From positions 223,856 through 287,855 of the IMG/VR virus record IMGVR_UViG_3300001336_000001: a DNA stretch of 64,000 bases; one strand, written 5' to 3'. The notes under the pieces are model-generated. The model made no database searches and was not told the origin of the DNA. It was given only the letters and a program-made list of their open reading frames with translations. The position numbers and the translations under genes were made by a program. This DNA comes from a virus. Its lineage: Duplodnaviria > Heunggongvirae > Uroviricota > Caudoviricetes. Positions 1 to 64,000 of the stretch are shown piece after piece (position 1 is the stretch's first letter; each line of letters starts with the position of its first letter).

Positions 1-887
1 AGTACATTGTAACCCCACATATAAGTTTGGTCATATTTAATTGATTCTTGACCCAACTTAAGTGTTGAGTCTTTTCTATAAACCTTAGAATTTGGATTTA
101 AGGTTTTAACTATTGATTTAAAATCCACACTTAAACGTTCACACCTACGTTCAAAGAAGGGCCAGTCAAAATTTTCTGAGTTATAAGCAGTTATAACATC
201 TGGTTTAAGCTCGTCTACCCTCTTAAAAAATTCAATAATATTATTCTTTTCAGATTCACGTCTTTCCTTAGGTGTATCACCGATGGTTTCTAAAATAACT
301 TCATAACCAAGATTATCACGTATACCTATTTGAAAAATAGCATCTTTACTAGGGTCCAAACCATCAGTTTCTAAGTCAAATTGTAATCTATAAACATCGT
401 TATAATCCTCAAAACCTTTAAATAGGCGTTTACTACTTTGTATTAGAAATTGCTCAACTGGTGATAAAGCTAAAAATAAGTGTCTATATTTCTCATCCCA
501 TATATCAACCCCACCTTCCCTAAAATAAGCTATTAAACTGGAGTACCCATTAGTAGTGTGAGCTATTTTTTTATAACCATTAAACATTCTTTCAGGCATA
601 AAACCTTCAGAATCTGAAATTATTAAGTCCTTTACCTTGATACCGAATCTATTCTTAGCAGCGATTTGTCTACTAACACTACCACCATACAATATTTTTA
701 AGACATCCTCTTTAAACCAAATAAATGGTTTATATTTATGCCTCTCGATATATTTACCAGTTTCTGGATTGTTAATAACTAAATCAACGAAATTATCACC
801 ATATGTAGTCTCAATGGCTACAATATATTTTTGTGGGTCACGCCCCTCTAAGAATTTTTCGATTACATCAAAACTAACCTTACTCAT
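1..887 (-). CDS. Family B DNA polymerase, N-terminal/3'-5' exonuclease part (runs off left edge; absent from ORF track)
   Basis: Manual translation from ATG at 887 (MSKVSFDVIEKFLEGRDPQKYIVAIE...) gives ExoI 'RLQFDLETDGLDP' and ExoII 'TAYNSENFDWPF'; same frame is open at the window edge (...YDQTYMWGYNV). Confidence 0.85.
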   Translation of the reverse strand, partial: MSKVSFDVIEKFLEGRDPQKYIVAIETTYGDNFVDLVINNPETGKYIERHKYKPFIWFKEDVLKILYGGSVSRQIAAKNRFGIKVKDLIISDSEGFMPERMFNGYKKIAHTTNGYSSLIAYFREGGVDIWDEKYRHLFLALSPVEQFLIQSSKRLFKGFEDYNDVYRLQFDLETDGLDPSKDAIFQIGIRDNLGYEVILETIGDTPKERRESEKNNIIEFFKRVDELKPDVITAYNSENFDWPFFERRCERLSVDFKSIVKTLNPNSKVYRKDSTLKLGQESIKYDQTYMWGYNV

Positions 888-903
888 AATCTAATGTTTT
901 AGA

Positions 904-934
904 CAAAGATATTAAATAAGTGATAAGGTTTCAA
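904..934 (-). promoter_or_regulatory. Bacteroidota-type sigmaA promoter for polB (TTG-N20-TATCTTTG)
   Basis: Matches -33 TTG / -7 TAnnTTTG consensus, 17 nt upstream of the ATG. Confidence 0.75.
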
Positions 935-956
935 GAAATAAGATTAATTTATTTTT

Positions 957-979
957 TTAACCGTTTAACAAACGGTTAA
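957..979. repeat. 10-bp inverted repeat TTAACCGTTT-aac-AAACGGTTAA (terminator or operator)
   Basis: Perfect IR between ORF 1020-1388 and the polB promoter. Confidence 0.55.
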
Positions 980-1019
980 CAAAGTTACTAAAATTATTTT
1001 AATTAATCAACCAAACTGG

Positions 1020-1388
1020 TTATTTTTTTATACTACCATCTAATACGTGAATATACAACTCTTCTTTAATAGGGGCTATTAGCGTACCATAACCATCTAA
1101 AAACTCAATGGTAAATTGACCAACATACACACCTGGTTTAGAAGTTTCTTTATTTGTGAATTTATAACCTATATAATATTCATCATAACCACATTCGGAA
1201 TACTTAGGTATAATTAACCCTGGTTTACGACCAATTATTTTAGCACCACTCTTCAAATCATTCATACTAAAATATATGTTTGAATTTTGTATTTTTTCAT
1301 AAAAATTTTTAACATCATTTCTTCCATCTTGAATTAAGTCCAATTTCATTATTGGTAGTGTTGAATTATTATTTATAAAGAAGTCCAT
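1020..1388 (-). CDS. BppU-N-like small baseplate/virion protein
   Basis: 'FFINNNSTLP...YKFTNKETSKPGVYVGQFTIEFLDG..LIAP' pattern; structural neighbourhood. Confidence 0.55.
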   Translation of the reverse strand: MDFFINNNSTLPIMKLDLIQDGRNDVKNFYEKIQNSNIYFSMNDLKSGAKIIGRKPGLIIPKYSECGYDEYYIGYKFTNKETSKPGVYVGQFTIEFLDGYGTLIAPIKEELYIHVLDGSIKK

Positions 1389-1417
1389 TTTTTATTTTTT
1401 ATTTTTTTTGTTATTTA

Positions 1418-3115
1418 TTAGCAAATTACTGGGCATTTTTGTGATATATCAAAATAATTTAAATCACATATGTAGAATTTAAATTCACTTATTTCCCCAA
1501 CAAATGAACCCGCATAATTTTTTTCAATGTTCAAACCTAAATCACTGATATCTTGACCGTCAAAAGTCATGTGCTCTAATAACCCTTGACTACCACCACC
1601 AATACTAATATTATATGGCACTCCAACCTGTTTCATATAGTGGTCATCTAATCTTCTAGCAACAAACTCATCAACACCATTAAACACAGCTTTTAATTTA
1701 CAATCAACATAAATCATAAATTTACCCTTCCTTGCTGGCAAACATTTCAATTCATCTTCATTATATGTTCTATCTGATACATATCTTATTGTAACTCTAG
1801 TCCACTCATCTTCATTAATTAAACCTGGTTCAGAATATTGTTCTTCAACAGTAACACCAGTAATGTAAACATCATCAACACAATAACCAGTAAATTTTAA
1901 TGCTCTATATCCTATACCACCATCATCTTTAATCCTAAACCCTAAAGCGTTATCGATAATATCTAAATCTTTATCTAGTTCTAATATTAACTCACTATCA
2001 CCACTATAACTACAAACAGTTTCTTTACCGTAAGATGGGTCATCTTTTAAATCACCACATCTCGAATTACCACTTTTACTGGCCCTACCATATATCAAAA
2101 ATTGATTTCGTGTATCCGTCTTTTTACGCCTATATTCAGAAACAAAAATACTTGAACCAGTAAAACTACAAACACGTTCTTTACCATACGCAGCATTATC
2201 CCTTAAATCACCACATCTTGAATTCCCATCCTTACTAGCCCTACCATATATTAAAAATTGGTTTGTGATTTCTCTAATATCTAATAGTGGTGGGTTTAAA
2301 AAGAAACTAAAACCAGTCTCTGGGTCAACTAATTCAATATCACTTTCCTTCAATTCAGTACAGAAATTAGTGATAATATCACCACAACCTTCTGGTTGTT
2401 CACAACTAATGGTACAACCAGTGTTATTACCCTCAAAAATGTTCCAAAATTTATTTTCAGCCCTAGTACCCAAATAAAAGAAAAACCCTTTATTATCTGG
2501 GTATACATCATTCAGTGTTGTACCTGTTTCACCAGAACAAACTAAACCTTTTTTAAGATAAAAATCAGAAACCCAACCCCTAGGTGTTCTATTTGGTAAA
2601 ACCTCGTAAGTATAACCATCTAGTTTATAATAACCTTGATAAAACCCACCACATAATTTAGCAACATTAACATCAAGGGTATTACTTTGAGAGATTTCTA
2701 AAGGGTATATATATTGACCAGTTGACCCACTAACTTTATGCAAAAACAATGATGTTTCATTAGGTGGTATTGTCAAAGTCACCCCTGTTAAAATATTAAC
2801 AAGATTTTCATTTTTAACATCTAACGGGTCTTTATTGTATAATAACTGCCCATTATCCAATCCAACCAACCCAAAGGTTTCAAAGTTGTAACCAGTATTT
2901 ACAGCTTTGTTCCAACTAACTAATGATTTTATTGTCTTATCACTACCCTCTTCGAAGAATATATTATCATCATTGAAATCATACCAAACAACAAAACAAT
3001 CCCCACTTAATCTATTATTAAGACCAAACCCTAAATCATCATAATTTAAGTATAAATCATAATACTCACTATTTGATAATTTTAAATCGAATTGTCTATT
3101 ATTTTTATTGAACAT
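1418..3115 (-). CDS. Cys-rich virion structural protein, ConA/LamG-like C-terminus, internal 52-aa duplication
   Basis: 565 aa; two copies of NQFLIYGRASKxGNSRCGDL..YGKExVCS; C-terminal 'SFVGEISEFKFY'. Confidence 0.55.
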   Translation of the reverse strand: MFNKNNRQFDLKLSNSEYYDLYLNYDDLGFGLNNRLSGDCFVVWYDFNDDNIFFEEGSDKTIKSLVSWNKAVNTGYNFETFGLVGLDNGQLLYNKDPLDVKNENLVNILTGVTLTIPPNETSLFLHKVSGSTGQYIYPLEISQSNTLDVNVAKLCGGFYQGYYKLDGYTYEVLPNRTPRGWVSDFYLKKGLVCSGETGTTLNDVYPDNKGFFFYLGTRAENKFWNIFEGNNTGCTISCEQPEGCGDIITNFCTELKESDIELVDPETGFSFFLNPPLLDIREITNQFLIYGRASKDGNSRCGDLRDNAAYGKERVCSFTGSSIFVSEYRRKKTDTRNQFLIYGRASKSGNSRCGDLKDDPSYGKETVCSYSGDSELILELDKDLDIIDNALGFRIKDDGGIGYRALKFTGYCVDDVYITGVTVEEQYSEPGLINEDEWTRVTIRYVSDRTYNEDELKCLPARKGKFMIYVDCKLKAVFNGVDEFVARRLDDHYMKQVGVPYNISIGGGSQGLLEHMTFDGQDISDLGLNIEKNYAGSFVGEISEFKFYICDLNYFDISQKCPVIC

Positions 3116-3121
3116 ATTTTA

Positions 3122-4690
3122 TTATTTTAAATTTCCTATTATATATACCTTTAACCCAGCAGCACCTGTACCAGCCGAATTGATATCCACAGTTATCTTA
3201 TCATCCTCATCAATACCAAAACTCAACCCTGTCTGTGTTGCAACAGTGTTTGCTGAGGTTATATTTATTGGTGATGTTAATATGCTTGTACCATTTGCAT
3301 TAACATCGATTATAGTTGTTGTTGAACCACTTTGTGTCAATGATACTTTAACACTTGACACAACAATATCTCTTGGTGATACTAAGGTAACTTTAGATAC
3401 GCCAGTTGTGATTTGTGTGGTCTCATCAGATACGACAATTAATAAATCGTATGGTATATTATTGGTGATACCAGTTATTTCAATTGTACCACTTCCAGAT
3501 TCCAATGTGATTGTTCCACCACTTGCATTTGATAATGAGGCACCAGTTATTACATTGTTATCAACATATGCTTTATCTACCAAACTTCTATCAACAAAGT
3601 TTGCTGAATAATCAGCATTGTATTGTACGCCATTGAATCCAACAGCATCAGATTGTGCTATTATAGCACCATTAGTAACTCTAAACGCAGTCCTATCACC
3701 ACTCACCACACCATCGTAGTAGTTTAATGATATATCATTACTATTTGCTAATAAAACATTGCTAAATTCATTTGAAACGGTTCTAATATAACCAAGTAAT
3801 GTTTGAGGTTGTGTGTATTGTGTGAATGTTATTGAACTATCACTTATAACACCATTTGTTATATTTGAAGTTGAATCTCCAGTTATATTTAAAGTGGAGT
3901 TAACCAATGACACATCTCTAATTGTCCCAGTTATTGAACCATTTGAATTATATATATTATCACCAGATAAAACTCCACTTAAATCAACACTATATGCATT
4001 TGTAATATCATTCCTATCAAACTCTATTGTATTACCATTTAATGTAGCTCCAGTTGTGAATGTATCACCACTAGTTGAACCAGAATTTGGCACCCAACCA
4101 CACATACCCTCAGAATTTATCGCACCTAAAACATAACCAACTTGAGCACCTCTACTAACAATTAACCTATCAGTTCTTAATATTTCAGTATTATCAACCC
4201 AAATAGTTCTACCAGTAAAATCTAATGTATCTGCACTAAAAATGTAAAAATCTGATGACACTTGACCAGTATAATTACCTGGTGTTGTTTCAATCATAGA
4301 AACAACATATAAATTATCAACTTCAACACCACTATAGGACAAATTAACTAAATTACCATCTATTAGTGTTGAACTACTAGAATCAAAAACAATATTAGTT
4401 GATTGTGTTAAACCACTATTCGATGGTATTATTGGTGTTATACTTGAATCAATAATAGAAACATCAACTGGTGTTGTCCAGTTAAACTCAGTAGACACAC
4501 TATTCCCACTAAAATCCGATATAACCCCGATATATTGTGATATCTGCTGTGCAGACGATAAATCAGGCCCATAAGTTAGTACACTAAATGGTAAACCAAA
4601 AGTCGTACCACCAGACAAAGTGGTGTTAGTTTTTTCATTTTGTTTAATCTGTCTGTTATCAGAATAGTCTAATTTAGTTCTAAAAGCCAT
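3122..4690 (-). CDS. Tail fiber/baseplate-like Ser/Thr/Gly-rich structural protein (start revised to ATG 4690, MAFRTKLDY)
   Basis: Composition; 'LVDKAYVD' fiber motif. The track's extension to 4885 overlaps the divergent gene and its promoter. Confidence 0.6.
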   Translation of the reverse strand: MAFRTKLDYSDNRQIKQNEKTNTTLSGGTTFGLPFSVLTYGPDLSSAQQISQYIGVISDFSGNSVSTEFNWTTPVDVSIIDSSITPIIPSNSGLTQSTNIVFDSSSSTLIDGNLVNLSYSGVEVDNLYVVSMIETTPGNYTGQVSSDFYIFSADTLDFTGRTIWVDNTEILRTDRLIVSRGAQVGYVLGAINSEGMCGWVPNSGSTSGDTFTTGATLNGNTIEFDRNDITNAYSVDLSGVLSGDNIYNSNGSITGTIRDVSLVNSTLNITGDSTSNITNGVISDSSITFTQYTQPQTLLGYIRTVSNEFSNVLLANSNDISLNYYDGVVSGDRTAFRVTNGAIIAQSDAVGFNGVQYNADYSANFVDRSLVDKAYVDNNVITGASLSNASGGTITLESGSGTIEITGITNNIPYDLLIVVSDETTQITTGVSKVTLVSPRDIVVSSVKVSLTQSGSTTTIIDVNANGTSILTSPINITSANTVATQTGLSFGIDEDDKITVDINSAGTGAAGLKVYIIGNLK

Positions 4691-4692
4691 AT

Positions 4693-4754
4693 TAAATATA
4701 TTTTTATTATAAATATTAATACATTTCAATATATTTATAATAAAAATATATTTA
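4693..4754. promoter_or_regulatory. Back-to-back ATATTTATA late-promoter motifs in a perfect 24-bp inverted repeat
   Basis: 4693-4716 is the exact reverse complement of 4731-4754; the arms face divergent genes starting at 4690 and 4754. Confidence 0.7.
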
Positions 4755-5245
4755 TGAAGTTTAAAAAGGAATTTTTCGAAAAACATAAACCAATATCCAA
4801 CCAAGAAACAAACTTGGATGAATTGGTTGATGTTAATGGTGGTGAAATTTCTGGGGACTATAAGCCAGGTTATAAACAAATACAAACTGGTCCAGTACCC
4901 AAATCTTTTGATGATACATCTGATTATGAAAAGGGTATATCAACAACCACTGATGATTGGGCACAATACGCAAACCCAAGGAGTTGGTGGTCGCTTTATT
5001 ATGGTTATGGTGGAACACCATATAGTCACGGTAAAAGACCAATATCTGAAACTAAAGATAAAATAAAGGATATGCTTGAAAACATTGTTGATAAACAAAA
5101 TTTAGAAGATATAGTTGAAAAAACTGATGATACCGATATGGCAATACTAAAAAGGATTGAGGATTTGGTTAAAAAAACTAAAGAATTATCAAAAAGTGAA
5201 AAAAGTAAAATAATAAACATAATAAACGACTCAAACGAAAACTAA
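4754..5245 (+). CDS. Hypothetical protein, putative head-associated
   Basis: 163-aa ORF; MKFKKEFFE leader; ISE/LDE motifs. Confidence 0.6.
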   Translation: MKFKKEFFEKHKPISNQETNLDELVDVNGGEISGDYKPGYKQIQTGPVPKSFDDTSDYEKGISTTTDDWAQYANPRSWWSLYYGYGGTPYSHGKRPISETKDKIKDMLENIVDKQNLEDIVEKTDDTDMAILKRIEDLVKKTKELSKSEKSKIINIINDSNEN

Positions 5246-5658
5246 TGCCTAATTTAGATTTGAATAATAAAGGTAAGGAGTTTATTGTTGATGATAAATA
5301 CAAAAACTTTTTTAAAACAGAAAGAGTTTCATACTCAACATTAACCAGTAGAAAGAGTAGTTTAGAAAATAAAAATAATTTAACCAATGAAGAATGGGGG
5401 TTATTAGATTGGATTAATAAAAAATTAAAAACTGAGATACAAAAAAATGAAGGCCCTAAACGAGCTAGGTTGAATATAGGCGCCGAAGGTACTAAACGAG
5501 GTGTAAATGGTGGAAATAATTTTAAAAACAGAACACCTAACGATACTGATAACAACAATGTTGGGTCAGTTGGTGAAATTGTTAAAATTAACGAGGAAAT
5601 AAATTCTATTAAATATTTAATAGAGTATATGGATAATAATAAAACAAAAAATTTATAA
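5245..5658 (+). CDS. Hypothetical protein
   Basis: 137-aa ORF coupled to upstream gene; 'KINEEI' motif. Confidence 0.6.
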   Translation: MPNLDLNNKGKEFIVDDKYKNFFKTERVSYSTLTSRKSSLENKNNLTNEEWGLLDWINKKLKTEIQKNEGPKRARLNIGAEGTKRGVNGGNNFKNRTPNDTDNNNVGSVGEIVKINEEINSIKYLIEYMDNNKTKNL

Positions 5659-5660
5659 TT

Positions 5661-5996
5661 ATGTCAAATAAATTAGAAGAAGCAGCTGTCAATACGAGGT
5701 CAACTTTGATAGCGATTAATAACTACAATAGTGCTGATGATGCAAATAATTATGGTGCAACACACACTAGGGCTCTTAGTGATGAAACAACACCTGTTTA
5801 TGGTAAAGGTACTGGGGTATTCTTAGATACATACAATGGTGGTGGTAGCTTAGATGTATTCGGTGTACCATCACAAGGTGGTTCTGGTAGATTAGCGGCT
5901 ATAGCCAACAACGGCTCAACATGGGGTTACACACCAAATTCATATTACACAACACCAGACACATCAGGTAATGTTGGTCAAGTAACATTTGGATAA
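5661..5996 (+). CDS. Small Gly-rich putative virion protein
   Basis: 111-aa ORF in late operon. Confidence 0.55.
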   Translation: MSNKLEEAAVNTRSTLIAINNYNSADDANNYGATHTRALSDETTPVYGKGTGVFLDTYNGGGSLDVFGVPSQGGSGRLAAIANNGSTWGYTPNSYYTTPDTSGNVGQVTFG

Positions 5997-6007
5997 AAAA
6001 TTTTTAT

Positions 6008-6433
6008 ATGAAACTTTACAATATTTTTCAAGAGATTATATTAGAAGAACAAAAACACCTCCTAGTCGAGGGTGTCTTGGAAGATATTAAAAAAGCTATG
6101 GAGGGTAGTTATGATATTTGGTTAAAATACAAAACACCAAATGGTACCGTGACAGACCGATACATAGAACTAGATAAGATGGGAACATCATTAGCTGGTA
6201 ATTCAGTAGTTAGACTCTACCAAAAAGGTGGTCAAACAACTGGTAAAAATAATTATGGTTGGAAAATGTTTAGGTTGGATAGGATAGTTCCAGGCTCAAT
6301 AAGACCAACAAATAAAACAAATTATAGGTCGGTTGGTGAAATACCTTCATACACTGGACCTAAATATAATAAAACGGGTGATAAACTAATGAAGGGTGTT
6401 ATCACTAAAGCAAATTATAAATATAAAGAATAA
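6008..6433 (+). CDS. Stand-alone WYL-domain protein with N-terminal leader
   Basis: 'YKTPNGTVTDRYIE' and 'GWKMFRLDRI' are WYL-domain signatures. Confidence 0.7.
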   Translation: MKLYNIFQEIILEEQKHLLVEGVLEDIKKAMEGSYDIWLKYKTPNGTVTDRYIELDKMGTSLAGNSVVRLYQKGGQTTGKNNYGWKMFRLDRIVPGSIRPTNKTNYRSVGEIPSYTGPKYNKTGDKLMKGVITKANYKYKE

Positions 6434-6436
6434 ATT

Positions 6437-6985
6437 ATGGATACACCAAAACCGATAGATGTTAATATGCTTAAGGGTATATTGGGTAACGCAAAAAAAA
6501 TAATGAACAAAGTTGACACTGGTGACTACACTACTGGTAATGTAGACGGTAGAGCACTAAGTGAAGACGGGGTTAAACAATTACAAGCCGAAGGTGTTAA
6601 AAGACCAACGAAACAAACGGGTTATAATGAAAATAGAGTTAAACAATCAAGGTTACCTGAATCAGTTAAAAAAATGATGATTGAAAATCCAATACCACAA
6701 CCATCAGGACTTAATCACACATTCAATTTAGAAGATGTTTATGATGAGCATGATGAAAAACCATTACCAATACCACAACCTAGAACAAGAGCGGTTAATG
6801 AACAATACCAACAACAACAACAATTTGGTGGGTATAGTGAAAATGTTCTAAGAGCTATGATGAAAGATGTTTTAATTGAATATCTAACTAATGATTACTC
6901 TAAAAATTTAACTGAAAATGTTATAAAACAAACTATAAATACTTTAATTAAAGAAGGTAAAATAACAACAAAGAAAAGAGTTTAA
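6437..6985 (+). CDS. Hypothetical protein
   Basis: 182-aa ORF; 'SRLPESVKKMMIENPI'; VNE/LTE motifs. Confidence 0.6.
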   Translation: MDTPKPIDVNMLKGILGNAKKIMNKVDTGDYTTGNVDGRALSEDGVKQLQAEGVKRPTKQTGYNENRVKQSRLPESVKKMMIENPIPQPSGLNHTFNLEDVYDEHDEKPLPIPQPRTRAVNEQYQQQQQFGGYSENVLRAMMKDVLIEYLTNDYSKNLTENVIKQTINTLIKEGKITTKKRV

Positions 6986-7034
6986 AAAAAAATGATTTTA
7001 TGAACTATTAGTACATAAAACCCAATTAAAATAA

Positions 7035-7074
7035 AAAAAAAGGAATATTATATTAATATAATATTCCTTTTTTT
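7035..7074. terminator. 40-bp perfect palindrome, probable bidirectional intrinsic terminator
   Basis: A7-GGAATATTATATT|AATATAATATTCC-T7 at the end of the operon. Confidence 0.75.
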
Positions 7075-7075
7075 A

Positions 7076-7104
7076 TTTACTATCAATTGTGTTATGATTA
7101 TTAT
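7076..7104 (+). promoter_or_regulatory. sigma70-like promoter TTTACT-N17-TATTAT
   Basis: Same architecture at 16642-16670 and 18613-18641. Confidence 0.55.
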
Positions 7105-7128
7105 TATACCTAATAAATAATTTATAAC

Positions 7129-8379
7129 ATGAGTTCAAATAGAAAAATCAAAGTTTTAGTAGTACCTTCAGACGGTACTGGTGTAGGGGCTTACAGGTCA
7201 ATAAATCCACATATAGGTCTTGAAAAATATTATCAAGATGAATTTCATATAGACATCAATAATGACCCAAATTTAAATGATGATGAATATATTAAAAAAT
7301 ACGATATAATTCACTATCACCGAACACTAGGTCCATACGAATCACATGACAAAATAGTTGACAAAATAGAAAAACTTGGTGTAGTACCAATTATGGATAT
7401 TGATGATTATTGGTCACCAGGTAAACACCATCCAGCTTATTTGATGATTAAAAACGCCAAGATGGATGAAAAAATTTTGAATAATGTTAAAGGTGCCAAA
7501 TACATAACAACCACAACCGAATTATTTGCTGACGAAATTAGAAAATTTAATAAAAATGTTTTTGTGTTACCAAATGCGATAAATACAGAAGACCAACAAT
7601 TTATACCAAAACCAGAAAAATCAGACAGAGTTAGAATTGGTTGGCTTGGAGGGAGCTCACATCTTGAAGATTTAAAACTATTAAGTGGTTTGGTTAGTAA
7701 ATTAAAATCTGATAAACTTTTAGATAGAGTACAATTTGTATTATGTGGTTTCGACTTAAGAGGTACTATGACAATGATTGACCCAAAAACTGGACAAAAA
7801 ACTCAAAGACCAATAAAACCAAAAGAAAGTGTTTGGTACAAATATGAACAAATATTTACTGATGACTACAAATCAGTTAGTGAAGACTATAAAAAATTCT
7901 TGTTAGATTTTAAAAAGGAAGAGTACCCAAATGTTATGGATGAACCATATCGCAGAGTGTGGACCAAACCAGTTAGTACATACGCAACTAATTATAATTT
8001 ATTTGACATTTCATTGGCACCATTGGTTAATAATAAGTTTAATTTGATGAAATCACAATTAAAGGTAATTGAATCTGGTTTCCATAAAAAAGCTTTAATT
8101 ACCCAAGACTTTGGACCATACCGAATTGATTTAGTTAACGCAAATATTAGACCAAGTAAAGGTGAATCAACCATACCCTTTAATACTGAAGCCAATGCTT
8201 ATATGGTATCTAATGACAATAAACAATGGTACCAATTTATTAAACGATTGATTAATAACCCAGAACAAATAAACATATTGGGTGAAAATCTTTATAATAC
8301 AGTTAAAGATACCTATAGTATTGAAGCGGTTTCAAAACATAGGAGAGGTTTGTATCTATCATTATTAAATAAACAATAA
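7129..8379 (+). CDS. GT-B fold (GT4-like) glycosyltransferase
   Basis: 'MDIDDYW', 'IGWLGGSSHLEDL', 'DISLAPLVNNKFNLMKSQLKVIE'. Confidence 0.85.
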   Translation: MSSNRKIKVLVVPSDGTGVGAYRSINPHIGLEKYYQDEFHIDINNDPNLNDDEYIKKYDIIHYHRTLGPYESHDKIVDKIEKLGVVPIMDIDDYWSPGKHHPAYLMIKNAKMDEKILNNVKGAKYITTTTELFADEIRKFNKNVFVLPNAINTEDQQFIPKPEKSDRVRIGWLGGSSHLEDLKLLSGLVSKLKSDKLLDRVQFVLCGFDLRGTMTMIDPKTGQKTQRPIKPKESVWYKYEQIFTDDYKSVSEDYKKFLLDFKKEEYPNVMDEPYRRVWTKPVSTYATNYNLFDISLAPLVNNKFNLMKSQLKVIESGFHKKALITQDFGPYRIDLVNANIRPSKGESTIPFNTEANAYMVSNDNKQWYQFIKRLINNPEQINILGENLYNTVKDTYSIEAVSKHRRGLYLSLLNKQ

Positions 8380-8386
8380 AAAAATT

Positions 8387-8977
8387 ATGGCTAAAAAAAC
8401 TAACATTAAAAACGATGCTTTGGACGCTTTAATAGGTAAAAGTGTTGCTAATAATAAAAATTACGAAAAAGAGGTTGGTAAAAAAGTTAAAAAATTAAGT
8501 AAACAAATGAAAAAAGATAAGGATAAAATGTTGCTCTTAATGGGTGTTAAACCAAAGTGTGAAGAAAAATTAAGTTTCTTTACAAGAATAAAAATATGGT
8601 TTTCAACACTCTTGTTTAAAGTTAAAAATAGAAAAAAACTTAAACGTGCGTCAACTTTGATTAACTATGACCCAAACCAAGGTAGGAATAACATACCAGT
8701 AGAGTTATTAATTAAAATGAGGGAGTCTTTTAATGTAAACGTGGGTGAGTTTAACCATAGTACAGATATTGAAATGGTTGACGTTATAGGTGTAAAACCC
8801 GCAACGTTAAATAATGACTTTTTTGAAGAATTATTAGACACCGATAATTCAGATTTAACTTGTGTGGATGAATATGAAAATAAAGAACGAATTAAAATTT
8901 TGAAGATAAAAGAAACAGCAAAGGCTTCAAAATCATTAAAAAATATTGAAAATAAAATTAATAATGGTAGTATTTAG
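8387..8977 (+). CDS. Hypothetical protein
   Basis: 196-aa ORF in operon. Confidence 0.55.
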   Translation: MAKKTNIKNDALDALIGKSVANNKNYEKEVGKKVKKLSKQMKKDKDKMLLLMGVKPKCEEKLSFFTRIKIWFSTLLFKVKNRKKLKRASTLINYDPNQGRNNIPVELLIKMRESFNVNVGEFNHSTDIEMVDVIGVKPATLNNDFFEELLDTDNSDLTCVDEYENKERIKILKIKETAKASKSLKNIENKINNGSI

Positions 8978-9083
8978 TGGGTTATTCGGAGCATTCCAAT
9001 ATACAATAAATGAAAAAGGGTTATTCGGTGTTTGTTTTTTTGACAAAATAATGATAACAAAAGATGGGTTTGGAGTATTATGA
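8964..9083 (+). CDS. Possible 39-aa peptide (MVVFSGLFGAFQYTINEKGLFGVCFFDKIMITKDGFGVL)
   Basis: Fills the gap exactly and ends in an ATGA overlap with the 9080 gene. Confidence 0.4.
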   Translation: MVVFSGLFGAFQYTINEKGLFGVCFFDKIMITKDGFGVL

Positions 9084-9883
9084 ACGAAATTGGTATAATT
9101 GGTTATGGTTTTGTGGGTAAAGCAACTGCCGAATTAAAATCGGTGGTTAATATTAATGTGTATGACCCAATCTACTCAGATTTTAACAAGAAAGAATCAC
9201 TAAAAAAAGCATACACCTCAGACATCGTAATCTGTTGTGTACCCACACCACAAGATGATGATGGGTTAATAGACTTATCAATTCTTGATGAATCTATAAA
9301 AACATGGGTTGATTTTGGTATGGTTGGTGTTTTCACTATTAAGTCAACAATCCCATGTGGTACAGTTGATTATTATAATGGAAAATACAATACAAACAAA
9401 ATTATACACAACCCAGAGTTTTTAACTGAAAGAACACACATAGAAGATTTCTTAAACCCAACTGACGTTGTTATAGGTGGTGACCCGATACATTGTAATG
9501 GTCTGTACAAGGTATATAAATTATTCTATTCTGATTTGGATATTGATATTAATATTTGTACAGCAAAAGAAGCTGAGTTATTAAAAACTGTTAGAAATAG
9601 TTTTTATGCAACAAAAGTTATATTCATGAATGAAATTTATACATTATGTTCCGAACTAGGTGTTAATTATGAAGAATATCAAAAAATATTAACAAATAAT
9701 GGTAAACACCCATGGTGGGGTCCACAACATACAGAGGTTCCTGGTCACGATGGTAAGTTTGGTTATGGTGGTAAATGCTTTCCAAAGGATGTTTCTGGAT
9801 TATATAACTTAGCACTACAACATGGTGTTGAATTGAGTGTCTTAAAAGCAGCTAAAGATAAAAATAGCATTATTAGGGAATAA
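9080..9883 (+). CDS. ugd: UDP-glucose/GDP-mannose dehydrogenase family protein (short form lacking the C-terminal domain)
   Basis: GxGxxG 'GYGFVG', 'CVPTP', 'KSTIP', 'NPEFL', catalytic 'GYGGKCFPKD'. Confidence 0.85.
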   Translation: MNEIGIIGYGFVGKATAELKSVVNINVYDPIYSDFNKKESLKKAYTSDIVICCVPTPQDDDGLIDLSILDESIKTWVDFGMVGVFTIKSTIPCGTVDYYNGKYNTNKIIHNPEFLTERTHIEDFLNPTDVVIGGDPIHCNGLYKVYKLFYSDLDIDINICTAKEAELLKTVRNSFYATKVIFMNEIYTLCSELGVNYEEYQKILTNNGKHPWWGPQHTEVPGHDGKFGYGGKCFPKDVSGLYNLALQHGVELSVLKAAKDKNSIIRE

Positions 9884-9896
9884 TAAAAATAATATC

Positions 9897-9927
9897 TTGA
9901 AATGTTTTAAATTTATTAGTATATTTG
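9897..9927 (+). promoter_or_regulatory. Bacteroidota-type promoter TTG-N20-TATATTTG
   Basis: Consensus match upstream of ATG 9961. Confidence 0.7.
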
Positions 9928-9960
9928 CCACATAACATAATAAATTTAAAATCAAAAAAA

Positions 9961-10512
9961 ATGTCACTAACTAAAGAAAAAATCTTAAAAAACGCTAAAA
10001 AATTTCACGAAACAGGTGTTAAACTTGGGTTTGTTAATGATGAACTAATGGGATTATTAGGTGAAGAGTTTATTAGTGCACCAGCAACAACAAACTCATT
10101 TAATGCGTTTGATGGTGGGCTAATCCTGCACATTTTAAACACAACCAAATACGCCATATCATTTAATGATATGTTACCCGAAGATAAAAAGGTAAATCAA
10201 GATTCCTTAATTAAGGTTTGCTTTTTACACCAATTAGGTAAAGCAAAAATGTTTACACCACAGACTGATGAGTGGAGAAGAACTAAATTGGGTGAATTAT
10301 ACACATTTACTGAAAATACCTTAAGTATGAAAGTCGCTGAACGCTCAATCTATTTTGCAATGAAAGGTAAAATAGATTTAACCGAAGATGAAGTGTTTGC
10401 AATTTTTAATTACAACGAAGATTTCTCGACAAGACCAATAGTAAATGAAGGTGAAAAATTGGCTGGTATATTAAGAATCGCCAATCAGATGGCAATGTTT
10501 ATTGAAAAATAA
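9961..10512 (+). CDS. HD-domain-like (YhaM-type) protein with degenerate HQ motif (start revised)
   Basis: 'AFDGGLILHILN...CFLHQLGK' corresponds to GGLxxH...LHDxGK. Confidence 0.6.
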   Translation: MSLTKEKILKNAKKFHETGVKLGFVNDELMGLLGEEFISAPATTNSFNAFDGGLILHILNTTKYAISFNDMLPEDKKVNQDSLIKVCFLHQLGKAKMFTPQTDEWRRTKLGELYTFTENTLSMKVAERSIYFAMKGKIDLTEDEVFAIFNYNEDFSTRPIVNEGEKLAGILRIANQMAMFIEK

Positions 10513-10518
10513 TTAAAT

Positions 10519-11097
10519 ATGAGTGAAGAAATTGACAAACTAAAAGAAAAGTTGTTTGAGGCAATTGACTCAAACACATCATATTCTTATGATGATTTTA
10601 TTACGGATTATAGTAATAACCAAACATCAACATTATCATTCGATTTAGATGCATTTAAACAAAAAATTAACTTTGTTAACACAAGTGATAATCCAGACCC
10701 AGAGTACGCAACAGAAGGTTCCGCTGGGTTTGATATTCGTTCATCTGTTGACGAAATATTGGAACCTAGTGAATTTAAGACAATACCAACTGGTTTATAC
10801 TTTGAAACACCTAATAATTTTGAATTACAAGTTAGGCCCAGAAGCGGTTTAGCGTCTAGGAATGGTGTAACAGTATTAAATGCACCTGGGACTATAGATT
10901 CTGACTATCGTGGTGAAATTAAAGTAATTTTAATAAATCATGGTAAGAAGCCTTTTGTAATCGAAAAAGGTGATAGAATAGCACAAATAGTTGTTGCACA
11001 AACAATCAGCCCATTTGTAAACTTAGTAAAAGTAGAGCAAATATCCGATAATACACAACGTAGTACTGGTGGTTTTGGTAGTACTGGTGTTAAATAA
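10519..11097 (+). CDS. dut: dUTPase (trimeric) with N-terminal extension
   Basis: 'GSAGFDI', 'RPRSGLA', 'GTIDSDYRGE', 'GDRIAQ', 'RSTGGFGSTG'. Confidence 0.95.
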   Translation: MSEEIDKLKEKLFEAIDSNTSYSYDDFITDYSNNQTSTLSFDLDAFKQKINFVNTSDNPDPEYATEGSAGFDIRSSVDEILEPSEFKTIPTGLYFETPNNFELQVRPRSGLASRNGVTVLNAPGTIDSDYRGEIKVILINHGKKPFVIEKGDRIAQIVVAQTISPFVNLVKVEQISDNTQRSTGGFGSTGVK

Positions 11098-11107
11098 ATA
11101 ACAAAAT

Positions 11108-12175
11108 ATGGGAATTTCAACAGATACTAAATTAGATTTTAATGACATTTTAATAAAACCTGCTGTACTTACAAATATTTCCAGTAGGTCACAGATTAAT
11201 CCGTTTGATAAAAACGGTATGCTACCAATATTCACAGCACCAATGGATACTGTTGTTGATTCAACAAATTGTGATTTATTTAACGAATTAAAGATAAATA
11301 TAACATTACCTAGGGGTGAGAAAAGAACACAAAATAATATGTTCGAATCATACTCACTTAAACAGTTTGTGGATACATTCTTAACCGTTAACGATGAGTC
11401 ACAAACCAAATGGGATAATAGTGAGTTACCATTGTATGTTTTAATTGACACAGCAAATGGTCACACTCAAGATTTAATTAACGCTGTTAAATCAGCTAAA
11501 GAATTATACAAAAATGATATGGTGTTAATGGTTGGTAATATCGCTAACCCAGAAACCTATAGTTTATTGTCTAATGCTGGGGCTGATTATATCAGATGTG
11601 GTATTGGTAACGGAAATGCCTGCCTAACTACACAACAACTAGGTATTGGATTTCCAATGGGTTCTTTAATTTCAGAATGTTATACAGAATCATTAAAACT
11701 GGACAATCCAGCAAAAATAGTTGCTGATGGTGGTATGAAAGATTATTCAGATATTATTAAAGCATTGGCACTTGGTGCTGATTATGCTATGATTGGTAGT
11801 CTTTTTAATAAATGTGTTGAATCTTGTGGTGATAGTTACATCACAACTTCAGGTAAACCACTCAAAATAACCAATAAAGAAGCTATTAATCACTTTTACA
11901 ATAGTGATTTAGGTGAGGGTAAAATAGTTAAACTTTTTAGAGGGATGTCAACTAAAGATGTTCAGAAAAAGTGGGGTAAGGAAAAGTTAACAACATCAGA
12001 AGGCGTGGTTAGGTATCGTGAAGTTGAATATGGTTTAGGTGGTTGGGTTGATAATTTCGAATCGTATTTACGTTCAGCTATGAGTTACACCAATTCTATA
12101 GATTTAAATCAATTTATTAATAGTTCTGAATTTATAAGAATTAGTGATAATGCATATCATAGATTTAAAAAGTGA
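11108..12175 (+). CDS. GMP reductase / IMP dehydrogenase family protein
   Basis: 'APMDTV', 'DTANGH', 'GIGNGNACLT', 'ADGG', 'FRGMS', 'LRSAMSY'. Confidence 0.85.
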   Translation: MGISTDTKLDFNDILIKPAVLTNISSRSQINPFDKNGMLPIFTAPMDTVVDSTNCDLFNELKINITLPRGEKRTQNNMFESYSLKQFVDTFLTVNDESQTKWDNSELPLYVLIDTANGHTQDLINAVKSAKELYKNDMVLMVGNIANPETYSLLSNAGADYIRCGIGNGNACLTTQQLGIGFPMGSLISECYTESLKLDNPAKIVADGGMKDYSDIIKALALGADYAMIGSLFNKCVESCGDSYITTSGKPLKITNKEAINHFYNSDLGEGKIVKLFRGMSTKDVQKKWGKEKLTTSEGVVRYREVEYGLGGWVDNFESYLRSAMSYTNSIDLNQFINSSEFIRISDNAYHRFKK

Positions 12176-12183
12176 GTAGGAAA

Positions 12184-12735
12184 ATGAAATATAATCGATT
12201 AAGTTTATTAAATAATTTCGAAAATTTAAACGAAATATTTGATACCGACATATCCACTAATTTTAAGGTGATTGATTATGGTGATTATATTTCATACAAT
12301 TTTAAAACCAATAGTAATACAGAATATGATTTAGAATTACATTATACATCCGAACGATGTCAAACTAAATTATCAAACGGTGAAGTCTTATCATCAATGT
12401 TAACTAATAAATGTATTGATGATGAAATTGAGGGTTTTGATATAGCATTTACATTAACACATGTTTCAGATAAAAACAACCCTGATGAGTTTGAAAAAGA
12501 AACGAATAAACATGAATATATTGAGTTATTTGGAAGGATAACTAATATTTTGAAAAATGTAATAACCAAACATAGGACATACGATTTGTTCATTGTTGGT
12601 TATTCAAGAAGAAATAAATTAAAAATATATAAACAAATATTTGAAAACCACTTTAAAAATGAATTCGAGTTGCTGTATGGTAACTCACAACATCATCCAG
12701 GTGGTGAATCATTATTTGTTATTAGAAAAAAATAA
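12184..12735 (+). CDS. Hypothetical protein with LNE leader
   Basis: ORF track; ATG 12184. Confidence 0.55.
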   Translation: MKYNRLSLLNNFENLNEIFDTDISTNFKVIDYGDYISYNFKTNSNTEYDLELHYTSERCQTKLSNGEVLSSMLTNKCIDDEIEGFDIAFTLTHVSDKNNPDEFEKETNKHEYIELFGRITNILKNVITKHRTYDLFIVGYSRRNKLKIYKQIFENHFKNEFELLYGNSQHHPGGESLFVIRKK

Positions 12736-12741
12736 AACAAC

Positions 12742-13869
12742 ATGATTAGTATAGTTTATTGTACAAGAGAAGAAAATAACAAGCACAAAGAACATTTATT
12801 TAAAGCTTGTGGTAACCCCAAAGTTGAGATTATTGAATACGTGAATAAAGGTGAAAGTTTAACTAAATTCTATAATAGAGGATTAAAAGAAAGTAGGTAC
12901 GACATAGTTTTGTTTGTACATGATGATATCATCATAGAAACTCGACAGTTAGCTGTTAAAACGGTTAAAATGTTTGAAGCTAATAAGGAGTATGGTATTA
13001 TCGGTATTGCTGGTACCAAATATTTGGCTAAATCTGGTAGATGGTGGGAAAACCCAAGAAAAATGTATGGGAGAGTAAAACACACACATGAAGGTAAAAC
13101 TTGGGATTCAAACTATAGTGCCGACCAAGGTAGATTAATCAATGAAGTAATCACAGTTGATGGATTGTTCTTTGCTGTTCACAAAGGTAGAATTAAAAAA
13201 CACTTTGATGAAACAGTAGATGGATTCCACTTCTATGATGTTGACTTTTGTTTTAGAAACTACTTAGAGGGTGTTAAAATAGGTTTAACTACACAATTCA
13301 AGGTTAATCATATGTCAATTGGTGAAACCAATGATGAATGGGAAAAAAATAGGGTTTTATTCTCAGAAAAATACGCAGAACACTTACCAACAATTATCGA
13401 GGAAAAATTTGATTTTCGTAAATTAAATGTTATGATTGCTAGTGTAAATGAGTATGGGAATGTTACTAGTAATTTAGAGTTATCCAAGGGGTTAATTGAT
13501 TTAAATTGTGATGTTACATTGGTTAGTAATTTTAACACTAAAGAGTTGATGTTAGCAAAACAGAGTGGTGCTAAATTGGCTCCGTTATCAGAACCACCAG
13601 GCTTTAAAGTTGGGGATGGTAGATTTGCAATACAAGGACCTAATGGTCCACAACTATCTGAGGTTGGTAAAACTTATAAATTAGGGTTGACACCATATGA
13701 TATCATATACAGTGACAACGAAGAAATATTTAAGTCTTATAAAAAAATGTATCCAGAATGTAAGATTGTTGATATAGAATCAAAAGAATATTACACATGT
13801 GATAAAACACCGAAAGGGTATAAAGAATTATTCGTTAAAACATTTAATGATGAGTCAACCACTGATTAA
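12742..13869 (+). CDS. GT-A (GT2-like) glycosyltransferase with extra C-terminal domain
   Basis: 'LFVHDDI', 'VDGLFF', 'FHFYDVDFC'. Confidence 0.85.
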   Translation: MISIVYCTREENNKHKEHLFKACGNPKVEIIEYVNKGESLTKFYNRGLKESRYDIVLFVHDDIIIETRQLAVKTVKMFEANKEYGIIGIAGTKYLAKSGRWWENPRKMYGRVKHTHEGKTWDSNYSADQGRLINEVITVDGLFFAVHKGRIKKHFDETVDGFHFYDVDFCFRNYLEGVKIGLTTQFKVNHMSIGETNDEWEKNRVLFSEKYAEHLPTIIEEKFDFRKLNVMIASVNEYGNVTSNLELSKGLIDLNCDVTLVSNFNTKELMLAKQSGAKLAPLSEPPGFKVGDGRFAIQGPNGPQLSEVGKTYKLGLTPYDIIYSDNEEIFKSYKKMYPECKIVDIESKEYYTCDKTPKGYKELFVKTFNDESTTD

Positions 13870-14497
13870 CATATTAACTAGAACATCAAATAGGCCTAAT
13901 TTTTTTAAACGAAATGTTGAAAGTATAAAATCACAAACGTATAAAAATATTAGGCATATTGTTTCTTGTGATGATGAATCAGACCTAAATTATATTAATC
14001 AGTATGATAATATAACGGTGGTTAAAATTGATAAAGAAAAATTAATAGCTGAAGATAATTCACCAAACCCAAGAACTGGAAAATATTCACCACATAATCT
14101 ATATTTTAACGAAATGTTAAAAATTGTTGATAGTGGTTGGGTTATCATATTAGATGATGATGATGTATTTTCATCTGAAAAATCAGTTGAAAAAATTGTA
14201 AATAATTTAGATGGTGAAGACTCAATGGTTATATGGCAAATGAATTTTATCGGTGGTATTAATTTACCACCATTAGATTTAATTTACCAACAACCCGTAT
14301 TAGGTAAAATTGGGTCACCTTGTTTTACATTTAATATTAACCAGTTGGGTGATATTAAATGGGATGGTTGGAAATGTGGTGATTTTAGATTTATCACACA
14401 TATTTATAATAAAGTAGGTAAAAAAATAATAATACCAGAAGTTTTGGTTGATATTAATAATATCGGTTCTGGTAATAAAAATGATGTTTTAAATTGA
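13847..14497 (+). CDS. GT2 glycosyltransferase
   Basis: 'ESIKSQTYKNI', 'IILDDDD', 'GDFRF'. Confidence 0.85.
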   Translation: MMSQPLINILTRTSNRPNFFKRNVESIKSQTYKNIRHIVSCDDESDLNYINQYDNITVVKIDKEKLIAEDNSPNPRTGKYSPHNLYFNEMLKIVDSGWVIILDDDDVFSSEKSVEKIVNNLDGEDSMVIWQMNFIGGINLPPLDLIYQQPVLGKIGSPCFTFNINQLGDIKWDGWKCGDFRFITHIYNKVGKKIIIPEVLVDINNIGSGNKNDVLN

Positions 14498-14503
14498 AAA
14501 TTA

Positions 14504-14974
14504 ATGGATGAAAATTTAAACGGTTGGGCAATATCAGATGAGTTATTTAAATGGTTAACTGAAAACCTACCTAAAGGTAAAACTATTTTAGAGTTTGGTA
14601 GTGGTAGAGGCACCATTGAATTAACAAAATTATGGACAGTTTATTCAGTTGAGCAAGATAAAAAATGGTTAGGTATTGCGTCAGACGCAAAATACATATA
14701 CGCCCCAATAAAAGATGGTTGGTATGATTCAGATATTGTATTTAGTGAAATACCTAAAGAATATGATTTAATAATTATTGATGGACCAATGGGTTCAGAT
14801 TTAAGGTTCGGTATAGATAAACACCTTGATAAATTAAACACAAACATACCAATAATTATTGATGATACACATAGAGAAAAAGATAAAACACACGCAATAA
14901 CATTAGCTAAAACTTTAAATAAAGATTGGTTAGAAATTGAAGGGTGGGAAAAGAATTTTATCGCATTAGTTTAA
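14504..14974 (+). CDS. Class I SAM-dependent methyltransferase
   Basis: 'ILEFGSGRGT', 'SVEQD', 'DLIIIDGP', 'IIDDTHR'. Confidence 0.8.
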   Translation: MDENLNGWAISDELFKWLTENLPKGKTILEFGSGRGTIELTKLWTVYSVEQDKKWLGIASDAKYIYAPIKDGWYDSDIVFSEIPKEYDLIIIDGPMGSDLRFGIDKHLDKLNTNIPIIIDDTHREKDKTHAITLAKTLNKDWLEIEGWEKNFIALV

Positions 14975-14984
14975 TGAATAGGAT

Positions 14985-16634
14985 ATGAAGATACCAAAAA
15001 TAATACACCAAATATGGATTGGGCCAAAAGATAAACCAGTTTTTACAGAAAATTGGGCGAAAATGAATCCAGATTATGAATATATATTATGGGATGATGA
15101 AAAAGTTAAATCTTTAAAATTAATCAATAAAAAACAATACGATTTGTTTGGTAAACAATATCATGGTAAAAGTGATGTATTACGTTATGAAATATTAATG
15201 AAATACGGTGGTATATATATTGATGCTGATTGCGAACCGCTTAGACCGTTAGATGATTTTTTATTAGAATCTGACTTTTTTTCTTGTTATGCTAATGAAA
15301 AACTCAGGGGTGATAGACTAGCAAATGGTATTATTGGGTGTGTAAAGAATCATTTTATAATGCGTGAAATGGTAAACACGATAAATAATATACATATTAT
15401 AGATAAACAACCATTTGAATTAGTTGGACCCGTATTATTTACTAAAATATATAATGATAATGGTAAACCAGGTATTATATACCCTAGTCATTATTTTTTA
15501 CCAGAGTTTTATAATGGTGATAAATACAATGGTAATTTCAAACCTTTTTCTTATCACTATTGGGGGACAACAAAATCTTTATATTCCAATGGTGGTAAAG
15601 GTAAATCCACACTTTATAAGAAAAAAAAGAATGGGTATAGTATAATAGTTACTGCATATCAAACAAGTCAATATATTGAGGAATGTTTAGATTCTATAAT
15701 GTTACAGGATTATTTTCTTAATAATTATGATTATGAAATCTTATTGGGTATTGATGGTTGTGATGAAACTTTAAATATGATTAAGAAAATACAAGGCAAA
15801 TATCACAACCTAAGGGTTTTTTATATGGAAAAAAATATGGGGACATACGTCACATCTAATACATTAATAAAACATACTAAATATGGTAGGATAATTAGAT
15901 TCGATTCTGATGATATAATGTTACCAGATATGGTTAGTAGGGTGGATAATAGACTTACTAGTAATGATGTTGTTAGATTAGGTTTTTATGATTTCACAAA
16001 TAATAACACAAAAGCCAAACCTGGAACATTTGTCGCTCACGGGGCAATATGTTATAAAAAAAAGGTCATATTTGAATTGGGCGGATATAGGAATTGGCCA
16101 TGCAGTGCTGATACTGATTTAATATATAGGTTTAAACCAGAATATAAAGTTTTTGATAATAATGAATATTATTTTTATAGAAGGGTGCATAATAATTCAT
16201 TAACTAAAAACAACACAACAGGTATTCAAACAAATGTTAGGAAGGAAATCAATGCAAAACTAAAAAAAGGTTTTGAATACGTTGAACCAGTTACAAATGA
16301 TTTTATTGAAATTTACCCAGAAGAATATATCGGTGAAATAAAATATAATTTTATAACTAGACATGTTGTACAAACTAAAAACCAAAAAACAAACTCAAGA
16401 CCACCCACAAGAGCAAAATTAAAACAACAACAAACTGAAAAACAAAAAGAAATTAACATAAAACCAGAGGTTAAAAACACACCAACAATATCCAAAAAAG
16501 CCATACCAGTTAACCCATCAAAACTATATATACCAACGGAAAACCCATCATCAACACAAAAAATACACGATGAATTAGCCGCTGGTAGATTAAGGAAGGG
16601 TAGAGGTTATAACCCAAGACATAAAAAATGGTGA
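14985..16634 (+). CDS. Bifunctional GT32 (Och1-like) + GT2 glycosyltransferase with basic low-complexity tail
   Basis: 'IPKIIHQIWIG', 'SDVLRYEILMKYGGIYIDAD'; then 'YIEECLDSI', 'RFDSDD'. Confidence 0.85.
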   Translation: MKIPKIIHQIWIGPKDKPVFTENWAKMNPDYEYILWDDEKVKSLKLINKKQYDLFGKQYHGKSDVLRYEILMKYGGIYIDADCEPLRPLDDFLLESDFFSCYANEKLRGDRLANGIIGCVKNHFIMREMVNTINNIHIIDKQPFELVGPVLFTKIYNDNGKPGIIYPSHYFLPEFYNGDKYNGNFKPFSYHYWGTTKSLYSNGGKGKSTLYKKKKNGYSIIVTAYQTSQYIEECLDSIMLQDYFLNNYDYEILLGIDGCDETLNMIKKIQGKYHNLRVFYMEKNMGTYVTSNTLIKHTKYGRIIRFDSDDIMLPDMVSRVDNRLTSNDVVRLGFYDFTNNNTKAKPGTFVAHGAICYKKKVIFELGGYRNWPCSADTDLIYRFKPEYKVFDNNEYYFYRRVHNNSLTKNNTTGIQTNVRKEINAKLKKGFEYVEPVTNDFIEIYPEEYIGEIKYNFITRHVVQTKNQKTNSRPPTRAKLKQQQTEKQKEINIKPEVKNTPTISKKAIPVNPSKLYIPTENPSSTQKIHDELAAGRLRKGRGYNPRHKKW

Positions 16635-16660
16635 TATGATGTTTACATATCACCATTTTT
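16624..16660 (+). terminator. 15-bp inverted repeat, probable terminator overlapping the next promoter
   Basis: AAAAATGGTGATATG-7nt-CATATCACCATTTTT. Confidence 0.6.
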
Positions 16661-16687
16661 GTTTTATATTAAATCAAAAATTTATTT

Positions 16688-17749
16688 ATGAAGAATTGGT
16701 TTAAAAAACAATTTATCGCCATCAGTATGGCTATGGGTAATGTTGAGAAGCAAGTCTTAACCCAGGATGGTTTTGATTTATCTAACAATAGTGGTACACA
16801 TCAAAGTAAAAATCAAAACTCACTAATGGGAGCCCTATTGCGTGGTGAGTTAACTCAAGAAGTTAAAGAGCTTAGATGGGCTATGTATAAAGCTTTTAGA
16901 GAAAGTAAAAGTAGAAGATTAATACCATTATTAGATGAGGAAGGGAAACCAAAAACCGATGCTGACGGGAATGTTATTTTTACAGTTGAATATTCTGGTG
17001 ATGAAGCTAAATTGAGACAAATTAAAACTGATGAGACTGATGAATATAAATTAATAATGGTTGTTGATAATGCAATAATAACTAAAAGTAATTTAGAGGT
17101 ATTCGACAGTGTAGATGGTACCTTAGATACTGATGAAGAATTATTAGTTAACGCTAAAGAAACTAAGGGTAATTTAGGTAGTAATATCACAATTGATACT
17201 GAGGATAAGGTTGATAGCGGATATGAGTTAAACGAATCTTTATTTATTAAAAAAACTGATGAAGTTAATGTTTATGGTTTTGTTAAGGATAATAGGAATG
17301 GTGGTTATGAAAAACCAATAAATATAACTAGAGAAGTGCCACCAAAATTTAAAATTGAAAATTACGCCGAAAAATTACACGTTAAAAGTGTTGATGAGGT
17401 AAATGGTGAGTTCCTATTAGAGTTTTATTTATCAAAATACCCAGACCCGCACGATAGAAAAACTAATTTATTAATTTCTGACATTAAAAAGATAATTGAA
17501 AAATACAGATATAATTCGATGTTGGATTTTAAATCGGTTGAATATGTTACAAATAACACTGTGGGGGTTCAAGATTATCTATACTTTAAATTTGATATAA
17601 TTAAGTTTGAAAAAATAACAGAGTTCAATCGTTTTTATGTTATCAAGTTTTTAGCAAAGGTTATTGAGAACGGTATAGATTTAGTTGAGCAATATGTTTC
17701 ACCAGAAATGGAGGAAAAGTATAATAATAAAGCAGAAAAAAAGAAATAA
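16688..17749 (+). CDS. Hypothetical protein
   Basis: 353-aa ORF. Confidence 0.6.
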   Translation: MKNWFKKQFIAISMAMGNVEKQVLTQDGFDLSNNSGTHQSKNQNSLMGALLRGELTQEVKELRWAMYKAFRESKSRRLIPLLDEEGKPKTDADGNVIFTVEYSGDEAKLRQIKTDETDEYKLIMVVDNAIITKSNLEVFDSVDGTLDTDEELLVNAKETKGNLGSNITIDTEDKVDSGYELNESLFIKKTDEVNVYGFVKDNRNGGYEKPINITREVPPKFKIENYAEKLHVKSVDEVNGEFLLEFYLSKYPDPHDRKTNLLISDIKKIIEKYRYNSMLDFKSVEYVTNNTVGVQDYLYFKFDIIKFEKITEFNRFYVIKFLAKVIENGIDLVEQYVSPEMEEKYNNKAEKKK

Positions 17750-18610
17750 ATGGGCCGACCTAGAAAAACAAACACGGAAGTTAAACCAACGCAGACAAAG
17801 GATGAATTAATTAAACAAGATTTACTACAACAAATAAGGATTTCTTTAAAATGTAAAAATGAAACACAAAAACTATTAATAAAATCGATAGAAGATAATG
17901 ATGTCACAATATGTAGTGGTTTGGCAGGTACTGGTAAGACATTATTAAGTGTATATAAGTCACTATTATTATTAAAGAATAACTCAAACACCTACCATGA
18001 GATTAAATTAGTTAAATCAATAATCCAATTAAAAGATGAGGAATTAGGTACACTTCCAGGTGACGAGAAGGATAAAATGAAATTTCATATGATGTCTTTC
18101 TTAGATGCTTTTAACAAATTAATCGGTAAAGATTTAACAAACAAATTAATCGAACATGAAATTATTAAGATGGAAGTTTTTGGGGCCATTAGAGGTCGTT
18201 CATTTAGTAATGCCATCATAATCATAGATGAGTTCCAAAACATATCTAAAGATAATGCAAAAACATTCTTAACTAGATTTTCTGATAACACCAAGGTTGT
18301 TGTTTTAGGTGATTCTGGACAAATTGATATGAAAAATAAAACCAACAGTGCACTACAACCACTAATAAATGAGGTATTGAAAAACCCAGTAGAAGGTGTT
18401 AGTACTGTAATTTTTAGTGACAGTGATGTTGTCCGACACAGACTAACATCTTATTTTGTTAACGCTTTTGAAAATATATCTAGATTAGATGAAAAAACCC
18501 CCTCAAGGTTTAAAACTAAGGTTGACAAGACTGTAGTAGTTAAACCTAGGTATGTTAAAGAACCATCTGAATTTAACTGGTTTAAAAAAATTAAAAACTT
18601 ATTTAAATAA
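17750..18610 (+). CDS. phoH: PhoH family ATPase
   Basis: 'GLAGTGKT', 'LGTLPGD', 'IRGRSF', 'IIDEFQN', 'GDSGQID', 'DVVRH'. Confidence 0.92.
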   Translation: MGRPRKTNTEVKPTQTKDELIKQDLLQQIRISLKCKNETQKLLIKSIEDNDVTICSGLAGTGKTLLSVYKSLLLLKNNSNTYHEIKLVKSIIQLKDEELGTLPGDEKDKMKFHMMSFLDAFNKLIGKDLTNKLIEHEIIKMEVFGAIRGRSFSNAIIIIDEFQNISKDNAKTFLTRFSDNTKVVVLGDSGQIDMKNKTNSALQPLINEVLKNPVEGVSTVIFSDSDVVRHRLTSYFVNAFENISRLDEKTPSRFKTKVDKTVVVKPRYVKEPSEFNWFKKIKNLFK

Positions 18611-18612
18611 AC

Positions 18613-18641
18613 TTTACTTTAAGTGATATTGGTTATATAAT
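18613..18641 (+). promoter_or_regulatory. sigma70-like promoter TTTACT-N17-TATAAT
   Basis: Canonical spacing; the -10 box ends 6 nt before the ATG. Confidence 0.6.
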
Positions 18642-18647
18642 ATCACC

Positions 18648-19256
18648 ATGAAGATAGGTATAAGTATAAATGAAGTTTTACGTGACACACTAACACAGTT
18701 AGATTACACGTATAGTAAATATATCAATGATAAATCAGATGTTAAAAAAGAAGATATAACTTCTTTTGATTTACTAAACCACTTTAAGTTTTCATCAAAA
18801 AAGGAATTGTATAATTTTTTATATGATGAAGCGGCCTTAGAGATATTTGGTCACGCTGACCAATTATTGGAAAATTTGATGACTCATTTTAACATATTTT
18901 TAGTTGATATAGAGGAAGGAGAAGAACACACGATTGAGTTAGTTAGTCGTGAATATTTAAAAAGTATCCCAGCAACACTATTCTTTTTATCTAAATTAGG
19001 TTGTAGAGCAACCAATCTAAGGTTTGTTAAACAATACGAAGAAGAATGGGGTGACCTAGATATCCTAATAACAGCCAACCCAATTACCTTACAAAACAAA
19101 CCAGAGGGTAAACTATCGGTTAAAATAAAAGCACCTTACAATAATTCAGTTGAAGCTGATTATGAATTAGAGGATATTTTCGAGTTTATAAAAGACGGGT
19201 ATATACGTGAAAAAATATTAAATGGTGAATCAATAACAAAAACAGAAAAAGAATAA
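18648..19256 (+). CDS. 5'(3')-deoxyribonucleotidase-like HAD-fold protein, catalytic Asp residues missing
   Basis: 'KIGISINEVLRD' aligns with IxIDxDxVLxD; 'DILITANP', 'APYN'. Confidence 0.55.
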   Translation: MKIGISINEVLRDTLTQLDYTYSKYINDKSDVKKEDITSFDLLNHFKFSSKKELYNFLYDEAALEIFGHADQLLENLMTHFNIFLVDIEEGEEHTIELVSREYLKSIPATLFFLSKLGCRATNLRFVKQYEEEWGDLDILITANPITLQNKPEGKLSVKIKAPYNNSVEADYELEDIFEFIKDGYIREKILNGESITKTEKE

Positions 19257-19621
19257 TGATGGATGAAATTTTATTAGAATTTGGTGGTATTGTTTACTAC
19301 ATCGATTTTGACGGGTTAAGTAACTTAGTGAAATACGAAGACAACTATAGCTCAGACGAAACTGTAGAACAAGAAACCAAAACAACCAACATAAATGGTG
19401 GTACCGAAAAGGTTGAAGATACAATTAGAAAATACCCAAGAGGTAAAGAAATTGATATATCAAGATATGAAACATATAGGACAATGCTTGAAATATTACT
19501 TACAAGTGTTGATGAATCTGATGATTCCCTAGGTCCAGAAAGAGGGTTAAAAACAACATCATTAGCATTTAAAATAGCATTTAATACCCTGGTACAATAC
19601 GGTGTGTTAAAACAATTATAA
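19256..19621 (+). CDS. Hypothetical protein
   Basis: 121-aa ORF. Confidence 0.6.
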   Translation: MMDEILLEFGGIVYYIDFDGLSNLVKYEDNYSSDETVEQETKTTNINGGTEKVEDTIRKYPRGKEIDISRYETYRTMLEILLTSVDESDDSLGPERGLKTTSLAFKIAFNTLVQYGVLKQL

Positions 19622-19647
19622 AATAATAAATAATAAATTAATAAATT

Positions 19648-20775
19648 ATGTCTGAAAACAATAAAAAAATCTCAGTAGAACAAGTTACTGAAATCATCGG
19701 GAAGTTAGAAAATAAAGATTTCGGTATTTATTTCTTCACCCTTGACACTAAAGGAAATCCAGTTGCGGGTGTTGCCAATATATATGAACATGTTAAAGTG
19801 TTAAATGATTTGGGTTATAAAGCCTCAATTCTACACGAAAAAGAGGATTACCAAAAATTTGGTGATGAAAACACATCAGGACTGGCTGATTGGATGGGTG
19901 AGGAGTATGCCAACTTACCACATACAGCAATTAGTAGTAAATCATTAACAATTGGTCCTAATGATTTTTTAGTTATACCAGAAGCATTCTCAACTATTAT
20001 GCAACAAAAAGAAATTGTGGCACTACCATGTAAGAAAATTGTATTTTCACAAAGTTCAGAGTATATATTCGAACTTTTACCATTGGGTAGACGATGGACA
20101 GACTTCCACTTCAACGATGTTATCACAACATCTGAAACACAAGCAACATATTTGAAAAGTATTTTTCCGAGTATTTCAACACATGTTGTACCAGTATCAA
20201 TACCAAGTTATTTCAAAAAACCAAACAAACCAAAATTCCCAGTTGTAACAATCCATAGTAGGAACCAATACGATACTGCTAGAATTTACAAAGAATTCTA
20301 TTTGAAATACCCAATTTACAAATGGTTAACATTTAAAGAAATGCGTGGGTTACCAAGAAAAAAATTCGCCGAAACCTTATCCGAATCAGCTTTAGCGATT
20401 TGGGTTGATGATAGCGCTGGGTTTGGTACGTTCCCAATAGAGGCTATGAATTGCGGTACACCTGTTATAGGCAGGATACCTAATGTTGTGCCAGAATGGA
20501 TGGTTAAGACAAACGAAGATGGTAACACTGAATTAAGAAATAATGGTGTTTGGGTTAACTCTACCCATGATATCCCAGACTTGATTGCTAATTTTCTAAA
20601 ACTTTGGTTAGAGGATTCAGTACCAACTGATTTATTAGATGGTATGAGTGAGACTGCTAGTATGTATACTGAAGACAATCAAAGAAATAAGATTGAGGAA
20701 GTATATTCAACACTAGTCTCAAATCGAATTAAAGAATTTGAGAAATTAATTGACTTGGTTAAAGAACAAGCCTAA
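19648..20775 (+). CDS. GT-B fold glycosyltransferase
   Basis: 'AGFGTFPIEAMNCGTPVIG' (EGFGLPPLEAM-like). Confidence 0.8.
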   Translation: MSENNKKISVEQVTEIIGKLENKDFGIYFFTLDTKGNPVAGVANIYEHVKVLNDLGYKASILHEKEDYQKFGDENTSGLADWMGEEYANLPHTAISSKSLTIGPNDFLVIPEAFSTIMQQKEIVALPCKKIVFSQSSEYIFELLPLGRRWTDFHFNDVITTSETQATYLKSIFPSISTHVVPVSIPSYFKKPNKPKFPVVTIHSRNQYDTARIYKEFYLKYPIYKWLTFKEMRGLPRKKFAETLSESALAIWVDDSAGFGTFPIEAMNCGTPVIGRIPNVVPEWMVKTNEDGNTELRNNGVWVNSTHDIPDLIANFLKLWLEDSVPTDLLDGMSETASMYTEDNQRNKIEEVYSTLVSNRIKEFEKLIDLVKEQA

Positions 20776-20799
20776 TATAAAATAAAAAAATAAATTATT

Positions 20800-21582
20800 A
20801 TGAATAAAGATATTACAGTAATTATCCCTTTACACGAAATTAATGAGACAACAGAGGGGTTGTATAGCAATGCTATTACGAGTATTGAAAAACAATTAGT
20901 TAAACCAACATCAGTAATGATTGTGACCCCAAAGGGTGGGTCTGCAAGTGAGTTTGCCAAAAATTTCAACTACGGTTCAATTAGCGAATTAGTTAGTGTT
21001 GTTGAAAATGATGGTGAGACTGACTTTTCATCACAAATGAATTTTGGGGTTAAGCGATGTAAAACAACTTGGTTTTCATTGTTAGAATTTGATGATGAAT
21101 ATTCATCAATCTGGTTTAAAAATGTTGATGAGTATATTGAAGCATATCCAGATGTTGAATTATTTCTACCAATGATTGTTGATGTTGATACAAGTGGAAC
21201 ATTTATTGGTTTCACAAATGAAGCAGTTTGGGCCAATAGTTTTTCAGATGAATTGGGTATTTTGGACAAAGAAGCCCTATTAACGTACCAACAGTTCAAT
21301 ATTGATGGTATGGTTATGAAAACAGAAACATACTTAAATTTTGGGGGTATCAAAAAGAATATGAAACTAACGTTTATTTATGAATTCTTATTGAGGATGA
21401 CATTTAATTCCGTTAGAACCATGACAATACCAAAATTAGGGTACAAACATTTAAACCAAAGAGAAGGTTCTTTATTTAATACATATAAAACCCAAATTGA
21501 CCCAGTTGAAGCCAACTGGTGGTTAAATAAAGCTAAGAACGAGTACTATCACACATCAGATAGGGAGCTAAGTTACGAGTAA
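20800..21582 (+). CDS. GT2-like glycosyltransferase
   Basis: 'ITVIIP', 'MNFGVK', 'FSLLEFDDE'. Confidence 0.75.
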   Translation: MNKDITVIIPLHEINETTEGLYSNAITSIEKQLVKPTSVMIVTPKGGSASEFAKNFNYGSISELVSVVENDGETDFSSQMNFGVKRCKTTWFSLLEFDDEYSSIWFKNVDEYIEAYPDVELFLPMIVDVDTSGTFIGFTNEAVWANSFSDELGILDKEALLTYQQFNIDGMVMKTETYLNFGGIKKNMKLTFIYEFLLRMTFNSVRTMTIPKLGYKHLNQREGSLFNTYKTQIDPVEANWWLNKAKNEYYHTSDRELSYE

Positions 21583-21593
21583 AAAAAAATAAT

Positions 21594-22346
21594 ATGGCTA
21601 ATAAAAGAGGTAGAAAAAGGGTTAATGACCTTTATTTCGGACCAGAACAAGAAGAGGCCGTTGTTAAATTTTTAGAAAGTAGTGACGATAGAGAAAGGAA
21701 TGCAATCTACAACAAATGGTTGAGAGACCCATTTGACAAAATGATTGAATCGATAATTAGGAAATATAAATTATACAGAAAGGGTGTCTCATTTGAGGAT
21801 TTACATGCTGATACCCTTTCTTTCTTAATAACAAAAGCAGACAAGTTTAATAAAGATTCTGGCAACAAAGCATACTCTTATTACGGTACGATTTGTAAAA
21901 GATACATCATTGGATTATTGATTAAAGATGATAAATCAATGAAACAATTATACTCATACGATGAGTTATCCCAATCATATTTGGATAACCGTGATGATTT
22001 ACAATATGTTATAGATGATGACGAATTATCACTAGACAAATTATTTGATAAAATTTTGGGTGGATTAAAATTAGAAATGGATACATACATGGAACACCCA
22101 AACCCAAAAAAACGTTTATCCGAAAATGAAGTTAAAATTGGTTATGCATTAATCGAAATGATTCAAAATAGAAAACTAATTTTAGACAAAATAGGGGGTG
22201 GGGGTAAATTCTACCGAAATGCAATTCTTGAGACGATGAGAAATTATACGAACATGTCAACTAAAGATATTAGAACCTCAATGAAGCGATATACTGTAAT
22301 ATATGAAGTGTTAAAACTAGATGCTTTAGAAAATGGGTTTGATTAA
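21594..22346 (+). CDS. Phage sigma factor (T4 gp55-like late sigma)
   Basis: Region 2 motif 'KFNKDSGNKAYSYYGTICKRYII'. Confidence 0.7.
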   Translation: MANKRGRKRVNDLYFGPEQEEAVVKFLESSDDRERNAIYNKWLRDPFDKMIESIIRKYKLYRKGVSFEDLHADTLSFLITKADKFNKDSGNKAYSYYGTICKRYIIGLLIKDDKSMKQLYSYDELSQSYLDNRDDLQYVIDDDELSLDKLFDKILGGLKLEMDTYMEHPNPKKRLSENEVKIGYALIEMIQNRKLILDKIGGGGKFYRNAILETMRNYTNMSTKDIRTSMKRYTVIYEVLKLDALENGFD

Positions 22347-22399
22347 AATGTTTTTTATAATATTTATATATAATAACAATTAATTAAAAACTTAGAATT

Positions 22400-22789
22400 T
22401 TGCCTAGAAAGAAAAAACAAGACGTAAGAATTAATAGTCTACAAAGCCTTGAGGGGTTATGTCAAGAAACATACAATGATGCGTGTTCACAAATTAATGA
22501 TGCCCAAAAAGCAATTAATGAATTAGTTAACGCTGCTAACCCAACCGATGTTGATGATTTAACAAAGATATCTAAAGGTAAGGTTGAAGCATTAAAAGTT
22601 AAAGACTCAGCAATTAAAATTAAATTAGAAATTGCAAAACTACAAAATGATATTATTAAAAAGAATGGTGATGTTGAAGCTGCAATGTTAGAAAGAGGTG
22701 TTGATTCAGCATCATTAGATGACTTCTCAAAGGTTAGGGAACTAATCAAAAAGGGTGTAATAAATAACGATGAAACAAACGTAGAATAA
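22400..22789 (+). CDS. Helical protein, possibly small terminase-like
   Basis: 129-aa coiled-coil ORF, TTG start, ATATTTATA at 22360; function is a guess. Confidence 0.4.
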   Translation: MPRKKKQDVRINSLQSLEGLCQETYNDACSQINDAQKAINELVNAANPTDVDDLTKISKGKVEALKVKDSAIKIKLEIAKLQNDIIKKNGDVEAAMLERGVDSASLDDFSKVRELIKKGVINNDETNVE

Positions 22790-22791
22790 CT

Positions 22792-24294
22792 ATGTCAATC
22801 CTTGACCAAAAATCACAAGTTATGGGTAACATATCATCATTGAATGTGTTAACTGAGACATTACCAAAATTAAAAAAGGGGAACTCATTTTCCTCGATAA
22901 ACAATAGTGGTAATGCTACCGACTTTCTTATTGATTTAGTTAGGTCATTGGTTGGGTATAATGATTTGAAGCGAAACATAACTGATGTAATCACTAGAAA
23001 ACTACCCCAAATTGAAAATGAAATTAAAAATAGTCTAAAAAAAGACTTAAAAGAGCTAGTTAGTTGTAGTGTAAATCCAGGTATACCAACTTGGTTTAGA
23101 AGTGGTGGTTCTGGTGTAACATTAAGACTATCAGATATTGATTTTTTTGATATCACAAAGGTGGACCCAGAATCACCATTTGGTTTTTTAATTTATAGTG
23201 ACCAACAAGCTGGTGTAAACAGTACAGACTTTAACACATTCCTATATTCAAATATTGAACTAAATAGGGATAGTTACACTCAAAATGGTGGGTCATATAG
23301 TACATGGGGGTCATCAACAATCAATGAAGATATAATCGATATTAGATTTTCACCCATTGGTACCACACAAAATAACATTGTGAATTTTAAAACAAATCCC
23401 AATTACGACAATAAAACATTAACCGAATTAAACAATAACTTAATAGATAGCATAAATTTATTTGGTTCACCAAATAGTATTGATAGTGGTAAAATATTAG
23501 CTGCTATTGTAGATAATTTATTTGGGACTGTATCAGTTAATATTGGTAAAACTAAAAAACAATTAAAAAAAGAAGCTGAAATTAATGAGGTTTTGAAGTG
23601 TATTTTAAATGCTGATGATAGTGATGTCATTGATGATTCATTTTTTACTTTTAGTAATGAACAAATTAAGATGATTGAACAACAAGTTAAAAATAAATCT
23701 AAGGGTATTGGTATACTTGAAACTTGTGGTAATACACCAGTATCTGTACCAATAGAAATCTTATTAGAGTCAAATGAAGAAATTAATGACTCAATTAACA
23801 CAACGACTGGTACAACATCACCAGAAGAAGCGCAAGTCAACGCTGTTGATAAAGCTATTGATGATATAGCAAATGCTCAAACTGAAAATGTTGCGGAAAT
23901 AGATGTACCAACAATTAAAGTGAATTTTATATTAGATTTAATTAAAAGATTTATGCAATCAATAATTAGTATAATATTATCACCAAAATTAATAACATTA
24001 TACGCTATAAACCACCAAATTATTTATGGTCAAGGCTCTTCATATGATGGACCAATAGATTTCATGAAAAAAAATAAAACATTAATTACTAGAATATCAA
24101 AAACTGTTTTAGAAATAATAATTAGAATGTTATTAGCATTAGCTTTAAAATATATACTTAGAAAAGTATCTGAAAAAATAGCTGGTGATAATATTGAAAG
24201 AGGTAAAAACTATATAGCACAAATATTAAGTTTAATAGGTATATCACCAGCAATAATAAGGCAAATACAAGGTTTAGGTGCCTTAATAGTATAA
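22792..24294 (+). CDS. Putative virion/baseplate protein
   Basis: 500-aa ORF in late operon upstream of spike-like gene. Confidence 0.5.
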   Translation: MSILDQKSQVMGNISSLNVLTETLPKLKKGNSFSSINNSGNATDFLIDLVRSLVGYNDLKRNITDVITRKLPQIENEIKNSLKKDLKELVSCSVNPGIPTWFRSGGSGVTLRLSDIDFFDITKVDPESPFGFLIYSDQQAGVNSTDFNTFLYSNIELNRDSYTQNGGSYSTWGSSTINEDIIDIRFSPIGTTQNNIVNFKTNPNYDNKTLTELNNNLIDSINLFGSPNSIDSGKILAAIVDNLFGTVSVNIGKTKKQLKKEAEINEVLKCILNADDSDVIDDSFFTFSNEQIKMIEQQVKNKSKGIGILETCGNTPVSVPIEILLESNEEINDSINTTTGTTSPEEAQVNAVDKAIDDIANAQTENVAEIDVPTIKVNFILDLIKRFMQSIISIILSPKLITLYAINHQIIYGQGSSYDGPIDFMKKNKTLITRISKTVLEIIIRMLLALALKYILRKVSEKIAGDNIERGKNYIAQILSLIGISPAIIRQIQGLGALIV

Positions 24295-24307
24295 AAATAA
24301 CGTTTTT

Positions 24308-24757
24308 ATGAAGGAATGTAAATCAAATGAAAAAAGTGGACCAGTAACTGGTAGTGGTTTAAACTCAATAACACAAGTGTTGAAATTATTATTATCTGCC
24401 TTCAATATTGGTCAAAAACCAGCAACATCAATACCACCATTTTTATTGTTAGCTGGTGCTGAATTAAAACCTGGTATGAGTGGTAGAAACCTATCCGCAA
24501 ATATCATTTCAAGAATGGAATCCGAAGCTGGAATACCAATGGGTGATGTTTTTGCTGATGGACCTAACGCTGTGTCTGAAGCTATGTTAATTTCTAGTCA
24601 AGAACAAGTGTCACATATACAACAAAACGCTAAAGTTAGCACTATAATCAAACCAGGGTCTGTACAAGTCACCTCAACAGGTACTGCTGGACCAATACCA
24701 GTGATTGTTCAAGGTGCTAATGTTAGCCTAACACAAACATCTGGAATAATACAATAA
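24308..24757 (+). CDS. Putative baseplate protein
   Basis: 149-aa ORF; context. Confidence 0.5.
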   Translation: MKECKSNEKSGPVTGSGLNSITQVLKLLLSAFNIGQKPATSIPPFLLLAGAELKPGMSGRNLSANIISRMESEAGIPMGDVFADGPNAVSEAMLISSQEQVSHIQQNAKVSTIIKPGSVQVTSTGTAGPIPVIVQGANVSLTQTSGIIQ

Positions 24758-24759
24758 TT

Positions 24760-24939
24760 ATGAAAAGTAGTTGGGATGATAAAACAAATAATGAAATTTT
24801 GTTAGAAATAAAACAAATGCAATTAGACCATGAAGCATTAAAAAGTAAAATGTTAAGGGATTGGGATAAGTTGGTTGAGCTTGAAGATAAATTCAAAGAA
24901 GCAAACAATATTATTGTTGAAAGGTTAAAAGGTAAATAA
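24760..24939 (+). CDS. 59-aa coiled-coil protein (below track cutoff)
   Basis: MKSSWDDKTNNEILLEIKQMQLDHEALK...RLKGK* fills the gap. Confidence 0.65.
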   Translation: MKSSWDDKTNNEILLEIKQMQLDHEALKSKMLRDWDKLVELEDKFKEANNIIVERLKGK

Positions 24940-24945
24940 TATAAT

Positions 24946-25965
24946 ATGAGTACACCAAAATTTAATTCGGGTAAGAGTAATTCTTTTAATAAAAGGTTGG
25001 ACCAGTTCAAAACGATGCAATTGGCTGAAGTTGTTTATGTTGGTAAATTACCAGTAACACAAACAGACCCGAATAAAAAAAATATTGATTTAGCTTTTAA
25101 CTCGGACCCATACATTGTAAAATGTAGGGTGATTGGTAGTAACTATGATAACTCAATTAGTAATCCAGCGGATTTACCAAATTGTCACCCATTAACACCT
25201 AAATTTACATCAGTAATACCAAAATTAGGTGAAACCGTGATGGTATTCATGTTTAGTGAAGACGAAATGTATGCTGACAGGTTTTACATTGGACCCATAA
25301 TATCAAATTCTAGTTTATTAAATAAACAAACAAAATTTGATGGTGCAACACAAAATTTAAGTATTTCATTATTAGCACCACAAAAAGATTTATCAAAAAT
25401 AGAATCAGCTAAAGGTATTTATGCTGAATACGACACTGATAACACTTTTTCGATTGATGGTAGAGATAATTGTGATATTGTTTTTAAGAATTCAGAAGTT
25501 TTGATTAGAGGTGGTAAATTTATAGAAGGTGATACAACAACGTTTAATCAATTTAACCCAGCATATATCCAAATAAAACATGGTTTTACAATAACAGATG
25601 GTGATGATACTAAAAAGGTCAGTGTTAACAACATTGTTGCCAATAAAATAAATTTACTAACATATGATGGTGGTAGCCCTCAATTTAATCTGACTGATAG
25701 AAACCTAAAAAAAGGTACAACACCATACATTACCGATGAGGAGTTAAATACCATATTAGAAGAAGCTCACCCCTTAGTTTTTGGGGATATCTTATTAGAA
25801 TATATAGTTGCCTTTAGGAAAGCATTCCAATCACACGCACATAATAAATTTGGGGCCAACCCACCAACAGATAGGGTTGATATATCTAATGCTGTTGAAA
25901 CTTTTGAAAAGTTAGCACCAAAATTAGAAAGTATTATGTTATCTAAAAATATAAAGATTAATTAA
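24946..25965 (+). CDS. Baseplate hub/central spike (gp5/GpV-like OB fold, HxH tip motif)
   Basis: 'VKCRVIG...VIPKLGETVMV...RFYIGPI'; C-terminal 'FQSHAH'. Confidence 0.6.
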   Translation: MSTPKFNSGKSNSFNKRLDQFKTMQLAEVVYVGKLPVTQTDPNKKNIDLAFNSDPYIVKCRVIGSNYDNSISNPADLPNCHPLTPKFTSVIPKLGETVMVFMFSEDEMYADRFYIGPIISNSSLLNKQTKFDGATQNLSISLLAPQKDLSKIESAKGIYAEYDTDNTFSIDGRDNCDIVFKNSEVLIRGGKFIEGDTTTFNQFNPAYIQIKHGFTITDGDDTKKVSVNNIVANKINLLTYDGGSPQFNLTDRNLKKGTTPYITDEELNTILEEAHPLVFGDILLEYIVAFRKAFQSHAHNKFGANPPTDRVDISNAVETFEKLAPKLESIMLSKNIKIN

Positions 25966-25996
25966 GGTTTTTCTGATATTTATAAATAAAAAGAGA

Positions 25997-27409
25997 ATGG
26001 TAGTCAGAACCTATTTTAATAGAAACAACACATTAGTTTTCAACAGTATTATAAATACTGGTAGAAACCCCATAACTGAATTATATTATGGTGGTGAAAA
26101 TACCAATAACTCATTTAGTAGATTTATATTTCAATTTGATGAGACTAGATTAAAAAATTTATATGAAGATAAAACATTTGCTGATTTATCTAAGTTAAAA
26201 CACACATTAAGAATGACCAATACTGGTGCTTTTGATTTAGAATTACTAGGTAATGACACCTGTAAAGGTAAAAAAAGGGCAAGTTCTTTTGATTTAATTT
26301 TATTTAAAATAGAACAAGAGTGGGATGAAGGTGTTGGTTATGATTACGTAGGTATTAGTAACCAAACAGATACTATTGTATTATCAACATCACCATCAAA
26401 CTGGTTTGCCGCAAAAACAAATAGTCTTTGGGATAATAGTCCTGGTATATATTCTGGTTCATCATCTATACAGATTTTAGGTACCCAACACTTTGAGCAG
26501 GGTAATGAAAGTATTGAAATAGATGTAACTGATGTTGTTAACGGTTATTTAACTGGTGACACAAACTATGGTTTGGGTATCGCATTCCCATACGCATATG
26601 AAAACTTAACAACAGACCAACACCAGTATGTTGGTTTTTTCACAAGACACACACAAACTTTCTACGAACCATTCATTGAAACAACATATAGTTGTAAAAT
26701 AAAGGATGATAGAAATGATTTTTATTTAGATAAACCAAATCGATTATACTTGTATGTTAATCTAGGTGGTAAACCAACAAACTTGGACCAAATACCAACG
26801 GTAAAAATAATCGATAATTGTTCTAATGAAATTTTAAATTATACTCAAGACGATGTGGTTCACTGCACTAAGGGTGTATACTACATAGATATTTTAATAC
26901 CCACTAGTGGTGATACATATCCAGGGGTATTATTTAATGATGTTTGGGGTGATATAATTATAAATGGTATAGAAAGACCAGACATTGAATTATCCTTTGA
27001 AATAAAAGACCCCATGGATTATTACAACATAGGTGATAATGATAGTTTACCTAAAAAGGTTGGTTTTAATATTTCTGGTATAAATCACAATGAAAAAATT
27101 AAAAGAGGTGATATACGAAAAGTTTCAATTAGCACCAGAATACCATATACCGTTGAACAAATTGAAAAAGTTGATAGATTACAATATCGTTTATATGTTA
27201 AAGAAGGTAAAAATGAATACACTGTCATTGATTACCAAGATGTTGAAATGACAGCTAACAGTAATTATTTTTTATTAGATACTGCTAGTTTAATACCCAA
27301 CACCTATTATTTGGATGTTAAATACGAATCAAATTTAGAGGTGTCAACTAATAGGGAAATATTAAAATTTGATATTGTATCACAAGTTGAGTTAAGAATT
27401 TCACAATAA
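25997..27409 (+). CDS. Virion structural protein
   Basis: 470 aa; 'WDEGVGYDY', 'IEIDVTDVV', 'NYG'; late motif at 25976. Confidence 0.55.
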   Translation: MVVRTYFNRNNTLVFNSIINTGRNPITELYYGGENTNNSFSRFIFQFDETRLKNLYEDKTFADLSKLKHTLRMTNTGAFDLELLGNDTCKGKKRASSFDLILFKIEQEWDEGVGYDYVGISNQTDTIVLSTSPSNWFAAKTNSLWDNSPGIYSGSSSIQILGTQHFEQGNESIEIDVTDVVNGYLTGDTNYGLGIAFPYAYENLTTDQHQYVGFFTRHTQTFYEPFIETTYSCKIKDDRNDFYLDKPNRLYLYVNLGGKPTNLDQIPTVKIIDNCSNEILNYTQDDVVHCTKGVYYIDILIPTSGDTYPGVLFNDVWGDIIINGIERPDIELSFEIKDPMDYYNIGDNDSLPKKVGFNISGINHNEKIKRGDIRKVSISTRIPYTVEQIEKVDRLQYRLYVKEGKNEYTVIDYQDVEMTANSNYFLLDTASLIPNTYYLDVKYESNLEVSTNREILKFDIVSQVELRISQ

Positions 27410-27461
27410 TTATTCACTTTATAAATATATCCCATATATTTATAAACATATAGTTAACTAC

Positions 27462-27519
27462 GTATTAGTTTCGAGTCGCAAGGGCTTTAGAGTTGTTTAG
27501 GTAACAAAGAAATTAGTAC
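27462..27519 (+). ncRNA. Candidate structured 5' leader RNA
   Basis: 11-bp closing stem GTATTAGTTTC/GAAATTAGTAC enclosing two hairpins; G-U pairs favour the + strand. Confidence 0.45.
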
Positions 27520-27548
27520 ATTAATAACAAAAATTAAAAAGTTAAAAA

Positions 27549-28394
27549 ATGAAAATTAGTTTAAACAATGGGGTTACTACACCCCAAGCACATGTTGCTA
27601 TTAACAAAAGTAGGTTAAAAGTTTATAATAAAAACTCAAGTTCCCCAACCTTTTACCTACAAAAGGGTCAAGAATTCCAACTAGAGTTATTTAATCCAAC
27701 GACTGGAACCATATTAGCAAAAATTTTCTTAAATGGTAACCTTATCTCTCAAGGAGGTCTTGTCTTAAGACCAGGGGAACGCCTTTTTCTCGATAGATAT
27801 ATCGATGTACCAAAGAAGTTCTTATTCGACACGTATGAGGTCTCAAATACTGACGAGGTTAAAAAGGCTATTGAAGATAATGGTGACTTTAAAGTTGAAT
27901 TCTACAAAGAATTTACTATTCCAACTTACCCTATTGTAGGTGGGGTGCACACTATGGTTTTCGAGGATTATATATACCCAAATATTGGTACTACAACAAT
28001 TAGTGATAATACCCAATGTACCAATTTAAATTATGATAATTCAACAAATTATAGCACCACCCTGGGTTTAACGACTAACTCACTGACGACTAACCAAACA
28101 AACTTTTCTACTAGTAGTATAGGTCAAAATAAAAGGAGGTTAGTTAAGCAAAGTAAATCAGATAGTATTGAAACTGGTAGAGTTGAAAAAGGGTCAACAT
28201 CAAATCAAAAACTAACCACTGTTAATATGTCTTGGGAAATATTTCCATTTCACACAGTGGAGTATAAATTATTACCAGTATCACAAAAAATAAACACTAC
28301 AGGAGATATCATGATTAAAAGATATTGCACAAATTGTGGTAGTAAATTAGGTAAAACACATAAATTCTGTGCTAACTGTGGTGCTAAAGCATAA
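27549..28394 (+). CDS. Protein with C-terminal zinc ribbon
   Basis: 'YCTNCGSKLGKTHKFCANCG'. Confidence 0.7.
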   Translation: MKISLNNGVTTPQAHVAINKSRLKVYNKNSSSPTFYLQKGQEFQLELFNPTTGTILAKIFLNGNLISQGGLVLRPGERLFLDRYIDVPKKFLFDTYEVSNTDEVKKAIEDNGDFKVEFYKEFTIPTYPIVGGVHTMVFEDYIYPNIGTTTISDNTQCTNLNYDNSTNYSTTLGLTTNSLTTNQTNFSTSSIGQNKRRLVKQSKSDSIETGRVEKGSTSNQKLTTVNMSWEIFPFHTVEYKLLPVSQKINTTGDIMIKRYCTNCGSKLGKTHKFCANCGAKA

Positions 28395-28413
28395 ACAAAG
28401 ATAATAGTTAACT

Positions 28414-28459
28414 ATATAAAACAAAAAAGGCTAGAAGAAATTCTAGCCTTTTTTTATTA
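28414..28459. terminator. Bidirectional terminator, copy 1 of a 46-bp direct repeat
   Basis: AAAAAAGGCTAGAA-GAAA-TTCTAGCCTTTTTTT between convergent genes. Confidence 0.85.
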
Positions 28460-28460
28460 A

Positions 28461-29042
28461 TTATCGCTCCAAACTATAAACCATACCCATAAGGTTTAAA
28501 TTAGGATTTTTACTAAGATATAAATCACCCCTTTTTATAAGCTCACCTAATTTATTTTTACCTAGATTATAAATGAATTGTGTATTATGTAATTCTCTAA
28601 CTCTATCTATCCATTTTTTAGCTCTAATATCACCTTCATAATCACTAGTCATATCATCGAACCACTCTTCTTTATCTGTTTTTTGTGTTCTTATAATTGG
28701 TTTTTTAATCACATCATTTCTTGACGCAAATTTTTCCCATACATTAATTGCGTCTTGACTAGTAGAAGAATCATCAGACATTGTTACTCCTTTTGGGTAT
28801 ACATAAGTCATAACCAATTCATACAATAATGGACCATAACCCTTATCAGCATAAGCACCATAAATACTATATACATCTCCTTGTGTTGGCGAAAATGATA
28901 TGTAACCTTTTGGTTGGCCCGTATTGGTGTTTATGAGTAAAAATATATTACCCTCCTCAATAAAAATAATAGCTAAATCACTACTATTATTTATTTCAAT
29001 TCTACCCTCAAGCAATTCATTAAAAACCTCACTTAACTTCAT
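28461..29042 (-). CDS. GNAT-like protein with N-terminal leader (start revised, MKLSEVFNELLEG)
   Basis: 'ADKGYGPLLYE' motif A; 'SQDAINVW'; ATATTTATA at 29046-29054. Confidence 0.55.
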   Translation of the reverse strand: MKLSEVFNELLEGRIEINNSSDLAIIFIEEGNIFLLINTNTGQPKGYISFSPTQGDVYSIYGAYADKGYGPLLYELVMTYVYPKGVTMSDDSSTSQDAINVWEKFASRNDVIKKPIIRTQKTDKEEWFDDMTSDYEGDIRAKKWIDRVRELHNTQFIYNLGKNKLGELIKRGDLYLSKNPNLNLMGMVYSLER

Positions 29043-29056
29043 ATCTATAAATATCA

Positions 29057-29102
29057 ATATAAAACAAAAAAGGCTATAATTTCTTCTAGCCTTTTTTTAT
29101 TA
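29057..29102 (-). terminator. Terminator, copy 2 of the 46-bp direct repeat (loop inverted)
   Basis: Near-identical to 28414-28459. Confidence 0.75.
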
Positions 29103-29783
29103 CAAAATTTTTGTACCCTTACTTAAATTATCTGACCCCCATAATGGTTGAAGATTTTCTAAAGACCAACATAATTTAAATTCTCTATCTTCAGTTGTTT
29201 CAAAATTAAAACTAGCCATTGGTATCTTATGGTCAACATGCCACTCACCATAATTATCCCATGTCATACCCTCAGTAAATTGTTGCTCTAAATGAATCAT
29301 TAGTTCTTCTAATGTGTAACCTAATAATTCGAATGTAGAACGATATTTAGCAACATTACGTTCTTTTAGACAAGTCCATATTGCTGTTCGTGTATTACAT
29401 TTAAGCCTAAAACCTGGGTCATTTCTACGTTTATTCAAATACCATAACCTAGTTTTTTCATTAATATTAACCCTATTCTTATCTCGCCATTCACTATGAT
29501 ACTCTCTTAATTTAACCCTATTTTTATCAGACCATTCTTTATGGTATTCCGATAACTTTTCTTTATTTTTTTTAGCATAGCGTTTATCAGCGGCAGATTT
29601 ACCACCAATGTTTCTTCGTCCAGGTTGGTCCATTACAACACCATTTTCCCTTAGCGTCCTATTAATAACCGCTTTATGTACTTTATACAATTTACCAATT
29701 GATGGTGTACCCATCTTTTCCTCATTATAAAGCCTAATAATTTCTTTGACTTCTTCTTCACTAAATTTAATCCTTTTTGCCAT
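29100..29783 (-). CDS. Free-standing HNH homing endonuclease with N-terminal HTH-like region
   Basis: 'GMTWDNYGEWHVDHKIP...LENLQPLWGSDNLSKG'; own TTTG-N19-TATATTTG promoter at 29788-29818. Confidence 0.85.
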   Translation of the reverse strand: MAKRIKFSEEEVKEIIRLYNEEKMGTPSIGKLYKVHKAVINRTLRENGVVMDQPGRRNIGGKSAADKRYAKKNKEKLSEYHKEWSDKNRVKLREYHSEWRDKNRVNINEKTRLWYLNKRRNDPGFRLKCNTRTAIWTCLKERNVAKYRSTFELLGYTLEELMIHLEQQFTEGMTWDNYGEWHVDHKIPMASFNFETTEDREFKLCWSLENLQPLWGSDNLSKGTKIL

Positions 29784-29865
29784 AGTACAAATATACTAAT
29801 AAATATACTGAAAGCAAAGTAAAACACCCATAAAATCGATTATTAATTTAAAAAAGTTTTTAACA

Positions 29866-29896
29866 AAAAAAAGGTCTGACAAAAATCAGACCTTTT
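29866..29896 (-). terminator. Intrinsic terminator after MCP
   Basis: AAAAGGTCTGA-caaaaa-TCAGACCTTTT with a long U tract on the minus strand. Confidence 0.8.
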
Positions 29897-29917
29897 AATT
29901 TATTAATAATGAATATA

Positions 29918-31672
29918 TTATCTAAGTTCATTAATGTTAAATGTAGGTACACCATCAACTCTAATATGTCCGTAGAACCTATTGTTTACCACCTTTTTAG
30001 CATAACGTGTCATTATACCTTTTACAGGTGCAAAGTTGAACGGGTTATACATTGTAGGGGTAAGTTGCATTGGCACGTATGGTGCGTAGATGTAACCTGT
30101 ATCCAACAATGATTTACCTTTATGACCGATAATCATTGAGTAGAATGGTGCATAAGGGTCACGGTACACTTGGTAACGTCCGCTTAACGAACCGACTCTT
30201 TCAATACCCATGTTGTATTGGTCTTGCTCTGGGTTAGCGTCACTTACGTGGAAGTACTCAAGGTCATCCATGATAGCAGAAATCTCAGAAGATACAACTA
30301 TAAAGTTAGCACCACCTCTAAGAGTTGTTTTATGGATTTGCGCAGAGATTTGGTTAATTCTTGTGATAAGAGTTTGATTCCACTCTTTTTGAGTATATGG
30401 TGAAGCAGCAGAAGATGCTTTTCTCCATCCATTATAATCCCAACGTAATGGCCATGCAGCAGCCTTTCTTAAGTCTCTTAAGATTTCACGGTCAATCTCA
30501 GCCGCAACTTGCTCAGATAACATTGCTGTTAACTCAGCTTCAGCATCGATATTGTGGAATGCACTAACGTCTTGCGCTAACTCTGGAGACCAAGTAGCTC
30601 TAAGTTTTCTCTCTTCAACAGAAACAACAACTTCATCCAATCTGAATGAAACCTCACCCATTTCTGTCTCAAGCTCTAGAGACTCATATCTACCCCAAGT
30701 AATGATAAAGTCACCAGCAGTAACACCTGAAGTTACAGTACCAGCATAACCATCATAAGTTGATGTAGTACCAGCTGGGTGAGTTAAATCTAACTCGATG
30801 TATAATTTACCTTCAGCATCACAAATATCACCGTAATCAACGATACCTTTACCGTATTTTTGAGTTACTAATCTGAATGGAACTTCAGAGTTTGGTGCAA
30901 CAATAATATCACCATCAGTGTCTAACAACGTTAAACCTGAATCAGCAACAACTTTTAATGAAGCTAAAAATGCTTCTGTATCCATTTCGTTTCCGTCTGG
31001 ACCAGTTAATCTACCAGCGCTACTATCAGAGAAACCAGTAATTGCCATAATAGCAGTTCTTTTAGTACCGTCAGTTGCAGATGGTAAAGCATCTAAATCA
31101 GCAGCAGGTGCAAAAACACCATTTTGGTCTAATGTTTGGAAAGCACCAACACCACTTATGATAGTTAACGCACCTTTTGAATTATCAAATAACCCATCAT
31201 TGTAGAAAATATCGTAAAGGTTCTTAGCCTCAAATGTAGTAAGTTCACACCCGTCAAGTGGTTGAACACATGATGGAGCTTGGTCACCCATTGAGTTATG
31301 TCTGTAAGTAGTTGTATTACCAGTAACCTCAACTCTTGCAGATGTAACAGGTACAAAGAAGAACAATTTACCGATTGGCATGTTCATAGCTTGTACTGAT
31401 ACGATATCGTTAGCTAATAATTTAGAGAATACTCTTCTAACGATTGGGAAAACAACAGTTTCGAATGAACCTGAAGATGTAGCATCTGTAGCTTCAGTTA
31501 AAATAGAAGACGCTTGGTTTTCATATAACTGAGCAATGTTTTCCTTAACATGGCCCTTAAGACCTTCTAAGAATCCTAATGATTCCCATTTAGCTTGGGT
31601 TTGCTTACGGACTTCCTTCATGTGGTTCAATCCAACGTTCCCAACCATACCTGAATTTAAAAATTGTGACAT
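29918..31672 (-). CDS. gp23: Major capsid protein (T4 gp23-like)
   Basis: 'VFPIVRRVF', 'VSVQAM', 'RKLRATWSPELAQD', 'EIDREI', 'YAPYVP', 'GIMTRYA'; likely maturation site ILTE/A. Confidence 0.95.
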   Translation of the reverse strand: MSQFLNSGMVGNVGLNHMKEVRKQTQAKWESLGFLEGLKGHVKENIAQLYENQASSILTEATDATSSGSFETVVFPIVRRVFSKLLANDIVSVQAMNMPIGKLFFFVPVTSARVEVTGNTTTYRHNSMGDQAPSCVQPLDGCELTTFEAKNLYDIFYNDGLFDNSKGALTIISGVGAFQTLDQNGVFAPAADLDALPSATDGTKRTAIMAITGFSDSSAGRLTGPDGNEMDTEAFLASLKVVADSGLTLLDTDGDIIVAPNSEVPFRLVTQKYGKGIVDYGDICDAEGKLYIELDLTHPAGTTSTYDGYAGTVTSGVTAGDFIITWGRYESLELETEMGEVSFRLDEVVVSVEERKLRATWSPELAQDVSAFHNIDAEAELTAMLSEQVAAEIDREILRDLRKAAAWPLRWDYNGWRKASSAASPYTQKEWNQTLITRINQISAQIHKTTLRGGANFIVVSSEISAIMDDLEYFHVSDANPEQDQYNMGIERVGSLSGRYQVYRDPYAPFYSMIIGHKGKSLLDTGYIYAPYVPMQLTPTMYNPFNFAPVKGIMTRYAKKVVNNRFYGHIRVDGVPTFNINELR

Positions 31673-31697
31673 AGTTTTTATTTTTTAATTTTTTTTA

Positions 31698-33116
31698 TTA
31701 TCTGTTTTCGACTCTACCCATTAATTCTTTAATTCTTTGGGTTTCTCTATCAACATAAGCGGTTGATTCATTTAATTGTTTTGACACCCCGCTAGTAATG
31801 TCTTTATTTATTTTATTATCAACTGATTCACTAATTGGGTTTCTAGAAGTCAACTCATTAGCAATCGTTTTATATAACTTTTTAGACTCCTTAAGTGTAG
31901 AAACTCCCTCATCAAATCTCTTCAATATAGTTTGCTTCTCATCTTTAGTTATCGAATGTTCCATAAATAACTTAGTTACATAAGTTAAATTAGAATTAAA
32001 TACAACTGTTTCCGCTAACATATTTCTAAATTGTTTAAGAGCTGTTTTGTATTCTTCATTTTTACCCTTAAGTTCTTTAGCTTCAGTCAACAGAGCTTTA
32101 TACTTTTCATTTGCCTCAGTAATAGTAGCTCTTATCTTTTCGGATTCGTTTTTAGGTTTTGGGTGATGCGCAGCACCAACCTTTCTAGCACCCTGCTTAC
32201 CAGCATAACCTCTAGTGTGCCCTAAATTTTCATCCACTGAATCCTCATCTTCATCTACAACCTCTTCCAAAACCTCATCTTCCTCATGCATAACTATAGG
32301 ACCTTCAGCTTTAGCGTGTGTTTTATCCTCATCAAAACCACCCTCAAGGTTATCACCAGCCCAATTGTCCTTTTCAGAGCCAACTGGTGCTTTAGTAGAT
32401 TCGATGTCTACCATTTCATCTAGCTCAATTTCGTAAATAACTTCATCATTGATTTCGTTTTCATCCAACTGGTAATCCTCTTCCATTTCTGAGTCTAATT
32501 CACCACCCATTTCAATGTCTAACTCTTCACCACCCATTTCAATGTCTAACTCTTCATCACCCATTTCTGAGTCTAATTCACCACCCATTGAAACTTCAGA
32601 TGCACCACCTGGTTTAATAACAAACTCACCTGGTTCGTTAACTGAAACGTTAATATCACCAGTTGCGTCATCAACAACAACTTCGATTTCATCATCACCT
32701 GTCAATTTTTTATAAACAGCGATAACATCATCATCAGACGCCGTAGTCATATCGATTTCATCCTCGTAATCTGATACATCAGTATCCATACTTGCTTCGT
32801 AATCACCTTCTAGGTCATCACCACCAACCGAGTCAATGTCATCACCACCCATTTCATCATCAACATTAACTTCTGAATCTAGGTCTAGTTCTTCACCACC
32901 CATTTCATCATCAACATCAACTTCTGAATCTAAGTCAACTGATTCAGCATCCTCTTCTTCATAATCCTCTTCTTCTAAAGATTCTTTCACTATCCCATTA
33001 ATTTCTTCAATAGCTACACTACGAAGTATTTCTTTTGTGTTGGCATTTAGTGCTTCCTGGATTCTTTTAGCATCCAAAAGAGCGCTCTCAATAATTGATT
33101 TATTTTCTTTAGCCAT
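31698..33116 (-). CDS. Prohead core scaffold protein (gp22 position), acidic repeats (start revised)
   Basis: Between protease and MCP; very acidic; many (I/L/V)xE sites. Confidence 0.75.
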   Translation of the reverse strand: MAKENKSIIESALLDAKRIQEALNANTKEILRSVAIEEINGIVKESLEEEDYEEEDAESVDLDSEVDVDDEMGGEELDLDSEVNVDDEMGGDDIDSVGGDDLEGDYEASMDTDVSDYEDEIDMTTASDDDVIAVYKKLTGDDEIEVVVDDATGDINVSVNEPGEFVIKPGGASEVSMGGELDSEMGDEELDIEMGGEELDIEMGGELDSEMEEDYQLDENEINDEVIYEIELDEMVDIESTKAPVGSEKDNWAGDNLEGGFDEDKTHAKAEGPIVMHEEDEVLEEVVDEDEDSVDENLGHTRGYAGKQGARKVGAAHHPKPKNESEKIRATITEANEKYKALLTEAKELKGKNEEYKTALKQFRNMLAETVVFNSNLTYVTKLFMEHSITKDEKQTILKRFDEGVSTLKESKKLYKTIANELTSRNPISESVDNKINKDITSGVSKQLNESTAYVDRETQRIKELMGRVENR

Positions 33117-33145
33117 TTGTTTTTTGTTTTTTTTATTAAAATTAT

Positions 33146-33179
33146 ACACCCGAATGGGGTGTCTTTGTTTTATAAATAT
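33146..33179 (-). promoter_or_regulatory. Late motif ATATTTATA followed by GC-rich 5' hairpin (ACACCC-cattc-GGGTGT) of the scaffold-MCP transcript
   Basis: Motif 33171-33179, hairpin 33146-33162. Confidence 0.55.
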
Positions 33180-33228
33180 GTTTATTTTATATAAAAACCA
33201 TTTTTGTTAAAAAAAATGATATTTTTTT

Positions 33229-33927
33229 TTATAATAATAAAAAGTTATCCAACCCTTCAGTTAATGTATTATTACCTTTAATGGTTGATTCGACAAATGG
33301 TTTAGCCTCATCTTTACCCCTAAACATCCAAGAACCAGGTGTACTTGGTGCCGTAACAACATCCCAACAAATTATTTCAAAATCATCTTGAACGATATGG
33401 TCACCATTAACTTCTCTTAATGAACCAACACCCCTAGATGATACACCTATCATAATATTATTCCTTAATAAGTTTGCAACCTCATCACCTTTAGTGGATA
33501 CAATACCATAATTGATATAACCAGGAGTCATCAATATTTCCATCTTACCCATTAAAGTTTTACCTTCCCACCAAGTCTCAATAATATTATGTGAAATCCT
33601 ATCACCTGCAATTATTGATGATTCTGGATGGTCTAATTCACCGATAGCTCTTCTTTCCCTAATTAATTGTTGATACCTATCAACCTCACGTCTTAAAATG
33701 GGTTCAGTGTAAATCCTACCATTTCTATTTTTAACACCATATTTTTGTAATACAACATAAACAATTAGGGGTTCATTCATCGATAACTTATTACCAACTT
33801 CGAGCTTTTTCATTTCATTGATAAATGGTTTATTTCTGATATCATCTGGGGATATATATCCCGCATCAGATTCAATTAAGAACCCAAATCCAGATTCTCC
33901 AGCTTTCAATATTTTAATGTCTGACAT
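33229..33927 (-). CDS. gp21: Prohead core protease (T4 gp21-like)
   Basis: 'NRNGRIY', 'GELDHP', 'GVSSRGVGS', 'DVVTAPS'. Confidence 0.93.
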   Translation of the reverse strand: MSDIKILKAGESGFGFLIESDAGYISPDDIRNKPFINEMKKLEVGNKLSMNEPLIVYVVLQKYGVKNRNGRIYTEPILRREVDRYQQLIRERRAIGELDHPESSIIAGDRISHNIIETWWEGKTLMGKMEILMTPGYINYGIVSTKGDEVANLLRNNIMIGVSSRGVGSLREVNGDHIVQDDFEIICWDVVTAPSTPGSWMFRGKDEAKPFVESTIKGNNTLTEGLDNFLLL

Positions 33928-33993
33928 ACTTATATTTTTAATATAAATATGTTACATAAAATAAAAAACCCTAACTTTCGCTAGGGGTTAAAT

Positions 33994-34431
33994 TTATTTT
34001 TTTGTTTTAGTAAATTCGAAATATTCAGATTCTTCAAACACCTCATTAATTAGTTTATCCAATAAAGAAATTATATTATCTTTAATTATTTTATTCTGGA
34101 TTTTAAAATCATTCAATTTAAATAGAGTGATTTCACACGACATAAAACTTTTCTTATTATAACTAATACCTGATTGTCTCATGTCTAAATCAATAATTGT
34201 TTTATTCTTATTAAATAGAGTTGGATTTATATTGTTAAATACTTTTGATTTTATTTTTTTATTTAAGGCTTTAATTACTAATCCGTAATCAATATCACTA
34301 GCATCAATCGGTTTACCCCAAGCTGATATAATTAAATACATTGATTTTGGGTTATTATTATTAATAGTACCAATTGTAATATTATAATTATTTTTTAAAT
34401 TTATTTTTAATTTTTTACCATTTTTAATCAT
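33994..34431 (-). CDS. Hypothetical protein
   Basis: 145-aa ORF; hairpin 33966-33989 downstream. Confidence 0.6.
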   Translation of the reverse strand: MIKNGKKLKINLKNNYNITIGTINNNNPKSMYLIISAWGKPIDASDIDYGLVIKALNKKIKSKVFNNINPTLFNKNKTIIDLDMRQSGISYNKKSFMSCEITLFKLNDFKIQNKIIKDNIISLLDKLINEVFEESEYFEFTKTKK

Positions 34432-34489
34432 ATTATCATTTTTATTATAAAATAACTAAAAAATAAAAAAAGTCAATAGGTGATACTGG

Positions 34490-34879
34490 TTATTTTTTAA
34501 CTTTACCTATAAAAATAATACCATTTATTTCTGGAAAGTACTTACCCTTCCACAACACATCGATAGTTTTATTATTATAAGATTTTAACTTACAAGATAA
34601 TTCTTTTTGTGCGTGTCCAGATTTTATCTCATCAACAAAATTATGTATTTTTGGTAACTCATATTCTGGCACAATGTTTTCCCAACCACCATCAATACAA
34701 CATTGCTCACCACGCCCAGTAACCAAATCCCAATCACCATTTACTGTAACAAATTTATCTGTCATTGTTGATGCGATTAAACGAATAATATACTCATCAT
34801 TATTCTTTGTTATTTTATCAAGCATTTCAAGCTGCTTAAGCTCTAGTTTTGCAACGGTTAAGTGTAACGGTGTAGTCAT
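34490..34879 (-). CDS. Stand-alone PAS-domain protein
   Basis: 'FVTVNGDWDLVTGR.E..I..GWENIVPEYE' and 'CKLKSYNNKTIDVLW' match the PAS/PAC pattern. Confidence 0.6.
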   Translation of the reverse strand: MTTPLHLTVAKLELKQLEMLDKITKNNDEYIIRLIASTMTDKFVTVNGDWDLVTGRGEQCCIDGGWENIVPEYELPKIHNFVDEIKSGHAQKELSCKLKSYNNKTIDVLWKGKYFPEINGIIFIGKVKK

Positions 34880-34884
34880 AATTA

Positions 34885-35181
34885 TTATTTATTACAATTT
34901 TTAGTTATTTCAGCGATTTTGTTATCAATGTGAGTGATAATTTCATTAATAACCTCATCACTATTTTCTTGATTGGATTTAATTACTTCTTGTAATCCTT
35001 TAGAAGCATCGTTTAAAAGTGGTATTATCTCTTTAAGTTCATTAACACGATTTTCCCTTTCAACCTCTAATCGCCTAATAACACCATTTTTTTCTTCTTG
35101 AACTGATTTTAACCATAACCACATTATGTAGAATGTAACACCAGCACTACCAAATATTTGTATTAATGAATCTAATTCCAT
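34885..35181 (-). CDS. Single-TM + coiled-coil protein, BhlA/UviB-holin-like
   Basis: N-terminal hydrophobic helix 'LIQIFGSAGVTFYIMWLWL' followed by a charged coiled coil. Confidence 0.45.
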   Translation of the reverse strand: MELDSLIQIFGSAGVTFYIMWLWLKSVQEEKNGVIRRLEVERENRVNELKEIIPLLNDASKGLQEVIKSNQENSDEVINEIITHIDNKIAEITKNCNK

Positions 35182-35182
35182 T

Positions 35183-35974
35183 TTACTTATTATCGTTTAA
35201 TACTTTTTTTAATTCTAAAACTTTAGAAACATCATTTATAAACGTTTCCGAAACGTATGCTCTATCAAGTAGATTTTCCTTTACCGATAACAATTTCTCT
35301 TTAACATCACCACTTGATTCTTTTAATTTAGTATTAACTAAAGTAGTACATTCCTTAATGGTATCTTCATAATATTCAGACTTAGCCTTATCATCACCAC
35401 CAATTACTAATTTAATAAAAGCCTTTTCAGATTCATTTAAATCTGAATAATTATTATTAAATTTTTCAACAGCAATCTCAGAAAGGACACTATTAGGTAA
35501 CCCATACCCTTCATCAACAGTAGGTACTATTATGTTATTATTAATGTGGTTAATAACATTATGTTTAGCCTCAACAATCTTATCAATAGTCTTAGATGTC
35601 TTTTTAGTGGTTATTAATGTTGAAATACTTTCGTATAATCTTTCCTGAGTATCACTAATATTAGGTTTAATTTCTTTATTACCCAACAATGATAATAATT
35701 TACTATTTGATTCAGCGATTTGTTTTGGGTTATATTTAGACAATAATGATACAGTTTCATTAACATAATCCAAAGCCCTAAATTTATCAGAATCAAAAGC
35801 AACTTCTAATTTGTGATACACATTAAATTGGTCCCTTAAACACTTATCTTCCTTTAAAAGTTTAAGATATTGTTTAAACAACACTTTATTGGTGCCATCA
35901 TTGTTAACAATACCTTCACTCAACACCTCATTATAGATTGATTTTATTTTACCAAAATTGTCCATAGTTTTCAT
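35183..35974 (-). CDS. Putative prohead core protein
   Basis: Between portal and protease; LSE/IAE/LNE/LKE sites. Confidence 0.55.
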   Translation of the reverse strand: MKTMDNFGKIKSIYNEVLSEGIVNNDGTNKVLFKQYLKLLKEDKCLRDQFNVYHKLEVAFDSDKFRALDYVNETVSLLSKYNPKQIAESNSKLLSLLGNKEIKPNISDTQERLYESISTLITTKKTSKTIDKIVEAKHNVINHINNNIIVPTVDEGYGLPNSVLSEIAVEKFNNNYSDLNESEKAFIKLVIGGDDKAKSEYYEDTIKECTTLVNTKLKESSGDVKEKLLSVKENLLDRAYVSETFINDVSKVLELKKVLNDNK

Positions 35975-36014
35975 TATTTAATAATAAATATATTACTATA
36001 GTAATAAAAACCAG

Positions 36015-39000
36015 TTAATCCTTTAACATATTATCAATATCATTAATTATACCATTGATATCTTCATTAATTTTTAAACTTTTATCATAAACCTTAACTC
36101 TTTCATTTATGATTATATCTTTTTCTTTTTTGTTAACACTACGCATTAAATTATCGAATCTTTGTGTTTTATTTTTGTTTATTTTACGACCTTCAGTAAT
36201 TAAATTTTTACTATTACGTAATGATTCCCCCGCAATCTCTGGCTCACCACCTTCCTCTGGAACCTCACCACCTTCCTCTGGAACCTCACCACCTTCATCA
36301 CCAAATTCACCTTCATCACCAAATTCATCAGAAAAATCATCAGCCCCAGCATCAAAATCTAAACCTCCACCACCGAAGCCACCTCCACCTACTGGACCAC
36401 CTTCATCATCACCACCTTCATCATCAGAACCATCACCACCTTGTTTAGCGATTTCTAAATCACCATAAATGGCATCAACTTTATCGAATGTCCCAGTGTG
36501 TTTGATTACTTTACTAGTATTCTCAAGTTCAGCAGCAGCTGCTTTTTCCATTCTTTGCTCTAACAAATCCTGTTTTATTTCATCATCACTCCAGTTAAGT
36601 ATTTCCCTATGCGCCCTAGTCATAGACATAGGTGCAAATCCATTACCTGAATCAGAAACAGCATCTTTAAATAACGTTACTTTAGCTTGAAGTTGCTCAA
36701 TCATCAACATTTCAGCTTGGGTCGATGGGTTATTTAACGTGAGTGTAAAATTATCTAAATCATCCTCAAACCCCAACATATATAAATGTATTATAGCTAT
36801 CTTATTTAGTTCAGATAACATTGCTTGCTGTATTCTATTTATTGTTCTAGAAAACCTAACATCCTGTAAGGCTAAGTTTTTACCATCACCTATTGCCTCA
36901 TCAAAATTTAAAAAAGATTTAGGTACCCTAAGTGCGGTAAACAATTTTCTTTGTAAATATTGTATATCGGCTATCTGGTCCAAATTACTATTTTTAATAA
37001 AAACACCACTTTCTGTTGCAAAAGTGTGGTGATTATGGTATATTTCATCCCCATCAACGGTAATTGTACCAGTATCCATTTTATTATCTAACCATTCAAT
37101 CGACACAATTTTATGGTTGTAGTTAGACTCAATATCTGACAATTGGTTTTTATTAATATAATACCTCCAAGCTCTAACATTTTTATAACCTAATTCTTCT
37201 GCTGTAATTTTACACCATTCTCTATAATTTTTAAACCCACGTTCTTTTAACATTTTATCTAAATGGTTTCTGGTGAATTCGTTTAGATTTGTCATTGAAC
37301 TTCTAATACCTTCATTTGAGGTGTTAAATTCAACCATAAAATCAGTTGATTTATTAAGTTCTACTAAAGTTAAATCAGCCTTACCATATAGTTTAAACAT
37401 TTCTAAGAACATGTTATATAGTTCACCAGTAAATGTCAGTGTTTGTTTCTTACTAAAAACTTTTTCTCTATATTCAGTAGACTCCCAGTTCTTTTTCGAA
37501 ATTTCAGAAAATCTCTCTTTAAATTCTTCACTTGATTTAGTTTTACTAATTGCTTCACCTCTACCTTTAATAATGTTTTTTTTGTTTGGGTTTTTATTAA
37601 ACGTTTCATTAGCTTTACATCTAGAGTTAATTGAATTTAATCTAGATTGCTCACCTCTAACAATCCTTTCCTCATTAGTTAGGTTTGAAATATGGTTATT
37701 AATACCCTTCGTTATTTTTCTAACATTTTCTTCATGTTTTTTTGGTGTAGACCACAACTCGTGTCTATGGTATTTATAATGGTCTCTAGAGTCCATTAAA
37801 TATAGGTTATTTGGGTTGTTATTAAATCTATCGTTATCCATATGATGTATAGTACCCATTTTGGTTCTATCATAACCCCCTTCAAACGTAAAATACTGTT
37901 CTTCATCGATACTTTTCATAAAATCATTAACCATTCTATGTGTGAAAACCCATTCTTGTTTCGATGAATCCCATACCCTATCATATTTTTTAGCGTATTT
38001 CTTATTTAATATAACTTCTTCACCCCTATAAAAAGGCATAAGACTATCACCTACTTTTAAATCCTTAGCCTCAACAAAACCTTTTGTTCTATGGACCCAT
38101 TTATGGTCTGGTGTTGTGGTTATTGATTTACCATTATCTAAAGTTATTTTTAATACTTGCGCATCTTTTCTAGTTTCACCAGCCCACGTTATAATACCTG
38201 GAGCTAACTCTCCAGTATTTGGGTCACAAGAATATACCCATAGATTTCTATTACCTTTATTCCATTCATATATAATCTCATTAAGTTCCAAAGTTCTACC
38301 ATCAAGTAATGGTATTCTAGTGTCTAAACTAATACAAGCACCAGGTAGTGTATCGATAGGGTTAGGCGCATCCTCACTCCTAACAGGTATGAAATAATCT
38401 TGGTCATTAGCTAAAGTATTATACCTCAAATCAACCTGACCTGTTTGGGGGTCAACTATCGGTGTTCTTTTAAACCTATTAGCAATTTCCTCAACATATG
38501 CTGGTACATCCTCATCATCAATATTACCAACAAATATTTTATACACACGCCTTTCTGGCGCTCTAGTTATACGGTAAACCAACATAGCATCTTCAGACAT
38601 CAATAATTGTTTCCAAATACGTCTAGCTTTTTCCAAAACTGAGGTACCGTAGGGTAAACGTCTATCATCACCCAATAACCTAAAATGTGCTATTTGCCAA
38701 GAATTAAATATAGCATCTCTACCCCTCCATAAAAATTTAACTTTAGTTGGACCCTCATCATCAACATCCTCACTATTAAAACGATTTCTACCACTAATCA
38801 TATTTTCAAGGATATCACCCTCCCTACGCTCTATCTCGAAATTAGGTAACTGCCTAGCACCCAAAACCCCTTGTTTATCATCAATGTTTAATAAAACAAA
38901 ATTATCACCATATTTACACGTATTTCTAGTCCACATTGGTAGTGAAACGTGAATATCCAATCGGTTAAAGAATAAATCCTCTAAAACACCCTTAATCCTA

Positions 39001-39365
39001 GAAGAATCTGAATAAATATTAAGTATTTTACCCTTTTCATTTATAGTTGTTGATTCTTCCATCATAACATCTAAAGCCGCTGCAATTTCTGGGTAAAATT
39101 CCATACTCTCAAAATCAGTATAGGAACCAATTCTAGTTGTTTCATAATGTAATGTTTGTTGAAACAACTCACCGTCAACCTTTTTCCAAACATTTCTCAA
39201 ATACTTTGTTTGTTGAGCTTGTAATTTGGCTGAATCGAATTCTTCTTTTGATTGTGTTTTTAACAAAACATTGTTATCAATAGAATATTTATTAGATTGT
39301 GGTTTAGAAACACCAGTTGGTCCTAAAATAGTGTTTAACCTTTGAAATATAGTTTGTTTTGGCAT
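36015..39365 (-). CDS. gp20: Portal protein (T4 gp20-like) containing an intein
   Basis: 'EDAMLVYRITRAPERRVYKIFVGN', 'DYFIP', 'IDTLPG', 'KLFTALRVP'. Confidence 0.93.
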   Translation of the reverse strand: MPKQTIFQRLNTILGPTGVSKPQSNKYSIDNNVLLKTQSKEEFDSAKLQAQQTKYLRNVWKKVDGELFQQTLHYETTRIGSYTDFESMEFYPEIAAALDVMMEESTTINEKGKILNIYSDSSRIKGVLEDLFFNRLDIHVSLPMWTRNTCKYGDNFVLLNIDDKQGVLGARQLPNFEIERREGDILENMISGRNRFNSEDVDDEGPTKVKFLWRGRDAIFNSWQIAHFRLLGDDRRLPYGTSVLEKARRIWKQLLMSEDAMLVYRITRAPERRVYKIFVGNIDDEDVPAYVEEIANRFKRTPIVDPQTGQVDLRYNTLANDQDYFIPVRSEDAPNPIDTLPGACISLDTRIPLLDGRTLELNEIIYEWNKGNRNLWVYSCDPNTGELAPGIITWAGETRKDAQVLKITLDNGKSITTTPDHKWVHRTKGFVEAKDLKVGDSLMPFYRGEEVILNKKYAKKYDRVWDSSKQEWVFTHRMVNDFMKSIDEEQYFTFEGGYDRTKMGTIHHMDNDRFNNNPNNLYLMDSRDHYKYHRHELWSTPKKHEENVRKITKGINNHISNLTNEERIVRGEQSRLNSINSRCKANETFNKNPNKKNIIKGRGEAISKTKSSEEFKERFSEISKKNWESTEYREKVFSKKQTLTFTGELYNMFLEMFKLYGKADLTLVELNKSTDFMVEFNTSNEGIRSSMTNLNEFTRNHLDKMLKERGFKNYREWCKITAEELGYKNVRAWRYYINKNQLSDIESNYNHKIVSIEWLDNKMDTGTITVDGDEIYHNHHTFATESGVFIKNSNLDQIADIQYLQRKLFTALRVPKSFLNFDEAIGDGKNLALQDVRFSRTINRIQQAMLSELNKIAIIHLYMLGFEDDLDNFTLTLNNPSTQAEMLMIEQLQAKVTLFKDAVSDSGNGFAPMSMTRAHREILNWSDDEIKQDLLEQRMEKAAAAELENTSKVIKHTGTFDKVDAIYGDLEIAKQGGDGSDDEGGDDEGGPVGGGGFGGGGLDFDAGADDFSDEFGDEGEFGDEGGEVPEEGGEVPEEGGEPEIAGESLRNSKNLITEGRKINKNKTQRFDNLMRSVNKKEKDIIINERVKVYDKSLKINEDINGIINDIDNMLKD
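36990..38336 (-). mobile_element. 449-aa intein with HNH endonuclease
   Basis: Starts 'CISLDTRIPLLDG'; block B 'ITTTPDHKW'; ends 'HTFATESGVFIKN/S'; internal 'THRMV...IHHMDNDRFNNNPNNL'. Confidence 0.92.
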
Positions 39366-39417
39366 ATAAAAATTTTATTTGTAAATAGTATATTTTTTTT
39401 ATAAAAAGTAAATACAA

Positions 39418-39663
39418 TCATTCAACATAATCACACTCAACATAAGCTAATTTATTTATAATACCATTAATATTTTCTTTGTTATACACATACATGTTGA
39501 TAGAATCAACACCATTAGAACCAGGGGTTGCATTACAGAATGGTTTTAAATTAAACCCAACACCAACGTTAGGTATTTTTTTTTCAAAAAATATTGGAAC
39601 ACAATACACTGATAAATCACCATTTTTACTATTAGTAAAACACCTTTTAAATTTACTACTCAT
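39418..39663 (-). CDS. Small hypothetical protein
   Basis: 81-aa ORF; late motif at 39680-39688. Confidence 0.55.
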   Translation of the reverse strand: MSSKFKRCFTNSKNGDLSVYCVPIFFEKKIPNVGVGFNLKPFCNATPGSNGVDSINMYVYNKENINGIINKLAYVECDYVE

Positions 39664-39705
39664 AATTCTTTGTTTTTAATATAAATATATTAGTTTTTTT
39701 CATTA

Positions 39706-41463
39706 TCATTTAGTACCACTAAATAACCACAAATATTCACCCCTTGGGTCTTGTATGTTACTAGGTACACCAGATTTAAAATTAGGTCTACCAGTACTAG
39801 CCTTATTTCTCTTATTTTTTGGTACGAATCCTGTATTATAAGCCTCGTCAACAACCTTGTTAGTTGAACCACTCGACCAACTACTTAAAATCGCCTTAGT
39901 TTGTTTTTCTAGTTTTTGTAGTTTCTTAAATGAAGATTCCAAAATCCACAAAGCCATACCTAAAGACATTATGCAGTCATCATGATACCCATCCATATGG
40001 TCAGGTCTACCATTTTTATATATGAATGTTTTTAATTCATTTATTATCCTTTTAGACCTGATTTTAATGATATTTGTTCTTATCGCTATTTCAAGGTTAG
40101 ATATTAATTGTAATCTAACACCATTAACATTAAACCCAGAAACCCTCTTATCCTCACCACCTTTAATGTTGTCATAATGTAAATTTGGGTACTTTAACTC
40201 CTCCAATTTAGAACAAGTGGTATTCCCAACACCTATGTTATCAACAACAACATACGCACCGTACTTAATACCATAATCATTTATTATTTCAGCAAAAACA
40301 TCTGGCGGTATTTTACCTTGATATTCAGCAACTTGCTCCATTGTTGTAAAATTAATTATCTCAAAAGCAGAATAATCCGAACCATCCCCACGACTAACAT
40401 CAGCCGACAAAATATACTGATTACCCTCAACTGGCTCCTCCCAAATCCAAACTAAACCACTATTACCATCAAAGTATTTATCATCCACAAACTTAGGTTT
40501 GAGCACATTCTCATTATCATGCATGTTTATATACTCATCATCAACAACGTTACCCCCAGAACCTAAGAAAGATACATCCAATTCCTGAGCAATCCTTTTT
40601 TTATCATTATTCATACCTTTACACATTGAGCGATACCAAGTTGAGGTTGGTTTATAACCATCTTTAATCATTTTATCAAATGATGATAAAGTGAACTCAA
40701 CTTCATTAACAACTTCATCAGATTTAAGCCATTGTAAATCTTTATTATATCTAGGGTCTTGATACCACTTTAACTCAATGATGTTATAATCGTTTTCACC
40801 CTTTTCTGCTTGCTCATAAGTTTTATAATATAGCGGGTCATACCCATTGGGGGTTGAAATCAATATGGAACCACCACCAGTACCTAATGAAGTTATTGCA
40901 GCTGAATACAATTCAGCACCATTATCGATAAATGCTGCCTCATCAAAAATAAGTAGTGTTGGTGTATAACCACGTAAAGCATCGGTTGATGTAGCAACAG
41001 CGATTATTTTACTACCATTAGGTAACTCAATCTCAATTTGAGAATCTTTTATAAAAATACTAAGCTTTTCTTTTTCAGGTGTACCATAATATTCTGGCCC
41101 CCAAACCCATCTAGGTAGTTGTTGAATGTAATCCTTTATTCCTCTAGTAAATTTCTTAGCTAAATTAAGTTTGTTAGCAATAACAATTATTGTTTCTGGG
41201 TTATTTGAATCAGCAAAAGCACACTTTATTGCACTATAAGCTTGTGTTACAGTTGATATACCAGCCTGTCTAGGTTTTGTTACAATATTAAACCTGTTTA
41301 CTGAATACGAATCAATTATTTCCCTTTGTCTTGGGAACAATTTAAAAGGTACAAACCCCTCCTGTGTCTTATCGAACGTTGATAGGTAGTTTTGTATTGC
41401 ATATTTTGGGTCCATAACACATTTAGCGTATTCGGACAATATTTCACTAGTTGTTAACCTCAT
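39706..41463 (-). CDS. gp17: Terminase large subunit (T4 gp17-like)
   Basis: 'KPRQAGIST', 'LLIFDEAAF', 'STPNG', 'ADVSRGDGSD', 'HDDCIMS'. Confidence 0.93.
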   Translation of the reverse strand: MRLTTSEILSEYAKCVMDPKYAIQNYLSTFDKTQEGFVPFKLFPRQREIIDSYSVNRFNIVTKPRQAGISTVTQAYSAIKCAFADSNNPETIIVIANKLNLAKKFTRGIKDYIQQLPRWVWGPEYYGTPEKEKLSIFIKDSQIEIELPNGSKIIAVATSTDALRGYTPTLLIFDEAAFIDNGAELYSAAITSLGTGGGSILISTPNGYDPLYYKTYEQAEKGENDYNIIELKWYQDPRYNKDLQWLKSDEVVNEVEFTLSSFDKMIKDGYKPTSTWYRSMCKGMNNDKKRIAQELDVSFLGSGGNVVDDEYINMHDNENVLKPKFVDDKYFDGNSGLVWIWEEPVEGNQYILSADVSRGDGSDYSAFEIINFTTMEQVAEYQGKIPPDVFAEIINDYGIKYGAYVVVDNIGVGNTTCSKLEELKYPNLHYDNIKGGEDKRVSGFNVNGVRLQLISNLEIAIRTNIIKIRSKRIINELKTFIYKNGRPDHMDGYHDDCIMSLGMALWILESSFKKLQKLEKQTKAILSSWSSGSTNKVVDEAYNTGFVPKNKRNKASTGRPNFKSGVPSNIQDPRGEYLWLFSGTK

Positions 41464-41535
41464 AAAATTATCATTATTTCTAACAATAAATATGTATTAA
41501 CTAAAGAAAAAGGATAGATGCTACCTCTTATTTCA

Positions 41536-42666
41536 TTAAATCAAGTCTTCAGCACCAAAAAAATCGTCACCTATTGATTCTCTATAACTATCTTCTTTAA
41601 GTTCACGCTTAACCTTATCTAGTGTTTCACCTATAATCTCTTTACCTCGCTTAGTACCACCAAGAACCTCTTTCATTGTGGTAAAAAACTCCTTAGGCTC
41701 CAATTGCACTAAATCACTATAAACATGATGTTTTAATTTAAAATCTTCAGCTGGTATCATAGAACAAAATTTACCCCACAAAGCGGGACCACCTCTTAAA
41801 TCCCATAACTCCGCTTGTAAATAATCAGACTTATTAACTACGTATTCAGCAATGTTTTCTTTGGTCGGTAGACCAGCTGCGGATAACACTTCCATACAAC
41901 CCATAACTAATTCAAGTATTAAAACTGGGAATACCATAGCCTTAGCTTTGATTACTGGTCTGTTAACAGAGTCATCATTACCATAATCAACAACACAAGA
42001 ACCACCATTAACTGAAGTTTTCAAATCTGGTACCTGAAAATAAATGTAATCCGTACCCGACATTAATTTACTGTAGTTATTTGGTAACCTTGGGTTTAGT
42101 TTAGTTAATTCATCGTCAACTAAATGAAACATATGGCTGACCTTTTTAGCCGAACCATTAATCATACCATTAATAAATCTTCGTTTGTAAACAGAATCAT
42201 TCGCATACTCCATTTCTTCATGGTCCTCAAACTCTGTTAATATATCATCGGATGGGGTCTCTTTTTTATTTACTAATTCAACTCTAGGACTTAATTCGAC
42301 TTCAAATTGAACTTCATCATCAATATCAAACTCTTCCTTAACCATCTTTATTGCCAATTCCTCCAAAGTCTCTTTATGTTTACTTTCCATAGTCAAAACT
42401 TCACGCATAATTGGCATCATCATACTTTTTATTTCTTGGTTGTTTATTTCATCAACATCAAAAGCACGTCTACATCTCTCAACAACCTCTCTGAATCTCT
42501 CAGAAACAATTTTAGTCATAAAATTTCGTTCATCAGACACTGGGAAACAAGGGTTGTCACCAAATGATGTTTTATTTTCAATCAAATCCGATTCAACCGA
42601 TGGATGCATTCTTTCTTTAATATCATCTGAATACAATAAACTTTCTATTAACAATCTATTTCTCAT
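41536..42666 (-). CDS. Hypothetical protein
   Basis: 376-aa ORF. Confidence 0.6.
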   Translation of the reverse strand: MRNRLLIESLLYSDDIKERMHPSVESDLIENKTSFGDNPCFPVSDERNFMTKIVSERFREVVERCRRAFDVDEINNQEIKSMMMPIMREVLTMESKHKETLEELAIKMVKEEFDIDDEVQFEVELSPRVELVNKKETPSDDILTEFEDHEEMEYANDSVYKRRFINGMINGSAKKVSHMFHLVDDELTKLNPRLPNNYSKLMSGTDYIYFQVPDLKTSVNGGSCVVDYGNDDSVNRPVIKAKAMVFPVLILELVMGCMEVLSAAGLPTKENIAEYVVNKSDYLQAELWDLRGGPALWGKFCSMIPAEDFKLKHHVYSDLVQLEPKEFFTTMKEVLGGTKRGKEIIGETLDKVKRELKEDSYRESIGDDFFGAEDLI

Positions 42667-42668
42667 AA

Positions 42669-43154
42669 TTATTTTTTTATATCCTTAATTTTAATATTTT
42701 TAATAACTTTTCTATTAAGTATTGACTCATTAAACCTTATTGGTTTAGGGATTATTTCACTCATAAACCAATTATAATCATATGTTATATCATGCCCATA
42801 TCTATAAACTGCTATATCAACTTTACCATCAGGATATTTACCCTTAACATATAACCATTTATCATCATTAATTTTAAATGGTGTTTCACCAGGCATATCA
42901 CCAACATATTCAACAACTTTATCTGAATTTACAACCTCATTAACATCGCCTTTGGTTATAAAAGCACTCATGGGGCTATTTTCAATATCAGTATTCATAT
43001 TTGATATTTGTTGGTTTAAAGCTTCTATCTCAGATTTTGATTTCTGTATATCTTCTGGTTTCGGTAAATCACCATCAATCTTTATGTTAACCTCACCATC
43101 AGTAGTTCTACTAGTATCAACTATCTCACCTATTTGACTTTTTTTAAATCTCAT
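42669..43154 (-). CDS. Hypothetical protein
   Basis: 161-aa ORF. Confidence 0.6.
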   Translation of the reverse strand: MRFKKSQIGEIVDTSRTTDGEVNIKIDGDLPKPEDIQKSKSEIEALNQQISNMNTDIENSPMSAFITKGDVNEVVNSDKVVEYVGDMPGETPFKINDDKWLYVKGKYPDGKVDIAVYRYGHDITYDYNWFMSEIIPKPIRFNESILNRKVIKNIKIKDIKK

Positions 43155-43168
43155 CTTAATATTTTTAG

Positions 43169-43552
43169 TTATTTTTTATATTCTAAAACCAAATCTCTTT
43201 GATATAGAGTAGAATCAACATCTTCCTTACTTAACGCAAACGGGAAATACAACCTAACCGATGGATACTCATCATATGTAGTAATATCCTCCCAACCCAG
43301 TGAAAGTATACCATCCACAGCATCCCAAACAGCGAAAGTATCACTCTCTTGAACTAAATCAAAATGTATATCAGTAGTCAACTTACCAACTAAATTAATA
43401 AATTCACTATTTGGTGGCTCTGGTTTACCAGAAGCTGGTACAGAATCCCAATCCTCACCATCAATATTTTCAGTTGATTTTGAGAATAAAAATTCATACA
43501 TATAATTACCCTCCCAATTTTTACCTATTTTATTAATATAAACTAACTTCAT
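43169..43552 (-). CDS. Hypothetical protein
   Basis: ORF track; ATG 43552. Confidence 0.6.
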   Translation of the reverse strand: MKLVYINKIGKNWEGNYMYEFLFSKSTENIDGEDWDSVPASGKPEPPNSEFINLVGKLTTDIHFDLVQESDTFAVWDAVDGILSLGWEDITTYDEYPSVRLYFPFALSKEDVDSTLYQRDLVLEYKK

Positions 43553-43554
43553 AA

Positions 43555-44679
43555 TCACATTTTACCTGGTGGTGTTACAGCTGGCTTGACCTCCCAAATC
43601 CTCCTCCTTCTAGGTGATACAATTGGTTTTTTTGGTGTAACAACTGGTTTAGTTTTTGGTAATGTATTACCAAATACTTCATTTAATTTAAATTTAACCA
43701 TTCTTTTAAAATTATATACAAATTTACTACTATTTTCAGTAATATTCAAGTTATTTTCATTTTTCCTTAAATTAACTAAATAATCATATAACTCCCTAAT
43801 CTTATTATATGGTGTTGAATCCCTAAAAGCATTTAATCTGGTAATAGACAACTCATTTGACTTATCTAACAACTTTTTCCAATCATTAAAAACCCCCAAG
43901 TATTCTGGATTATCTTCAACAAAACGTTCAAAAGCGGGTAAATTTATATCACCACCAGTGAATATTTTTGATTGTTCTATTTTTGATTGGTCCAACGAAC
44001 CATCACTAGATATTATATTTTTAGCATCTAAAAAGGCCTTATTTATATCCCTGAGTGACTGTAAGTTGAGTAGCGCAATCTCCATATATTTAGATAATGG
44101 TTTCGTTAACACTGAATCACCTAAAGCTGGTTTAATCAATTCTTCAAAATCTGATAAAACCCTGTTAGCGTTTTTTTTCTTTAATAATAAAATTAAATCT
44201 TCTCTAACCTTACTAATTAATGTGTTTAAGTTTTTTAATAACCCATTTTTTTCATGCTCGCTATGCCATTTTTTAAACCCAGCCCCATCATAACCAGAAT
44301 CAGTTGTAAATTCGTCTTGTTTACTATTCCAATCAAATTTATCGATATAATAATGGGAATACTCATTACGCAAAGTTTTTAAAATATCAGATGGTATATC
44401 ATCAAAATTAAAATTATCCAGCTTGGTTACCTCAACAACCAAATCTGTTGACCCCTTTATGACTCTGTGAAAAGTATTTTTTGGTATAAAAAACTCCTCA
44501 TTAACCCTTAATCTAACTGGTAATTCATTGTCCATTTGAATAAACCAATCATTTTCATTAATAGGTACAACAAACCTATCTTCACGGTCTCTATGCCATG
44601 TTAATTCATCATTATCTACATTATTTTTAAATGTTCTAACGACCAAGTCATTATTTATTATTTCACTATAAGGTTTCAT
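43555..44679 (-). CDS. Protein with N-terminal cupin-like domain
   Basis: 'LTWHRDREDR...FFIPKNTFHRVIKG' two-motif cupin pattern. Confidence 0.55.
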   Translation of the reverse strand: MKPYSEIINNDLVVRTFKNNVDNDELTWHRDREDRFVVPINENDWFIQMDNELPVRLRVNEEFFIPKNTFHRVIKGSTDLVVEVTKLDNFNFDDIPSDILKTLRNEYSHYYIDKFDWNSKQDEFTTDSGYDGAGFKKWHSEHEKNGLLKNLNTLISKVREDLILLLKKKNANRVLSDFEELIKPALGDSVLTKPLSKYMEIALLNLQSLRDINKAFLDAKNIISSDGSLDQSKIEQSKIFTGGDINLPAFERFVEDNPEYLGVFNDWKKLLDKSNELSITRLNAFRDSTPYNKIRELYDYLVNLRKNENNLNITENSSKFVYNFKRMVKFKLNEVFGNTLPKTKPVVTPKKPIVSPRRRRIWEVKPAVTPPGKM

Positions 44680-44692
44680 ATACAATTACGTT

Positions 44693-46393
44693 TTACCACC
44701 ATTTTCCACCTCCACTAAGTCCTAATTTTTTTGAAAATCTTGGCAATCGGCAGCTCCAATAACCTGGTTGACATTTATCGTTATGGTTTCCCTTAGAACA
44801 ACCATGTCTACTATTATAACGTGATTTAGAATCATCATCACTTAATTTAGCCCTTAAACCACCAGAACCGAATCTAACAACTTTAACACCCCTAGGGTTT
44901 GAATCAGTTTTAGTATTACAACCTGGTACATACACCTTATAAGCACTACCGCCAGAACTTTCTCTACTTGGTGAATTAGATTCTTTACCTTTATACTTAT
45001 CAGATTCGTTTAATTGGTTTACACTTAAATCCTCCTCAATAAACTCCAATAATTTAATTTTTCCATTAATATTAACAAATTCACCAGTAAAATCCTCGAC
45101 AATAATTTTATCGTTTTCATTTAATTTAACTATTCCTTTATCGTATAAACTTTTTACTTCCGAAATTAACTTAAAATATTTATCAGAACCATACCTAAAA
45201 ACACACTCACTTAAAGGTATTGAATTATCAATATGGTATTGCAGTTCGTTTGACACTGGCTCATCGGATGTAATTTCCATTGGTTTAGACCATTCATCAC
45301 CACCTATTACATACTCATACATAAAATCATAAACGTCAACAACATGTGTTAATGATTTTGCCGCTAAATTAGATATCCACTCATGGTGAGAACTAATTAA
45401 TTCATCAACAACATCAATATCCATATTTAATATATCGAAAGTTATTCTTTTTAAAGTTTTTAAATCTTGAAAGAAGGTATAATTAGTTTTATCACGATTT
45501 TCACCAAAAACACCGTGATTACCCTGTAAAAACTGGTGAATATTTTGCATATTAACAGTTGCTGTTGTTATGTGCTCGACTGCCCAAGCGTGACCATCAG
45601 ATAATAAATCATCTACACTTTCATCACATGCTGATAATAAATCAGAAACTGATTGGTGTATGCTAAATATGTCATTAAAAAACATTTCGTTTTTAATTTC
45701 TGGGGTGTTAGAATTATTATCATAAACACTTAATTCATCAGTTTCCCACATACCCTTTTCAGGTGTAGAAGGTGTAAAATTAGTGTCTCCAGTTTCGAAT
45801 TTAGGGTCTGATGACTCTTCTAAACCACCATCATCAGAAACATCAAATTCATCATCAGAAGTGGATTCACCACTATCACCATCAGAACCTTCATCATCAC
45901 CCTTATTTATATTAACATCAACCTCAATATCATCATTACCACCACCAGATGAATTAATTTTAGAAATAATATCTTTTCTGTCATCATCTGGCATATCAGC
46001 AGTATTAGTTGCTGAAACAACTGAATTAATAGCAAATTTTTCTAATGAAAAATCAGGTTCACCTCTATTTTCTGTATATTTTCTTAAAGTAGTACCCAAT
46101 TTACCCGCCAACTGTTGAATATATTTTTCTGGGTCCTCATCTTCATCAGCTTCAACACCAGCATCAAATGGTTCATCATCGAAAGGTTTATCATCAGATG
46201 AATCAATATCTTCGTCATCATCAAAATCTATACCACCGAAATCTAAATCCTCATCATCAGAAACAGGTAAAGCTGGCTCACTAGGTGTGTCCAGCTTTAA
46301 TTTATACTTAACTTCTTCTTCTAGATTATATTCCTCTTCCTCGTCAGAAAACAAACCAGTAGTCCTCCCATCCGATGGAGTTTCAGTTAGACT
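44693..46393 (-). CDS. Acidic multidomain protein; probably the -1 frame extension of 46387-47457
   Basis: Frame is open back through the A10 run; only a TTG start at 46354; C-terminal 'KVVRFG...RHGC...PGYWSC' domain. Confidence 0.6.
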
Positions 46394-47457
46394 TTTTTTT
46401 TTAATGTATTTAATAAGGCTTCTTTCTCAGACTCAGTTAAAGAGTTAATAAAGTTTATCACGTTTTTTTCAGTTAAATTTTCATTAACATTACCATATTT
46501 ATCATTTAATTTATCCCAATCATCATGACTAACATATATTTTTTCAGTAGTATCATCTGAAAACGTAACAGTATAAGATTTATCACCATTTTGCTTAGCA
46601 CTTTTTACATCTTTACCTTTAACCTTAATATCTTTATCAGATTCAATAACGATATTCTCCATCATATCGATAGCCTTAGAAATACTAAACCTACCCTTTT
46701 TAGATTCATTAACTTCTTTATTTTTTTTATCACAAAATTCATCAGCATCATCCATGTCGTCAAATTTCTTAATAACTTCAACATCACCATCAACATCATC
46801 CTCACTAGTCACATAATATGATGTACCATCAAAAACAACAACATGTGACTCCACTAACAATCTATCAATTGCCATTTCATTCTCAGATAACTTAACAGCT
46901 TCAAATTCATCATCAACATCTTTTTCAGCTACATTATCCCCAAATTGACCTTCTTCCTTACCTTCTTTAGTGTCATAAGTCAATTTATCACCTTTTTTAT
47001 CAACAATATATTCGGCACCATCACCCATACCTTTAGTAGCACTTAATTTTTGGTCAGCACTATACGGGTGGTGTTCAGTTAATAAATTATCATCTTCGAA
47101 CACATTAATATTACCAGTTTTACCATACGCCTCATTCAAACTCATAAACTTCAAATTTAATTGTTTTATTGCTTTAGCATATGAAGGGTAAGACTCACTT
47201 TTTTTATTACCCAATCCACCGATATAATTAAAATCCTCAGTAACCAAGTTACTTGTCTTATTTGTAACCTTGATATAATACTCAGAACCCTCTTTAACAA
47301 TACCATAAACCCTACCATCGGGTCCAACTTTTGTTAATTCAACTGATGAGTTTTTAACATCCTCCTTTATAACAGAAGCACCCATCAACTCCTTCATTCT
47401 ATTAATTTTTTCAGAACCCTTAAGTCCAGTAGGCCTAACAATAAATGGTTTTTTCAT
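46387..47457 (-). CDS. Putative head-internal protein ending LKKKV at a slippery A10 run
   Basis: 356 aa; many (I/L/V)xE motifs. Confidence 0.65.
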
Positions 47458-47484
47458 ATTTTTATTTTTTATGATTTTTTTTAA

Positions 47485-47742
47485 TTAAACACTAATAGAC
47501 CCCAAATAAGGACTACCAGTTACAACATCTTTATTAAATCCAAGTAAAAAACATCCAGAACCACCAGCAACTGTTCTAAAACGTAAATCGAATCTCGAAC
47601 CAGCCGCAACTGCTACTGAAACACCGTTTAAAGTTATTGAACATCCAGAACCACCACCATAAACTTGTGTGTAGACGTGTTTATCAAGGTCAGCATCTGT
47701 AGCACTAACAATAACTGTATATACATCATTTAACTTAGACAT
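47485..47742 (-). CDS. Small putative virion protein
   Basis: 85 aa; late motif at 47755-47763. Confidence 0.55.
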   Translation of the reverse strand: MSKLNDVYTVIVSATDADLDKHVYTQVYGGGSGCSITLNGVSVAVAAGSRFDLRFRTVAGGSGCFLLGFNKDVVTGSPYLGSISV

Positions 47743-47806
47743 AATCTTTTTTATTATAAATATATTGAAAAAAAGAAAAAAGAAAATATATAAAAAAAAA
47801 CCACAA

Positions 47807-48202
47807 TTAATGTGGTTTTAAATTAAATCTTTCCTTAACTTTTTCCGATATTGGTTCTGGTTCCCCATCCTCATCTATTTTAACGAATACAATCTCATTG
47901 CTAGTAATTATCTTTTGTTCACCAGAATACGGGTTGTGCCTTCTAGCCTCTAATCGTAAGGTCACAGATGTGTTACCAATCGATAATACTTCACCGTAAA
48001 TCTTTACTATTCTATTTACCTTTACTTTCTTGGCAAAGGTTACTTCACCAAATTTAACAGTTACAACTCTTGGGCTATCAACAACCTGTGCCGCTAATAC
48101 CCCACCAGATTCATCTAGCCACGCCAATAACTTTCCACCGAATAAATTACCGTGTGTGCCTAAATCAGATTCTTTTACTACTCTACTTGTAATTAACTCC
48201 AT
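47807..48202 (-). CDS. Acyl-CoA thioesterase (hotdog fold, YciA-like)
   Basis: 'DLGTHGNLFGGKLLAWLDE', 'IGNTSV', 'FVKIDEDG'. Confidence 0.88.
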   Translation of the reverse strand: MELITSRVVKESDLGTHGNLFGGKLLAWLDESGGVLAAQVVDSPRVVTVKFGEVTFAKKVKVNRIVKIYGEVLSIGNTSVTLRLEARRHNPYSGEQKIITSNEIVFVKIDEDGEPEPISEKVKERFNLKPH

Positions 48203-48219
48203 TTATTTATATTATTATT

Positions 48220-49356
48220 TTAGTTTGATAACGGCATTTTTATTGTTGGGTGTGATTGATAGTTTTCAATTGTAAAATCATTAACAGAATAAGTTGGTAA
48301 ACAATCACCTTCAACCCATTTAACTTCTGTTTCAATTTTCAATGTTGGTAGTGGATATGGTTCTCTATTTAACTGTTCTTTAATCCCATCAATTTGATTT
48401 TTATATATGTGAGTGTCCCCTAAATTACCAATCAATTCATCAGGTATCATATTAACAATTTTACCAATTATTTCAAGTAACAAAGCATATGAGGCAATAT
48501 TAAACGGAAGACCTAATGGTGTATCTACTGAACGTTGATTCCACATTAAAGAGATTGCTCTGGTTGGGATATTATATTCTTGGAAGTAACTCTCCATCTT
48601 TTCTTTGTTGGTAGAGCCTTTAATAGATGGAGTTTTCAATCGATTACAAGTTTCAAAATACAACCTTTGTCTTTCATCCATACTCAACTCTCTTGTAAAA
48701 AACTGAAAATCTGTATGACAAGGTGGAAGTGTCATTTGGTCTAACTCACCTACATTCCAAGCATTAACTCTATTACGTCTTGAGTCTGGGTCTGTTTTAA
48801 GTAGATTGATTGAGTTTGCGATTTGGTCTATTTCAAAATAACCACTTTCTTTATTAAGAATTGCTTGCTCGTTAAATCCACTAGTTATCCAACCTCTCCA
48901 TTGTGCCCCATAAATTGGACCTAGGTCACCATACTCTTTAGCAAACTCATCATCTGTTTTAATTTTATTGATGAATTCTTCTTTTGATAAGATTGGCTCG
49001 TAAGGGAACATATGGTTAAGCTTTCGCACAGAAGTGTCACCATATTTTCCATCTAACGGGTGTGCTTTTGATGAAACATACGATTTATAAGCATCACCAT
49101 CCCAAATATGGCAATTATTATCAACGAGATACTTAATGTTTGTGTCACCACGCAAGAACCACAGTAACTCAGTTACAATTCCTTTGAAGTACATTTTTTT
49201 AGTAGTCAACAGCGGAAAACCAAGTTTCATATCATGTCTAATTTGTCTACCAAATACTGATATTGTACCTGTACATGTCCTATCTTCTTTCTCAACCCCA
49301 TTTTTTAGGATATCTTTAAGGAGCCTAAGGTATTGATATTCTATATTATTATTCAT
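48220..49356 (-). CDS. thyA: Thymidylate synthase
   Basis: 'FPLLTTKK', 'ELLWFLRG', 'LGPIYGAQWR', 'LPPCH', 'QRSVDTPLGLPFN'. Confidence 0.96.
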   Translation of the reverse strand: MNNNIEYQYLRLLKDILKNGVEKEDRTCTGTISVFGRQIRHDMKLGFPLLTTKKMYFKGIVTELLWFLRGDTNIKYLVDNNCHIWDGDAYKSYVSSKAHPLDGKYGDTSVRKLNHMFPYEPILSKEEFINKIKTDDEFAKEYGDLGPIYGAQWRGWITSGFNEQAILNKESGYFEIDQIANSINLLKTDPDSRRNRVNAWNVGELDQMTLPPCHTDFQFFTRELSMDERQRLYFETCNRLKTPSIKGSTNKEKMESYFQEYNIPTRAISLMWNQRSVDTPLGLPFNIASYALLLEIIGKIVNMIPDELIGNLGDTHIYKNQIDGIKEQLNREPYPLPTLKIETEVKWVEGDCLPTYSVNDFTIENYQSHPTIKMPLSN

Positions 49357-49379
49357 TTCTCTTTGTATTTTATTTATTT

Positions 49380-49601
49380 CTAATGGTGTCTAGTTATATC
49401 CAACAAGGCATGTAATTCCATTTTTAATGAATCTCTACCCACTTGAATTAAATGGTTTTTAATTTTGGTAATTGGGTCGTTATCATAATAAATCGTGGTT
49501 GCGTGACCATTAACACCTTTAATGCAAAAATAATCATCATTAATGTTGTAAACATCCAAATTCATTAAGTTTACCAATTTTAATATTTCTTCTTTAGTCA
49601 T
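49380..49601 (-). CDS. Hypothetical protein
   Basis: 73-aa ORF in operon. Confidence 0.55.
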   Translation of the reverse strand: MTKEEILKLVNLMNLDVYNINDDYFCIKGVNGHATTIYYDNDPITKIKNHLIQVGRDSLKMELHALLDITRHH

Positions 49602-49613
49602 AACAATATATTA

Positions 49614-50048
49614 TCAAGCTTCAATACCTGGGTTAAAGTAATTAGTAATCTTATTAACCAACCCCATTAATCTTTGTTCATTAAATGTTTGACTTTGGTC
49701 AAAATCTGAAACAATGCGCTCCATTTCGTTAATTATGGATTCTTGTCTCTTAATTATCTCTTCCTGTTTTAATTTATTAATTTCTTCAGTAATTAAGTTA
49801 GCATCAACACTACCCCCCTTCTCAAATTGGTACTGTTTTATATTACTATTCAAAACTACACCTTGACTATCGGCTATTTCAAAACGCATATAATCAGAAC
49901 TAGAAACGCCCAAATATTTATACTGTACACCTCGTTTAAACGTTATAACCAAATCCTTATTGGTTTTATTATACTCTGAAGCCAAAATGTTTGACGAATC
50001 ATAGATGGCTTTAATGACACCATCTTTCTCTACTCTTTTTAAAATCAT
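49614..50048 (-). CDS. KTSC-domain protein
   Basis: 'SSNILASEY...LVITFKRGVQYKYLGV...ADSQG..LNSNIK'. Confidence 0.8.
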   Translation of the reverse strand: MILKRVEKDGVIKAIYDSSNILASEYNKTNKDLVITFKRGVQYKYLGVSSSDYMRFEIADSQGVVLNSNIKQYQFEKGGSVDANLITEEINKLKQEEIIKRQESIINEMERIVSDFDQSQTFNEQRLMGLVNKITNYFNPGIEA

Positions 50049-50054
50049 ACTACT

Positions 50055-50279
50055 TTATTTATTATTTGTTATTAATTTTGCTATATAACCATAAGCAACA
50101 TTTACATTTTCACTACTAAACCCATCATTAATACTATAATCACTAATCTTTGGTACTTCGTAATTTATATGTATATATTGACCAAATCTCAAATCTTGTT
50201 CGTCTCTACTATTACCATACTTATTAGTCCAAGTAAGAAATTCACTATTTAATTTATCAATTGTTAACTTTTCTTTCAT
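50055..50279 (-). CDS. Hypothetical protein
   Basis: 74-aa ORF; 'DLRFGQ'. Confidence 0.5.
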   Translation of the reverse strand: MKEKLTIDKLNSEFLTWTNKYGNSRDEQDLRFGQYIHINYEVPKISDYSINDGFSSENVNVAYGYIAKLITNNK

Positions 50280-50469
50280 AACACCTATATTGTAAAACGT
50301 CTTTTAAATCATAAACCACCGTTTCCGTAAAACTACCATCATACATCTTAGTAATCAACAAAAAACCCCCAGAGATTTCAATATTTATAACATTACTTAT
50401 CTCATCTACATTATAATTGTGTTGATTATAACGTTTTATTTTTAAAGCAACTGTCTCGTATTTAACCAT
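50257..50469 (-). CDS. Hypothetical protein
   Basis: 70-aa ORF at head of operon. Confidence 0.5.
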   Translation of the reverse strand: MVKYETVALKIKRYNQHNYNVDEISNVINIEISGGFLLITKMYDGSFTETVVYDLKDVLQYRCYERKVNN

Positions 50470-50505
50470 TTCCTAATTTATTATAAAATATAATTATATT
50501 AGGTG

Positions 50506-50569
50506 CAAATATATTAATATTTATTGTTAAAATCAAGTGTTGATTTTTAATTATAAATTAGTAACTTTG
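50506..50569. promoter_or_regulatory. Divergent pair of Bacteroidota-type promoters
   Basis: Minus: TTG(50536)-N20-TATATTTG; plus: TTG(50540)-N19-TAACTTTG. Confidence 0.75.
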
Positions 50570-50585
50570 TATAAAAATTCAATTT

Positions 50586-53087
50586 ATGAATCGTGAAATA
50601 ATACCAAAATTAAGACAAATAATCACTGATGCGATTAAGGAAGCTAAATCTATGGATGATGTTTCTGTTAGACCAGAACATATTTTATATTCAATATTAT
50701 ACGATGGTCTCAATGGTACCGTGGACGCTCTGAGTAATATGAATATAAATATAGAGGATTTATCTGAATCAATATATTATGAAATTAGTAACACAAACCC
50801 AATACCAAAATTAGATAAAAAAAACGGGCATAGAAGCACAACACCATTTAGTAAAGAAACTAGGGACTTATTCAATAGTGTTGATAAAGAATCTGAAATG
50901 ATGGGTGACAACCACATTGATACTACACATATGGTTTTAGGTATGTTGAATAATAATAATAATAATTTAACCGTTAAAAACCTATTAAATAAACACAATA
51001 TCAACTATAAGAATTTTCGTAAAACAGTTAAAGAAATGAGAGATAATTTAGAAAACCCAACAAATAAAAGTGAGTCTGCTTACGAATTTTCTGGGGATAA
51101 TTTAGATAACCAAAATAAAAAGAAGCGTACAAAGACCAAAACACCTGTTTTAGATAATTTCTGTACAAATATCACTGATTTAGTTGGTAATGATAAAATA
51201 GACCCAGTTGTTGGGCGTGAAAAAGAAATTAAAAGGGTTATACAAATATTATCCAGAAGGAAAAAAAATAACCCAGTTTTAATTGGTGAACCTGGGGTTG
51301 GTAAAAGTGCAATTGTTGAGGGATTAGCCTTATTGATAAAAAGTGATTCAGCACCTAGACCATTAATGGATAAACAAATCTATTCATTAGAAATGGCATC
51401 AATGGTAGCTGGTACCAAATATAGGGGTCAATTTGAAGAAAGAATAAATGTATTATTAGATGAGTTAAAAAATAACCCAAATATTATATTATTTATCGAT
51501 GAACTACACACCCTAGTTGGGGCAGGTAATGCTACTGGTTCACTTGATGCCTCAAACATATTCAAACCAGCCTTAGCGAGGGGTGAGATACAAGTCATTG
51601 GGGCAACAACACTCGATGAGTTTAGGGAGAATATAGAAAAAGATGGTGCAATGACTAGAAGATTCCAACAAGTAATTGTTGAACCAACCTCAATTGATGA
51701 GACTAGGGTTATATTAAACAATATAAAACCCAAATATGAATCATACCATAAAGTTAAATACACCGATGAGGCAATCGAGGAATGTATTAAAATGGCTGAT
51801 AGATATATCACAGATAGGGCCATGCCAGACAAAGCAATAGATATCTTAGACGAAGCTGGTGCCAGTACAAATAGCGAATTAGAACTACCTGATAATATCA
51901 AAAAATTAGAACAAAGAAAACAAGAGATACTAAATAAAAAGTTAGAGGTTGTCCAAAAACAAAAATACGAAGAAGCCGCTGAGTTAAGAGATGAGGAGAA
52001 AAAAGTTAATTCTGGATTATCTAAAGCTAAAACAGAATGGTTGAGTAATCTAGATAAGAAAGTAACTACGGTAGATATCGATTTAGTGGCTCAAACTGTA
52101 TCAACAATGACTGGTATCCCACTATCTAAGTTAACAACTCAGGAGAACAAAAAACTAATAACCATGGACAAGGACTTAATGGGTAAAGTTATTGGTCAAA
52201 ACGAAGCGGTAACCAAAGTTATTAAGGCGATAAAAAGAAATAGACTAGGTATTAAAGATAAAAATAAACCAATTGGTTCGTTTATATTTTTAGGTCCAAC
52301 GGGGGTAGGTAAAACACATTTAAGTAAATTGTTGGCTAAAGAAATATTTGGTGATGCTGAAGCATTAATTAGGGTAGATATGAGTGAGTACATGGAAAAG
52401 CACACAACCTCCAAGTTAATAGGGTCCCCCCCAGGTTATGTTGGGTATGAACAAGGAGGACAATTAACTGAGAAAATTAGAAAAAAACCATATTCATTAG
52501 TACTTTTTGATGAAATAGAAAAAGCCCACCCAGATGTTTTTAATATTCTATTACAGTTATTAGATGAGGGTCAACTGACTGATAGTTTAGGTCGTAAAAT
52601 CAACTTTAAAAACACTTTAGTTATTTTAACATCAAATGTTGGTGCTAAAGAATTGAGTAGTTTTAGTCAATCAGTTGGGTTTAAAACGGATGCAGTTATC
52701 GCTACTGAAGAAGAAAGAACCGCAACCATAATTAAAAAAGCACTAAAGAATAAATTTAAACCAGAATTTTTAAATAGGTTAGATGATATCATTGTGTTTA
52801 AAAACCTTAAACAAGAAGATATACATAAAATAATATACAATGAATTAGATAAATTAAAAGATAGAATTAAAGAAATTGGTTTTAAGTTAAAGATAACCAA
52901 ACCAGCTATAGAATTTGTTGCAAAAAATGGGTATGATGAAGCTTATGGTGCCAGACCATTATCTAGGGCAATTCAAAGATATATTGAAGACCCAATAGCT
53001 GATGCTATACTTAGTGAAAAATATAAAGAGGGTAATACTATTACTATTACTCTTGATAAAACTAAAGAGAATATAATTTTAAAATAA
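50586..53087 (+). CDS. clpC: ClpC-type AAA+ unfoldase
   Basis: Clp-N repeats, 'GEPGVGKS', UVR coil 'KYEEAAELRD', 'GPTGVGKT', 'SVGF' ClpP-docking loop. Confidence 0.9.
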   Translation: MNREIIPKLRQIITDAIKEAKSMDDVSVRPEHILYSILYDGLNGTVDALSNMNINIEDLSESIYYEISNTNPIPKLDKKNGHRSTTPFSKETRDLFNSVDKESEMMGDNHIDTTHMVLGMLNNNNNNLTVKNLLNKHNINYKNFRKTVKEMRDNLENPTNKSESAYEFSGDNLDNQNKKKRTKTKTPVLDNFCTNITDLVGNDKIDPVVGREKEIKRVIQILSRRKKNNPVLIGEPGVGKSAIVEGLALLIKSDSAPRPLMDKQIYSLEMASMVAGTKYRGQFEERINVLLDELKNNPNIILFIDELHTLVGAGNATGSLDASNIFKPALARGEIQVIGATTLDEFRENIEKDGAMTRRFQQVIVEPTSIDETRVILNNIKPKYESYHKVKYTDEAIEECIKMADRYITDRAMPDKAIDILDEAGASTNSELELPDNIKKLEQRKQEILNKKLEVVQKQKYEEAAELRDEEKKVNSGLSKAKTEWLSNLDKKVTTVDIDLVAQTVSTMTGIPLSKLTTQENKKLITMDKDLMGKVIGQNEAVTKVIKAIKRNRLGIKDKNKPIGSFIFLGPTGVGKTHLSKLLAKEIFGDAEALIRVDMSEYMEKHTTSKLIGSPPGYVGYEQGGQLTEKIRKKPYSLVLFDEIEKAHPDVFNILLQLLDEGQLTDSLGRKINFKNTLVILTSNVGAKELSSFSQSVGFKTDAVIATEEERTATIIKKALKNKFKPEFLNRLDDIIVFKNLKQEDIHKIIYNELDKLKDRIKEIGFKLKITKPAIEFVAKNGYDEAYGARPLSRAIQRYIEDPIADAILSEKYKEGNTITITLDKTKENIILK

Positions 53088-53130
53088 AAAAATGGGTGAT
53101 TTTCACCCATTTTTAATATATTTATGTTAT

Positions 53131-53853
53131 ATGATTAAAGATATTATAAATAACACTTACGGTGAATACTTGGACGGTCTAGATATATATGAGGACAGCA
53201 AAAGTATTAAAATACCCCGAATTATCGTTAAAGAAGAATATAGAAATGAGGGTATTGGTAGTAAAATGATGAATGATATCGTTGATTACGCTGACAAAAC
53301 AGTTAAAATTATAACACTAACCCCATCATCAGATTTTGGTGGTAATAAAAATAGGTTAATACAATTTTACAAAAAATTTGGATTCAAATTAAATAGGGGT
53401 GGTTATAAATCATATGAGTATTCTGATTATATGATTAGGTATCCAAAATTACACGAATCAATTCAAATTAGTGAAGTGGAAATTAAAGGTCATTGGGGTA
53501 AATTTAGAGAAAAACTAGCCAATATTAAAAGTATTGCTGGTAGAGAAAAAAACAATACAATGACAGCTTTAAATATACTAAAAAAAGGTATTAAATCACC
53601 AGAGTCCATTACTGATGAAGAAAAAAACTTCGTCAAGGGGCAATCAGCTAATATTGCTAAAATTATTGGTGTTACCGCAACTGGTACAGTATCTATGTTA
53701 ATACCATTAGTTATTGAAAAATTGGTAAATAAATGGGGGTTTAGTATCCTACCAAAGGACCAATCAAATAAGCTATCAAATAAAGAGTTAAACGAAGGTG
53801 AACAAAAAAAACTAATTAGATTTAACCTTAGAAGGTACTTTAGAGGTCTTTAA
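53131..53853 (+). CDS. GNAT acetyltransferase domain + C-terminal helical/hydrophobic domain (start revised)
   Basis: 'VKEEYRNEGIGSKMM...LIQFYKKFGF'. Confidence 0.75.
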   Translation: MIKDIINNTYGEYLDGLDIYEDSKSIKIPRIIVKEEYRNEGIGSKMMNDIVDYADKTVKIITLTPSSDFGGNKNRLIQFYKKFGFKLNRGGYKSYEYSDYMIRYPKLHESIQISEVEIKGHWGKFREKLANIKSIAGREKNNTMTALNILKKGIKSPESITDEEKNFVKGQSANIAKIIGVTATGTVSMLIPLVIEKLVNKWGFSILPKDQSNKLSNKELNEGEQKKLIRFNLRRYFRGL

Positions 53854-54525
53854 TTTTACATCTTCCCTATCAATAAATCGCCTGATGTAATTATATTGAT
53901 TAGATACTTCACTCTCATAAGTAGGTTTTGATGCATATCTTTTACCAGAACAATTCGTGAAATTTTTAAACAACATATCTAAAGATTTACATCTAAGGTA
54001 ATTCTTAGTGATAAAATAATAATACGCTTGTATACCATCAAATGTACTATCGAACCACATAACAGTCCCACTATCATACTCACCAATATTAAATGGGTTA
54101 TTAACTGGGGACCTACCCTTTGTACCCATTGAACTTTCAATTTGGGCTTGCGTTAAAGCGAATTCAACGGGAACTAATATACCAGTAGAATCATACGCAT
54201 TATGTGCAGCTAATGCCAACATACCAGCTTTAATTGGTGACTTTGGATACTTTAGTTTTAAGTAAATTTCTGCACGCCTTTCATAATCAGAAAAAACAGA
54301 ATCCATCCATTGTTGACTACCAATTGGTAATTGACTAATATCTTTTGTCGCTATTGATGTGTTGTGATAATCATAATGTTTATAAGTAAAAATTGAATAT
54401 AAATAACCAATCGAGAATGATACCAATATAAGTGAAAAAGTAAATATCGTCAACCTAAGCTTACCAAAAAACTTAACTGGTTCGTATCGTAAATTTGTTT
54501 CGTTAAACTTAAAAATTTTTGACAT
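53812..54525 (-). CDS. Membrane-anchored GH73/glucosaminidase-like peptidoglycan hydrolase
   Basis: N-terminal TM; 'AQIESSMG', 'NNPFNIG', 'RYASKPTY'. Confidence 0.7.
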   Translation of the reverse strand: MSKIFKFNETNLRYEPVKFFGKLRLTIFTFSLILVSFSIGYLYSIFTYKHYDYHNTSIATKDISQLPIGSQQWMDSVFSDYERRAEIYLKLKYPKSPIKAGMLALAAHNAYDSTGILVPVEFALTQAQIESSMGTKGRSPVNNPFNIGEYDSGTVMWFDSTFDGIQAYYYFITKNYLRCKSLDMLFKNFTNCSGKRYASKPTYESEVSNQYNYIRRFIDREDVKLKTSKVPSKVKSN

Positions 54526-54672
54526 AATATTAATTTTTAATAATTGAACGAAACAAAGGTAAGAAATTTAATTAGGAAAACCAAATAATTTTGGTTAAAA
54601 TATAAAAATAAAATAACCACTAGAGTAAACCTCTAGCAGTTATTTTATTGATTATTATGGTTTTAAGTTTTC

Positions 54673-54882
54673 TTACTTCTTAGTAAGTTCAGAAACTAAT
54701 TTCTCTAATCTAGCAACTTTAGATTCTAAAAGGTTAGTGTTTTTAACTTTTTGTTCAGCCAACCATTCAGTTTTCTTAGTCTCAACAACCTCATTAACTA
54801 AGTTATCAATTAAATCAACTAATTCTGATTCTTTGATTGGAACTACTTTTTTACCAGTTTTTTTTGTGTTTTCGTTTGACAT
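54673..54882 (-). CDS. Small putative head protein
   Basis: 69 aa; late motif 54923-54931; downstream hairpin 54611-54646. Confidence 0.6.
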   Translation of the reverse strand: MSNENTKKTGKKVVPIKESELVDLIDNLVNEVVETKKTEWLAEQKVKNTNLLESKVARLEKLVSELTKK

Positions 54883-54968
54883 TTTAATATTTTTTAATAA
54901 TAAATTTATTATATTCTCATTATATAAATATATTACATTTAATTAAAATCCATAAATTCAAAAAAAAA

Positions 54969-55493
54969 TTAACACAATCTATCAGCACCAGAACTAGCCG
55001 CCCACGCATCGGGTTTTACTTTAAACTCATAACCCATACCCATTATATAACCAACAGCCTCACTAAGTGCTTTATTAGAATCAAATCTTATATCTGGATT
55101 GACATCAGCATGTATTTCTAGTGGTATATCATATAAATCTAATAATGGTGAAATTTCATATGCGACCTCAATTGATTTAGAAACTTCTTTTAACATGCGC
55201 TCCTTAACACCAGGTCTACCTTTAACTTGATTACCATCAAAATATGTAGCACCTAATTTGATACCACCCCTACCCTTAAAAATTTCCTTACCAAACTTAT
55301 CTCTACCCATACTTTCAAATAAAGCAATAACTATTGCTGTCGCAAAGTTATAGCCACCCCTACGTCTTTGTGAGTCCGTACCAATATAAACCTTTAAAGT
55401 ATACCCATTACTCATTTCTCCTATGAATATTTTTTCCAAATATTCAATAAGCGGTTCATTAATAACCCCTTTAGATACTCTTTTCCATTTCAT
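54969..55493 (-). CDS. YkuK/DUF458 RNase H-like protein (start revised)
   Basis: 'VYIGTDSQ', 'FATAIV', 'LEIHADVN', 'KPDAWAASSGAD'. Confidence 0.8.
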   Translation of the reverse strand: MKWKRVSKGVINEPLIEYLEKIFIGEMSNGYTLKVYIGTDSQRRRGGYNFATAIVIALFESMGRDKFGKEIFKGRGGIKLGATYFDGNQVKGRPGVKERMLKEVSKSIEVAYEISPLLDLYDIPLEIHADVNPDIRFDSNKALSEAVGYIMGMGYEFKVKPDAWAASSGADRLC

Positions 55494-55512
55494 AACTTTT
55501 TTTTTATAAAAA

Positions 55513-55534
55513 AACCCCAACATATGTTGGGGTT
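55513..55534 (-). terminator. 22-bp perfect palindrome terminator
   Basis: AACCCCAACATATGTTGGGGTT followed by a U tract on the minus strand. Confidence 0.75.
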
Positions 55535-55540
55535 ATTATT

Positions 55541-56941
55541 CTACATTCTAACATTAGGTAGTAGTAGTTTTAGTTTGTTGTAATTGTCAACCCCAATATC
55601 ATCAACACTAATCGCTATTTTATGTAGATTCCCCCCATTACTTTTATCCAGATACTTAATCGAATCTGGTATGTTTTTTATTTTATTACCTATTAAATTA
55701 ATAAAAACTAGATTCGTCAATTTAGATATATCATTCGGTATCTCAACCAATTTATTATTTCTCAACACCAAAACCTCAAGGGTTTTAATATTAAATAAAC
55801 TTGGGTGTAAATAAACTAGTTTAGTTGAAGTCATCTCCAAGGTTTCTAAATTTTTAAATTTACTCAAATCACCCATTTTTGGTATAACTGTATTTTTAAA
55901 TATCACAAAAGGTGTATTTTCATCATATAATTCAAAAAGAGAATCAGTAATACCAAAATTAATTAAATATTTTACATAGTTATTCGATTTTGGGTTGATA
56001 CTTTTAATTCCCCTAGATAATTTAGTTAATTCTTCTTTGAAGAAATTAGTCAACCCATCACTTTTCGATAATACTGGCTCATATATATCAACGTTAACAC
56101 TATTAGTCCTATCTTTAATTTGATTAGTTTCGAAATGTATTTGATATAATGAATCATTATTTATATCGCCATCAAATAACTTATTATTGATAATTATATA
56201 AATTTTAGAGTAAGCATTATATGGTGTCTTATAGTTTCTAGTATAATGTTTAAACATACCATTACCCTTTTTACATGTACACCAGTTAGCGAATGAATCA
56301 AATAATTCACTACCCAAAGTCGTTAGTGGTACATAAAGTGTAAATTTTCTATCCCTAACTGGTATTAACGCATCACCAGACTCAACAAACCTATTCATTA
56401 ACCTTTCAATTGATGATACATCCCGTTCAATAAACGGGTCGATAGCATCGTATAATTGGCTCAAAGATTTATATTGGTTAATATCACTGACATCACCAAC
56501 ACCTTTAAGTATAAAACTATTCGAACATAACTTTTTAAATTTATCCTTACGTTTATTACCCTCAAAAATTTCTAAATAAGTTTTAGCTAAGGGTAAATCT
56601 TCAACAACAAACCTAATTGCCTCATCATGTTTATTATCTTTTATTAAACGCCTAAACATTGTCAATATCCATTGACTATACATTTTATTCTTAGTAGGGT
56701 CAGACTCAACTATTAAGTTAAAAACATTACCAACAACAGAAACATCACCCTTAACCTTATTGTTCACCTCATTACAGTAATGAATAGCTAAAATATCACC
56801 ATCAAATGAAATTAATTTTCTTATCTCACTATACTCATTATCTAATTTTTCAACAATAGAATCTAATTCATCAATATCGAAAACATTGAATTTATTGTAT
56901 AATAAATCTAATCTACTATTATTTTTAATATTCATCATCAC
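55541..56941 (-). CDS. Leucine-rich-repeat protein with N-terminal 'WCT' domain
   Basis: 'LEVLVLRNNKLVEIPNDISKLTNLVFINLIGNKIKNIP'. Confidence 0.8.
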   Translation of the reverse strand: MMMNIKNNSRLDLLYNKFNVFDIDELDSIVEKLDNEYSEIRKLISFDGDILAIHYCNEVNNKVKGDVSVVGNVFNLIVESDPTKNKMYSQWILTMFRRLIKDNKHDEAIRFVVEDLPLAKTYLEIFEGNKRKDKFKKLCSNSFILKGVGDVSDINQYKSLSQLYDAIDPFIERDVSSIERLMNRFVESGDALIPVRDRKFTLYVPLTTLGSELFDSFANWCTCKKGNGMFKHYTRNYKTPYNAYSKIYIIINNKLFDGDINNDSLYQIHFETNQIKDRTNSVNVDIYEPVLSKSDGLTNFFKEELTKLSRGIKSINPKSNNYVKYLINFGITDSLFELYDENTPFVIFKNTVIPKMGDLSKFKNLETLEMTSTKLVYLHPSLFNIKTLEVLVLRNNKLVEIPNDISKLTNLVFINLIGNKIKNIPDSIKYLDKSNGGNLHKIAISVDDIGVDNYNKLKLLLPNVRM

Positions 56942-56992
56942 TATTAATATAGATAAAGAGTAAAAATACTAAATATATATAGATAAATCAAG

Positions 56993-57331
56993 TCAATTAT
57001 GGAATTTACTATAAGTGTCCTCATCAATAAAATTCTTAATTTCCCTACCTAATATCCAAATCATACCGTTTTGTTCTTCATACTTCTTAACAATATCTAA
57101 CATAACAATATTCGGGTCCTCACCATCCGTTAATCTATACTTAACCTCATTAAATGATATTATATTACCCATTTTAACTAATTCGTTTATAATCACATCA
57201 TAGATTTCAAATCTATGGGATATGTCAGAATCTAATAAATTCACATTATTTAATAGGTATTTTTGATACAATTTATCTAGTTTACTGTACTTACCTGAAC
57301 CAGTTTTAATCTTAAAATTAAAATCTTTCAT
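56993..57331 (-). CDS. Hypothetical protein (paralog of 57410-57730)
   Basis: Shared 'ExxYRLTDxExP'. Confidence 0.55.
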   Translation of the reverse strand: MKDFNFKIKTGSGKYSKLDKLYQKYLLNNVNLLDSDISHRFEIYDVIINELVKMGNIISFNEVKYRLTDGEDPNIVMLDIVKKYEEQNGMIWILGREIKNFIDEDTYSKFHN

Positions 57332-57409
57332 ACGCAAATAATTTATCAATGTTATTTATTGATAAATATCAGAAAACTACCCCAACATTGATTTTTTTTA
57401 TGTTAATTT

Positions 57410-57730
57410 TTAGAAATTACGTATCTTATTATATAATCTATTGAGTTCTGGGTTAGTGTGTTTTAAATTATCCAAAAATTTAATACAAACATCCCTAGGT
57501 GGTTCATTATCAGTCAACCTATATTGTAATTCCTTTATAAGTATAGCATCCTTTAATGAATTTTTAATTTCAATTAATACTTGGTTATAAGTAACCCATT
57601 CCCTTCTTGAATCAATATCACCATTATATAATTTTTCAATGATAGCCTCTTGATATACGTTATCTAAATAAGTCTCAAATGGTCCGTAAACCTCCTGAAG
57701 TTTATCCCTTATTATAGACTTAGTATTCAT
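57410..57730 (-). CDS. Hypothetical protein (paralog of 56993-57331)
   Basis: Shared 'ExxYRLTDxExP'. Confidence 0.55.
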   Translation of the reverse strand: MNTKSIIRDKLQEVYGPFETYLDNVYQEAIIEKLYNGDIDSRREWVTYNQVLIEIKNSLKDAILIKELQYRLTDNEPPRDVCIKFLDNLKHTNPELNRLYNKIRNF

Positions 57731-57737
57731 GGTTAAA

Positions 57738-58082
57738 TCATTTTATCGAAACGTTTTTTGATAAGTTAGTACCCACGTTTCTACCATAAAACCAATCATC
57801 AATAACTTGCTTAAGAAACTCATCACCACACACACCATGATAACTATATTTAAAGTACTCTAATAGGTCCTTAGGTTTAATTATTGAACCATCAACCTTA
57901 ACCTTTATCATAGGTGATTCAGTATAATCGTGATATCCCTTTACAACTGCTGATACCTTTTCGTAATTTGTATTTAAATCATCTAAAACTCGACTCAATA
58001 TAATATCATAATCACCCTCACTTATTAGGTGTGATAAAATACGATTATACTGCCCCTCTGTTATGATTAACTTTCTACCCAT
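57738..58082 (-). CDS. Hypothetical protein with IITE leader
   Basis: 114 aa; late motif 58090-58098. Confidence 0.6.
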   Translation of the reverse strand: MGRKLIITEGQYNRILSHLISEGDYDIILSRVLDDLNTNYEKVSAVVKGYHDYTESPMIKVKVDGSIIKPKDLLEYFKYSYHGVCGDEFLKQVIDDWFYGRNVGTNLSKNVSIK

Positions 58083-58111
58083 ACTAATTTATAAATATAC
58101 TAATACCTAGG

Positions 58112-58444
58112 TTAAATCTGTGGTATCTTAAAAAAAGTATTGATTGTCTCAACAGATTTATAAGTGTAAGCCCACAATTCGTTGATTAAGAAAACTTCTA
58201 AATATTCAGCACACTCAACCTCACTTAAATGGAAAAACTCACCCATCCTAACGGTAAGCCTTGACAATATAAAAGCCTCACTACCACTAAAATCAACTTT
58301 ATTCTTGAACTTATTAGATAGTTGAGAACAAAAAACATAAAATGGTTTGTTGAACTTATCCTCTTTACCCTTTTTGTACACCAAATATTCGATATATAAA
58401 AAATCGCAAATTTGGTAATATATTATTTTATCTAGTTTATCCAT
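58112..58444 (-). CDS. Hypothetical protein
   Basis: 110-aa ORF. Confidence 0.45.
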   Translation of the reverse strand: MDKLDKIIYYQICDFLYIEYLVYKKGKEDKFNKPFYVFCSQLSNKFKNKVDFSGSEAFILSRLTVRMGEFFHLSEVECAEYLEVFLINELWAYTYKSVETINTFFKIPQI

Positions 58445-58465
58445 ATTTATAAATAAAAATCACGA

Positions 58466-58780
58466 ATGAAGAGACTGAAACCGAAACAACTGACGATTTC
58501 GACACATTTGGAGACCAATCAACAACGAATTTCTGATTCACTAATGGTGTCTTTGGTCAACAAATATATTAACAGGTTATATCCAGTTGAAAAAATAAAA
58601 TATAATGATAAATTTAGGCGCTGTGTATACCTACATGATGGATACAAACCAGTAAGTGATGTAAAAAAAATATTAATACAAGAAATAATATTTAATATTA
58701 TCGAAACTTTTGACTTAACCAAAACAGAGGCCAAAAATATTACACACAAATTCTTTAAATTAACCAATACTCCGTCTTAA
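58466..58780 (+). CDS. Hypothetical protein
   Basis: 104-aa ORF. Confidence 0.45.
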   Translation: MKRLKPKQLTISTHLETNQQRISDSLMVSLVNKYINRLYPVEKIKYNDKFRRCVYLHDGYKPVSDVKKILIQEIIFNIIETFDLTKTEAKNITHKFFKLTNTPS

Positions 58781-58899
58781 TTTTTTCATATAGATAAGAA
58801 ATACGAATAACCAAATCATAAACGTTGTATTCTTTTCAGCCCCATACATTATTAATAATGATAATATTATCATAAAATTTGTTAACAAAAGTCCTAAAT

Positions 58900-59490
58900 T
58901 TACCATCCTTGTATCTTTTTAAACCTCAATTCATTTACATACTTAACATTATATCCATTTACATTAGTATAACCCTCCTGCACATAAAAATTAACAATAC
59001 TATCTGAATAATTGTATATAACAGCACTTAATGGTCTAGCAACACCACCCAGCTGCGAGTTTGTGGTACCAGTTACTGGGTGTTCAATAATAGACCAATT
59101 ACTTTTTGTAACATAAAAGCCCATTGGGGTTTCAATTTCGTCATTCAAAACAAATTCACCATAACCTGGAACTGATGGTGGTTCAAAAAAAGACCAAGTG
59201 GTGACATTCTTCTCAATAATCTCAAATGGAAAATCTGCATTACCAAAACGTAGACCACTAACATTCTTAGTCTCATCAAAATGGTTATACCTTACACGTT
59301 CACCAGTTGTTAAGTTTTCAACATAAGTAAAACCGTCTAATAACAACCATTGACCATATAAACGTATCTCCTCAATATAACTATTCTCCTCAACCGAATT
59401 GGGTTCAATAATCTCTTTCTTACAAGAAACAAATGTGGGTATTAATATAACCGCAACCACTAAGTAAAACCATTTAATAAACTTATCCAT
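58900..59490 (-). CDS. Bacteroidota-type lipoprotein (start revised, MDKFIKW)
   Basis: Signal peptide ending FVS-C followed by KKE; 'LYGQWLL' lipocalin-like motif; TTTG-N20-TATATTTG promoter. Confidence 0.7.
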   Translation of the reverse strand: MDKFIKWFYLVVAVILIPTFVSCKKEIIEPNSVEENSYIEEIRLYGQWLLLDGFTYVENLTTGERVRYNHFDETKNVSGLRFGNADFPFEIIEKNVTTWSFFEPPSVPGYGEFVLNDEIETPMGFYVTKSNWSIIEHPVTGTTNSQLGGVARPLSAVIYNYSDSIVNFYVQEGYTNVNGYNVKYVNELRFKKIQGW

Positions 59491-59609
59491 AATCACTATT
59501 TTTAAAATATACAACAAATATAAGCATAAAATTATAATTATACAAATATTTAACAATAAATATTTATAATTTTTAACTGTATCACAAATATTTATAGATA
59601 AAAACTTTA

Positions 59610-60386
59610 ATGAAACACATCATACAACATAAATTAAGGGTTATATTAGAAGGTAGACACGCATCACACACACCGATAAACCCAACATCGGGACCTGATA
59701 ATTACGAAAGTAGATTATCGGATTTAAATAGAACTATCGCCGACATAGCAAAAGCTAAACAAACATATAACTCACTAACTAAACAAGAAAAAGCAATGTT
59801 AGGTGATGTTTACACTGGGGATGGTTTATATGAATTAATTTTACATAAAAACGGACAATTAGTTGGTAAACAAAATAGAATTGGAATGAAGGGTGAACCT
59901 GGCACTTACAGCGACCCAAACCCAAATAAAAGATATTTTTACGTTATGGTTAATAGGGGTATATCACACCCAGAATATGATGAAGAATCTAGAAGTGGTT
60001 ATACAGTAGGTAAATCACCAATGAGTGATGCCGCATTAAAAGTTAAAGTTTTTATGGGAGATGATATTATTGATTTTGTTAGGGACCAGGCTGGTTATAT
60101 CGATGATAAAGGTGAGGAAATCAGGAAACAAAAGATGGACCAAACCGCTATCGATAAATTGAGGAGTAAGGAAGACCTATACACCAAAAGAGCGTCATCT
60201 GAAAAAAAATATGGTGATGATGAGTTAGAATTAAGAACAAAATTATATGACTTAACAATAGCTAGACGTGAGGCTATGAAAAATAAAGACATGAGTCGTG
60301 TTAAAAAAATCAAATCATTAGAAAATAGTGTTAAATCTGAGTTGGATAAAATTATTAGGGATAAAAATAAATTAAGGAGCTCATAA
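59610..60386 (+). CDS. Hypothetical protein with ILE leader
   Basis: 258 aa; late motif 59588-59596. Confidence 0.6.
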   Translation: MKHIIQHKLRVILEGRHASHTPINPTSGPDNYESRLSDLNRTIADIAKAKQTYNSLTKQEKAMLGDVYTGDGLYELILHKNGQLVGKQNRIGMKGEPGTYSDPNPNKRYFYVMVNRGISHPEYDEESRSGYTVGKSPMSDAALKVKVFMGDDIIDFVRDQAGYIDDKGEEIRKQKMDQTAIDKLRSKEDLYTKRASSEKKYGDDELELRTKLYDLTIARREAMKNKDMSRVKKIKSLENSVKSELDKIIRDKNKLRSS

Positions 60387-60781
60387 TGTATAACAATATT
60401 AAATATCTGCTACGTGAAGAATTGCAAATGATGCCAAAACGAGAAATTGTTGGTAAATTTATTGATTTTGTTAAAGACAATTTAGGTATAACCAATTATT
60501 TTAAAGTAAACCTAACTAATGATAAAAATGGTATCAGAACAACGGCAGTATACAATCATAATGGAAAGATGGTGATTTATATCAAAAACAGAGCTATGGT
60601 TGATATATTAAGGTCAATAGCCCACGAAATGGTCCACCATAAACAAAACGAAGATGGATTATTAACTGGAGACCCATCAGAAGGTTCGGATGGGTCAGAA
60701 ATTGAGAATGAGGCCAATGCAAAGGCTGGTGAATTAATTAGAATATTCGGTAGACAAAACCCAGAAATATATACTACTTAA
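60386..60781 (+). CDS. Small zincin metallopeptidase
   Basis: 'RSIAHEMVHHKQ' HExxH plus 'ENEANA'. Confidence 0.75.
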   Translation: MYNNIKYLLREELQMMPKREIVGKFIDFVKDNLGITNYFKVNLTNDKNGIRTTAVYNHNGKMVIYIKNRAMVDILRSIAHEMVHHKQNEDGLLTGDPSEGSDGSEIENEANAKAGELIRIFGRQNPEIYTT

Positions 60782-61926
60782 AATGGTAATATATCATCTA
60801 ATTCAGCAAACAACCCACTATCTTTATGGTTTATCAACCCATTAACATTATTAAAACTTTCGATAAATCGATTAACCTCACTAATTAATTCGTCTGGTGG
60901 TAAAGAATTACCATACCCCCTCATTTGGTCCAACCTTAAACTACTATTGGGGTAATTCGGGTTACTTAAACCAACTTCCAAAGTGTACCTATCGAGACTA
61001 AATATGGCACAAGTACCACTCTCAACCTTACTAACGTATGTTGCAACACAATGGTTATTTTTTATACCCTCAAAAGCAATACGTTTAGTTCTTTTAATTA
61101 GTTCATAACCAGAATACTCTTCAAACTCATAAAAAATATCTTTTATTTTAATATCCCTATCACCCTCAATATAAAGTATATTAGTTATCTCCATGGACCA
61201 CGAATCATGCTCCTCCTTTAATCGTTTTGGTGACCAAGAACAATTAACCTTTTTATCTAACATTCTAGCCATCCTTAATGTATCATAAAATAATACATAA
61301 TCATATTCATCAATAGTATTAGATAAATTCTCAATATTTAACATGTATTCAGTATAATGTTTCACCGAATACACTGATGACGCAGTATGTTTATTTAAAT
61401 ATGGTATTAATTTTTTTGCAACCAAATAAGGTACACCAAAAATATGTCTTAAAGCTTTTCTCCTATTAAATAACTTATATTTAATAATCGAACTAAATGT
61501 TAGGTTATGAAACACAAACTCCTCATGAATAAACCTAATCCAACCAAACTCCTTAGTTAATTCATCTAATATAATAGGGGTAAAATCATGATTCGGTATA
61601 TATGTATCTAAAGTGTTAATTGATAGGTGTTTAATCCCATATTTATTTGTTATATAAAATTTACCCGAACGATATCGAATAGTAAAATTTCGTTTTTCAT
61701 TAGAATAAAAACGATTAGTCTTACTAACACCAAAGGTCTTTGTAAAACAAACAATGTCAAAGTTGTCAGAACCTAAATTAAATCTAACTATACGCTTAAC
61801 TTTATAATTATCCCCACCATTATTCATGAAAATAACTCTAGCATAATATGGATTATTTTTATATACTTTAACCAAATTATCTATTAACTCATTTTTACCC
61901 ACATGTAAAACTTTAAAATCACTCAT
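60778..61926 (-). CDS. PcfJ-like domain protein (start revised)
   Basis: 'LKEEHD', 'EGIKNNHCVATY', 'TLEV', 'QMRGYGN'. Confidence 0.75.
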   Translation of the reverse strand: MSDFKVLHVGKNELIDNLVKVYKNNPYYARVIFMNNGGDNYKVKRIVRFNLGSDNFDIVCFTKTFGVSKTNRFYSNEKRNFTIRYRSGKFYITNKYGIKHLSINTLDTYIPNHDFTPIILDELTKEFGWIRFIHEEFVFHNLTFSSIIKYKLFNRRKALRHIFGVPYLVAKKLIPYLNKHTASSVYSVKHYTEYMLNIENLSNTIDEYDYVLFYDTLRMARMLDKKVNCSWSPKRLKEEHDSWSMEITNILYIEGDRDIKIKDIFYEFEEYSGYELIKRTKRIAFEGIKNNHCVATYVSKVESGTCAIFSLDRYTLEVGLSNPNYPNSSLRLDQMRGYGNSLPPDELISEVNRFIESFNNVNGLINHKDSGLFAELDDILPF

Positions 61927-62057
61927 GTTTATATTTTTGATAGTGCAAATATAAGTAAAAAAAAATGAATCCACAAAAAAAATATAAAAAAAATTAATTT
62001 ATTAAAATTATTTTACTATATTTGCAATGTTGAAAAAATTAAATTAAAGATACTATA

Positions 62058-62393
62058 ATGATTACATTAACTTTTAATAAAGAAGAATCTAATAGGTGGT
62101 TTGTGGACTTACCAACGTGGACTGGACCAAAAGATGATTTAGAAATGGTTATGGGTGCTGATACATTCTTAGATATACTATCTGAAGCTGAAAGTTCAGT
62201 AACACTAAATATGTCAACATCAGAATACCCAAACTCAGAACTATTGGTTTATCTAAACGAAGAATACGATGGGGCGTTTTACCATCTAGAATCTTATTCA
62301 TCGATTGAATTTAATTTAGATATTTGGTTATGTCATGTTACCAAATTTGTGTTTGGTGACTTCCCAACAATAATATATTTCAATAAAATATAA
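62058..62393 (+). CDS. DUF6717-like protein
   Basis: 'MVMGADTFLD', 'IWLCHVTKFVFGDFPTIIY'. Confidence 0.55.
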   Translation: MITLTFNKEESNRWFVDLPTWTGPKDDLEMVMGADTFLDILSEAESSVTLNMSTSEYPNSELLVYLNEEYDGAFYHLESYSSIEFNLDIWLCHVTKFVFGDFPTIIYFNKI

Positions 62394-62395
62394 AT

Positions 62396-62854
62396 ATGAA
62401 AGCAACAAAATTTTTAATATCAAATGGTTCAATAATGGACTTAGAACTTTTACTTACTGTTTATGAGGATGACACCTTCAACCTTGTGAAAGATTTAAAT
62501 AATTACCAACCTAATAGGTTAGTATATTCAGTTGATGATGACGATGCTTCAACACTTGATAAGTGGGGAACGATTACTGAATTATCAAATTATCTAGAAG
62601 AATTAATAAATGATAACTTAGATGATTTATCGTATGCTGAAGCTAATTACGTTGGTACTATTAAATTTGAAGATAGAAAAAGTATTTTTGCTGAATTAAA
62701 AACCATATACTCCAAAGAACATGATTTCATTGAAGTTACCGAATGGACAAATGGTGAAGGGTTCGACATAACAATTAGTGATGATAAACAAATATCACTT
62801 CATGAAACAGAATTAGATGTTATTAACCTACTCGTTAAAAAACTTAGACCTTAA
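62396..62854 (+). CDS. Hypothetical protein
   Basis: 152 aa; 'FIEVTEWTNGEGFDI'. Confidence 0.55.
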   Translation: MKATKFLISNGSIMDLELLLTVYEDDTFNLVKDLNNYQPNRLVYSVDDDDASTLDKWGTITELSNYLEELINDNLDDLSYAEANYVGTIKFEDRKSIFAELKTIYSKEHDFIEVTEWTNGEGFDITISDDKQISLHETELDVINLLVKKLRP

Positions 62855-63061
62855 ATGACTATTATTCACGAAATACAGCAAGTTATATTCATTAATACCC
62901 CACATGGTGAATCCCAAGCACTATTCATAATTGATTATGGTTTGCACCTAAATACAATATGGGTCGCAACTAATAAAGGAGATGGTAAAATAAGGCATTA
63001 CGATAGTAATCAAATATCTTTAATTAAAAATAATACAATAGATTTCAACGTTGGTTGTTAA
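62855..63061 (+). CDS. Hypothetical protein
   Basis: 68-aa ORF. Confidence 0.55.
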   Translation: MTIIHEIQQVIFINTPHGESQALFIIDYGLHLNTIWVATNKGDGKIRHYDSNQISLIKNNTIDFNVGC

Positions 63062-63072
63062 ATCTTTATTTG

Positions 63073-63561
63073 TCATATTAATCCAAATCTTTTTGCATCC
63101 TCTTCCTGTTGGTCAGATAACTGCCAACCATTAGATACTCTAATCTTAATATATTCCAATTTCAACTCATCTGTAGCATCTGAATACTCTTGGTCAGTTA
63201 ACCTATAATTCTCTGATATTCTCATCTTAATATATTCCAATTTCAAATTATCAGGTGTAATTGAATATTGTTATGTTACCCTCTTAATATACTTAAATTT
63301 CAAATCATCAGGCGCATCTGAATACTCTTGGCCAGATAAACTATCACCCTTAGATATCAGACCCTTAATATATTCCAATTTCGAATCATATGGTAATAAT
63401 ATATATTCATAGTCATCTAGAGCACTACCTGTTTGCTCAATAGCAATAAGTCTCTTACGGATATAGGTATTCTTTAAGTTATTTGATAACTTGGATATTT
63501 GATATTCTGGTAACTCCAACCCAGTATCCACATATTGTCTTATCAAATCTTTATTTGTCAT
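63073..63561 (-). pseudogene. 27-aa-repeat gene copy interrupted by an in-frame TAA at 63271-63273
   Basis: After the stop the same frame continues QYSITPDNLKLEYIK...EEDAKRFGLI*; the unit containing the stop is 8 codons short. Confidence 0.75.
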
Positions 63562-64000
63562 ATTAATCCAAATCTTTTTGCATCTTCTTCTTGTTTATCG
63601 GTTAACCTCTTACCAATAGACATTAACCTCTTAATATATTCCAATTTCAAATTATCAGGTGTAACTGAATACTGTTTGTCAGATAAACTTCCACCATCAG
63701 ATACCACACTCTTAATATATTCCAATTTCAAGTTATCTGGAGTAACTGAATACTGTTTGTCAGATAATTCCCCACCATTAGATACTCTAATCTTAATATA
63801 CCCCAATTTCAACTCATCAGGCGCATCTGAATACTGTTGGTCAGATAACTGCCAACCATTAGATACTCTAATCTTAATATATTCCAATTTTAAATTATCA
63901 GGTGCATCTGAATACTCTTGGTCAGTTAACCTATAATTCTCTGATATTCTCATCTTAATATATTCCAATTTCAAATTATCAGGTGTAATTGAATATTGTT
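63558..64000 (-). CDS. 27-aa (81-bp) tandem-repeat protein, 5' end beyond window
   Basis: At least five units of LKLEYIKxxxSxGxxLSDxQYSxxPDx. Confidence 0.75.
   Translation of the reverse strand, partial: QYSITPDNLKLEYIKMRISENYRLTDQEYSDAPDNLKLEYIKIRVSNGWQLSDQQYSDAPDELKLGYIKIRVSNGGELSDKQYSVTPDNLKLEYIKSVVSDGGSLSDKQYSVTPDNLKLEYIKRLMSIGKRLTDKQEEDAKRFGLI

Follow-up and report, generated by a model that had tools for sequence, protein, structure and literature searches.

A run of ten adenines (A10) in a minus-strand gene of an uncultured phage (288-kb genome) is probably a programmed slippage site, acting most likely at transcription and giving rise to products of 356 and 921 amino acids. That a programmed frame change makes two proteins with a common N-terminus from this gene is well supported by comparison with related sequences, and the same comparison shows that selection acts throughout the family on the run, on the -1 offset and on the conserved extension, which lacks a start. 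The two isoforms had been proposed in an initial annotation of the locus; retention of the run and the -1 offset, conservation of the start-less extension and the existence of natural fusions bear that proposal out. The features discussed below lie in the window, the whole 64-kb stretch of DNA that was analysed (30% GC).

46393–46402, minus strand: A10 run, the predicted slip site; 0 frame (TT)A AAA AAA AAA (G), T10 on the plus strand.
46387–47457, minus strand: ORF A, 0 frame; 356 aa from an ATG start, C-terminus ...NTLKKKV followed by TAA; predicted short isoform and shared N-terminal part.
46387–46389, minus strand: 0-frame TAA stop, one codon past the run, embedded in the -1-frame codons CTA ACT (Leu-Thr).
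44693–46399, minus strand: -1-frame extension; about 565 codons past KKK plus stop, modular and acidic (pI 4.3).
46292–46393, minus strand: linker of the -1 product, SLTE...STGLF-like; conserved at the protein level upstream of any start codon and holding [L/I]-x-E motifs.
46100–46195, minus strand: start of the conserved middle module (P0002 residues ~69–100; module to residue ~152), upstream of the first -1-frame ATG.
44984–45013, minus strand: second [L/I]-x-E motif (LNE), directly before the C-terminal Cys/His module, SDKYKGK...
46365–46380, minus strand: CTCCAT-CGG-ATGGGAG element, 12 nt past the run; imperfect, with one bulged G, and not counted in the device.
47485–47742, minus strand: 85-aa upstream neighbour gene, conserved in 87 of 105 related loci.
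33229–33927, same strand as ORF A: T4-type prohead protease gene, ~12 kb downstream.

At the junction the minus strand reads ...AAT ACA TTA AAA AAA AAA GTC TAA CTG AAA CTC CAT CGG ATG GGA GG. The initial annotation had the segment from TTA to TAA and the position of A10 right, and it correctly placed the downstream ORF (ORF B) in the -1 frame, open through the run and with TTG as its first start-like codon. This frame is open from 46426 down to a stop at 44693–44695. The TTG (46354) lies 16 codons past the run, and no ATG occurs for 135 codons, the first being found 136 codons past the run. The predicted fusion consists of ORF A residues 1–355 followed by SLTETPSDG...KWW, 921 aa in total. The run at 46393–46402 is the longest homopolymer in the window. 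At 30% GC, chance would produce about 2.3 runs of at least ten in 64 kb, counting both strands, so A10 by itself is unremarkable and its significance rests on conservation: a run of A9–A12 was found at the junction in 102/102 fetched related IMG/VR loci.

These loci were reached through ORF A (22) or with an N-domain profile (80); a search of IMG/VR for related loci with ORF B alone gave no matches. Among the loci found with ORF A, the next ORF was an ORF B homologue in the -1 frame in 22/22. The profile set showed a frame-breaking run in 79 of 80 loci (A10 in 74, A9 in 3, A11 in 1 and A12 in 1), with an ORF B homologue in the -1 frame in all 78 loci in which tblastn detected one; the 80th locus (L044) has an A11 and reads through. 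The -1 frame was used at 100/100 split junctions with a detected downstream ORF and the run was A10 in 63 of 69 distinct junction sequences, counts that overstate the number of independent events because the junctions share descent. Apart from L044, the A9, A11 and A12 variants keep the -1 split via compensating changes. The ORF A family comprises 829 clusters at 50% identity (E ≤ 1e-3), and no fewer than 493 stretches in IMG/VR match it. KKK followed by at most eight residues forms the C-terminus in 116 of 117 close protein clusters and in 105 of 150 representative clusters. A metagenome pattern scan for run-length variants returned three contigs, all with match lengths consistent with A10.

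In an alignment of 40 junctions, the sole invariant columns were the ten A's and one T of the stop codon. In relatives the stop followed the run at anywhere from 1 to 24 nt while the run stayed constant, and the run of about ten A's was found in all three codon registers. The residue before KKK was variable (L, V, S, G or P), with a third base that was always A. Of 31 other KKK tripeptides in these ORFs, only 3 were encoded by a pure A9, despite AAA accounting for 79% of Lys codons. Downstream, the -1 product showed protein-level conservation beginning with the residue that follows KKK, ahead of any start codon. Its middle module has many invariant columns in the -1-product alignment and occurs in frame with the N-domain in other protein clusters. 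Both frames showed protein-level constraint.

With the conserved signal being the length of the A-run and not a heptamer with a stem-loop, RNA-polymerase slippage is favoured over classical -1 ribosomal frameshifting. The site combines a run of at least ~9 A's, conservation beyond coding need and a long conserved downstream frame without its own start, as expected for transcriptional slippage. In bacteria, transcription slips efficiently on runs of at least nine A/T, a property exploited by IS elements, Thermus dnaX and Shigella mxiE (PMC1088944, PMC5009743). In the proposed mechanism, the templated frame would be read to give the 356-aa protein, and reading carried on in the -1 frame would give the 921-aa protein, the first 355 residues being common to both. 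On a template run close to the RNA:DNA hybrid in length, the RNA polymerase of the host, probably a member of the Bacteroidota, would realign the nascent RNA and insert one extra A. The resulting A11 mRNA would be read by ordinary translation as L-K-K-K-S-L-T-E... to the end of the long frame, while mRNAs of templated length, or otherwise non-productive, would reach a stop within a few codons and yield the short form. The slip would lie in the polymerase rather than in the ribosome, the two products would be made at a fixed ratio, and both would be needed.

A ribosomal origin, either a -1 shift on A_AAA_AAA or sliding on the lysine poly-A with no extra A in the mRNA, is a real if unlikely alternative. 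Canonical X_XXY_YYZ heptamers lie within the run in every register (A_AAA_AAA trivially so, as in any A-run) and A_AAA_AAG in one, and the -1 frame used by all relatives fits such a shift. Both heptamers are known bacterial shift sites, one of them used by E. coli dnaX (PMC5009743). In reporter assays frameshift efficiency rose with poly-A length, from 10% with 7 A's to 40% with 9 and 63% with 11, and these assays did not distinguish transcription from translation (PMC3711429). Against this reading, seven bases would be enough for a ribosomal site, whereas ten are conserved here, including the wobble base of the variable preceding codon; moreover, the junctions showed neither a conserved 3' structure nor a conserved 5' Shine-Dalgarno-like element. 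In bacterial -1 frameshifting, heptamers without a stimulator are usually inefficient.

The initial annotation had coupled the heptamer to a GC-rich 3' hairpin while also naming A-run slippage. The CTCCAT-CGG-ATGGGAG element is present 12 nt past the run as described; nevertheless, it is imperfect and was not conserved, and the 53 nt past the run fold at -9.3 kcal/mol with z = +0.53, 144 of 200 shuffles folding equally well or better. In a canonical bacterial -1 cassette the conserved stem-loop or pseudoknot would lie closer, at 5–9 nt. Downstream structure showed no enrichment over 61 junctions, with a mean z of -0.46 versus -0.41 in controls, and RNAalifold predicted 0 pairs over 40 junctions. 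No enrichment of structure upstream of the run, as for a nascent-RNA stem, was seen either. The 40-junction alignment held no conserved upstream columns that might represent a Shine-Dalgarno-like stimulator. GAAGG or GAGGG occurs 10–15 nt upstream in some clades, but there it codes for a conserved E-G, and neither is present at the junction in the window; Shine-Dalgarno sequences are missing from gene starts here. Aligning homologous loci, a check suggested in the initial annotation, thus recovered the A-run and the -1 offset and not the hairpin. The heptamer-plus-hairpin half of the proposed mechanism is not supported, while the run of about ten A's, conserved in three registers, points to slippage. 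Since A10 necessarily contains A_AAA_AAA heptamers, ribosomal -1 shifting or sliding may contribute to the output of a site that is probably read by slipping polymerase.

Heritable switching, in which replication slippage toggles the run between A10 and A11 so that populations mix short-only and long-only genotypes, is improbable. Long homopolymers are hypermutable (PMC1088944), and two related contigs might be taken as switched states: L044, with its A11 read-through, and L109, with an extra G after A10. However, L109 comes from a contig with 6x coverage, in which errors adjacent to the homopolymer are likely. The assembled state is A10 in most distinct junctions and all variants except L044 keep the -1 split; a start-less frame of 565 codons expressed only in a rare genotype would also be expected to lose its conservation. 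Other relatives are fused in frame. The natural fusions read ...KKKSL-x-ETKYKLK..., L107 and L108 have TKKKS... in frame with A10 kept, and more distant clusters are fused without any KKK. Some family members carry two slip sites in one gene.

Even less probable is that the locus holds two separate genes, the downstream ORF starting by itself at TTG 46354 or at a later ATG and the run merely encoding lysines in AT-rich DNA. Gene callers do annotate both ORFs separately everywhere, and the TTG is only 16 codons past the run. Nevertheless, this TTG is the Leu codon of the conserved STGLF motif and is replaced by CTA or TTA in relatives, while the first ATG is found anywhere from codon 12 to 157, with conserved modules upstream of it. 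Unlinked genes would predict the -1 frame at about one third of junctions, not at 100/100 detected split junctions, and in-frame fusions exist. Least credible of all is an assembly or sequencing error concealing a true A11 and a single ORF, or a decaying pseudogene: homopolymers are error-prone and L044 does show A11, but the same break recurs in ~100 independent metagenome assemblies, the length variants carry compensating changes that preserve the -1 split, KKK plus at most eight residues ends nearly all close and most representative clusters, and both frames are constrained as protein. With ~100 related phage sequences sharing the run and the frame offset, the locus is best read as a deliberate short/long device and not as a sequencing error; A10 is no misread A11, and the homologues are neither always fused nor independently started.

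Among known systems, the closest parallels to slippage on A10 are bacterial. Transcriptional frameshifting was described for Citrobacter rodentium tssM1 (A11) and Yersinia pseudotuberculosis tssM3 by Gueguen et al. (2014; PMC4256274). As in tssM1, a lysine-coding poly-A lies just before a premature stop, an A added to the mRNA would restore a long C-terminal extension, and one gene would provide a short and a long form; the tssM1 A11 gives 20–25% full-length product (PMC4256274). In the Yersinia tssM1 homologue the run is in frame and slippage produces the truncated form (PMC4256274), as it would in L107 and L108. The phage run differs from the tssM1 A11 in its length (A10) and in its conservation across hundreds of protein clusters; tssM belongs to a bacterial secretion system, and its mechanism and the need for both forms were shown experimentally, whereas here they are inferred. 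In Thermus thermophilus dnaX, tau and gamma arise by transcriptional slippage on A9 (Larsen et al. 2000, in the account given in PMC1088944 and PMC5009743). There too the homopolymer roughly matches the RNA:DNA hybrid in length, slippage works without a stimulatory RNA structure, translation in a non-productive frame meets a stop after a few codons and the two products have a common N-terminus. The templated frame is the long one in Thermus, with slippage giving the short form, whereas in the phage it is the short one except in the fused relatives. The orfA-orfB fusions of IS elements on A/T runs (Baranov et al. 2005; PMC1088944) likewise involve two overlapping ORFs, of which orfB is in the -1 frame and has no start of its own, and slippage on an A-run conserved among copies. 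Those are transposase genes in which fusion limits transposition, whereas the phage gene encodes a late-region protein.

Two ribosomal systems were also compared. Lambda gpG/gpGT and other tail-assembly-chaperone frameshifts (Xu, Hendrix and Duda 2004, as presented in PMC5009743) are, like the phage locus, conserved -1 recoding events that yield a short protein and a C-terminally extended form. The lambda shift is made by the ribosome on a heptamer, between the tail-tube and tape-measure genes, whereas the present gene, found upstream of the terminase gene, resembles no chaperone and has a 10-nt run as its defining feature. E. coli dnaX shares the lysine-codon slippery sequence, the -1 direction and the two products; its shift on A_AAA_AAG is aided by an upstream Shine-Dalgarno-like element and a downstream hairpin (PMC5009743). 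At the phage junction the hairpin is not conserved, and no conserved columns that would match the Shine-Dalgarno-like element were seen upstream.

A tail assembly chaperone of the G/GT type was rejected as the identity of the gene, the neighbours being ThyA, the 85-aa gene, unknown genes and TerL, and Pfam and PHROGs giving no match for either ORF. A terminator-like hairpin at 47797–47819 precedes the 85-aa gene, which is probably the first gene of the ORF A transcription unit. The head-protein label of the initial annotation was not established: no family, fold or solved relative was found, and its sole support is the conserved position upstream of the terminase gene. Pfam gave no match for P0001, P0002 or any of 21 -1 products, so none exceeds the gathering threshold of DUF3008 (PF11450); this domain occurs only in the variable middle of some ORF A homologues (P0176 and P0265). 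ORF A residues 1–130 form the most conserved domain. AlphaFold2 with alignments gave ORF A a pLDDT of 64, confident only at about residues 37–125, and the -1 extension a pLDDT of 51. Foldseek against the PDB gave nothing at E ≤ 0.001, and profile searches of PDB sequences gave no match. BFVD returned only uncharacterised phage proteins and the ESM Atlas only hypothetical viral clusters. VIA-align against 48,161 chains reached a best Z of 5.7; its WGR-like rows (Z ~4) were weak and not trustworthy. In cultured phages, single small domains were found only in Flavobacterium phage immuto and Methylophilales Melnitz phages, at unlinked genome positions, and hhalign gave a negative result when the N-domain and extension profiles were compared with immuto gp079. 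Literature searches found no paper on DUF3008, DUF6321 or DUF5824, nor on the slip site of the ORF A family.

The initial annotation had taken SLTE, at the start of the -1 frame, for a gp21-type cleavage site. The motif [LIVM]-x-E, with a background frequency of 0.027 per residue, lies within three residues before KYKLK in 66 of 67 KYKLK-bearing -1 products and in front of the EYKGK module in 30 of 36; the L of the first site and the next A/G are partly forced by the 0-frame stop embedded in the -1 codons. The position of the motif before both modules makes processing by a prohead protease at [L/I/V]-x-E plausible, judging from these motifs. Inner head proteins of T4 and giant phages have long N-terminal propeptides or capsid-targeting sequences, and their prohead protease cuts after x-x-Glu (PMC9026906, PMC5694885). 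The phage locus resembles them in its same-strand T4-type protease gene ~12 kb away and in the [L/I/V]-x-E motifs at two module boundaries of an acidic, modular long form; this is a resemblance only, in a short motif of proteins known from sequence and lacking homology to a known head protein. Tentatively, and with considerable doubt, the shared N-terminus may be a long capsid-targeting or scaffold-binding carrier and the -1 extension a cargo polyprotein freed by the T4-type prohead protease at the conserved [L/I/V]-x-E sites. If so, A10 would determine what share of the carriers takes cargo into each head, a polymerase slip site thereby tuning the stoichiometry of packaged and possibly injected proteins in a very large uncultured jumbo-phage group, with a second such control before the last module in some lineages. 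The T4 late-promoter motif TATAAATA had 35 matches in the window versus 23 expected, a count that is uninformative because none of the matches immediately precedes ORF A on its strand.

In every assembly, gene callers have annotated the locus as two separate "hypothetical proteins", while the actual products would be a short protein and a fusion of ~900 residues. Since the annotated start of the second ORF is arbitrary, hundreds of database entries are mis-delimited. With 829 clusters and at least 493 IMG/VR stretches, the family would be among the larger collections of poly-A recoding sites in nature, and it places such a site in a phage gene other than the tail chaperone. Its split, in-frame, run-less and two-site states offer a natural experiment on run length versus isoform ratio. 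Automatic correction of homopolymer "frameshifts" in AT-rich phage genomes is inadvisable. Two further candidates for frame-breaking sites, A9 at window positions 21581–21589 and A8 at genome positions 124186–124193, were rejected, each being an ordinary A-rich leader before an ATG. The same genome carries in-frame A9–A11 runs in other long ORFs; their being tolerated there suggests that slippage is modest, or that it is used in those genes too.

The junction on the minus strand reads ...TTA AAA AAA AAA GTC TAA CTG AAA CTC CAT CGG ATG GGA GG... in the window sequence. The elements around it are as follows:

46393-46402, minus strand: A10 run, the longest homopolymer within the 64-kb window
46387-47457, minus strand: upstream 0-frame ORF (ORF A), 356 aa, C-terminus NTLKKKV
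46426 to stop codon at 44693-44695, minus strand: open -1 frame (ORF B, the extension), from translation

The sole early start-like codon of the -1 frame is a TTG 16 codons past the run, and its first ATG lies 136 codons past it. The predicted transframe product would comprise residues 1-355 of ORF A and 566 further residues, 921 aa altogether. As base composition leads one to expect about two runs of at least ten in every 64 kb, the A10 run is by itself no proof of recoding.

Homologous loci were compared in two sets. The first comprised 22 IMG/VR loci with 49-69% identity, retrieved with ORF A as query. All 22 possess an A10-A12 run with a stop a few bases later and differing flanks, and in each the ORF B homologue comes next in the -1 frame. 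For the second set, at least 493 stretches matched an N-terminal-domain profile, and 80 loci were fetched. A frame-breaking run was found near the 0-frame end in 79 of the 80 (A10 in 74, A9 in three, A11 and A12 in one each). Wherever tblastn detected an ORF B homologue, it was in the -1 frame (78/78), and the +1 frame was shut within 1-10 codons in nearly all loci. The sole apparent exception among the 80, locus L044, has A11 in the corresponding position, with ILKKKRLTEYKK... continuing directly into the extension.

Of 69 distinct junctions, 63 have A10, and 1 to 24 nt separate the run from the stop. The run's first A falls in a TTA, GTA, TCA, GGA, CTA or CCA codon, with the residue varying and the A always in third position, or else in CAA, GAA or AAA; thus all three codon registers occur. 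Alignment of 40 junctions left only the ten A's and one stop-codon T as invariant columns. Of 31 KKK tripeptides elsewhere in these ORFs, just three are written as a pure A9, though AAA accounts for 79% of Lys codons. In 116 of 117 close clusters and 105 of 150 representative clusters, ORF A homologues terminate with KKK and no more than eight further residues. The programmed -1 frame change proposed in the initial annotation was borne out by the run and offset conserved among relatives, and these comparisons mark a real, conserved, unannotated recoding site in a large uncultured family of T4-like jumbo phages.

The -1 products align starting at the first residue after KKK. Conserved motifs sit upstream of the first possible start, whose position varies among loci between codons 10 and 157. 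The TTG of the window encodes the Leu of an STGLF motif. The extension is accordingly placed by sequence conservation as translated solely through a frame change. Single-ORF homologues also exist. Locus L107 reads ESTKKKSLIETKYKLKIDD in frame, its A10 being retained in another register. L108 (TKKKSKIDT...) and several further representative clusters (...KKKSLNEGKYKLK...) are likewise in frame, and more distant clusters join the N-domain to KYKLK, a conserved motif of the -1 product, without any KKK. Locus L109 is in frame via an additional G behind A10, and carries little weight because its contig coverage is 6x. With conservation upstream of any start and natural fusions, the suggestion of two isoforms (356 and 921 aa) is strongly supported. 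Since single-ORF versions exist, a single polypeptide is probably the ancestral state; the split state with the run is dominant in the clade of this phage. Two of the in-frame loci carry a second site between the middle and C-terminal modules:

L108, 4434-4443: A10, TTA AAA AAA AAA GAC AAG TAA, -1 frame after
L109, 4300-4308: A9, TTA AAA AAA AAC TAA, -1 frame after (6x-coverage contig)

Because of these sites, three nested products could arise from one gene in some relatives.

Since homologues are mostly split, keep the run and have first possible starts scattered along the frame, a programmed frame change is the only reading that fits; phase variation, separate genes or error account for small remainders of probability. 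The CTCCAT-CGG-ATGGGAG element, previously proposed as a stimulatory hairpin, is present 12 nt past the run, with a bulge. Shuffled sequence folded at least as well as the 53 nt past the run (z = +0.53), folds at 61 junctions did not exceed controls in stability (mean z of -0.46 downstream, -0.47 upstream and -0.41 in a control segment), and RNAalifold predicted zero pairs in the junction alignment, so that neither the stimulator nor its conservation was upheld. Synthesis of the long product by a ribosomal -1 shift during translation would find its A_AAA_AAA heptamer within the run, and reporter data on length dependence do not tell the two levels apart (PMC3711429). Nevertheless, given the folding results and the lack of conserved columns upstream of the run in the 40-junction alignment, we consider this route the less likely of the two.

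The conserved feature is run length, which is about that of the RNA:DNA hybrid, in any register and including a wobble base that the heptamer does not need. A register-free run of conserved length argues for RNA-polymerase slippage, the most likely mechanism; we infer the slipping machine to be the polymerase and favor transcription as the main route with reasonable confidence. Transcriptional slippage in bacteria is known to use A/T runs of at least nine, and selection otherwise acts against such runs in AT-rich coding DNA (PMC1088944). RNA polymerase would slip on A10, adding one A to the mRNA, the equivalent of the -1 frame used in every relative. As in Thermus dnaX, the non-productive frames close at once (PMC1088944, PMC5009743), and as with Citrobacter tssM1 and Yersinia tssM3, split and in-frame homologues both keep the run (PMC4256274). 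Other long ORFs of the phage's own genome carry in-frame A9-A11 runs, so slippage at the junction may be modest.

Two such runs lie outside the window in the full genome (G000:C1). An in-frame A11 at 120468-120478 (minus strand) occurs in a 559-aa ORF, ...VVKLKKKITETTEK, and after it comes the TAACTGAAACT string also present at the junction; one A fewer would give an immediate stop. This ORF has no protein similarity to ORF A or ORF B, and its A11 may be a second slippage site of opposite sense. An in-frame A10 at 124306-124315 (minus strand; CCA GAA AAA AAA AAT) lies 43 codons ahead of the end of a 407-codon open frame.

The label of head protein is a guess from position and was not supported: neither ORF A nor the extension gave a Pfam, PHROG or PDB-sequence match or a convincing fold. 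In the predicted structure of ORF A, residues 37-125 form a small beta-plus-helix domain modelled with confidence, and about residues 280-356 a helical domain at the C-terminus. The latter also occurs within the 841-aa gp079 of Flavobacterium phage immuto, residues 275-356 (46387-46632, minus strand) being 44% identical to gp079 residues 205-288 (L001:3968-4219), after which the gp079 chain runs on in frame. The extension is acidic (pI 4.3) and predicted to be mostly disordered and helical; it ends in a Cys/His module that is also present in immuto gp099 and, at the C-terminal end, in Melnitz gp18. In both phages, matches to the gene's domains are at unlinked genome places. DUF3008 (PF11450) lies in the variable middle of two 0-frame homologues (P0176 residues 267-321 and P0265 residues 192-246) and is absent from the window's ORF A. 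The family exchanges small modules freely.

Prohead proteases of T4-type and giant phages cut after Glu in short motifs, removing targeting propeptides that in giant phages can exceed 100 residues (PMC9026906, PMC5694885), and positions 33229-33927 encode a prohead protease of the T4 type. In 66 of 67 KYKLK-carrying -1 products, KYKLK is preceded within three residues by a [LIVM]-x-E motif with variable middle residue; the motif also precedes EYKGK, the start of another module, in 30 of 36 cases, the background being 0.027 per residue. In the commonest arrangement (44/69 distinct junctions) an SLTE-type site adjoins the run. This site is partly an overlap artefact, since a 0-frame TAA or TAG forces xTA A/Gxx in the -1 frame, which encodes Leu, Ile or Val and then a residue of limited choice. 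Processing of the long form by the prohead protease is a reasonable candidate hypothesis rather than a finding.

The window, with a G+C content of 30.6%, is the final 64 kb of an IMG/VR virus record that carries direct terminal repeats, measures 287,855 bp and is rated complete. The minus-strand order is thymidylate synthase, thioesterase, terminator-like hairpin, 85-aa gene, ORF A with its extension, four unknown genes, large terminase, portal gene with HNH insert, prohead protease and major capsid protein. Upstream of ORF A are:

47797-47819, minus strand: terminator-like hairpin, AAAACCACA-TTAAT-TGTGGTTTT then a T-run, the loop containing the thioesterase stop codon
47485-47742, minus strand: 85-aa gene with internal repeat ...YGGGSGCSITLNG... 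and ...VAGGSGCFLLGFN..., no family match in Pfam or PHROGs

The hairpin probably marks the start of a transcription unit with the 85-aa and slip-site genes. The block ThyA, 85-aa gene, slip-site gene, 129-aa gene, 376-aa gene and TerL is found again in relatives, the 85-aa gene in 87 and the 129-aa gene in 91 of 105 loci. A/T-rich leaders without Shine-Dalgarno precede the start codons (47443-47500 and 47743-47800, minus strand), which fits a Bacteroidota-type host; among cultured phages, only those infecting Flavobacterium or Methylophilales showed similarity. In the 1116-aa portal ORF (36015-39365, minus strand), the portal-family match is limited to residues 41-343 and HNH endonuclease families match at about residues 433-553, which suggests an inserted, intein-like element.
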